Assembly: GCA_964016885.1 (NCBI GenBank)
Contig: OZ024743.1
Span: 294,562,001-294,626,000, forward strand
Reading direction: 5' to 3'
Source: Eledone cirrhosa
Lineage: Eukaryota
DNA length: 64,000 nt
Within the stretch, counting starts at the first letter, position 1, and each line of letters begins with the position of its first letter. The notes beneath the pieces were generated by a model. The model saw nothing but the letters and a program-made list of their open reading frames with translations. It had not been told where the DNA came from and made no database searches. Shown here in pieces: positions 1-64,000 of the stretch. A program made the position numbers and the translations under genes.

Positions 1-274
1 TTATGTGATATATATATAAGGAGGTAAAACAAGCTGTGTTGTTGGTGGAGGAGGAGAGTAGAATATATATATTTATGTATGAGTGAGTGTGTGTATGTAC
101 GCGCTTATTAGATCATAGTATATATATATATATATATAGACTCAAAGATATCCACGGTAAGTTGTGGGGTCTATTCTGCATGAAGAACTCAATGTTATCC
201 ATATGTTGAAAATGTTGTAGGTTAAGATAAATCCCTGAAAACAATAAAACATAAGAAGGAAAACAGAGTTATAA

Positions 275-656
275 TATAAGTTAAAACAATGAAATAAAAA
301 ATCAAGTCATTAGAGATATAATTCACTGCTTTACGATCGTTTCTAGGTGATGGTAATACATAGTAGCTATACTTCGTTATTTTACTATGTAAGGTTGGTT
401 ACAAAATATCAGATAAAGAGAATATATACTTACATGCCTATCACCAGCTGTTTTAAAAAGCAATCAATTGCATTTGAAAACAGCTGGTGATATGCATGTA
501 AATAAATATTCTCTTTATCTGATATTTTGTAACTAACCTTACATAGACCAATAACGAAGTATAGCTACTATGTATTACCATCACCTAGAAACGATCTTAA
601 AGCAGTGAAGTATATCTCTATTGACTTGATTTTTTATTTCATTGTTTTAACTTATA
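275..656. repeat. ~380-bp fold-back palindrome, probably an inverted PLE 3' end
   Basis: TATAAGTTAAAACAATGAAATAAAAAATCAAGTCA... (275) is mirrored by ...TGACTTGATTTTTTATTTCATTGTTTTAACTTATA (656), centred near 465. Ends in a (TA)n tract like the other PLE hairpins. Confidence 0.8.
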
Positions 657-699
657 TATATATATATACATATATATATATAAGTTATATATATATATA

Positions 700-1580
700 T
701 TGTTATACTTTGGGATTGTCATGTTGCCAATAAGAAACACACGCACCAGTTGCTTTCACTTCAATTTATTATAATAAATTTATAAATTTATAAATTTAGG
801 AATTTATAAATTTCCGGTTGGTTGGTTGGTTCCACAACCAGTTGATTGTTCATATATTGTCAAAGTTCTTTCGTCACACATTCTGTGACCTCATCAGTGA
901 CTGGGGATTCTTTTCTTTTCATTGTTTTTGTGCCTCTTTTTTCTTCTGTCCTACGCCATCTTGTTTTTGTGTGTGTTGTGTGCTTAGTTTGCGCATGTGT
1001 TACATCCGGGTGTCTGTGTGTGTTTATATTTGTTTATTTATTTGCTTATTTACATGTTACTGGTTGGTTGTCTGTTCTATGTGCGTGAGTGTTTTCATTT
1101 TGTCCTTAATTGCAAGTTGTGATGTTGCTGTTCCATTCATGTTTTCTATTTATTTTTGGTTGGAGTTCATTTATGTTTATTGCCTCTGTGATTTGTCTAA
1201 ATATTGCGTCTTTTCTGTGTGTAGATTCTATTTTTATTTCTATTTTCTCTAATTTACCCTTATGTTCTATTTTAGCATGTTGGTAGAGTACAGATGATTC
1301 TTTACTATCTTGAAGGTCTCGCCAGTGTTCATTTTTCCGTTCCCCTATACTACGAGCTGTCTCACGAAAGCACTTTGACAATATATAAACAATCATCTTG
1401 TGGAACCAACCAACCAACCGGAAATTTATAAATTCCTAAATTTATAAATTTATTATAATAAACTGAAGTGAAAGCACTGGTGCGTGTGTTTCTTATTGGC
1501 AACATGACCCTCCCAAAGTATGACAATATATGTTTCAACACACGTTTTCAGATAAAGAATCTTACTAAACAAATTCAGAA
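700..1580 (-). mobile_element. 5'-truncated PLE (GIY-YIG C-terminus + 3' pLTR) with an inverted copy of its 3' end
   Basis: The minus-strand ORF reads ETARSIGERKNEH...HAKIEH...RQITEAININELQPKINRKHEW, a PLE GIY-YIG C-terminal half. 700-875 is inverted relative to 1364-1530. Flanked by (TA)n. Confidence 0.85.
859..901 (-). ncRNA. Minimal type I hammerhead ribozyme
   Basis: Minus strand: GTCA-CTGATGA-GGTCAC..GTGAC-GAAA-G-AA-C-T-T^TGAC. Stem I is GTCA/TGAC, with a CUU triplet. Confidence 0.7.
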
Positions 1581-1585
1581 ACGAA

Positions 1586-1958
<373 letters not shown>

Positions 1959-1959
1959 T

Positions 1960-3640
1960 ACCAACAACAAATTTCCTCCACCATCCAACACCTAGTCTCC
2001 CCCCACTCCCCCCCCCACCGCTTCCCACCTCATCGTCCGCAACCCCCACACCCCCACTATCTACTTCCTCCCAAACTCCACAAACCCGACAACCCCGTCC
2101 GCCCCATCGTCTCCGCTTGCAACTGTCTCACCGAACTCACCTCCGCCTTTCTTGATTCCATCCTGGACCCCTCGTCACTAGCCTCCCCTCCCACAACTCC
2201 GACACCAACCACGCCCTTCGCCTATTCGACTCCTTCACCTTCCCACCCGGCTCATAGCCCTTCGCCTTCACCCTAGATATCAAGTCGCTCTATACAGTCA
2301 TCCCCCACGCCGACGGCCTACTCGCCCTCAAGCACTACCTCGAACTTCGCTCCTCCCCTACCCTCTACCCCACCATCCTTTGCCTCGCCGAGCTGGTCCT
2401 CACCCTCAACTGTTTCTCCTTCTCGGGTGAGTTTTACTAACAGATCACGGGGGTAGCCATGGGCACAAGAAAATGCCCAAACTATGCCAACATTTCGTTG
2501 GCCATGTTGAGGCTCAAATCTTTGCCCAGTACACCGGCCCCACGCCCGAACTGTACGGTCGTTACATCGACGACTGTATCGGAGCCACAACCTTCACCCG
2601 AGAACTGCTCGACTCCTTTCTGTCCTTCTTCTGCTCCTTCCACCCCTCCCTCCACTTCACCACCTCTATCTCCACCACCACGTCCAATTCTTAGACATCT
2701 CCGTCGCCTTCGACCCCTCCCACCACTCGCTCGTCACCTCCGCCTTCTTCAAACCCACCGACTCCCACTCCTACCTCGACTTCACCTCTTCCCACCCTAC
2801 ACACACTAAACACTCTATTCCCTACTCCCAACTCCTCAGGATCCGCCGCCTATATAGCCGAGATGCTGACTTTGTGTCCCAGGCCCTTTCCCTAGTGAGC
2901 CATTTCATCCGCAGAGGTTACCCCCCCCCCCCCCCTCCCCCTCTCGTCCACACCTCTCTCACTCGCGCCCGTGCTGTCCACCGCTCCACCACCCTCACAC
3001 CACTCCACCGCACACCCACCCACCGTCTCCCCTTCCCCATCATCTACCACCCCTCCAGCCTACCCATCCAACGCACCATCCTCCGCCTCTTCCGACGCCT
3101 CCAGTCCGACCCCTCCAACTCCCACATCTTCCCAGCCCCACCACTCCTCTCCTTCAAATGCGCATGCAATCTCCGCACCCTCCCGGTACGCAGCTCCCTA
3201 CCCCCAACCCACGCTCCCCCCCGGTTCCCTTCCCTGTACCAGGCCTCGTTGCAACACCTATCCCCACATCACCAACACCACCACCTTCCAGGGTCCCAAC
3301 GGCCACTCTCTCTCTGTCCGGCATGCCTTACGCTGCACCTCCTCCAACCTAGTCTATGGACTTCGCTGCACAGAGTGCAGCGCAACCCACGTCAGACAGA
3401 CTGGACGTCGCCTGGCGGACCGTTTTACCGAACACCATCAGGATATTCATCTCGGCGGTAGTTCCCCCATCGCCCGCCACTTTGGCTGCCCTGGACATTC
3501 CGCGCAACACCTTACAGTCTGTGGCCTACTCCAATGTAACGGAACACCCGCCACCCTCCTCACGGTCGAATAACGCACACTCTTCACCCTACAGACCCAC
3601 ACTCCCGCCGGCCTGAACTCCCCATCCCTATTCCTTTAAC
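1960..3640 (+). pseudogene. Neptune-like PLE RT + GIY-YIG ORF, 5'-truncated, with frameshifts and stops
   Basis: Across frames: [64 protein letters not shown], Cys linker PCTRPRCNTYPH, and CTSSNLVYGLRCTECSATHVRQTGRRLADRFTEH. A C-rich 3' tail extends to ~4070. Confidence 0.9.
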
Positions 3641-4161
3641 CTTCGACCGCCCTGTTCTCACCCCCACACACACACATCCCCCACTAACACACTCCTCCTT
3701 TTCACCGCCCACACCACAATTAACAATACTAACATCCCCACACCACACCCGACCACCCTTCCCCTATTAACAATACTAACATCCTTTCTTCTCCCCCCTC
3801 CCTTATCACGCACACACCCACCGGTACATATATACACGCACTTACACTAACCACACACCCTACTACCACCACTAACCCTCACCCACACATCCACTCCCAC
3901 CACCCCACAACTAATACCACTACCACCCCTCCCACCGACCCACGCACACGAACACACCCACACACGCATACCCACTTACACCACGCACTCTACACACCCT
4001 ACCACCACTGACTCCCACCAACAGACCCGCATTCAACCCTTTCCCCACCACCTGTATACTAACACCCAGTGTTATATATATATATATACACACATATATA
4101 CATATATATATATATACATATCTATCTATATATATACATACATATATACATATATATATAT

Positions 4162-4705
4162 AGAAAGGATGAATATAAAATGAAAGTGCTTTTGTTAAAA
4201 AAGGAATTTATTAGGTATTGACATATGTTTCTGTAACAGACCGAATACCTATGTATCGCTGCTTGCGTAATCATATAATGTTAGCAAGTATTCGAAAGCA
4301 AATGTATAATCAGTTGTCACTTCTTCAGAGATTTTGGATAAACTGGATAAAATCAGAAAAATTGAAGTATTTATATTAGTAAAAGAGGAAGGAACAGAGG
4401 GGATAGAATATGACAGATGGTAAAATAATTTACTGCTAAACAAGTATATAATGGGTTTTTAATGAGAATACCATGAGTAAATCTAAATAAGAATTTTGGG
4501 TGTGCCAATTTTAATCTCTACTTGACCAACTGGACAGTGGACAGGGCTGGTCATTTGGTGCAGTAGTATTAATTATAAAGTGTCAATTGGGGAAGGGGGA
4601 GATTTCGATTGCTACTAAATAACATCAAAGCTAGTAGCCAGCTGGTATATGCACTAGGGAATTGAATCAAGAAATCAGAAATCTCATTTTATCTATAGCA
4701 GTTTG
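4162..4705 (-). mobile_element. Probable PLE 3' fragment with a core-deleted hammerhead
   Basis: Minus strand GGTATT...GAAA-CATATG-TC^AATACC retains stems I and III, but CUGANGA is missing. AATAAA follows. Flanked by TA tracts. Confidence 0.45.
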
Positions 4706-4707
4706 TA

Positions 4708-4740
<33 letters not shown>

Positions 4741-4770
4741 TATATACATATATATATATATATACATATA

Positions 4771-4867
<97 letters not shown>

Positions 4868-5039
4868 ACTAACATAAGCGCACAGATGCACGCCCATGCT
4901 AGCAAATACACAGGTTATGTCATAGTACCTAGGTGGTTCAATGCAGGAGAATGCAGAACAATAATATAAAAGACGTAAAATAAGAAAATATTTTTCAAAA
5001 AAATTTTAAAAAATTTTTTACTTACTTACTTAAATTTTC

Positions 5040-5121
5040 ACTCCAACTAATTAGTTTCTGCAATGGGATAAAGACAGTTACGTAATCCAACTGTCGAGAA
5101 TTCATTGCGTCATCAGGGAGT
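5040..5121 (-). ncRNA. Type I hammerhead ribozyme (558-bp family)
   Basis: Reverse complement of the motif at 5821-5902. Confidence 0.85.
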
Positions 5122-5820
5122 CTATTCTCAGTTAAGTCTCCAGGCAATGCGCGGACACTGGCGGCTCATATAAAAATAATAATAATTCGGTAGATCGAAC
5201 AGCTGGCGAGGACTGGATTCTATGTACCGAAATTCTCACTGCTTCAGGTCAATGAAGGAGAATGCAGAACAATAATATAAAAGACGTAAAATAAGAAAAT
5301 ATTTTTCACAGGGAGTGAAAATTTAAGTAAGTAAATAAAACATTTTTTAAAAATTTTTTTGAAAAATATTTTCTTATTTTACGTCTTTTATATTTTTGTT
5401 CTGCATTCTCCTGCATTGAACCACCTAGGTACTATGACATAACCTGTGTATTTGCTAGCATGGGCGTGAATCTGTGCGCTTATGTTAGTTGATATTATCT
5501 ATAGTTAGTTGATATTATCTATATGAAATTATCTATATTTATCTCCAAATCACTGATTTGTCGAGCAAACTTGCCAAAACCACTTCTAAAAAAATTTTTT
5601 GGGGGTGTTAGTAGGCGTCAGTCATCTTACCATCCCATTCCTTCTAACTAGCCTCTGTGTCACGTGATTGATTCTTTAGAATCGGCCATTTGACCTGAAG
5701 CAGTGAGAATTTCGGTACATAGAATCCAGTCCTCGCCAGCTGTTCGATCTACCGAATTATTATTATTTTTATATGAGCCGCCAGTGTCCGCGCATTGCCT
5801 GGAGACTTAACTGAGAATAG

Positions 5821-5902
5821 ACTCCCTGATGACGCAATGAATTCTCGACAGTTGGATTACGTAACTGTCTTTATCCCATTGCAGAAACTAATTAGTTGGA
5901 GT
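5821..5902 (+). ncRNA. Type I hammerhead ribozyme (558-bp family)
   Basis: ACTCC-CTGATGA-C-GCAATG..GACAGTT..AACTGTC..CATTGC-A-GAAA-CTAATTAG-TT^GGAGT, with a GUU triplet. Confidence 0.88.
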
Positions 5903-6378
5903 GAAAATTTAAGTAAGTAAGTAAACAAATTTTTTAAAATTTTTTGAAAAATATTTTCTTATTTTACGTCTTTTATATTATTGTTCTGCATTCTCCTGCA
6001 TTGAACCACCTAGGTACTATGACATAACCTGTGTATTTGCTAGCATGGGCGTGCATCTGTGCGCTTATGTTAGTTGATATATTAAATTATCTATATTTAT
6101 CTCCAAATCAGTGATTTGTCGAGCAAACTTGCCAAAACCACTTCTAAAAAAATTTTTTGGGGGTGTTAGTAGGCGTCAGTCATCTTACCATTCCATTCCT
6201 TCTAACTAGCCTCTGTGTCACGTGATTGATTCTTTAGAATCGGCCATTTGACCTGAAGCAGTGAGAATTGCGGTACATAGAATCCAGTCCTCGCCAGCTG
6301 TTCGATCTACCGAATTATTATTATTTTTATATGAGCCGTCAGTGTCCGCGCATTGCCTGGAGACTTAACTGAGAATAG

Positions 6379-6460
6379 ACTCCCTGATGACGCAATGGTT
6401 TCTCGGCAGTTGGATTACGTAACTGTCTTTATCCCATTGCAGAAACTAATTAGTTGGAGT
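6379..6460 (+). ncRNA. Type I hammerhead ribozyme (558-bp family)
   Basis: Second direct copy, with an intact core. Confidence 0.88.
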
Positions 6461-6527
6461 GAAAATTTAAGTAAGTAAGTAAAAAATTTTTTTTTAATTT
6501 TTTTGAAAAATATTTTCTTATTTTACG

Positions 6528-6596
<69 letters not shown>

Positions 6597-6641
6597 CATA
6601 TATATATATACATACATATATATATATACACACATTCTGAA

Positions 6642-8315
6642 GTGATTGGCTGGTTCAACAAATTGGATAATAAAAACAAACTAAAATTTATTCAATTCGA
6701 TATTGCCAGCTACTATTCCTCCATTTCGCCTTCACTTCTCAATAATGCTCTATCTTTCGCACTTAAATATTCTGACATCACCACAGATGAACTTCACATC
6801 ATCCTCACCGCACGTAAAACCATCCTAGAGTTCAACAACGAATATTGGACCAGAGCCGATACCTCTAACAACTTCGACATCACAATGGGAGCATCCGATT
6901 CATCCCAATTGACTGATTTAATTGGTATCTTCATTTTGAACTCTTTGAGTCGGAAAATTCCTCAACTTCGCGGTGGAATTTATCGTGACGATGGACTCTT
7001 TACTATCCTAAATTGCAATATAGTTAAACTTAATATTATTAAGAACAATATACGTAATCTCTTTAACCAACATAACCTAAAAATTGAATTTGATAATAGT
7101 ATCAAACTAGTTAATTTCTTGGATGTATCTCTTAATCTTGACACTGGCCTATATTACCCTTACCATAAAAACAATGAGATTCTTAATTATGTTAACTTTA
7201 AATCTAACCATCCTACCAATATCAAGAATGCTATAGTTAATAATATTGGAAATAGAATATCTAACATATCTTCTAATAAAAACATCTTTGATGCTAACGC
7301 CAATTACTATAATAACGCACTTTCTAAAGCCGGCTATCCAGATGAAATCAAATATAATAAAGAAACAAATTCTAGGAAAACTTACAGTAGAATAATTAAT
7401 CATGACCATTCCAATAATTTTAATAAAAGACCTAGATACAAAAACATAATCTGGTATAATGCTCCTTTCTCCATCTCTATTAATAACAATATTCCTAAAT
7501 TATTTTTTAGTGCCTTAAATAAATGCTTCCCTCCCTCACATATCTATAGTAAAATATTTAACAAACACACCATCAAATTTTCGTATTCTACATCCTCCAA
7601 TATTTCCAACATCATCTCTAAACACAACAACAAAATATTAAATACTAAATCTCTTCCTTCCAATATTGAATTTCATAATAACAGTAATAGTACTCCCGAC
7701 GTCATTGTAAACCCTAGGCTAACTTCTGTAAACCCAAATACAACGTCAAACACAACTTCGCTAAATGTTCATAATCCAACTCTAAATCAAGAAACTATTA
7801 TTCCTATTATTCCTATCGCAAACAACTTCTCCAATCCAATTCCTTCTATAGATAACACTAGATCACTCATTAATAATCTCTCTAATTGCAACTGCCGCAT
7901 TAAAAATAAATGTCCTCTCAACAACCATTGCCTCGATAAAAACTTAATTTATGAATGTAAAATTATAACTAGCACCAATTCCTTCACCTATTTTGGCTCC
8001 ACTTCCACCTCTTTTAAAGCTCGTCTCTATAATCATCATTCATCTTTCAAATACAAACTTAAAAGAACTAACACTGCTCTCTCAGAACTCATATGGTCCT
8101 TAAAAGACAAAAACATGAAATATAACATCTTTTGGAAAAAGATTTCTTCTGCATCCTCATACTTGAACAGCTCTCTATCTAAAATCTGTAATCTCTGCCT
8201 AAATGAAAAATTTACCATTATCTCTAACCTAGATTCTATAATAAATAGACGCTCAGATTTGTTTTCTATCTGCCTGCATAAATTCCATAGAACTTTTCAC
8301 AAAGTATACAGTTAA
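6642..8315 (+). CDS. PLE RT + C-terminal GIY-YIG, YRDDG type (Hydra/Nematis-like); 5'-truncated but uninterrupted for 557 codons
   Basis: FIQFDIASYYSSI, FDITMGASDSSQLTDLIG, GGIYRDDG, VNFLDVSLNL, IIWYNAPFS, CNCRIKNKCPLNNHCL, LIYECKI...YFGSTSTSFKARLYNH, CNLCLNEK. Confidence 0.92.
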   Translation: MIGWFNKLDNKNKLKFIQFDIASYYSSISPSLLNNALSFALKYSDITTDELHIILTARKTILEFNNEYWTRADTSNNFDITMGASDSSQLTDLIGIFILNSLSRKIPQLRGGIYRDDGLFTILNCNIVKLNIIKNNIRNLFNQHNLKIEFDNSIKLVNFLDVSLNLDTGLYYPYHKNNEILNYVNFKSNHPTNIKNAIVNNIGNRISNISSNKNIFDANANYYNNALSKAGYPDEIKYNKETNSRKTYSRIINHDHSNNFNKRPRYKNIIWYNAPFSISINNNIPKLFFSALNKCFPPSHIYSKIFNKHTIKFSYSTSSNISNIISKHNNKILNTKSLPSNIEFHNNSNSTPDVIVNPRLTSVNPNTTSNTTSLNVHNPTLNQETIIPIIPIANNFSNPIPSIDNTRSLINNLSNCNCRIKNKCPLNNHCLDKNLIYECKIITSTNSFTYFGSTSTSFKARLYNHHSSFKYKLKRTNTALSELIWSLKDKNMKYNIFWKKISSASSYLNSSLSKICNLCLNEKFTIISNLDSIINRRSDLFSICLHKFHRTFHKVYS

Positions 8316-9400
8316 TATTCAATTCTTTATCAATTTAGAATCTTTTCTCAAAGGCACATATACATACACCTCTTTAAAATATACCCATCTACCTTACTTT
8401 AAAGGGCATTATACACTCTATAATACTCGTTTACTCATTACCCTCATTCTATCTTCTCGTAAAATAATAACATTTGTTTTTGACATTTTGAATATTCATC
8501 CGCAACCATTATTATTTTGTCTCTCTATCATAAATCTTTTTAATCTCAATTTCATCCTTAATTTATTATTATTTTTTTTTCTCCCCATCAACGAACTCAT
8601 TATTAATACATATCAATTCAATATACAAACTTTAACTTTACATTATTTTTCTCAAATCCTTCTACACACAAACCTTAACAATTTTTCTCTTCGCTAATTT
8701 TGAAATTGCCACAATACATACATTTCTTCTTTTGACGTTAGAATATTCACCCACAATTATTATTTTTTTCTCTCTATCTTCATACATAATTTCCCTTCGT
8801 TAATTTTCAAATTCCTTTAATTTATACATTATCTTCCAACGGTTCCCAACCTCTCTATATTAAAACAATATATCTTTTTCTCAGTTATAAAAACTATCTC
8901 TTTCTCTCTACCACCCATCTCTCCCTCTCCACCTTCACTCTCATCTCCTCCCCCCTTTTTTTCATCCTTTCCACCACCCCCTCCCTAAATAAAATATTTT
9001 TTCCTCGCACATATCCTCCCTTCGTTAATTTTCAAAATTTTTAATTTATACAGTATCTTCCAACGGTTTTCAACCCCTCTATGTAAAAAATATATCTCCT
9101 CTCAGTTATAAAAACTATCTCTTTCTCTCTATCACTCATCTCTCCCTCTCATCTCCTTCCCTTTTCATCCTCCCCCCCCCCTCTCTAAATAAAATATTTT
9201 TCCCAATATCACACATCAATCTAAAACCACTTTTCATATGTTAATTTAAAACTGCACTATCAACAAGTGTTTTTTAGCCTTCATATCATGTTCTCCTGTT
9301 TTATCTGATGAAAACACAAATATTATTGCTTGATGATGTTTGTTTTTGAAATGCGCATAATAAAATATATGGAACTCCTTTAACCATCTTTTGATCTTAT
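8316..9400 (+). mobile_element. 3' UTR/pLTR of the 6642-8315 PLE (family B)
   Basis: Homologous to 34765-35306 and 59938-60100. Contains an internal ~230-bp duplication (8790-9000 vs 9020-9200) and a hammerhead. Confidence 0.85.
9299..9365 (+). ncRNA. Type I hammerhead ribozyme (family B)
   Basis: TTTTAT-CTGATGA-AAACACAAAT..GTTTGTTTTT-GAAA-TGCGCA-TA^ATAAAA, with an AUA triplet. Confidence 0.85.
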
Positions 9401-9477
9401 ATTATACATACATATATATATATATATATATACATACATACATACACATATATATATACATAAATATATATATAAAA

Positions 9478-12400
9478 AATCAAGTTAAATAAAAAGTCAA
9501 ATGTTTAACATTTACCTTATTACTGCTATATATATTTCAGTGTCAGCCATCTTTGGCTGTGACCTCTTCAGGCAGTCCGAATTAGTGTGGTATAGACAAG
9601 TACATATGTTGTTGAGGTGTATAATTTTGTCAATACTCTGATATGCCCAGTTCCTGGTTGGCTTGTTATTTCACTGAAGAACTAGAATCATATGAATTCA
9701 AACAAACGAATTTCAGTGTCAAAGGGCCTCTTCTCCTCTCATTGGTCAGTTGTTAGAACATTCCTCATTCTAAGTGTTGTTATTGTTGGAGTTAGCTTAA
9801 AACATTGATAAAGTGGTAGAAGGGACAAGGTGTTAAAGGAACAAAATAACAAAAGTGTCAAACTTCCCATTGGTCAGTTCTGAGAGCATTCCTCAGTCAG
9901 AAGTCTATAGAATTCTTTCTAGGATGAGGCTCCCTGTAGTGTTTGTGTTTGCTATTGTTAAGTACATTTGACCTCCACCATTATTTTGGTGTTGTGGTCA
10001 GCTTATGTCTTGCTGCTGCTGACAATTTAGAAGTATCTGTGTGTGTTTTTTCTTCATCCCTCCTGCCACCATCTCTCATGGTTGTGGTGGTGGTGGTGGT
10101 GGTGCTGGTGTGTGTGTGTGTGGGGGGGGGGTTCTTCCATGTATATGAAGAAATATAAGGCAATAAATGAAGAAAACAGAAAATAAATAATATAATTTGT
10201 ATAATTTGAAAATAAATAATAAATAGAGAATAAAGAATAAAGAATAAATGAAAAATTGGTGAAAAAGTAATGAAAATGAAGATTCAAATAAAGTAGGATA
10301 AAGTGTGTGTGTGCTATAACCAATCTCAAGGTCAGAAATATGTTGGATAGATTGGTATGAGGACAAGATGTTAAAATAAGATAATCAAACAAAATGTGTT
10401 AGTGTTATAATCAATCTCAACTTAAAAATAAATATAAGGTGATACAGTAAAGAGGGCAGAAAACAAATAACAAATTAATAAAGAGAAATCAAGATTTAAA
10501 ATTGGGACTTGAAAATCAGAAATCAAGTAAATTAAAATGTGTTTGTGTCATATAGATGTTGGCCAAAATATAATAGCTGTGTCCGATTCAATCTGTAGGC
10601 TATCATGGTGTCTGCTCAGCCTGGGTTGTTCCTTATGGCTTGAGGGGAGTTCACAACCTAGGGTGTTGTTACTGACCATATAGCTTGAGGGAGGTCTGGC
10701 TGAGAGGTGTTTACATGTTCTGTAGAAGTCCCTATAGCTTGTGGGGAGTTCACATCTTCTTGTGTTGCTACTGTCCATATATCTTGAGGAAGGTCCCAGC
10801 TCCAAGGTGTCTGCATGTCCCGAAGAAGTCGGTCGGTTCTAAGGTTTATCAGGCCGCTTCCGCCTCTCAGTATCTCGAGGGTCTCGTTCAGGCATAGTTT
10901 GCATATGCAAGATCCCCCTTTATCGGGTCGTACATTCCTGATTATGTACCAGGCCAGAGAGTACGGTGTCCTGTCCAGCTTAAGCTTCCAGATCAAGTCG
11001 GAGAGAGCTGTGCTTTTCCTTTTGGCCTCCTTATTGAATTAATGGCGATGGTTGTACCAGCGGTCTTTAAAGCTCGTTGATGTGGCTCCTATGTAGAAGT
11101 GTTCGGAGTTGGGAGTTTTAACCCTACAACCGTATACTAGATTCTTCTTGAGGCATTCATTACTAAGGGGGTATGATTCGGTGTTTCTGCAGTTGCAGGG
11201 GGTGGTCGACCTCTGCATGCCTAGATTAGGGTTCCCGTTATGTGTTACATGTTGGTCTTAACCCAGACACGTTGGGGGGTCCCCGGGTCTGTTTGGGTTT
11301 CTTGGGTGGGCTCTGGGTCCCCCCTTCCCTCCTTTCACATGGTTCAGCTGAGTGCTTGTATTGCCATCTTCTGGTTGTGTGTGGTTTTTAAGCCTACTCC
11401 TGTTGATGCTAGCTATGTGTCGGGCCAGATTTCTCGTGGTGGAATACGAGATCTTCACAGTGTGTCTGTTGAAGATACTGTGGTATCTGTGGTCCCCCGG
11501 GAAGCATTTATCAAGTGCTCCAAAGAATGATCGGGCCAAGCTGTTCTTTAGGGCCGCTGAGTAAGGTGGGTTGTACCACGTGACTTTTCGGTGTCTCCTC
11601 CTATATGTGAGGGTCGGGAACATCGTGATTTTTTGGAAATTTGCTGGGTTGCTGGTGGTTCCCGCACTGTTGCTTCCCCTTTGGGCGCTATGCTTTTTGT
11701 TATATTCACGGCCGGAATCTGTGGGGTAGTCGTTGCCCGCGCTGGGAGATATATCGTGAGGTGGTCACCCATTCCCCCCCCCCCCACGTGTCCTGCGGTT
11801 GGGGTCGTCGGACCTGGGGTGGTTAGCGTCACCCCTGAGACTGTTACTCATATTGTGTTTCATCTCGTGGTTAAGCGTACTAGTCACCATCGCCCGTGTG
11901 GTGGTGTCGGGCACATGGTGCCTATTTGTTTCTGCTCTGCCTGTATTGTTAGGGTTCGCCCTCCCCTCCCCAGGCAACGCGGGTGTGGGTGTCTGTTCGG
12001 CTATCCCCATCCCGGCGTTTCGGACTATATGTTATATTTTGGCCATGTGCCGCCTTCTTTAGAGCTGTGTTATTGAATATTTCCTTCCTTGCGGACAGGT
12101 TGGAGATCCTGTCCGAGACACTCTTCACCACTGCCTTGGTTATGGATCTAGTGTGGTTTGATTTGGCGTTAACATATACGAGTTTCTCGTTGGGATTGTG
12201 GTGGGGGTAGTATTGTTCGGTGTTCAGGTTTAGGGTGGTGTCTAGGAAGTTAACTACCTTCCTATTTGGGTCTATTTCTATACTGAGCCCCTGGTTCTTA
12301 AAGAAATGGCGAATACCTCTCCTCATTCCCTTTAACATATTGGTGCTGTGGTCATATACTGTGAATAGAGCATCGTCACGGTATAATCCGGCGCCCAGGC

Positions 12401-12830
12401 AGGGGATTTCATCTTTTATCTGCTTCAGCAGGTAGAGCCCAACCAAGTCCGTTCCCTGTGCTGAGTCGCTGGAGCCCATCGTGATGTCAAAGTTATTTGG
12501 CCAATCACTCCTGGTCCAAAGGTCTCCATCGAAACGGATTAAGGTCTTTCTTGCGGCGGGGATGATGCTCACCTACTCTCGGGTTAGGTCCGTATTGGAC
12601 ATCGCTAAAAATAGGACCTTATTAAGTACTATGGGTGAGATTGAGGAGTAGTAGCTTGCGATGTGCAGTTGTATAAAGCTGGTCCTAATTTTCTCATGCA
12701 GTATTTTAAACCATTCTATTACTTCTCCCGTGCATGACCATTGCTGTAATTTAGTCTTCTTCCGAAGCTTGGGCAAAATCCTATCCAGTATTCTTTTACT
12801 GACGAACCCTAGGTCAGATCTAGAGGGGGC
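9478..12830 (-). mobile_element. PLE, YRDDA type; left arm of the giant inverted repeat; degraded ORF ~12827-10768
   Basis: QQWSCTGEVIEWF, FDITMGSSDSAQGTDLVG, AGLYRDDA, VTWYNPPYS, CNCRN..YPLSNECLKKNLVYGC..FYIGATSTSFKDRWYNH, CICKLCLNE. Confidence 0.92.
9522..9576 (-). ncRNA. Type I hammerhead ribozyme in the pLTR of the left arm
   Basis: Minus strand: ACTGC-CTGAAGA-..CAGCC-AAAGAT-GGCTG..-GAAA-TATATA-TA^GCAGT. The right-arm copy (15810-15864) has GAAA changed to GTAA. Confidence 0.78.
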
Positions 12831-15800
12831 GCCAAATAACTTTGACATCACGTTGGGCTCCAGCGACTCAGCACATGGAACGGACCTGGTTGGGTTCTAC
12901 CTGCTGAAGCAGATAAAATATTTATCCCCTGCCTGGGCGCCGAATTATACCGTGACGATGCTCTATTCACAGTATATGACCACAGCACCAATATGTTGGA
13001 GGGAATGAGGAAACGTATTCGCCATTTCTTTAAGAACCAGGGGCTCAGTATAGAAATAGACCCAAATAGGAAGGTAGTTAACTTCCTAGACACCACCCTA
13101 AACCTGAACACCGAACAATACTACCCCTACCACAAGCCCAACGAGAAACTCGTATATGTTAACGCCAAATCAAACCACACTAGATCCATAACCAAGGCAG
13201 TGGTGAAGAGTGTCTCGGACAGGATCTCCAGCCTGTCCGCAAGTAATGAAATATTCAATAACCACGCGGAATATTACAACACAGCTCTAAAGAAGGCGGC
13301 ACATGGCCAAAATATAACATATAGTCCGAAACGCCGGGATGGGGATAACCCAACAGACACCCACACCCGCGTTGCCGGGGGGAGGGCGAACCCTAACAAT
13401 ACAGGCAGAGCAGAAACAATTAGGCCCCATGTGATCGACACCACCACACGGGCGATGGTGACTAGTACGCTTAACCATGAGATGAAACACAATATGAGTA
13501 ACAGTCTCAGGGGTGACGGTAACCACCCCAAGACCGACGACCCCAACCGCAGGACACGTCCGGGGGGGGGACAGGGGGCCACCCCACGATAGATATCCCA
13601 GCGCGGGCAACGACCACCCCACAGATTCCGGCCGTGAATATAACAAAAAACATAGCGCCCAAAGTGGAAACAACAGTGCGGAAACCACCAGCAACCCAAC
13701 AAATCTCCAACAAATCACGACGCCCCGGACCGACACAGATAGGAGGAGACATAGAAAAATAACGTGGTACAACCCACTCTACTCAGCGGCCCTAAAGAAC
13801 AGCTTGGCCCGATCATTCTTTGGAGCACTTGATAAATGCTACCCGAGGGAGCACAGATACCACAGGATCTTCAACAGACACACTGTGAAGTTCTCGTATT
13901 CCACCACGAGAAATATGGCCCAACACATAGCTAGCATCAACAGGAGTAGGCTTAAAAACCACACACAACCAGAAGATGGCAATACAAGCACTCAGCAGAA
14001 CCATATGAAAGGAGGGAAGGGGGGACCCAGAGCCCACCCAAGAAACCCAAACATACCCGGGGGACCCCCCCCCCCACCGTGCCTGGGGTAATACCTACAT
14101 GTAACACATAGCGGGAACCCTAATCTATGCACGCAGAGGTCGACCTCGCTCTGCAACTGCAGAGACCCCGAATCATGCCCCCTTGGTAATGAATGCCTCA
14201 AGAAGAACCTAGTATACGGTTGTAGGGTTAAAACCCCCAACTCTGAACACCTCTACATAGGAGCCACATCAATGAGCTTAAAAGACCACTGGTACAACCA
14301 TCGCCATTCATTCAATAAGGAGGCCAAAAGGAAATGCACGGCTCTCTCCAACCTGATCTGGAAGCTTAAGCTGGACAGGACACCGTTCTCTCTGGCCTGT
14401 ACATAATCAGGTAAGTACGACCCGATAAAGGGGTATCTTGCATTTGCAAACTATGCCTGAACGAGACCCTCGAGATACTAAGAGGTGGAAGCGGCCTGAT
14501 AAACCTCAGTACCGACTTCTTCGGGACATGCAGAAACCTTAGAGCTGGGACCTTCCTCAAGATATATGGACAGTTGCAACACAAGATGATGTGAACTCCC
14601 CTCAAGCTATATGGACTTCTACAGAACATGTAAACACCTCTCAGCCAGACCTCCCTCAAGCTATATGGTCAGTAACAACACCCTAGGTTGTGAACGCCCT
14701 TCAAGCCATAAGGAGCAACCCAGGCTGAGCAGACACCATGATAGACTACAGATTGAATCGGACACAGCCATAATATTTTGGCCAACATCTATATAATACA
14801 AACACATTTTAATTTACTTGATTTCTGATTTTCAAGTCCCAATTTTAAATCTTGATTTCTCTTTATTAATTTGTTATTTGTTTTCTGCCCTCTTCACTGT
14901 ATCACCTTATATTTATTTTTAAGTTGAGATTGATTATAACACAAACACATTTTGTTTGATTATCTTATTTTAACATCTTGTCCTCATACCAGTCTATCCA
15001 ACATATTTCTGACCTTGAGGTTGGTTATAGCACACACACACACTTTATCCTACTTTATTTGAATCTTCATTTTATTTTTCACTTCTCCAAATTCATTTTC
15101 ATTACTTTTTCACAAATTTTTCATTTATTCTTTATTCTTTATTTTCTATTTATTATTTATTTTCAAATTATACAAATTATATTATTTATTTTCTGTTTTC
15201 TTCATTTATTGCCTTATATTTCTTCATATATATGGAAGAACCCCCCCACCACCACCACACATACACACAAACCACCCCCACCCCCACAACCATGAGAGAT
15301 GGTGGCAGGAGGGATGAAGAAAAAACACACACAGATACTTCTAAATTGTCAGCAGCAGCAAGACATAAGCTGACCACAACACCAACAACACTACCAAAAT
15401 AATGGTAGAGGTCAAATGTACTTAACAATAGCAAACACATACACTACAGGGAGCCTCACCCCAGAAAGAATTCTATAGACGTCTGACTGAGGAATGCTCT
15501 CAGAACTGACCAATGGGAAGTTTGACACTTTTTGGGTTATTTTGTTCCTTTAACTCCTTGTCCCTTCTACCACTTTATCAATTGTTTAAGTTAACGCCAA
15601 CAATAACAACACTTAGAATGAGGAATGTTCTAACAACTGACCAATGAGAGGAGAAGAGGCCCGTTGACACTGGAATTCGTTTGTTTGAATTCATATGATT
15701 CCAGTTCCTCAGTGAAATAATAACCCAACCAGGAACTGGGCATATCAGAGTATTGACAAAATTATACACCTCAACAACATATGTACTTGTCTATACCACA

Positions 15801-16005
15801 CTAAATCGGACTGCCTGAAGAGGTCACAGCCAAAGATGGCTGTAACTGTAATATATATAGCAGTAATAAACGAAGCTAAATTTTAAACATTTGACTTTTT
15901 ATTTAATTTTATTATACATTACTCCGGGGTAACCTAACCAACCTGCGCACTTCGCCGAGTGCTCCAGCCTGCATACTGTGGTTTTGGTATACAACCAACA
16001 TATAC
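12831..16005 (+). mobile_element. Same PLE, right arm of the giant inverted repeat; degraded ORF ~12831-14575
   Basis: Reverse complement of ~9478-12500. Starts at GCCAAATAACTTTGACATC (NNFDIT) and carries its own independent frameshifts. Confidence 0.92.
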
Positions 16006-16038
16006 TCAAAATCTATCTCTCTTTCTATATATGTATAT

Positions 16039-19000
16039 AGTAATAATAATAAATTTGAAGACTAAAATCCAAAGAAGTCTCGATAAGGATAAATATATAT
16101 CAAATATATAAGAACCCTAGAGCAAATATTTATTAAAATAACAGTTTAAAGTTTAACCAAAGAATCGTTGCTTTCACCCTTAACGAGATATTCTGAAACT
16201 ACAAAAAACAATCTGTGAACGCAGAAGGAAATATTTCGAAAAACATTTCAACCGAAGGAAAACAGGAACATGATACTTTCGTTTGTGAAAACATCCCTGA
16301 AGGGAAAAAAGCGAAGATAATACGTTGTTATGTGGAGCGAGAAAGAGAATAATTACACGCAAAGACAAAACCACAGTCGTAGACTAATATTCAATTTAGG
16401 AAACCGAATGATTCTCGGCTTCAGAGTTAAGAATAATGTAAATAAATTAGTAGAACGAAAATGACAGAGGTTATTAAAATAAACAATAATTAAATATATA
16501 CTTACACGCATCCACACGTACATACACATGCATACGCAAAAAACACCCGCCATGCATGCATATACAAGCATGTACACATAAACATGCGCACACATACATA
16601 AACCCACTCGACACCTGTGCCCGCACACATACGACCGTATACACCAAATAAACATGAAAAAAAGAATACATATATATATGTGTGTGTGTCTGTATATACA
16701 TATAATTATATAAACGTATATAACTATACACACATAAATACGTATATAACGCACGCACACACACACATGCCTACGTGTAAATACACATATGTTCACTAAA
16801 CGTACGTCAACCAAAACACAAAGTACAAATATACACACCTTACATTCGCTCAAACACGCATACACACACAAACACAAAATACACATATACACATAACCAT
16901 ATACACCAACGCAACCTTTTAAGGAACGAGTCCATGTTTTCTGTATCGGGACTCTATTTGGATTAAACAATCTAATAGTACCCCATTCGACGTGAGTATG
17001 GGGGTCAGTGATTCGGCGGAGGTTACTGATCTTACCGGCCTTTTCCTTCTTTTCTGTATCAAGGAAGAATTCCCCAATGTGGGCGGTGGTTTGTACCGTG
17101 ATGACGGTCTTTTGGCCATGACAAAGTGCGGTCCACGCGCTTGCAACATGTTCAGAAAAGAACTCACAGCCTTCTTTAAAGGTTTCAACCCCTGCATACA
17201 GGTTGAGGCCAACCTCTCGGTCATTAATTACCTCGACGTTACCCTCAATTTGTCGAATGGCCTGTACAACCCGTTTAGAAAGCCGAATGATACGTTTAAT
17301 TAGATAAGTAAGCATTCTAACCATCCTGCCAGCATAACCAAGAACCTGGTAAGAAACATTTCTTTGAGGTTTTCCCGTCTATCTACAAACCAGCATATTT
17401 TCACCGACCATTCCACATATTACAATGAAGCTCTGGCTCGGAGTGGATTTGTCGGTAAGGTAGCATGTACAGAGTACAAGAATAGACCTAGAAGAAATAG
17501 ATCCCGGCGCATTATATGGTATAACCCACCATATAATATGGAGGTGGCCACACCATTGGCTAAGATCTTTCTTTCCCTTATTAAGAAGCATTTCCTCTCA
17601 GCACATAAATATAATAACATTTTTAATAGAAATACCATTAAAATATATTACTCTACGACTCCTAACCTTGCACTGAACATGACTGCTTCAAATTTAGCTA
17701 AATTACCTAGCCGTAGGAATACGTGCAATCCTGTAGCTAGTATTGTAGGAATCGGGTTGACTGCCCTCTATTCGGGAAATGCCTCTCCAGTAACATTGTC
17801 TACAAATGTAAGATCGAAACACCCACGTCCAGTAGGGCCTACATATGGTTAACCGCACACCTATTCTTTACTTAACCCTTTAAGAAGGAGCATGACGTCA
17901 CTTTCAGCTTATATCTGGGGTCTAAAAGACAACAACACCCAATATAGGTTACATTGGCAGATGCTAGCTAAAGCTAGATCGTATAACGGAAATAAAAGTC
18001 CATGCGATCTCTGCGTAACTGAAGCCTTGGAAATACTCTACGCCAATGACCACATCTTAAACAAAAAATCTGAGGCAATTTCGGCTTGTAAACATAAATT
18101 GTATAAAACTTTCCTGTATTACAGCCCCACATTATACCCTAATGGACAGTACGAAAATACGCGGATAATTTACGTCTTGATGTGGTAGCTAAATTTATTT
18201 TCTTTATACCATTACTTATTTGTATAGGTAAGTATACCTTACCCGTATGTTTTGTGAAGGTACGTATACTTTCTCGTAGAGTATATTTGCTTGCATTTGT
18301 TATAGGTGTATATATGATATATATACTGGTACATGTGTATATGGTTATGCGTATATGTGTATTTGGTGTTTGTGTGTTTATGCGTGTTTGCACGTATGTA
18401 AGGTGTGTATATGTGAACTTTGTGTTTTGGTTGACGTAGTTTAGTGAACATATGTATATTTACCCGTAGTATGTGTGTGCGTGCGTTATATATGTATTTA
18501 TGTGTGTATAGCTATATACGTTTATATAATTATATGTATATATATATACACACACATATATATATCTTTTTCATGTGTATTTCGTGTATACGGTTGTATA
18601 TGTGCGGGTATTGGTGTCACGCGGGTTTATGTGTACGTGCTTGTATATGCAAGCATGGCGGGTGTTTTCGCGTATGCATGTGTATGTACGTATATGGATG
18701 CGTGTATGTGTATATTTAATTATTGTTGATTTTAATAACCTCTGTCATTTTCGTTCTACTAATTTATTTACATTATTCTTAACTCTGAAGCCGAGAATCA
18801 TTCGGTTTCCTAAATCGAATATTAGTCTACGACTTCATTTATACCATAAACGTGGTTTTGTTTTTGTGTGTAATTCTCAACGCTCCACATAACGACGTAT
18901 TATCTTCGCTTTTTTTCCTTCATTACCAGAGAACGTCTTCACAAACGAAAGTATCATGTTCCTGTTTTCCCTCGGTTGCAACGTTTTTCGAAATATTTAC

Positions 19001-19095
19001 TTCTGCGTTCACAGATTGATTTTTTTAGTTTTAGAAGATCCCGTTAAGGGTGAAATCAGCGATTATTTGCTTCAACTTTAATCTGTTATCTTAAT
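16039..19095 (+). mobile_element. PLE, YRDDG type (family C): degraded RT-EN at ~16919-18130, 3' pLTR to ~19095, inverted 3' copy at 16039-16918
   Basis: PFDVSMGVSDSAEVTDLTG, GGLYRDDG, INYLDVTLNL, IIWYNPPYN, TSLSAYIWGLK..W..LAKARSY..CDLCVTE. 16141-16900 mirrors 18340-19090. Confidence 0.9.
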
Positions 19096-19233
19096 ATATA
19101 TATATAGATATATATATAAAAGTATGCATGTATACTAAGAGTGAGAAATGAAATTTCGTTTTCATTTTGTTTCGATATATATATATATATATATGGTGTA
19201 GAGTTTACAATACAATGGGAAGAAACATAATAG

Positions 19234-19277
19234 TACCACTGATGATTTCGCAGATGTGCGAAGAAAGAACTCTGATA
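19234..19277 (+). ncRNA. Minimal hammerhead in a PLE 3' fragment (~19195-19465)
   Basis: TACCA-CTGATGA-T-TTCGCA-GATG-TGCGAA-GAAA-G-AA-C-TC^TGATA. Related to the 700-1580 and 22750-23595 elements (shared ATGACCCTCCC). Confidence 0.65.
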
Positions 19278-19645
19278 GACTATATATATATATATTTCTG
19301 CATGTATTTTTAACCGTTGGTCAATCAATGATAAACATTGATTGCCAAATAAATTAACTATGGAGATATAAAAGATACAGCAGCGAAAACCGACCCAAAC
19401 CAAACATTGAATGTGTTCTGTTAATTTATTTCTGGCAATATAATAACATTATGACCCTCCCCTGTGCGGATAATGGTTTAAGCATCGTCTCAGTGTGTTT
19501 GGCCTTTTAACTTTTGTTGTTGCTCTAGTTCACTAGCTTCTATGGAGCGCTTGCCACACATCTCGGAAGTTGATTTTTGCTAATTTCCAATTGCCGAAAT
19601 ACGATTCTCGCTAATATATAATTTATATTTGTGTATATATATATT

Positions 19646-19704
<59 letters not shown>

Positions 19705-20084
19705 CGAAGGGAATGTGGTACGGAACCAGATGGACCATAACGCACCAAAGTACCGTCGAACGGCTTGAGATCAGCCGTCGGGGTCCTACTCGTTCCTATA
19801 TAGATATATATATATATACATGTGGCGGGGGGGGGGGTATGTGTGTGTGTGTTTATGTGCAGTTAATGTTCCATCAGTGTATGTATGCATCCATCTATTA
19901 GGTATTCCTCTTTGTATCTTGGAATCTGCCAACTAACTGTCTTTGAGTGTCCTTATATTCTCATGTAATTATCTCTTTTCTAACCATCTATCTGTTTCTC
20001 TCGACAGCTCTCTGTCTTTCCTTGTATCTATATATCTATATGACAGTCTACAGCTCTCAGTCTTTCCTTCCATCTACCTAACTA

Positions 20085-20201
<117 letters not shown>

Positions 20202-21512
20202 ATACATATATATTCATTTATACATCTCTCTCTCTATATACATATACATATGCGTGTGTGTGCTTGTGTGTGTATGTCTGTCTATGTACGTACTTACGTA
20301 CGATTATATGTATGCATACGCCTACCCATCTCTCAGACTATTCTGGTATGTTTGTCTAGCAGTAGGAATGGGGTCGTTTACGGAGTGGCAGTTATTTACT
20401 GTTATTTACTACCATAATTGATGTTGGTATACTGTTAAATGAGCCGTCATCTTTCAATGATGTTGATTAATGAAAGGACAATTCACTTGGCAATTATTAT
20501 AATTATACACTCACCATACGTAGATCGTTAGTATCCATTCATGTAACGTTAATCTTTATTTATTTGTTAAATTAATAGGCCCTTGACTGAGTGTCTGACT
20601 GTCTCCTTCGCTTTTTCTATGATTGCTTAATATATACGTTAGTTGTAAACAAACGTATTACGTAAATTATCTAACTACAGTTGCTACGAGCCAGTGAAAG
20701 CACCTCTTTTACATAACGGCACTTACATTCCCATAAAATGAAATAGATATACTGGTTACAATTTTCAAATAATTTAGAAAATAATCAAGAATTAGTAAGA
20801 TAATTAATTTTTTTCCATCATATGATATAACATCAGTATTTCTTAAAATAATTCATGTTTAAATCTAATCCTTTAGCTATGGTATTAAATATTTGAATAT
20901 ATCATTCTGTCTACAAGTATATAGTGTATATTCATGGTTTAATATACACAATTTTGAAATTGTATAATTTTAAGAACAATATGACAATCAGAGTAACTTA
21001 TAGAAAAATATCATATCTCTTGGCAACTTTTTAGTAATTTACTTTTTAACGATTTCCGTCTTTAAAGAGTTAAATCTCCTGTAATAATTTTAAGTAGGAA
21101 CTTTCATGTTTTACCATGTCCTCAACACCGGTATATTGATGACTATTATTTTACTAAATCACTCAAAACCTCTATTATTTCAAAAATTATAGTTTTTATT
21201 TCCTCCAGCATAGAGGAATGCTTTGTGTTAATAAACATCCCTTCTCAGATCAAAATGGTCGATATAGTTGGTGTTCTGCTTAAATGTGTTTTCTAATCGA
21301 CTGTGGAGTAAAATCCATGAGTAGAATAGAGTTCTAGAGGGTTGATAGTCAGGGCAGGAACGGCAAAGCGTAGTGAGTATTGTAGGGCTTGGGAGTGTTT
21401 AAAAAGAATACAGATGATAGGAGGATGGAATGAGGAGGGATCCACAAGTATGAAATTGTATCTAACATGGGAACCAGTTTTTCATGAGAAGCAGAGACCA
21501 TTGTTCTTTCAC

Positions 21513-21584
<72 letters not shown>

Positions 21585-22693
21585 AGTGCATCTGTGCTAA
21601 TTAAAAGCCATAGCAGTGTATTTAGTTATAAATATGACCATGAAAGAGTTAACTACTCTTTAAAGAGATGTTTGGTATATGATATTTCGCCTAGTAAAGC
21701 CCCTTTACAACCCTCTGTTCTAACCAGGAAGCAAAATTCGAGTTTTAGTTTTTTCGTTGGTTCTTCTTCTTCTTCTTCTTCTTCTTCTTCTTCTTCTTCT
21801 TCTTCTTCTTCCATACAAACAGGCAAGATGGTTGAAGCAAAGACCTCAAACACACCTTCCAGCGAGTTCTTCCAAAGCAACAATCCAGTTGATCTGGTTG
21901 GATACTCTAGCGAGACAAGCAGGGCTCATGGGTGTTATCCAACCATCTTGCTCGGGGTTTAGGATTGGGTTTCTCGCTGGCTGGTGTAGCCCGTAAAATA
22001 TATGCAGCGATTCATTGCTAGGACATTCTGATCACATGCCCGTAGTTTCGGAGCTGTGATCCCTCAATTCAGAGACATAAGGGCTCTTACTTTAGCGATT
22101 CCCTGATCGCCACGTTACGCACTCTATCGAATAATGTAACTTTAAAAATCACATTCTTTCGGTTATAACGCATGATTCATGAAATTATAAACTTTAAAGT
22201 GAATATTTTCTCTAAAAACCTAGTTAGTGATTTGTTATCAATCTTAATACCCAAATTTACAGAGAAATACAACAAATTAATAGAGTCATTAACGCATTCA
22301 GTCTTCGGGTACCGTGATAATGTACGAAACTTTGGAAATGTGTCAAGGTGTTTTACACACTTAAAGTATGATCAGCATGAATATGTCGGCGATTCTCATC
22401 TAATCATTTCATGGTGTATCGTTTTTTGCTTGTTTTATTTTCTTTGTAGGGCAAATAAAATATACCGTTTAAAGCAAGATACAAATATATTAGTTGAAGT
22501 TTTCTCAGTGTGTATGTTCAGTAGTCGGAAACATACTGCATAATAACGTGTTGTCAATAAATTATGTTCATGTCAACTATGCCCAGCCATGTTGCAGTAG
22601 TAAATGACAGTATGAAAGACACGGAGACAAAGTTCAAAATAGTAAATCCTGAACATTTTTCCATGCAAGGTTTCTACATTGAACCACACACAC

Positions 22694-22749
<56 letters not shown>

Positions 22750-22755
<6 letters not shown>

Positions 22756-23595
22756 ATGCTTGGGGAGGGTCATATTTGTGTAATATTGCCAGAATTAATA
22801 ACAGAACACACTCACTGTTTGGTTGGTTTTCGCTTCACGCTTCTGTGTCTTTTATATCGGTAATCTAACTTACTCGGTCCTCAATGTTGCCATTGACTGA
22901 CCGACGGTCAAAAATAATACAGATACAATATAGACACAAACACATATATATAGTTTATCATAAATAGTGTTTTGTTAGACCAAGGCTAAACAGAGAGAAT
23001 GAATGGAATAACAACAACACTCAAACAAACAACACTGACCTAAGAGAAGTATAAATAAGTAAATAAAATAAAATAAATAAATAAATAAATACATACACAA
23101 GCACAATAACAACAAGCACACAAACACATACTAGTCACCCACCACACAGCAAACAAAACACTATACACACACGCAAACGCATGCGCAAAGAAGACAAAAT
23201 AAAATAAACAAACTAGCAAATAAATAAATAAATATATAGACAGACTGAATAAAAATGGCGTAGACATACAACACAACAGGAGGAAAATATAACACCACTG
23301 ACGTTGTTGCAGATGTGCAACGAAAGATTTATGATAAACTATATATATATGTTTGTGTCTATATTGTATCTGTATTATTTTTGACCGTCGGTCAGTCAAT
23401 GGAAACATTGAGGAGCGAGTAAGTTAGATTACCGATATAAAAGACAGCGAGAAGCGAAAACCAACTAAACAGTGACTGTGTTCTGTTATTAATTCTGGCA
23501 ATATTACACAAATATGACCCTCCCCAAGTATAACAATATTTGTTTCGACACACGATTTTATATAAAAAACCTCGCAAAATTAATTCATCGCCGCT
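22750..23595. mobile_element. PLE 3' end with inverted copy, degenerate hammerhead at ~23295-23336
   Basis: 22750-22962 mirrors 23330-23540. Contains CACTGACG-TTGTTGCAGATGTGCAACGAAAG and shares its terminus with 700-1580. Confidence 0.75.
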
Positions 23596-23679
23596 ATATA
23601 TATATATATATATACACTTCAAATAAGTTTCTATGTAATTACTATTATATATATATATATGTGTGTGTTTGTGTGTATA

Positions 23680-23807
<128 letters not shown>

Positions 23808-23857
23808 AGTATGTATGTATACGTACATACATATATGTATACAGACGTACAGGAGCA

Positions 23858-23903
<46 letters not shown>

Positions 23904-24052
23904 CAGGTACACATACATATATGTACGTATCAGTTTAGCAGACGTTTATTATAACGCCCGCTTTGTCCGTTTGTAAACAAGCGGACAGCCTGAATTTCTG
24001 CGTACGGTGTTAAGGCAACCCGTCACCTTTTTGTTCAACACTGACACAGGAA

Positions 24053-24093
24053 CGATGTACTAGTTTCAAGCTTCTTAGCTATCATCAGCACCG
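24053..24093 (-). ncRNA. Minimal hammerhead (450-bp family)
   Basis: Reverse complement of 25051-25091. The copy at 24739-24779 has GAAA changed to GAAG. Confidence 0.82.
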
Positions 24094-24350
24094 TATACCC
24101 TTCTGCCAGATGGTTGAACGTTCGAAAATATATACTTTCCTTATGAAAATTAACGGCTGAGCAGCCAAATTTGCATATCGAGTGAGTTCAGTCGGCCAGG
24201 CGCACCGAAAATGATAATTTGTAATAGAATGAAAACGAAATTTCATTTCTCACTCTTAGTACGGCACTTACTTAAATGTAAGTATGTATGTATACGTACA
24301 TACATATATGTATACGTACATACATATATGTATACAGACATACAGTAGCA

Positions 24351-24442
<92 letters not shown>

Positions 24443-25050
24443 CATACAGGTACACATACATATATGTACGTATCAGTTTGGCGGACGTTTATTATAACGC
24501 CCGCTTTGTCCGATTGTAAACAAGCGAAAAGATTGAATATATATATATACATACAGGTACACATGATTGAATATATATATATACATACAGGTACACATAC
24601 ATATATGTACGTATCAGTTTAGCGGACGTTTATTATAACGCCCGCTTTGTCCGATTGTAAACAAGCGAAAAGATTGAATTTATGCCGTACGGCGTTAAGG
24701 CAACCACGTCACCTTTTTGTTAAACACTGACACAGGAACGATGTACTAGCTTCAAGCTTCTTAGCTATCATCAGCACCGTATACCCTTCTGCCAGATGGT
24801 TGAACGTTCGAAATTATATACTTTCCTTATGAAAATTAACGGTATGTACGTATACATACATACTTACATTTAAGTAAGTGCCGTAATAAGAGTGAGAAAT
24901 GAAATTTCGTTTTCATTCTATTACAACTTATCGTTTTCGGTGCGCCTGGCCGACTGAACTCACTCGATATGCAAATTAGGCTGCTCAGCCGTTAATTTTC
25001 ATAAGGAAAGTATATACTTTCGAACGTCAACCATCTGGCAGAAGGGTATA

Positions 25051-25091
25051 CGGTGCTGATGATAGCTAAGAAGCTTGAAACTAGTACATCG
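25051..25091 (+). ncRNA. Minimal hammerhead (450-bp family)
   Basis: CGGTG-CTGATGA-T-AGCT-AAGA-AGCT-T-GAAA-CTAG-TA^CATCG, with a GUA triplet. Confidence 0.85.
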
Positions 25092-25378
25092 TTCCTGTGT
25101 CAGTGTTGAACAAAAAGGTGACGTGGTTGCCTTAACACCGTACGGCATAAATTCAGGCTGTCCGCTTGTTTACAAACGGACAATGCGGGCGTTATAATAA
25201 ACGTCCGCTAAACTGAAACGTACATATATGTATGTGTACCTGTATGTATATATATATATATGCATGCTACTGTACGTATGTATACATATATGTATGTACG
25301 TATACATACATACTTACATTTAAGTAAGTGCCGTACTAAGAGTGAGAAATGAAATTTCGTTTTCATTCTATTACAACT

Positions 25379-25410
<32 letters not shown>

Positions 25411-25438
25411 CATATATATATACACATAAATATATATG

Positions 25439-25533
<95 letters not shown>

Positions 25534-25660
25534 TTATATATATATATGTATATGAATATATATGTATGTATATATGTATATATATATATATGTTTATATA
25601 TATATATAGATGTATATATATATATATGTATATATATATAGATATATATATACACAAATA

Positions 25661-25710
<50 letters not shown>

Positions 25711-25728
25711 CATATATACACATAAATA

Positions 25729-25793
<65 letters not shown>

Positions 25794-25794
25794 A

Positions 25795-25837
<43 letters not shown>

Positions 25838-25982
25838 ATATGTATATATATATATGTTTATATATATATGTATATATATATATAGATGTATATATATATA
25901 TATATATATGAATATATATATATATATATATATGTATGTATATATGTATATATATTTATATATATACATATATATATATATG

Positions 25983-26067
<85 letters not shown>

Positions 26068-26255
26068 ATAAATTAACGGAGCCATAGACTCTCGCCATTC
26101 CCTGTAAATAATGTGCTGAAAGGAGAAGAAATCCTGAGCTCTTTAAAATACAATATGTTGAAAAGGTAACACACTAGAGATATACAGTGCGCTGTCAATA
26201 TGTTTTATTAATAGCGCACTGTATATCACTACTGTCTTACATTTTCAACATATTG

Positions 26256-26320
<65 letters not shown>

Positions 26321-26332
26321 AATATATCTATC

Positions 26333-26369
<37 letters not shown>

Positions 26370-26472
26370 GTGTATATATATATGTATATATATATATATA
26401 TAGATATGTATATATATATATATGTATATATATATGTATATATATATGTATATATATATGTATATATATATG

Positions 26473-26521
<49 letters not shown>

Positions 26522-26539
26522 ATATATATATGTGTGGGC

Positions 26540-33489
<6,950 letters not shown>

Positions 33490-33734
33490 ATATATGTATG
33501 TATATGTGTATATATGTATGTATATATGTATATATGTATGTATATATGTATATATATATCTGTATGTATATATGTATATACATATGTATATATATATATG
33601 TATTTATATATGTATATATATGTATGTATATATATATGTATGTATATATATATGTATGTATATATGTATATATATATGTCTATATATGTACGTATATATG
33701 TATATATATATGTATATATATGTGTATATATATG

Positions 33735-33817
<83 letters not shown>

Positions 33818-33912
33818 ACACATATATATACACACACCCACACAGAGACACACACATATATATATATATATATAATATATATATATACATATATATACAC
33901 ACATATATATAT

Positions 33913-33964
<52 letters not shown>

Positions 33965-33967
<3 letters not shown>

Positions 33968-35303
33968 GGAGGTGAGTTTTATTGAAGTACAATAAAGCAA
34001 TGCAGATATCGGATAAGTAGCACTCTACAGTTTGTAGGACTGGAGTATAAATAATATATAATATCAAAAGATGGTTAAAAGAGTTCCATGTATTTTATTA
34101 TGCGCATTTCAAAAACAAATATCATCATGCGATGACATTTGCCTTTTCGTCAGATAAAATAGGGTGACATGATATGAAGGTTAAAAAACACTTGTGAATA
34201 GTGTAGTTTTAAATCAACATATGAAAAGTAGTTTTAGATTGATGTGTGATATCGGGAAACAAATTGAAGGTGGGGGGGATGGAAAGGATGGAAAAGAGGA
34301 GGAGATGAGAGTAAAGCATGGAGGGGGAGGTGTATAATAAGGAAGGATAAGATAGGAGGAGAGATGGGTGATAGAGAAAGAGAGATTGCTTTTATAACTG
34401 AGAAAAATATATTGTTTTACAGAGAGAGGTTAAAAAAACCGTTGGAAGATAATATATAAATTAAAAGAATTTGAAAATTAACGAAGAGGAAAATTTAAGA
34501 ATAATGTTAAATTAAGGTTTGTATATTGAAGGGTTTAATAATATGTGCGATGAAAAGAAATTGTTAATATGTATTAAGAATAATATTAAGTTAAGGTTTG
34601 AATATTGAAGGGTTTTCTCCGCTCATTTGTAAACAAAACATTTACATATATTAATTCATCCACTCTTCAACTTCTTTTCACAATATATCTTTAATTACAT
34701 TACTAATTTTATATTTTTTTAAATAATACATTTCAACAATTTCTTTCCATCGCACATATTATTAAACCCTTCAATATTCAAACCTTAACTTAATATTATT
34801 CTTAATACATATTAGCAATTTCTTTTCATCGCACATATTATTAAACCCTTCAATATACAAACCTTAATTTAACATTATTCTTAAATTTTTCTCTTCGTTA
34901 ATTTTCAAATTCTTTTAATTTATATATTATCTTCCAACGGTTTTTTTAACCTCTCTCTGTAAAACAATATATTTTTCTCAGTTATAAAAGCAATCTCTCT
35001 CTCTCTATCACCCATCTCTCCTCCTATCTCATCCTTCCTTATTATACTCCTCCCTCTCCATTCTTTACTCTCATCTCCTCCTCTTTTCCATCCTTTCCAC
35101 CCCCCACCCCTTCAATTTTTTTCCCAATATCACACATCAATCTAAAACTACTTTTCATATGTTGATTTAAAACTACACTATTCACAAGTGTTTTTTAACC
35201 TTCATATCATGTCTCCCTATTTTATCTGACGAAAACGCAAATGTCATCGCATGATGTTATTTTGTTTTTAAAATACATGGAACTCCTTTAATCATCTTTT
35301 GAT

Positions 35304-35306
<3 letters not shown>
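33965..35306. mobile_element. Family B PLE 3' end as a tail-out inverted repeat
   Basis: 34066-34614 mirrors 34765-35306 and is homologous to 8790-9400. Confidence 0.88.
34093..34159 (-). ncRNA. Type I hammerhead (family B, CUGACGA)
   Basis: Minus strand: TTTTAT-CTGACGA...GAAA-TGCGCA-TA^ATAAAA. The opposite-arm copy (~35220-35275) has lost GAAATGCGCATAAT. Confidence 0.8.
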
Positions 35307-35379
<73 letters not shown>

Positions 35380-36049
35380 TATATATATATATATATCCTA
35401 AACAAATTCAATAAATATGCGAGACTCAAATATTTTGCATTTAAACTATGTAATCTATTTGCACTACTACTGAACCTATTTACATAGAGAGAAATGTGAT
35501 ATATTTCAGCATCAAATTATAGACACAGACAAAATGAAATGGGAAAAAAATAATATTTCAATGCCAGAACGTTCCCCGTCTCATTTATGAGTTTTCTTGA
35601 AGTTTCGTTACATATTAATGGAAAAAAATCTAATTCCATGTGAGACACATGAAAGACTCAAGTATTTTGTAAGAAATGTGTGAAGTCGCTGTCGAGATAT
35701 GTACTTGACAGTACAAAATCAACATTCTATTCCATGTTTCAATATATATTTAACGTTGTTCTAGAACATTTTTATGATAAAACTAAAACGAAAACTAATA
35801 AATAAGCAGGATAGTTTAGGAAACGAATAATAAATGTCTTTCACCAAAGGTAGGTGCTTTCAGTTAATCAATTTTTTCATGATCTTTATAGAGCGGGACG
35901 AAATCACCGCTCCCCAACTTTGTACTCGTAGTCCTTGAACATATAAGCATCTTGTTAAAAATATACTGCAAACATACTATGTATAAGCATTTCTCTGTTT
36001 CGTCTGTTATTCTCGCCGTATAAATATTTGAAACAAGAGAAATTGTGTT

Positions 36050-36232
36050 ATGGGAACTGGCAGTATCGGTAGAGGGTCGGACGCCATGCTTTCCAGCATA
36101 GTTACGTCCTTTTACGATCTGAGTTCAAATCCCGCCGAGGTTGACTTTGCCTTTCATCCTTACGGGGTCGATAAAATAAAGTTCCAGTAATGCTGGGTAA
36201 TTGCTGGCCTTGTGCCAAAAGTAGAAACAATT
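36050..36232 (+). mobile_element. tRNA-derived SINE, octopus-type
   Basis: A box TGGCAGTATCGGTAG, B box GAGTTCAAATCC, central GCCTTTCATCCTTACGGGGTCGATAAAAT, 3' GGCCTTGTGCCAAAAGTAGAAACAATT. Confidence 0.85.
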
Positions 36233-36399
36233 ATTTTATATAAAAGTAATCCTTGTTTCTAGATTAGATATATAAAAGTAATTATCCAAGTCTGCGGATT
36301 AGAAACATTTGATTATTATTAGTTACTCGAAGCAGTGCTAGACTTTCACGTTGTGGATATATCTATCTATCTATCGTTCTCTCTCTCTATATATATGTA

Positions 36400-36584
36400 A
36401 AATTATTAAAATAACAGATTAAACTTAGTTTCAGAAGATCCCGTTAAGGGTGAAAGCACCGATTCTTTCCGATTCTTTAATCTGTTATTTTAATAAATAT
36501 TTGCTCTACGGTTCTTATATATTTGATATATATTTATTCTTATCGAGCCCCCCTTTGGATTTTAGTCTTCAAATTTATTATTAT

Positions 36585-36590
<6 letters not shown>
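36400..36590 (+). mobile_element. Family C PLE extreme 3' end with a short inverted head
   Basis: AGTTTCAGAAGATCCCGTTAAGGGTGAAAGC...TTATTATTACTA followed by (TA)n. Confidence 0.8.
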
Positions 36591-36623
<33 letters not shown>

Positions 36624-36692
36624 AGCGTCGGGACTCGACGGCTGAGCTCATGCCGTTTCAACAGCTAGTTCCTCATAGTCTGGATCCAGCTG

Positions 36693-36730
<38 letters not shown>

Positions 36731-39608
36731 GATAGATTTAGTTTGAAACTGGTTAGGCCATTACTCAACAGAGAAATCGATAATTGTGGTAGTAGAGTAT
36801 GGTTATATTATAAAGAGCTCTTGCCGTTTCAACAGCTAGTTCCAGGCAGTCTGGAACTAGCTGTTGAAACGGCTCGAGAGAATGTCTGTTTGATCATGAG
36901 ACAGGGATGCTGAACACCGAATGATTCTCTCTGACTCGCTTTCCCTCACACTCTCTCTATCTCATATATATAAAAGTTAAAACGTCAGTGGTCTCTTTAA
37001 AGATTTCGTGTTATAGGGTTTGGGAAATGTACTGACTGAACTTTAGTATTAATGTGCCACATAAGTTTATGATTATTTATATATATTTTCTTTAGGTGCA
37101 CCGGTTTCAGCTAGGTTTACAGTCCTTTCAAAACGATTTTCGCTACAGTCTTTCAAAAAATGTTCTTGGTTTACGTTTATCTCACGTGGTTGGTAGCTTG
37201 TTTTCTGGCTGAGTATAAGAGACGCATTGTATCTTTGTCGCTTATATCGAGGGAAATATGGTTCATTGCAAGAGGCGTAATTCAGGCTTGATTACGTGTT
37301 TTTTTTTAGATTTTTATGTGTGTAAAAAATTGACTTTTCGTTTGAATTTACTTATGAAAAATCTTTCCTTACTAATCCGTTTTTCCTGACTAAAACATTC
37401 ACTTGGGTAGAATGGGATCATTCTCTATATGTTGACTTACATGGATCTTTCTGGTGTGTCGTTCACCCATTTGTTGGCGATGAACTGTCATTCGACTTTG
37501 AAATAAAGTACGTGTGTGTCCATTATAATGTTTGCGACAACCTTTACACGTTTTTATGTATATTAGATTCTTCAAGTTGCAAGCGAAATCATTTCTAATT
37601 TTGCAATAGGACCATATGAGAAATTAAATTCGTTACCTTCTAACAGATATTTGCATACTCTGCTGTGAGCTCGATTTTTTTTTTTTTACTTCAGGTCTTT
37701 TTGATAACGGCTTGCGTCTTTGCATTCGTTAGTATCTGTTTTGGTGATTTTGGTTGTCGTTTACTTTTTATGATTGGATGTTGTTGCAAGATGCTTTTCA
37801 TTTTCTTTTCCTTAAGCCAACACACACATATATATGTGTGTGTGTATTTTGTCTGTTTGTATTTATAAATACTTGAGTGTTATGTGGAATGAATTCATAT
37901 AGTATTTTGCGTGTTAACTAATTTACAACTGTGTATAATTTACAATCTATTCCTTGGTTAAATACATAAATCTTAGCGGGTAAGACGCCCGTGGTTTAAT
38001 TTTGTTTCGTTGTTATATACCTTCGAATTGGTGAAGCAAATTTATAACGCTTAACAAACTTTGGACATAAGATTGTTCCTTTCCCACCTCCCTATCTCTT
38101 TCTCTTTGTCTTTCTTACTTTCTTACTCTCTCTCTAAGTGTGTGCTCATGCTATTTCGAATGATTTGATGGAATCTAAAAGGTTAATGTTAAGGTTAGTC
38201 TTATGCCGGAAGCTGCGTAATAAACTCTGTAATCCATAAAAGAGCGACCTATTGCAGTTAACTGACTCCAAGTCTAATAAACTAAGATAGCTAGTTTATC
38301 AACTGAGCCTTGTGTGGAATAAATATATTGCTACCCAGAGACACATCTACAATGGAATTCCACATACATTATCTAAGTCCCCCAATATTTTGCCTGTGCA
38401 CGTTACACAAATCTTTCAAACACATGCACACGAGTATGATAGTCAATAATTATCCAGTCTCCTAAGACCAAAGACATATGTCGAGCGTATCTTTAAATAA
38501 ATGATTTTAAGCTCCAGACTTAACAGGATTAATTTCTCAAACCTTACTCTGTTTCTCAATAAATACTTATTTTCTTCATGCAAATCTCTAACGACGTACT
38601 ACACACGTATACAAACACAACGATCACCCTAATATTTTAATCAATTATTTAATTAGACTATTCCCCGGAGACATTTTAATCATTCAACAAATCTACACAT
38701 TTGGAATGGTTCATCAACTTGAGCTATGGGTTCATGCAATGATTAGTATTATTGTATTTTTATCAATAACTTTTACAATCTGCTGTGTGTTTTAAAACTA
38801 AAAAGTGGCCGGGATCATCCAGAAGAAAGAAGAATTCTATATGGATTAATTCACGGGAAAATATTTTCTGACATACGCATGAGACAAGAAATGGTCGAAA
38901 AGAAATGGTCATTTTATATCAGGCCGTATCACATGCTTTGTACTTTACTTCATTGAACCCCGATAATAACCTCGACAGTCCTAACATTCAGAAGTTAAAT
39001 AGCCGGAATAAACAAAATATGGCACATTTCCTGACGATATAATCATTCTGTCAATCATATGCACTAACATTTACTATTACTCTATTACGTATTTAAACCG
39101 ACAGGCGCAGGTCATGCTGGGGCACCACCATTGAGTACGCATTATTTTACACAGAATTCTGCCAATTCTAAATACCTAAACTAAACCTGACTAGAGTGAA
39201 CTCCATCAACATTAATTACAACTACATTACACCAAATAATTGCCTAATAAATCATATGATTATTGTTTACGAAGCTATTGTAGAAGCTAACAATTTGTCG
39301 AAATCATATAATAAACATACTGAGAAACATTCAATTTAAGATGCAATCTGCATTTTATCATTTTCGTAAATCAAAATAGATATCAAATTTGATACCGGTC
39401 TGGAAATGAAAGACATTAATTTTAACCTGGAATAGAATATAATCTCCAAGTCTAAGTCTTATTCTAGAAACAATAAAAAGAAAAATGTCCCAACTATGTA
39501 TAGCCGATGTAACCCTTTGATATCCTATATAGACTGCTTTTTTAATTTACTCATTGATATTTCCTTATTGGATCAAGGATCCAAATTACATTTTCATTGT
39601 AATTATCA

Positions 39609-39972
39609 TTGGCTGAAATACATTGTTTAACCTTTGTAACAGAATTTCTGGGTCACGCTGTATATGTCACTACGGTTAGCTTCCTCTTTACCCTCTGCGA
39701 CAAACGCCAACCACATCTCGTAATAAATTTAATTTTTCACACTATTCTCACTATCCTGCATTTATGATTAAACTTCACCGATTTTACGAGCTATTATATT
39801 ATCGTAAACACTTAATACTTCAGAAGAGCCGTATAATTAGACATCCAGTTCTAAGAATGAATATATATTTTTACTTTATTAAATCGAAAATATAATTTGA
39901 GACTACTACCTTATAATTTGATTAAACTCAGTAATATTGATAAAAAAGTTTTACAATTCCACCATTAATACA
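39609..39972 (+). repeat. Direct duplicate of 41671-42033 (transposon right end plus unique flank)
   Basis: Near-identical TTGGCTGAAATACATTG...TTAATACA at both sites. Confidence 0.92.
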
Positions 39973-40020
39973 TTTGCTCTTTTCAATCATAACCCTTAAT
40001 TGTAAATGGTGTTGCCTACA

Positions 40021-40210
40021 TAATTGTTTCTGCTTTTGGCACAAGGCCAGCAAATAGCCCAGTGTATTCTGGTACTTTATTTTATCGACCCCGTAAGGAT
40101 GACAGGCAAAGTTAACCTCGACGGGAGTTAAACTCAGACCGTAAAGGGACGTAAATATGTTAGAAAGCATGGCGACCAACCCTCTACCGATACTGCCAAT
40201 TCACCGCCCT
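40021..40210 (-). mobile_element. tRNA-derived SINE, octopus-type
   Basis: Reverse complement of the 36050-36232 family. The minus strand begins GGGCGGTGAATTGGCAGTATCGGTAG. Confidence 0.85.
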
Positions 40211-40390
40211 ATATTATAATGTGTTCTCATTTGGTCCGTAGTATGTACCTGCTTATTTTGACTATGTTTAATACATTGTAGTCAACATAAAACAAATAAC
40301 TAATACACCACCAATACATGTGCACATATATAATTACGTTAAACTTAATATGCCATTTACAACTCCCCACCAAATCTACAAGAAGCTATA

Positions 40391-41722
40391 CAGGGTGACC
40401 CAAAAGTTCTGTTACATGTTTTTTAAGTTCTTAGTTTAGCATAAAATGTGGCAATATTATCTTTATCTTATATCGTGAACGCTCTGCTGTAGTTGAGCTA
40501 CATCAAGCTCGCAAGTCGCCATCTGAAAATTTGAATCTTCTTAATTAGCCGAAAACGAAGCGAATGTTCATTTATTGAACCATTAATCAATTCAGGAACA
40601 CATGAGGAGTTCAAGATGGATCCAGAACAGAACTTCCCAGGTCAGTGAGAACTTCCAGACTCAAGACAATCATCAGTTCCAGTGTTTAAAGAAATCCAAG
40701 GTGCTCCGTGAGAAAGATGGCTCCTTTGCTGGGAGTTTCAAGAGAATCTTTGAGGCGAGTTGTCAAAAGTGACTTGGGATTTGCTTCATTGAAACGTCGA
40801 AAGGTTCACAGCCTAACAACAGCTTCAAGGGGGAAGAGACTCACAAAATTGTGTGTACTGCTTCCGCGGATCGATACTCATGGCCTGGACAACGTGCTCT
40901 TCACAGATGAGAAGTTGTTCATTGTAGAAGAAGCTCACAACAGCCAAAATGCGAAAAACCGCTCAGTCATTACCACAGGATGCCAGAAGTACACAAGGCT
41001 TGATTTTGACTCCTTCATGTGTCAAAAGTAAGCCTTGATTTTGACAATTGAGCCAGAAATTGTTTAACGGTGGCCTGGCCCCTTTCTCCTCCGGCAGAAT
41101 AGAGCACTTGCCTACACTGCAAACAGGAGTCAGAGGTGGCTTCGTGAGAATTTCCCAGATTACTTGTTCACAGAAGAGTGGTCCTACTTATGCCCACACC
41201 TGACCACAATGGACTTTAGCATTTGCTCCATTTTTGAGACTAATGCTTGTGCTAAATCTCATCATTCAGTAGCGCCTTTGAAGGGGTACCTGCAGAGAGA
41301 ATGGGATAAAACACCACTAGAAGTTTTGCTTGCCGCTGTTGAAGCAATGCCTTGTAATCTTAAGGCGTTAAAGAAACGAGGTGGATTTATTGAACAATTG
41401 TTTCTACTTTTGGCAAAAAGCCAGCAATTACCTAGTCCATTACTGGTACTTTATGTTATCGACCCCGTAAGGATGAAAGACAAAGTTAACCTCGGCGGGA
41501 TTTGAACTCAGAATGGCAAGGGCCTTAACTCTATAGGTGAAAGCATGGTGTCCGACCCTCTACCGATACAGCCAATGCACCGCCCCTTATTTATTGAACA
41601 ATGTTTTGCTGTAACATTGATGAAAATGCTAATAACTAGTGTGCAAGTTTTCAAGTAAATTGGTTTAGATTTGGCTGAAATACATTGTTTAACCTTTGTA
41701 ACAGAACTTCTGGGTCACGCTG
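40391..41722 (+). mobile_element. Tc1/mariner transposon, maT (DD37D)-like; internally deleted and decayed
   Basis: TIRs CAGGGTGACCCAAAAGTTCTGTTACA / TGTAACAGAACTTCTGGGTCACGCTG, flanked by TA. Peptides VLFTDEKLFIVEEAHNSQN and WSYLCPHLTTMDFSICSIFETNACAKSHHSVAPLKGYLQREW. Confidence 0.85.
41399..41589 (-). mobile_element. SINE nested in the maT-like transposon, with a 13-bp TSD
   Basis: TTTATTGAACAAT at 41386-41398 and 41590-41602 flanks a full SINE copy. Confidence 0.9.
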
Positions 41723-42387
41723 TATATGTCACTACGGTTAGCTTCCTCTTTACCCTCTGCGACAAACGCCAACCACATCTCGTAATAAATTTAATTTTTC
41801 ACACTATTCTCACTATCCTGCATTTATGATTAAACTTCACTGATTTTACGAGCTATTATATTATCGTAAACACTTAATACTTCAGAAGAGCCGTATAATT
41901 AGACATCCAGTTCTAAGTATGAATATATATTTTTACTTTATTAAATTGAAAATATAATTTGAGACTACTACCTTATAATTTGATTAAACTCAGTAATATT
42001 GATAAAAAGTTTTACAATTCCACAATTAATACACGATTTTGATCATATATATTTAAATTATCATTTTCTGATTACACCAGCACCTCAAATTTGTCTCTTA
42101 TTTTACTTACATATATAATTTTATGTTTCCAATATAACATCCTAACATCCCTTTACAATATCTAATCAATTATTTTAATTATCAGCTAAAATATTTTATT
42201 TTATTCTTCCTGAAAACATTAATATAGATATAATTACGCTCACAATCATGAACTCACTTCCTTTACTTTAAATTATATTGTATTGGAAATAATAGAATTT
42301 TGCGTCACAATTTTTTATATATAATATCAAAATTATTAATAATGCAGATCGCAAACTTCATCTCCAAAAGTCACCTTCCCCGTAATA

Positions 42388-42522
<135 letters not shown>

Positions 42523-42689
42523 CGTTATTCCGGGTTGAATCGGAGGTAACCACAGTAAGTAAGGTACTCAATACATGACAGAGTATAAAAGTTTTAATAT
42601 AGATGAGATTCAAACAGGGCTAGAACTGTTTCAAACAGTTCTAGTCCCGTAGAATCTCATCTATATTAAAACTTATATATATATATATA

Positions 42690-43400
42690 TATTATGAAGA
42701 GAGAAGAAACATTTAGATATAATTAGTAATAAAATGTATCATACCTAAACTGCTCCTAGATTCCTCGACTACGTAGTTTCGTGGCATAAACAAAAACAAT
42801 ACATCATAAAGATATAGAGTCCTTGCGAGGTCTGCCGACTTATCAAGAGGATACCTCCATTTTATTACTAATTATATCTAAATGTTTCTTCTCTCTTCAT
42901 AATCTATTTTTAACTCTGATACTGGTTCAGTCTAATTCAACCGGATTGGTCTGTCCCAGTCTTTCATTGAGCAACATCGGTAAGGTTGGCACCATTAACT
43001 CACGGTTGGGTGCGGATGCATTCATGTATATGTGTGTGTCCGCATGTATCTGTGTGTTTCTAAATATATTGTTCATAACTCCCTCTGGTCGAGTAATCTT
43101 TGAAGTGTGGTGACTGCTGGAAAGCTGCCATTACTCATACTTCTCGCCCCCTTCACCACCTCTTCTAGGGCTTCGATATAAATACCCCCTCCGCATCCGT
43201 GGTATTTTCTTTGGGGTTATAAGAGGCTTAGCTCTGTTTCTCGACCGTTATATCGCGTGACTATTTCCCCCTCCGCCTTTTGGGATTCTTTCTCACGTCG
43301 TGTAGACGCGTTCTTGAAGCTAGTAAAATGAGGTATCCTCTTGATAAGTCGGCAGACCTCGCAAGGACTCTATATCTTTATGATGTATTGTTTTTGTTTA
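42690..43400. mobile_element. ORF-less 597-bp family unit with an inverted segment
   Basis: 42858-43400 matches 49052-49790. 42690-42856 is the reverse complement of 49454-49622. Confidence 0.85.
42762..42851 (-). ncRNA. Hammerhead with U3-A8 core variant
   Basis: Reverse complement of 49459-49550. Confidence 0.75.
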
Positions 43401-44210
43401 TATATGCTTTTGGTTATGTATTTATGTGAGTTTTGCGTATGTGTGAGTATGCGAGTTCGTACGTATGTAGGTTTGTATATATGTGTACTTCGTTCTTTGG
43501 TTGATGTACGCCTCCGAAAATTTGTGTACTTACATGTAGGTATTGTGTGAGTTCGTTATATACGTATTTATTTATATACGTTTATTTAATTATTAGTATA
43601 CACGCACACACACACACATATTTATATGTGCGTGTATTTGTATACCTATGGCGAATATTTTGCGTATGCTAGTTTTTGTACGTATTTGGATGCGTGATGT
43701 ATTTATTTAATTTCTATTACCTCTGTATTTTATTTACTTTATTCTCAACTCTGAAGCCGAGAATCATTCGGTTTCCTAGTTACAATTTTAGGCTACGACT
43801 TCAGTTATGCCATTTACGTGGTTTTGTCTTTGCTTGAAATTGCTCTCCACGCTCCACATATGACGTATTATCTTCGTTTTCTCCGTTCATTGCCAGAGAA
43901 CGTCTCTATGAACCACATAAGGGAACATTAGTCTACGACTTCTTTTATTCCATAAACGTGGTTCTGTCTTTGCGTGTAATTGTTTTTCACCGCTCCAATT
44001 AATGACGTATCATATTCGTTTTTTCCCGTTCTTTGCCAGGGAACGTTTCCACGAACCAAAGTATCGTCTTCCTGTCTTCCTCCGGTTGCTACGTTTTTTG
44101 AAATATCCACTTCTGCGTTTACAGATTGACTTTGTTAGTTTCAGAAGATCCCGTTAAGGGTGAAAGCAGCGATTCTTTGCTTAAACTTTAATCTGTTATT
44201 TTAATAAATA
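43400..44210 (+). mobile_element. Family C PLE 3' UTR/pLTR
   Basis: Homologous to 18340-19095, with an internal ~140-bp duplication shared with 63347-64000. Confidence 0.85.
44121..44196 (+). ncRNA. Type I hammerhead-fold RNA with non-canonical CAGAAGA core (family C)
   Basis: ACAGATT..AGTTT-CAGAAGA-TCCC-GTTAA-GGGT-GAAA-GCA-(9 nt)-TGC-TT^AAACT-TT-AATCTGT. All three stems pair. Confidence 0.7.
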
Positions 44211-44254
44211 TATATATGTGTATATATATATATGTGTATATATGTATATACATA

Positions 44255-44419
<165 letters not shown>

Positions 44420-44613
44420 GTATATATATATTTATATATGTATATATATATATACATATATGTATATATATATATGTATATGTATATATATATGTATATA
44501 TATATACGTATATATATGTATATATATATATGTATATATATATGTATATATATATATATATGTTGTTATACTTTGGGAGGGTCATGTTGCCAGTAAGTGA
44601 AAGCGTGTGTTTA

Positions 44614-44680
<67 letters not shown>

Positions 44681-44714
44681 ATATATATGGATACATATAT
44701 GTATATATATGTAT

Positions 44715-44776
<62 letters not shown>

Positions 44777-44831
44777 GTATATATATGTATGCATATATAT
44801 GTATATATATATGTATAGATATATATGTATA

Positions 44832-44882
<51 letters not shown>

Positions 44883-44938
44883 ATATGTAACTTTGAAAGG
44901 TTTGGGCCAGTAATGGCCCAGGCCATGTCTAACTTAAT

Positions 44939-44996
<58 letters not shown>

Positions 44997-45060
44997 TAAG
45001 GTAATGAATTCTTTTACAATGGAATTAGCCAGAAGGAGGAAAATACCCGCTGAGCCGTGT

Positions 45061-45521
45061 ATAAACTAATATGTATGTGATGAAACACAGATACCAACAC
45101 ATCTGTATATATATTGCAAAAGAAAAATTTAGCCAGATTGAAGTATACTAATTATTATACTACAGTTTGTCCATATCGATTTAAAATAATAAATTAACGA
45201 AGACGAACTGTATTGCCAGTCCCTGGATGTTTACTGAGGAGTGCAGGACATGATATTCCTACACTTATTTAACTCGAAACATATTTGGATTTTAAAGTTT
45301 AAACTTATCTACGGAACAGGTTTGATTTTGAAATTTAAATGTGTCTAAACATCATAGCCTCTTGGCAATACAGTTCGTCTTCGTTGATTTATTATTTTAA
45401 ATCGATATGGACAAACTGTAGTATAATAAATAGTATACTTCAATCTGGCTAAATTTTTCTTTTGCAATATATATACAGATGTGTTGGTATCTGTGTTTCA
45501 TCACATACATATTAGTTTATA
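45061..45521. mobile_element. PLE-type 3' end with ~160-bp inverted arms
   Basis: 45061-45218 mirrors 45362-45521. The spacer holds a hammerhead. Confidence 0.8.
45226..45353 (+). ncRNA. Type I hammerhead with a long helix III
   Basis: GATGTTTA-CTGAGGA-G..C-GAAA-CATATTT..AAATGTG-TC^TAAACATC, with a GUC triplet. The base of stem II is imperfect. Confidence 0.7.
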
Positions 45522-45539
45522 TATATATATATATTTTAA

Positions 45540-48500
45540 ATCAAAACCATCGATGAAGAGATCCTCCTGGAAATCAACAATAAAACTGAAGGCCCAAAGG
45601 TAGAGAAGATCTCCAAATTATGGAAAGGGGACTGCAACAGAGAAGAACTGAAATCCCTTCAACGCTGGGAAAAAAGTGCCGCTTGGTTCCTACACTATGA
45701 ATCGACTTTTCAAACGGATTACACCCCAATAACCCGTTCATAAAAATAGAAAAACCCATAACTGAACGTCACAACAACTTCGCAAACCCCAAGCCACTAA
45801 CAAACGAAGAAGGAAGCACCACACCGAAGATGAACTTCCCAACCTCGCTACCATAAGAAGGAACAAAAACCCTAGAAATCATCTCACCCAGAATAACATT
45901 TACAACTTTCCCCCTTCAAGGAAACACCATACCAAATCACTCAACTAATACGCGGATGCCTCATCGTCAAACACAGTGAAAATATACCACCACCATGATA
46001 GATGTAACAACTTCCCCGCTTCAAGGGGACAGCAAGGTAATTTCCATTTTCTCAACTCTCGCTTCCACAATACACAATAAACCCACACCACACGATACAA
46101 CCAATAACGTAGGCCACCTATAACACCACAATCAAACATGGCACATAGAAACACACATCCATACTCGCAATACAGGAACACCCCATTCAATCTACAACCA
46201 CGAACCCGAACCACATTTTACAACAACAAGGAATATAACAAACACAGGAGACCACTTAACATCAGCAGAAAACCCCTCTACCCCAACCATTTTTTAGACA
46301 CAGCACACAGATACAGGCAAACAAAATAACACAAGACAGGGAGGAGAAACCGAGAGTAATAAAAATTATCAATCTAACTAGTGCAGAACCAACACCCAAC
46401 CTTATCAACTTACTCTCCAAAGGTCTTAAATTCACACCGAGCCCACTACGTCCTAACTACTATGAAATGAAGGAAGACATCACAGACTTCTGTAGAAAGT
46501 TACGACTCAGTGAAGAACTATTCCACCAGTACAATGAGGATGAATCATTAGCCAGAAATAGAAGCAACTACACCCCATCAAAAGGTATAAATAAAATCCT
46601 GGACGAATTCTGTAAACACATCACAAACTTCCCTTACCAACACTTGCACAGACAAAAACACAAGCCAAACCTGAACAAGAAAGAATGGGAAGAAATAAAT
46701 AGATTAAAAACCGACAGGACCATTACAATTAAAGAGGCTGATAAAGGGAGTACAGTAGTCCTAATGGAGACAGAATTATATATCAACTTAGCGCTCTCCA
46801 CTTTGGAAAATGAAACATACTACGAAAAGGCTGAATACTACAATCAACAGAAAATTATCAGAAACCTAAAAACTCTGATCAACCAATACAAAGAAGGACT
46901 CACTAACAAGGAATTCAGCTTCATCACAGACTTCACAAGTAAATCCAGCCTTTTCTACGGTATCCCTAAAGTACATAAAAGCGAATTAATAAGTAAGGCA
47001 TGTAAGGAAGCCACAGACATAGTCATCAATGTCCCCTCAGCCAATGATCTCAAATTAAGACCTATAATAGCAGGCCCCGCTTGCGAAACCGACCGCCTTA
47101 GCAACTTCATTGATACCCTTCTCAAGCCTTTTCTCAAACACATCAAAAGCTATATAAGGGAAGACTAGATATGCTCAATCACCTCCCTAATATGCCCCTT
47201 TCTGAACAAACTCTACTAGTGACGTTCGATGTAGTCAACATATACTCCAACATCCCCCACAACCTAGTAATAGAAGCTATCCAATTCTGGCTGGATAATT
47301 ACCACAATGGACTCCCACAACGCATCAAAAAAGAATTCGTGATAGAGGGACTCAAATTTATCTTGGAGAACAATTACTTCGTTTTCAATAACAAACCCTA
47401 CAGGCAGAAATCTGGGACCGCTATGGGAACGAAAACAGCCCCCACTTATGCCAACCTAGTCATGGGATACCTGGAAATCACCCTCTACACTAAACTCCTA
47501 AACAAATTTGGAAACACTCTCCACTTACACATTAAAAGGAACTGGAAGCGATATCTAGATGACTGTTTCATCCTTTGGCACGAAAACATCGAGAAACTTG
47601 AAGAATTTCACACCCTTATAAATGGGCTCAACACGAATATTAACTTCACGATGGAATACAGCCATCAACAACTCACCTTCCTCGACATCCTCATTAAGAT
47701 CCATAATAAAAAAAATAGAAACAGACATATACTACAAGCCCACAGACTCCAAGCAATATCTTCCTTTTAACTCGTGCCACTCCAGACACGTTAAAATTAA
47801 TATTCCCTACAACTTAGCCAAGAGAATCTGTACTATAGTCTCCAATAAAAACACCTGCTACTTACGGCTACAAGAACTAAAGGACACACTCATAGGCAGG
47901 GACTACCCTGCATCACTAATTGACAATGGAATCCAACGTGCCCTAAAACTCAGTACCCAGGACCTTAGACACCCTAAAGTAAATCAACCGAAACTAAAAT
48001 CTCTTCCATGCATCTCCACACACAACCCCCTCAACAATGAGGCCTTTGACACCATCCTCCAGAACATCCCTGTGTTGAAAAAGGACCATAGAATGAACCA
48101 AATCCTACGAACACACGATATCATAAACAGCAAAAGACAATCTAAGTCAATGAAAAACATCCTAACACATGCCAAAGTACTGCCAACCACAACAACGAAA
48201 CTCACAGTAATAAAATACGATAGACCCAACTGTGGCATATGCATCAACCTAATAGAGGGTTCGGAATTCTATTTCAAAGAAAGACAACGTTTTATAGTAA
48301 AACACAATTTCACATGCGCATCAGAAAATCTAATATATGTATTAACTTGCTCAGGTTGTCGAGAAAAATACATAGGCCAGACCAAAAACAGCCTCCGCCA
48401 ACGCATGACTGTCCATAGATCCCAAATTAAAATACGGGAATACAGGAAAATACCACTGAGTGAACACATTGATACCTGTGCCGCCCAAAATCATCCCAAC

Positions 48501-48614
48501 TTCAGAATCTTTCCCCTCTACAGATTTAAAGATAATGCCACCCACACCCAGCGCATCAGCAAGGAATCTTACTTTATTAACAAATACGGACCCCATCTAA
48601 ACACTTCTCCCTAA
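45540..48614 (+). pseudogene. Near full-length Neptune-like PLE ORF (RT + GIY-YIG); stop at 47166 and a frameshift near 47710
   Basis: LLSKGLKFTP, IKEADKGSTVVLM, FYGIPKVHK, LRPIIAGP, TFDVVNIYSNIPH, QKSGTAMGT, WKRYLDDCF, YYKPTDSKQYL, CASENLIYVLTCSGCREKYIGQTKNSLRQRMTVH. The 5' ~800 bp is degenerate, so the start is uncertain. Confidence 0.93.
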
Positions 48615-49031
48615 GACGAACCCACAACACATACGCACGTCAACATACATACCTACATCAGCATACATCTCTACCCACATATAAACACAATGACATACGT
48701 AAACACACATGTTCTATGGTGCAACACAAATATACACAAATTTGCATACCTTTTGATGTCTATAGATATAAACGTGCCGACACACACACATACATAAACG
48801 CACACATGCATTGCACACTGATGGGTACATACATATTTGTACACAAGTATTCCAATACAGCAAGGCCTAATGGATTCCCCTTGCAGTACGTACAATCTGG
48901 ACACACTCACACACACACCTTGGTATTATGCCAATAATATATATCATTTCACACCTTTTATTATTAAGGTTCTTGATGTTCTATTGAGAGAATCGATTTT
49001 ACTGAAAATATCGAATAATGTACACCATTTC

Positions 49032-49790
49032 ACCAGTATCACAAAAAAAAATCTAGTTCAACTGAATTGGTCTGTCCCAGTCATTCATTGAGCAACATCG
49101 GTGAAGTTGGCACCCTTAACTCACAGTTGGGTGCGGATGCATTCATGTATATATGTGTGTGTCCGCATGTATCTGTGTGTTTCTAAATATATTGTTAATA
49201 ACTCCCTCTGGTCGAGCAATCTTTGAAGTGTGGGGACAGCTGGAAAGCTTCCATTACTCATACTTCTCGCCTTCTTCACCACCTCTTCTACGGCCTCGAT
49301 ATAAATACCCCCTCCGCCTCCGTGGTATTTTCTTCGGGGTTATAAGAGGCTTAGCTCTGTTTCTCGACCGTTATATCGCGTGACTATCTCCCCCTCCGCC
49401 TTTTGGGATTCTTTCTCACGTCGTGTAGACGCGTTCTTGAGACTAGTAAAATGAGGTATCCTCTTGATAAGTCGGCAGACCTCGCAAGGACTCTATATCT
49501 TCATGATATATATTGTTTTTGTTTATGCCACGAAACTACGTAGTCGAGGAATTTAGGAGCAGTTTAGGTATGATACATTTTATTACTAATTATATCTAAA
49601 TGTTTCTTCTCTCTTCATAATGTATTTTTAACTCTGATACTGGTTCAGTCTAGTTCAACTGAATTGGTCTGTCCCAGTCATTCATTGAGCAACATCGGTG
49701 AAGTTGGCACCCTTAACTCACAGTTGGGTGCGGATGCATTCATGTATATATGTGTGTGTCCGCATGTATCTGTGTGTTTCTAAATATATT
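49032..49790 (+). mobile_element. ORF-less 597-bp hammerhead-bearing unit, ~1.25 tandem copies
   Basis: TCTAGTTCAACTGAATTGG recurs at 49052 and 49649. Short inverted head (ACCAGTATCA) and a TATAAATA box at ~49300. Confidence 0.85.
49459..49550 (+). ncRNA. Hammerhead with U3-A8 core variant
   Basis: TCCTC-TTGATAA-GTCGGCA...TGCCAC-GAAA-CTACGTAG-TC^GAGGA, with a GUC triplet. Confidence 0.78.
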
Positions 49791-49816
49791 ATATATATAT
49801 ATATGTATATTTATAC

Positions 49817-49867
<51 letters not shown>

Positions 49868-49890
49868 AATATATATATATATGTATATTT

Positions 49891-49937
<47 letters not shown>

Positions 49938-49938
49938 C

Positions 49939-50043
<105 letters not shown>

Positions 50044-50086
50044 ATAATAGGAGGCTGGACTGGTGTAAATCCTTGAAAGCTTTATT

Positions 50087-50144
50087 ATACTATGATCATT
50101 TCAATAACCGGGTTCCATATGAATCCGGTGATATCATCAGGTAT
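50087..50144 (-). ncRNA. Type I hammerhead in a PLE-type 3' fragment (~50040-50340)
   Basis: Minus strand: ATAC-CTGATGA-..ACCGGATTC-ATATG-GAACCCGGT..-GAAA-TGATCA-TA^GTAT. Confidence 0.78.
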
Positions 50145-50342
50145 TGGAATATAACAAAGGAATATGTAAAAAATCATGGGTCCGAAATATCAGACACATA
50201 GACCGAGAGAACGACTGACCAACTAGCTGCTTTCCCCTCCGCCAGTCGCCCTCAAAGTTGAGTACTCTCCACAATATTACACCAAGATTGACAATACGGA
50301 ATGACCAATTCTATCCAGTGGTGCACCAACAAACCTAAAGAA

Positions 50343-50378
<36 letters not shown>

Positions 50379-50743
50379 GAGTTATAAACTCAAATAATCT
50401 TTTACAATTAAATAGCTCAAAGAAAGGAATATTTCCGAGCCGTGTAATACAAATGAATATATGATAGGGATAAACACTGATACAAGTATGCTTGTATACT
50501 TGTATCAGTGTTTATCCCTATCATATCTTCATTTGTATATGTATATATATATATATATATTATTCAAAATATTATTAAATGAAAAATATTCTGATAACCA
50601 AAATATATATATTTTATTATACATATTTCAAAGGTACAATGAGATATTGGACATGCGACATACCACTAAGGTTTTGATTATTCAATTCCTGTACAGGAAT
50701 TGAATAATCAAAACTTTAGCGGTATGATGCATATCCAATCACA

Positions 50744-50810
50744 TATATTTTATCTGATGAAAACGTACTGAATCATCATTGTACCTTTGAAATATATATA
50801 ATAAAATATA
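50744..50810 (+). ncRNA. Type I hammerhead inside a fold-back element (~50561-50855)
   Basis: TATATTTTAT-CTGATGA-..GTAC..GTAC..-GAAA-TATATA-TA^ATAAAATATA. Confidence 0.72.
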
Positions 50811-50958
50811 TATTTTGGTTATGAGAATATTTTTCATTTATTAATATTATGAATACTCCAGAAAAATAACTCGATATGCAAATTGGGCTACTCAGCTGTT
50901 AATATGCATAAGGAATGTATGTACTTTCGGACGTTCAACTATCTGGCAGGAAGGTATA

Positions 50959-50999
50959 CGTTGCTGACGATAGCCAACAAGCTTGAAACTAGTACATCG
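50959..50999 (+). ncRNA. Minimal hammerhead (diverged 450-bp family)
   Basis: CGTTG-CTGACGA-TAGCCAACAAGCTT-GAAA-CTAG-TA^CATCG. Confidence 0.65.
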
Positions 51000-51342
51000 T
51001 TCCTTTGTCAGTGTTGAACAAACGAGCAACGGTGGTTGCTAGACACTACGGCTTAATACGGGATGTTTGTTTACAAACACACCGAGCATTATAATAAATG
51101 TTTGGTGGGGCCATGCGTACATGTATATATGTGTGCATGTATGTATGTATATATACATACTACTGTACGCCTGTATAAATATATGTATGTACGGATACCT
51201 ACTTATATATATATTAAAATATATTTATTAAAATATATATTATTAAAATATATATTTATTAAAATAACAGATTAAAGTTTAAGCAAAGAATCACTGCTTT
51301 CACCATTATCGAGCCCTCTTTAGATTTTTGTCTTCGAATTTA

Positions 51343-51408
<66 letters not shown>

Positions 51409-52565
51409 TATTAATTGTATAAAGCGGTGTATCTATATGAAGATATATGTCATTTTACGCCTATATGTATATACATTTATGCATTCGTCGACCTATTTCG
51501 GTACAGAAGCAGTTATAAAATATTCCATTTTATTTAATTATGACATTCACAGATAGGTAGTTAATCATTTGTAGAGATGGGTCTTTGTAAACATAGAATC
51601 AATTCAACAGTTTATTCTGAGATCATATTCTGTTGATGTACATATTAACCTTTATCCTTTCGGTGTGACTAAAACAAACTAATAGTCAGTGGTAGACCTT
51701 TAGCAGAAATGCTCGAGAGTCGGACATGATGGCTTACGGTATGTGTTTCAGATCATTGCATTCTGAATTCAAATTCTGTCACTCGTTTTAGTACCACCAC
51801 TTCTATATCTCTAGTATTTAGACATTGTCTACAGTTGAAGGATACCACATTCCCTTCCTGTTCACTGGGAGTTTCTGAAATGTATCACAGGCATTGCACT
51901 TTCCTTCTTCACTAAAGAGGAAAATAATTCGGCACTCCGTAACATATTTTGTTGAAAGCTACCTTGAAGTATTTTAATTAATTCAGAGTATAAAATTCGG
52001 CTTTATTTATAATTAAGCAAAATACACTTAGAATTATATGTACTGAATTGCTCAACTCAACAGCATACCATAGCACAAGATACAATTTTATCTTTCGATT
52101 AACAACGAACACAGGGCAGAAAGTGTACATACGAACAACCGAACGATTGGATGATCTAAATAATGATAAATAGCTGAACATAATGTGCAACAAATGTAGC
52201 CGTGCATGAAAATAAAAGATAAAATATGTTGTTAAGCGGTCATTGAATTTAGGTAAAAAGCTTTATATCAGACAAAACCTAACTTAACTGCTGGACGGCT
52301 GTTTTAAGAAAGACCAAAAAAGTGTAGTATTTAGTAGTGGGGAGGTTTGGGATAAAGTATGAAATCGAGAGAAAAAATGTAGAAAAAATGGAATGGAAAA
52401 TATATAGAAGGAATGCAGAGAGAAAGGGGTAATAGAGAGGGAGGGAGAGAGGGGGCACATAGAGAGAGGGAGAGAAATAGAGAGAGAAAGATGTCTCAGG
52501 TAGATGATAGTGACTTGATTAATGGTTTATATGTGCATCAAGTGAGCTGCGTCGGCTAGATTCAA

Positions 52566-52622
<57 letters not shown>

Positions 52623-53791
52623 AATACAGAATGTGTAACCGAAACGGAACCAACGTGTATAAATATATACTCATATATCAAGTAAACATGCCAGAAAATA
52701 TGAATTTCCCAGTAATTTGAAAAAAATGATAAACCTCTTTAATCAATTTTCGAATCTTTTTGGACCCGCATCAGAAGTCGTGTGTATCATACATTCAACC
52801 ACAAGGAAACATGTATTGGATGGATATGTATACCCATTCGCGCTAACGTTATTCTGAAATGGACATACGTATTTCTTTAGAATTAGGCGATAAAGGACAA
52901 AGAGTTTTTACAAGTTTCTAATATTCTACTTTGAAGAATACCTCCATGGAATCCCGGACCAAAGATCACCTACCAAATAGCTACAGTACAAATGAGGAAG
53001 GTAATCAACTGATAAGAAATGTAGACTGTGCAAAACTATTACCGAATGTGATAGCCAAATTGTTGCCAATTGAGAACAAATATCTTCTTTTTTTATACAT
53101 CAGACATGATGTGGTAGGCAGAACACTCCGGATTACACTACGGAAGAAGAAAATGACAACAAATAGCAATACATACATTGAAACTAATTACCCAAAGTAA
53201 ATTTATGGGAACTTAAAAATAAAACTCGCTAGCAAATTAAAACACAACCGGCCTGTTATTGATGATTGGGGCCAGATATTGAATTAAGGTATTCTTGTAT
53301 AATTAAGGTATTCTTGTATAATTCGATATTAATGCAGTAAGAAAATACAAAACAAGAAGGATATCTACGTAAGTTGAACTTTGGAGATCCAGTACCCAAA
53401 ATACGTGAAGATTTTCATATTTATTATTGTTATTGCAGCTACAAGTTATATACTAACCCACTTGAACAAACATATGACAGAAAGCAAAATTCTTAAAAGG
53501 AAAAACGCATTTCTTTCATTCATATGCTACGAATGGAAGGGATATCTTGAATCATCAAAATCTGTAAAAGAAAAAAAATCTTCTCTTTGTAACTCTGCCA
53601 CCGGGAGAGCTCAATATAAGTTCAAAATACAGATACAAACTACAACACATACATCACACTGTCTGGTATGGGAATGTACATTTCTGACTTTGCAAAATCA
53701 TTTCTACGATTGGTGTTGATAGAGACAGAGGTATAAATAAACAGGAATGTTCTACAAGGCTGTTATGCATATACATACTCACATACACACA

Positions 53792-53839
<48 letters not shown>

Positions 53840-53853
53840 TACATACACACATG

Positions 53854-53902
<49 letters not shown>

Positions 53903-53958
53903 CTGTGTGTATGTGTGTGTGTGTGTGTATACATATATACATATATATACATATATAC

Positions 53959-54040
<82 letters not shown>

Positions 54041-56439
54041 AAATATACTTCGAAAAATATAGTTATGCGCTTCATTTCTATTTCTGAAATATATATATTG
54101 TAGTCTGACAAAATATATCTATTCTGCTTTTCTATATATATGTGTAGGTATATGTTGTTTTGTGTATAAATGTTGTTGTATGTTGTTTTCCACTTATAAA
54201 TCATGATACCTCGTAAATTAGCATCAGGTCAGTAAGCTTCAAACTTAACATAGAATATACAAACTGATAGCCACTTTTTTATTTAGACATACTAACTGTC
54301 TTATCCTAGCGAAATTGATTTCAACTATATATTTTCAAACGTCATTTACGATATAGATAATCAAACAATACATTTATCTCAACATCATGCATGTATGCAC
54401 ATATAACACACATCAACGCACACACATACACACACGCAAGTACAAACACACACTCACTGCACGTATACTATGAATGCGTACGTATGTGTGTGTGTGTGTG
54501 TGTGTGTGAGAGAGTTTGTGAGTGTTTGTGGCTTGAGTCTAATGTCCGAATTCAGTAAAAGAGCAAATGAATAATAGAATATACTGAGAACTCTAGTCAG
54601 ACTGTACCCCGTTTACCCAGGTTTCGTAGGATCCAAGCAAAATTAAAAGTGACTCGCAGTGCTGAATTCCTCGGTCATGTTTGAGTATTGACTTTGTAGA
54701 AACATATATTCTCTGTGTGCTAGTGGGCATTATACACGCACCAGTGATATAAAATCCATTGTTGGTATAAGTTCACAATAAAAATGATATGATATGTAAA
54801 GGGCTGTTGGTGGTCTGATTGCGTGTTGGAAATAAGGAAGTAAAGCGAACGATAATTCACCAGTTAAGATCATATTTCTCATTAGGTCTTTATTTCGCAC
54901 AACTTATATTTATTATCATTAGTGTTGTAGCTACTTGATGGGGAATATTTGGTGTTGGATTGATGGAGGTATCATTTAAAGTGGAATGTTACGAAGTTGT
55001 CGGAATTCCTTGTGAGACTTATATTGCTGTTAATCGCCTCTATGATTTACAGTTTTCATCTTATGTGTCTATTTACACCGTTCTTAGTGAACTTATCTAT
55101 ATTGTTATATTTGCTCTAGCATTGAGTAGAATCCTTCAATGTCTTGGGAGAAAGATCTATGTCAGAATTTATTTCACACTCCTCTTCTAGTTCAATGGCT
55201 TTCCTAATATCTTTATTTTCATGTTTGTCAACATACTAGAGATGATTGAAGACATTTCTCTCATGTTGAAGGTTTTGCTTCACTATCACTATCTAGGACT
55301 CGTACACTATTAGTAGAGGTTTTGCGACAGGCCTCCATTTGACATGGAACTATCCACATCTACGTTAATATTTCCATTAATGCTATGCACCATATAGGTG
55401 TTAAATATATCTTGATTCGCTCTTATTTGACTAGTTCAGCAGGACAAATGGTGTTAGGTTGAGATCATTAAAGATATTGTGCTCAACATATTTTATGTAG
55501 AGAGAGATTTCTCATGAAAATACAATCTTTATTTTCCTGAAATATATATTTCTGGTTCTGTTCGTATTGATGGGCCTATTATATCTGATATTATTTTCCT
55601 GTTCAAGACAATTGTAATAGTTAACTGACTCAAGTCGTATCGAAAAGCTTTTATTGTTTAAAAGCTCAAAGAAGGCCACGATTTATTTTACATTTTATCA
55701 TCAAAATTGCACATTTGGTATTACAAAATTTGATTTTAAACTCTCTTCTTAGACAAGGAGTTTCAATAGCTTTCTAATGAGTTTGAAATTTGACCCCTCG
55801 AGAACGAACAAGTGAGAGATACATCTCAGTCAATTTCCATGACGATTATATTCTGGAATCAAATAAGATATTGGGTTTAACGATAACACAAATAGCAGCA
55901 CCGGCATACTGTCTCCTTCGACGGTGCCCTTTTGGTAGTGTATGTTATCATATCAATTACTTTCTTATCATATTTAAGAATTATAGTAGTGTACCAAATG
56001 TTGGTCAGGAACGACCATACATATAAGGCTAGCCCGCGCAACAGAACACACATTTCTGTTATATATGCCACCGTATGTGGTTGCCAGAAGGGGAAAAGAG
56101 TACTCATTACCAAAGTAGAGTTTAGATAGACATTTATTATGGCCAAGTAGTGAGTCTTGTTACCCTGGAGTTTCACGTGCGCAGGTGAAACTCTATAGTA
56201 AGAAGACTGACTAACTAACCATAATATGTATAAACAAATATATATATATAACGAAGGAAGTGTGGTAAGGAACCAGATGGACCATAACGCACCTGAGTAC
56301 TCAATACTTAGGGTATTATAGTGGGTAATAGGAAAATGTTCAAGACCCCCCAGGGCAGAGCTCGAGCTGTTTCGATGGCTATTTCTGGACACACTGTGTC
56401 CAGAAATAGCCATTGAAACGGCTCGACCTCTCTCTATAT

Positions 56440-57210
56440 ATATGAATGTATATATATAGTATATTTGGCAATATACTGTATGCTTAAGTAAAAACATTTT
56501 GAAGACCTTGCGCTATTGTTTTGAAGTAGTGACTATGTCACTTTCTTCTTTTTTCAACAAACAAATGGAAATAAGCTGACAGATCTCTGTTTCATACTGT
56601 TGGTTATCATCAGAACTTAGCACTCCCTTAGTTTGTCGGAAATTATAAATGTTGGATTCTTATAGAATTCCAGTAATTATCAGGAACTGATTATACAGAG
56701 CGATTGCCGGTTCAGCAAAAATTGAAAATTAGAATTGGTGCTCTGAAATAGCGATGTATATATGAATGTATATACAGTGTATTTGGTAATACACTGTATG
56801 CTTAATTAAAAACATTTTGAAGACCTTGCGCTATTGTTTTAAAGTAGTGACTATGTCACTTACTTCTTTTTTCAACAATCAAAGGGAGATAAGCTAACAG
56901 ATCTCTGTTTCGTACTGTTGGTAATCGCTCTGTATAATCAGTTCCTGATTATTACTGGAATTCTATAAGAATCCAACATTTATAATTTTCAACAAACAAA
57001 GGGAGTGCTAAGATCTGATGATTACCAAATGTATGAAACAGTGATCTGTCAGCTTATCTCTCTTTGTTTGTTGAAAAAAGAAGTGACATAGTCACTACTT
57101 TAAAATGATAGCGCAAGGTCTTCAAAATGTTTTTAATTAAACATAGAGTATATTGCCAAATATAGTATATATACATTCATGTATACATCGCTATTTCAGA
57201 GCACTATTCT
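56440..57210. mobile_element. ORF-less ~318-bp hammerhead-bearing unit: tandem minus-strand copies plus an inverted copy
   Basis: TTTGG(C/T)AATA recurs at 56464 and 56782. 56925-57205 is inverted. Hammerheads lie at 56572-56619 (-) and 57009-57056 (+): CTGATGA...GAAA-CAG-NGAT-CTG-TC^AGCTTA. Confidence 0.82.
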
Positions 57211-57447
57211 AATATATATATATTATTGAGTAAAATGACAGAAGGCCGGAGAGGTTAAATTCCTTTAATTTTTTATTCCTGCAAACATCATATAAATTTC
57301 AGTGATTAGGTTACGTAGCATCCAGCTGACATCATCAGGTGTATATTGTATAATAGTTATATAATAAGAGAATAATGGTAAACACATTCTAAAAGTCTAT
57401 AAGGAGAAAAACCAGGCAGTTCTACCCAGTGGTGAACCACCAAACAT

Positions 57448-57492
<45 letters not shown>

Positions 57493-57493
57493 C

Positions 57494-58917
<1,424 letters not shown>

Positions 58918-58923
58918 TATACA

Positions 58924-59630
58924 TACAGGGAAGATTAATCATATTATAAGGTATCTATTTTTGAAGTTCTGGTTAACTTTATTTAGTTACCTACCTAGCT
59001 ATGTGTGCTTACACACTTGTAAACATTATCTCCTGTGATTATTCATGTTTATTTATATGTTAATCAATTTCTAGTTATTATAAAATGCTCGGACCTATTC
59101 GTTAGAATCTTAGAGCTTATTTTGCGGGTGATATGGCGCATGTCTTTCTGGCATGACACCCATAATTTTGATTATCTTAATTTTGGATATAGATATATAA
59201 ATACGGCTCCTTAATTGTAGAGCTAACTCTGTTGAAAGGATTTGACTACTGTTTCTAGTTGTCGATAACCCTATTCACGCCACTGTGACGAAGCTGGTAT
59301 GATGTGTGTATTTCTAGTAGATACAGCACGTGCTGCTGGCCAGTCGCTGATTTGAACTTTAAGTGAAAACATAGATCGCTGGACTTCTTCCTTGTTGAAA
59401 ATCCAAGTACCGGCCTCCATGGTTTACCATTCGATTAATTGGTGAAATATATTTCTTTAATAGAATATATACAGGGAAGATTAATCATATTATAAGGTAT
59501 CTATTTTTGAAGTTCTGGTTAACTTAATTTAGTTAACTACCTAGCTATGTGTGCTTACACACTTGTAAAAATTATCTCCTGTGATTATTCATGTTTATTT
59601 ATATGTTAATCAATTTCTTGTTATTATATA
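58924..59630 (+). repeat. 546-bp unit with a ~155-bp direct terminal redundancy (pLTR/retrozyme-like architecture)
   Basis: TACAGGGAAGATTAATC... recurs at 58924 and 59470. No clean hammerhead found. Confidence 0.7.
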
Positions 59631-59680
59631 AATATATATACATATATGTCTTCTAAATAACTAAATATATATATCCTATA

Positions 59681-60110
59681 TGTAGGAGGTGAGTTTTATT
59701 GTAGTACAATAAAGCAATGCAGATATCGGATAAGAAGCACTCTACAGTTTGTAGGACTGGAGTATATATAATATATAAGAACAAAAGATGGTTAAAAGAG
59801 TTCCATGTATTTTATTATGCGCATTTCAAAAACAAATATCATCATGCAATAATATTTGTGTTTTCATCAGATAAAACAGGAAGACATGATATGAAGGTTA
59901 AAAAACACTTGTGGATAGTGCAGTTTTAAATCAACATATGTTGATTTAAAACTGCACTATCCACAAATGTTTTTTAACCTTCATATCATGTCTTCCTGTT
60001 TTATCTGATGAAAACACAAATATTATTGCATGATGATATTTGTTTTTGAAATGCGCATAATAAAATACATGGAACTCTTTTAACCATCTTTTGTTCTTAT
60101 ATATTATATA
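59681..60110. mobile_element. Family B 3' end as a near-perfect spacerless palindrome with two hammerheads (59810-59876 -, 59999-60065 +)
   Basis: Symmetry centre CAACAT|ATGTTG at 59937/59938, with arms of ~170 bp. Confidence 0.92.
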
Positions 60111-60200
60111 TATCATATATATACATATATATATTTAGTTATTTAAAAGATATATATATGTATATATATATATAGGATTAGTTACACAACAGTTAGTTCA

Positions 60201-60250
60201 CCATACCGAGAACAATTTTTTCACCTTAACGGATCTTCAGCTCGTACTGG
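60201..60250 (-). ncRNA. Minimal hammerhead in a short fold-back element
   Basis: Minus strand: CGAG-CTGAAGA-TCC-GTTAA-GGT-GAAA-(A/C)AATTG-TT^CTCG. A partial inverted copy lies at 60258-60297. Confidence 0.68.
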
Positions 60251-60355
60251 TCATCTGCTAAGGTGAAACAATTGTTCTCGGTATGGTGAACTAACTACTT
60301 CTACCAAATTCGTCACATGGACTAAGTGCTGTACACTACGGATATTACCTCTCAG

Positions 60356-60419
<64 letters not shown>

Positions 60420-60573
60420 GGCTCTCTCTCTCTCTTTCTCTCTCCCTCTCTCTCTTTCCTTCTCTCTATATATATATAATCCTTATCGAAATCTCTTCGG
60501 ATTTTAGGCTTCACATTTATTATTACTATATATATATATATATATATATGTGCGCGCGTGTGTGTGTGTGTGT

Positions 60574-60655
<82 letters not shown>

Positions 60656-61659
60656 GTGTAAGGGTGCGCGTGTTCGTGTGTGTGTGTATGCATGTATAAA
60701 CTGTGTTTTACATTTCGGGTTCTTTCTGTTGTTTGAAATTTGAACGTATTATTGTTTGTCTGCATATATGTGAATGTGTGTGTTTGGGTGGGTGGCTTAA
60801 TATGATTGTTGGACATCAGTCAATTCCGACGATGACCTCTTCAGTTATATCACAAAATTGAAGTGCACGTCACTGAACATTCCATAGGCACGTGTATTCG
60901 TAAGATAATTTCCAGAGACATTCAGTGTAGAATGGTATGTGACAATGCTGGTCTTTCGAATAACAAATACGGCTCACTTGTTCCATCTGATTTAACCAGA
61001 GCAACGAGAATCATAATGTCTTGCTGTAGGACAAAATGCACCACCAAGAATTGAACTTACAACTTTCTGATCATTATACGAACAAACAACCACTAAGATA
61101 CTCGTCTTCATAAATATACGTATATTCTTACAATTACACAGACACACTCTTACGCACGCTCTCCACACACATATATGTATATATACTTTTGTCAATCTAT
61201 GGCATTATTCATTTCATCAACAGAAATGAAGCGAATAACTAGATCATTATTGGAAATTGTAAATTGCCAATATTTTGCGTCTATGAACATAAAATCTGTT
61301 TCTTTTGTTTTCCTAACCTTGTCTTTGCGTTTTGTTCATGTTTTCATGTCATATTGGTGAATTGCTTTTCATGCGGAACTTACGACCTGTCTTGCGCCTG
61401 CACTTGTTGATTATACTTTATTCTTCCATAGAATTTGCTACAACATATTTGTATGGAAGTGACACACTACTGCTGTTTTGAAATTTCTGCAAATAACAGT
61501 ATCTCTATTAGCATGTGTTAATAGGCTATCTGTTGATTTCCATAATCAAATAGAAAATGAAGCTTTGCATATTTTTTTTTCTGCATAATCAATGAAGATG
61601 TTCAGATTCCAGCAGAGGAACCCTAACTTGTAGTATTATAGAAATGTCTTGATAATTGT

Positions 61660-61820
61660 TGGGTAGTGAATTGGCAGAACCGATAGCGCATCGGGCACAT
61701 ATTTGTGGAATTTAGTTGTTAATTTTTAGGTTCTGCTTTCAAAATACCGCCAAGTCGACTTCGCTCTAATTCTTCAAGTGGTCAATGAAAGAAATAATAG
61801 TTAGGTAATGGGTTCGACAT
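61660..61820 (+). mobile_element. Old degenerate SINE copy (other fragments at ~51640-51785 + and ~38935-39050 -)
   Basis: GTGAATTGGCAGAACCGATAGCGCATCGGGCA...TTCAAAATACCGCCAAGTCGACTTCGC. Confidence 0.6.
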
Positions 61821-63190
61821 AATCCACGAATCAACTATACCAATTAATTAAATGTAAAGCTTTTTGCTTAATCTAGTAAGTAATTAATATCGCAATATAT
61901 TGTTGCAAGTGATATACAATAGATTGATCTTCTCTTGAACTAAGCTTAAGACGTATTTTCCAAATAAAATTCCCTATATTGTTCATGCATGTTGTTATTG
62001 TTGAAAGGTTAATAATAAAAAGCGGTTCCCAGCCCTTGGCCGCATAGGCAGCACCTGCTGCCTTTGAGCTAAGTACACCATGTCAATTATTTTGTTTAAA
62101 AAGTTATATGGCACCTATTTTTCTCTAAGTATAAACATTACTTTTTACGATCCTCATTTTCACCGATAACAATCAGGTAGGGGAATAATTGTAATGAAAT
62201 GTCTGTGAGAATAATTATTTAGATAAATTGAGGTAATAAAAAGTTTAGGGGCCATTAGTCTCAAGTTACAACTGGCACTACATTGTCAATAGTGTATTTT
62301 CCGTCTTTACATGGTCCAACATGTAATTTATCTATGATTGCAGTGTGTGAAGTTAACAGCGTTTAGACTGCTAACTCGAGCAAGGGAATGACTTCCTAGA
62401 GGCTCACTGTTCGACACGTAATCTGATTTCGTGGTCAATTGCCTGTAAAATTGTAATTTGCTTTAAGTGACTTTGCTCTCGACGTAAATCACGATTTCAA
62501 GATATTTGAATAAGAGAACAAATTATCTATTGACGCATAGATTTCAAATGCTACATTACATAATTTTGCAGTATCCTTTTGGTAGGTTAGATGTCCCACT
62601 TGCATTGTTAGTGTAGACGTTAATTTTATTGTTTTGTTCTTAGAGTTGTCATTAAAATATCTATTGTTGATGGCATTTTTTTGTTGTTTTGTTTTTTTTT
62701 GCTACTTATGACATTGCATGTTTATTTTGAGAAAACTAAACTCAAAAGGAAACAACAGTCTATTAAACTGACTGGTAAGATAAAAACGCCGGAAGGATAA
62801 AATATAAATACAACTAGATTTGAAACTATATCGTAAATCGTTGTTACTAAATATCAGAAGGCATTGTGTTCGTGATTCTAACAGTTCTGCTGATTGGTCA
62901 CCTTTAATAATAGCTTCATTATTCGATCGTTGAACAGTTCTGGCAAAGGCCGCTATTAATCACAATAAATAAAAGTATGTAACAATTATAAAAAGGTTTA
63001 AATTAGTTGAATGAAATTTATAAAAACGCTGGCGTGTTTATACAAAAAATAATAGTAAGAAAAATACTTTAAATGCGAGACAGTAGTTACAAATACTGAA
63101 AAAGCTAGACTCTAGGAACAATTTTTCCTAAGCGTAAAACTAATGAGACTTTGTGGTTTTACATCTCTGTGTTTGTGTTATATATTCTTG

Positions 63191-63291
<101 letters not shown>

Positions 63292-63346
63292 CAACCAGCA
63301 GTATTCTTCTCACCCATATTGTCATATATATATATATATATATATA

Positions 63347-64000
63347 TAGTAATAATAATAAATTTGAAGACTAAAATCCAAAGAGGGCTCGATAAGGATA
63401 AATATATATCAAATATATAAGAACCGTAGAGCAAATATTTATTAAAATAAAAGATTAAAGTTTAAGCAAAGAATCGCTGTTTTCACCCTTAACGGAATCT
63501 TCTGAAACTAAAAAAGTCACTCTGTAAACGCAGAAGTGGATATTTCAAAAAACGTAGCAACCGGAGGAAGACAGCAAGACGATACTTTGGTTCGTGGAAA
63601 CGTTCCCTGGCAAAGAACGGTAAAAAACGAATATAATACGTTATTAATAGGAGCGGTGAAAAACAATTACACGCAAAGACAGAATCACGTTTAAGGTATA
63701 AAAGAAGTCGTAGACTAATGTTCTCTTAGGTGGTTCATAGAGACGTTCTCTGGCAATGAACGGAAAAAACGAAGATAATACGTCATATGTGGAGCGTGGA
63801 GAACAATTGCAAGCAAAGGCAAAACCACGTAAATGGTATAGCTGAAGTCGTAGACTAAATTCTAACTAGGAAACCGAATGAATCTCCGCTTCAGAGTATA
63901 TAAATACACTACAGAGGTAATAGAAATTAAATAAATGCATACACGCATGCAAATACGTACATACACAAGCATGCGCAAAATACTCGCCATAGGTATACAA
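63347..64000 (-). mobile_element. Family C PLE 3' pLTR running off the window end, with a CAGAAGA hammerhead at 63450-63525
   Basis: Reverse complement of 43640-44210, plus the terminal segment seen at 36490-36590. Confidence 0.88.

Follow-up and report, generated by a model that had tools for sequence, protein, structure and literature searches.

In a 64,000-nucleotide stretch of the Eledone cirrhosa genome, referred to throughout as the window, a tandem repeat carrying a hammerhead ribozyme motif begins on the plus strand at position 5312, precisely at the point where the motif predicts that its RNA would be cut (GUU^GGAGU). The original prediction is borne out in this respect, and the locus therefore raises the question of whether the 5′ end of the array records self-cleavage of an RNA template, and by what route such a repeat entered the genome. 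A single locus cannot by itself show cleavage, and the answer has to come from the other copies of the repeat. Our analysis favours one head-to-head insertion of a non-coding hammerhead repeat into a (TA)n target, likely made by a Penelope-like endonuclease and reverse transcriptase (RT) acting in trans, a reading to which we assign a probability of roughly 70%.

Anatomy of the locus and its hammerhead motif

Unit positions are numbered here from the first G of GGAGT (+1; window 5898) in a unit of 558 nt, and an arm is an uninterrupted stretch of the repeat on one strand. The locus runs from (AT)n through a minus arm, the bases CAG and a plus arm to (TA)n, with both 3′ ends pointing outward. 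Its left target half, an (AT)n microsatellite identified by TRF (4708..4865), runs into the end of the minus arm, where unit 1-184 (4861..5044, minus strand) carries the long ('B') 3′ end in its rarer +184 variant. The minus arm then reads through the cleavage site between 5045 and 5044 into unit 351-558 (5045..5252), which is 97.6% identical to the second unit of the plus arm, has the majority alleles and, with the adjoining bases, forms a type I hammerhead copy (5040..5121). Position 351 is joined over a 4-nt overlap to unit 48-107 (5249..5308), either by an internal deletion or by a template jump. The CAG spacer at the head-to-head junction (5309..5311) is templated by neither arm; the original prediction called it unrelated to the array, which holds for those three bases and fails beyond them, since the inverted arm at 4861-5308 had been overlooked.

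The plus arm comprises unit 1 (5312..5897, 586 bp), which begins at the predicted cleavage site and carries a 27-nt internal duplication near 5496-5522, unit 2 (5898..6455, 558 bp) and a partial unit 1-81 (6456..6537) with the short ('A') 3′ end, which fuses with the right target half, a (TA)n microsatellite (6533..6628, TRF). Two full units and a partial third had been proposed and are indeed present, whereas the proposed length of 558 bp applies to unit 2 only. The 13-mer GGAGTGAAAATTT occurs on the plus strand at 5312, 5898 and 6456 and on the minus strand at 5044; at 5312 it is preceded by CAG, and the internal copies are preceded by GTT. Type I hammerheads span 5821..5902, with the cut predicted after GUU between 5897 and 5898, and 6379..6460, with the cut predicted between 6455 and 6456. 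There is no reading frame of 120 aa or more within 4861-6537, and no LTR flanks the insertion, each end of which passes into (TA)n. Outside a variable A/T tract, all substitutions between units at the locus are rare alleles (1-4 of 164 units), indicating that its units represent one haplotype plus later changes.

The motif combines the core CUGAUGA/GAAA/UH with stem I ACUCC/GGAGU, a palindromic stem III and a long stem II, in which 6 bp and an inner hairpin form a 51-nt arm. It folds with z = -2.95, and 0 of 200 shuffles fold equally well; Rfam at gathering score gave zero matches in the window. Of the cells in 14 hand-chosen sequences of the main family and its sisters, 94% are paired, as against 34-48% in slid controls, which are lenient because the structure was drawn from one of the 14 sequences; 8 of 21 pairs have changed on both sides. 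The covariation score was reached by 0 of 500 shuffles, although related sequences can beat this control. The real evidence for the predicted ribozyme is the set of compensatory changes in stem II, with four pair types at one position. Across the 14 sequences the core is invariant, and a conserved G-C pair near it has an invariant C before and an invariant A after it. At the predicted cut stands GUU, which is cleaved more slowly than GUC. GUU is counted among the cleavable triplets in the available text of PMC3138052. Penelope-type motifs, for which an extra base after position 9 has been described, share the long helix II, short helix I and palindromic helix III seen here and cleave weakly, as dimers (PMC4209133, in the portion available). 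The 558-nt unit RNA is structured (z -3.56), and stems I and III are absent from the minimum-energy fold of the circular monomer. Further type I hammerhead-like families with many loci are represented in the window at 9571 (minus), 45234 (plus) and 50754 (plus).

These features identify the repeat as a retrozyme-type element, as the original prediction had proposed, here of the non-LTR type, new in itself and of a kind already known; the prediction's outline of the mechanism was also broadly right, and its proof from one locus was weak. Non-LTR retrozymes are circular RNAs for which Penelope-like elements have been proposed as mobilisers (PMC7229834) and which have been derived from pLTRs (bioRxiv 10.64898/2026.07.22.740005). 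As far as the available text of these two sources goes, the metazoan members share with our repeat non-coding tandem units with one type I hammerhead each, thousands of copies, low GC, structured RNA, a mixture of arrays and dispersed copies, the presence of Penelope-like elements in the genome, and, as proposed for them, a circular template. The 558-nt length lies above the 150-450 bp given in the former (PMC7229834) and within the 51-972 bp of the latter (bioRxiv 10.64898/2026.07.22.740005). The 51-nt stem II arm and the GUU set our repeat apart, and the circular RNA shown for non-LTR retrozymes would be a putative form of the 558-nt repeat.

5′ junctions at the predicted cleavage site

Exact matches to the 20-mer at the site number 3,560 in the genome, 3,537 after T and 23 after another base; the latter resolve into 18 true junctions (16 loci) and 5 substitutions at position 17, three of which produce GUC. 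The first 100 matches correspond to 52 loci and cover the initial 92 Mb of C1; assuming a uniform spread from this sample we estimate about 1,700 loci genome-wide. The copies range from monomers to long multimers, with single arms of up to 3,950 nt, and sister families of about 70-80% identity have identical ends. Across the genome the predicted site is the exact start of 18 arms, whereas 3,537 read through it, so that 99.4% of passes do not halt there. An array start generally set by cleavage, as first supposed, is not supported by these counts, nor by the higher rates found at +7, +8 and +10.

For comparison, junctions were read by eye in windows upstream of other anchors, using 100 of 115, 100 of 111, 100 of 111, 43 of 43 and 100 of 186 rows, scaled to totals. 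Far-base substitutions and internal indels were dropped (about 18, 44, 53, 12 and 5 rows), a few duplicates were counted once, and pass denominators, scaled from the 52-locus sample, are approximate. A script applied to the first 30 loci from four of these sets of rows agreed with the reading by eye, and the control counts are conservative because a few internal variants remain in them. On this basis, 16 like-for-like arms start at +1 where 3.5 are expected, a rate of 0.45%, which is about 4.6-fold above the 0.10% (range 0-0.31%) of 16 G/C-start controls (Poisson p 8e-7, in a test that ignores the spread among control positions). The excess of junctions at GGAGT that the original prediction anticipated is thus present, but the expected concentration there is not, as most 5′ ends lie elsewhere and junctions are spread over the whole unit. 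Per base, the stop rate is 0.47% at -2..+1 and 0.66% at +4..+11, as against 0.12% at 547-556, 0.18% at 108-121, 0.17% at 195-204 and 0.22% at 315-325. At +2 there are 8-9 junctions among 30 of 32 matches; +3 is ambiguous and was omitted from the rates. An apparent cluster of starts at 509-513 was rejected as an artefact of private changes in the query unit.

The peak at the site is small and broad, high downstream and low upstream. This shape fits run-off at an RNA 5′ end followed by trimming, and its portion at +7..+10 also fits pausing at stem I. A different account of the start at 5312 would make it unrelated to cleavage: RT would pause on entering the folded hammerhead, ends would be trimmed to AT-rich microhomology, and +1 would be the shoulder of the +7..+10 peak, or chance. 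Consistent with this, the top rates, which reach 1.2% or about 2.7 times the +1 rate, fall at +7, +8 and +10, just 3′ of stem I at the palindrome AAAATTT; in addition, three of the 45 control positions have rates at or above that of +1, all of them T-starts, with 0.5-0.8% at 121, 195 and 317, and every lap has an equal stop rate (see below). However, GGAGT has no microhomology to (TA)n, the dips at +4 (0.13%) and +2 separate two peaks, the rate at -3 is only 0.03%, and the AT-rich control at 196-204 shows only 0.10% per base. Furthermore, a template wrapped in cDNA would be unable to fold on later laps either. We therefore regard pausing and trimming as an unlikely explanation of the start at 5312. 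The excess of 16 arms over 3.5 puts about three in four +1 starts above background, and the start at 5312 is likely, at the same odds, to be a stop at or near the scissile bond. The genomic DNA suggests, as had been proposed, that the ribozyme may be active in vivo, with cutting likely to have set only a small share of ends.

The two arms of an insertion offer a further view of these stops. Where one of the two arms starts at -2..+1 (about 35 loci), the other starts at -2..+2 in 7 cases. Arm starts lie within 15 nt of each other at 6 of 34 head-to-head junctions (null 2.0, p 0.011), and this symmetry is enriched wherever in the unit the arms begin, which weakens the argument from both arms. 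Either a shared broken RNA end or fold-back would produce symmetric starts. At the loci concerned (L088, L108, L109, L125, L129 and L137) they are often found at local palindromes.

Two fixed 3′ ends and a probable shared template

The mechanism is better revealed by two features overlooked earlier, the inverted arm and the pair of fixed 3′ ends, than by the position of the array start. Arms end either at +81 (TTTTATAT) or at about +200 (ATCTATAT), sometimes at +184 (4 of 52 pairs), in each case grading into (TA)n. Both ends could be typed in 103 distinct insertions among 349 loci, and 102 of these pair a short with a long end (A+B); the one exception (B+B) is a long-long insertion at L376:884-2258. 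This count excludes loci with one arm, arms incomplete in the sampled sequence and untyped ends (in a subset of 221 loci, a single end was typed at 102, with 33 left unresolved), and most loci were selected by junction or good match, not by their ends. A conserved hairpin lies 5′ of each 3′ end, with compensatory change in 4 of 46 predicted pairs (7 sequences; the alifold used 7 rows, and 3 of 10 tails were left out as unrelated downstream).

These ends suggest a mechanism in which both strands of the (TA)n target would be nicked, one 3′-OH priming at +200 and the other at +81, in each case at a UAUAU just 3′ of the conserved hairpin. Both arms would then copy the RNA backwards, mostly straight past the ribozyme site, with RT going lap after lap, likely on a ligated monomer circle, and end-joining would fuse the two cDNA ends head-to-head. 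In about 0.5-1% of passes RT would stop at the scissile bond or within 2 bases of it, because of either the 5′ end of a cleaved template or a ligation scar. It is very improbable that the repeat is instead a satellite grown by DNA-level duplication and inversion, with an incidental hammerhead-like motif. Unit arrays do exist on C28 (88 kb) and C2 (59 kb), where six of six sampled 10-kb stretches are filled with the unit, but unequal crossing-over yields neither fixed 3′ ends with variable 5′ truncation and (TA)n targets, nor the A+B rule and covarying helices around an invariant core. The satellite reading is contradicted for the dispersed copies and may fit the growth of the long arrays. These arrays, at C28 8.815-8.903 Mb and C2 312.606-312.665 Mb (L284-L289; sampled extent, with edges beyond), are built from units of about 541 and 558 bp and show higher-order repeats, and some of their cores are damaged.

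Within one insertion the units belong to a single haplotype, which is what a re-read template, of the sort first proposed, would lead one to expect. At 59 polymorphic sites, unit pairs differ by 0.14 sites within an arm (74 pairs) and 0.38 between opposite arms (16 pairs), as against 18.7 between loci, and 59 haplotypes occur among 101 loci. Opposite arms are identical at all 59 sites in 12 of 16 pairs, compared with 4.9% of 13,276 between-locus pairs; de-duplication of this set was imperfect, with at least one locus present twice and two from a long array. The best explanation of the shared haplotype would be a single monomer read repeatedly, and a homogeneous short multimer is a possible alternative source. 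Together with the near-strict pairing of ends, the shared haplotype is a stronger finding than the start site.

The laps themselves bear on the form of the template. Sixteen of 47 arms starting at -2..+1 (42 loci; most of those listed, not all) hold at least one full unit, which is similar to the 37 full units per 103 passes that represent later laps in the 52-locus sample, which puts the stop rate at about the same level on every lap. This argues against doubly cleaved linear monomers as the principal source. Since a cDNA-wrapped circle would be unable to re-cleave, stops on later laps need either a scar or a linear multimer. Templates might accordingly be linear, partly cleaved multimers from young homogeneous arrays, in which a low chance of cutting per ribozyme would give a constant stop rate per unit. 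They would explain, with no scar, the arms that start at +1 and contain one to three full units, that in the window included, and they suit a weak ribozyme (GUU, a C-A at the base of stem II and a 3-bp stem III); likewise, uncleaved RNA was the main in vitro substrate of an anole element in the available text of PMC11167929. On the other hand, daughters of linear multimers would inherit parental differences between units, whereas such differences are absent from 8 of 44 multi-unit loci, and of 190 inter-unit differences only 7 involve family-polymorphic alleles. Arrays could also only shrink, yet arms reach several kilobases, and the two sampled long arrays are unlike most dispersed units: their units differ from one another at about 9 sites and from dispersed units at a median of 25, the minimum distance of 0 being due to two C2-array loci that stayed in the dispersed set. 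We rejected these two arrays as templates on that ground, and consider linear multimers in general a less likely template than the circle.

Penelope-like elements as candidate mobilisers

The reading of a repeat mobilised in trans directs attention to Penelope-like elements, one of which, 5′-truncated and separately inserted, lies next to the locus (6630..9403, plus strand). It has an RT and GIY-YIG-type frame to 8315, on which Pfam gave zero matches, a CxCX5C linker as in the Hydra clade, and its own hammerhead motif at 9300-9364, with no sequence link to the 558-nt repeat. A partnership with this neighbour is unsupported, as hammerhead and tail differ and (TA)n lies in between. The window also contains another hammerhead-bearing Penelope-like family (59740-60120, 9300-9403 and 33950-34170), which includes a head-to-head pair with a tail on a single arm (59870 minus and 60005 plus), and broken Penelope-like RT/GIY-YIG pieces in both orientations (10832-14570 and 16944-18113). 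Short and long ends are paired in 4 of 4 and 2 of 2 head-to-head loci of two coding Penelope-like families, one of the latter two being in the window at 59827/60048.

At one of 221 loci (L131/L321; L321:5480-9332, C1, 89.30 Mb), a short-ended repeat arm (226-558-81) lies head-to-head with a 5′-truncated arm of a young coding element that bears its own long end, with no (TA)n between the arms. The coding element has DKT and CxCX5C, which are Hydra-clade marks in the available text of PMC8557442, and its family has at least 1,593 candidates, with 99% identity among 40 scored. In this family (L327-L346), two fixed 3′ ends lie about 113 nt apart and the long 3′ UTR contains an internal (TA)n tract. 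The locus is a candidate hybrid insertion and its element a candidate mobiliser, and one case can be chance. The family and the repeat have a common 11-mer and similar end contexts; their alignment score of 31, against a shuffled mean of 33.8, is not significant. No coding element with the repeat's own sequence was present among 320 loci or among 43 matches with a shorter stem II, of which the 30 examined are sister repeats or deletions. Tentatively, and with odds below even, we propose a more specific form of trans mobilisation, in which an asymmetric protein pair would prime the two strands, almost without exception, at RNA sites 120 nt apart, roll one circle in both arms and stumble on each lap at the rejoined bond, the mobiliser being a young Hydra-clade element that would also be able to fuse an arm of its own to one of a retrozyme.

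In the L1 elements, twin priming joins two primed cDNAs 5′ to 5′ with their 3′ ends outward. The repeat resembles them in this arrangement, but its arms copy overlapping template, each may exceed one unit, the two starts are fixed and internal, and the 5′ end of an arm does not abut the other priming site; L1-type twin priming on one linear molecule was rejected because the arm coordinates are incompatible with it. In R2 elements with HDV-like ribozymes, an insertion can have its 5′ end set by the ribozyme cut, and it is the full-length end that is set in this way, whereas in the repeat the cut accounts for about 1% of passes.

Penelope-like elements offer closer parallels. Their available descriptions include inverted 5′-truncated copies, (TA)n targets and an often one-sided tail (PMC8557442), as well as a protein that uses two internal start sites and nicks both strands (PMC11167929). 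The repeat shares with them 5′ truncation, an inverted truncated 5′ copy, the (TA)n target of the Hydra clade, two start sites and a tail at one end (PMC8557442, PMC11167929). It differs in having no ORF and in a tail of about 120 nt, theirs being 30-40. Its end pairing is near strict (102 of 103), whereas in vitro the start site of the anole protein is strand-independent, and its ends have 3-6 nt of TATAT in common with the target, whereas the anole start site is non-homologous to the cut DNA (PMC11167929). The anole element inserted with no need for ribozyme cleavage and gave no reads ending at the site (PMC11167929), and in vitro only 1 of 9 Xenopus retrozyme dimers cleaved (bioRxiv 10.64898/2026.07.22.740005, in the text available). 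Head-to-head insertions and junction statistics, found here, are not described for non-LTR retrozymes in the available text of PMC7229834 and bioRxiv 10.64898/2026.07.22.740005.

In the literature covered, largely open-access main text, we found no tally of 5′ junctions at the cut site of a retrozyme and none of 3′-end pairing; the junction statistics are the new part, and the class of element was already known. The role of the hammerhead in Penelope-type elements has been called unclear (PMC8557442), and the young insertions of this one short element, about 1,700 in number, provide counts that bear on this role. The mark of cleavage on their 5′ ends is small yet measurable, and the insertions have one start site per strand and one haplotype in both arms. 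With its start sites mapped, the 558-nt RNA lends itself to tests of the circular template and of strand asymmetry. If the more specific form of trans mobilisation proposed above, with odds below even, is true, the Eledone cirrhosa genome would be an in vivo record of Penelope-type integration.
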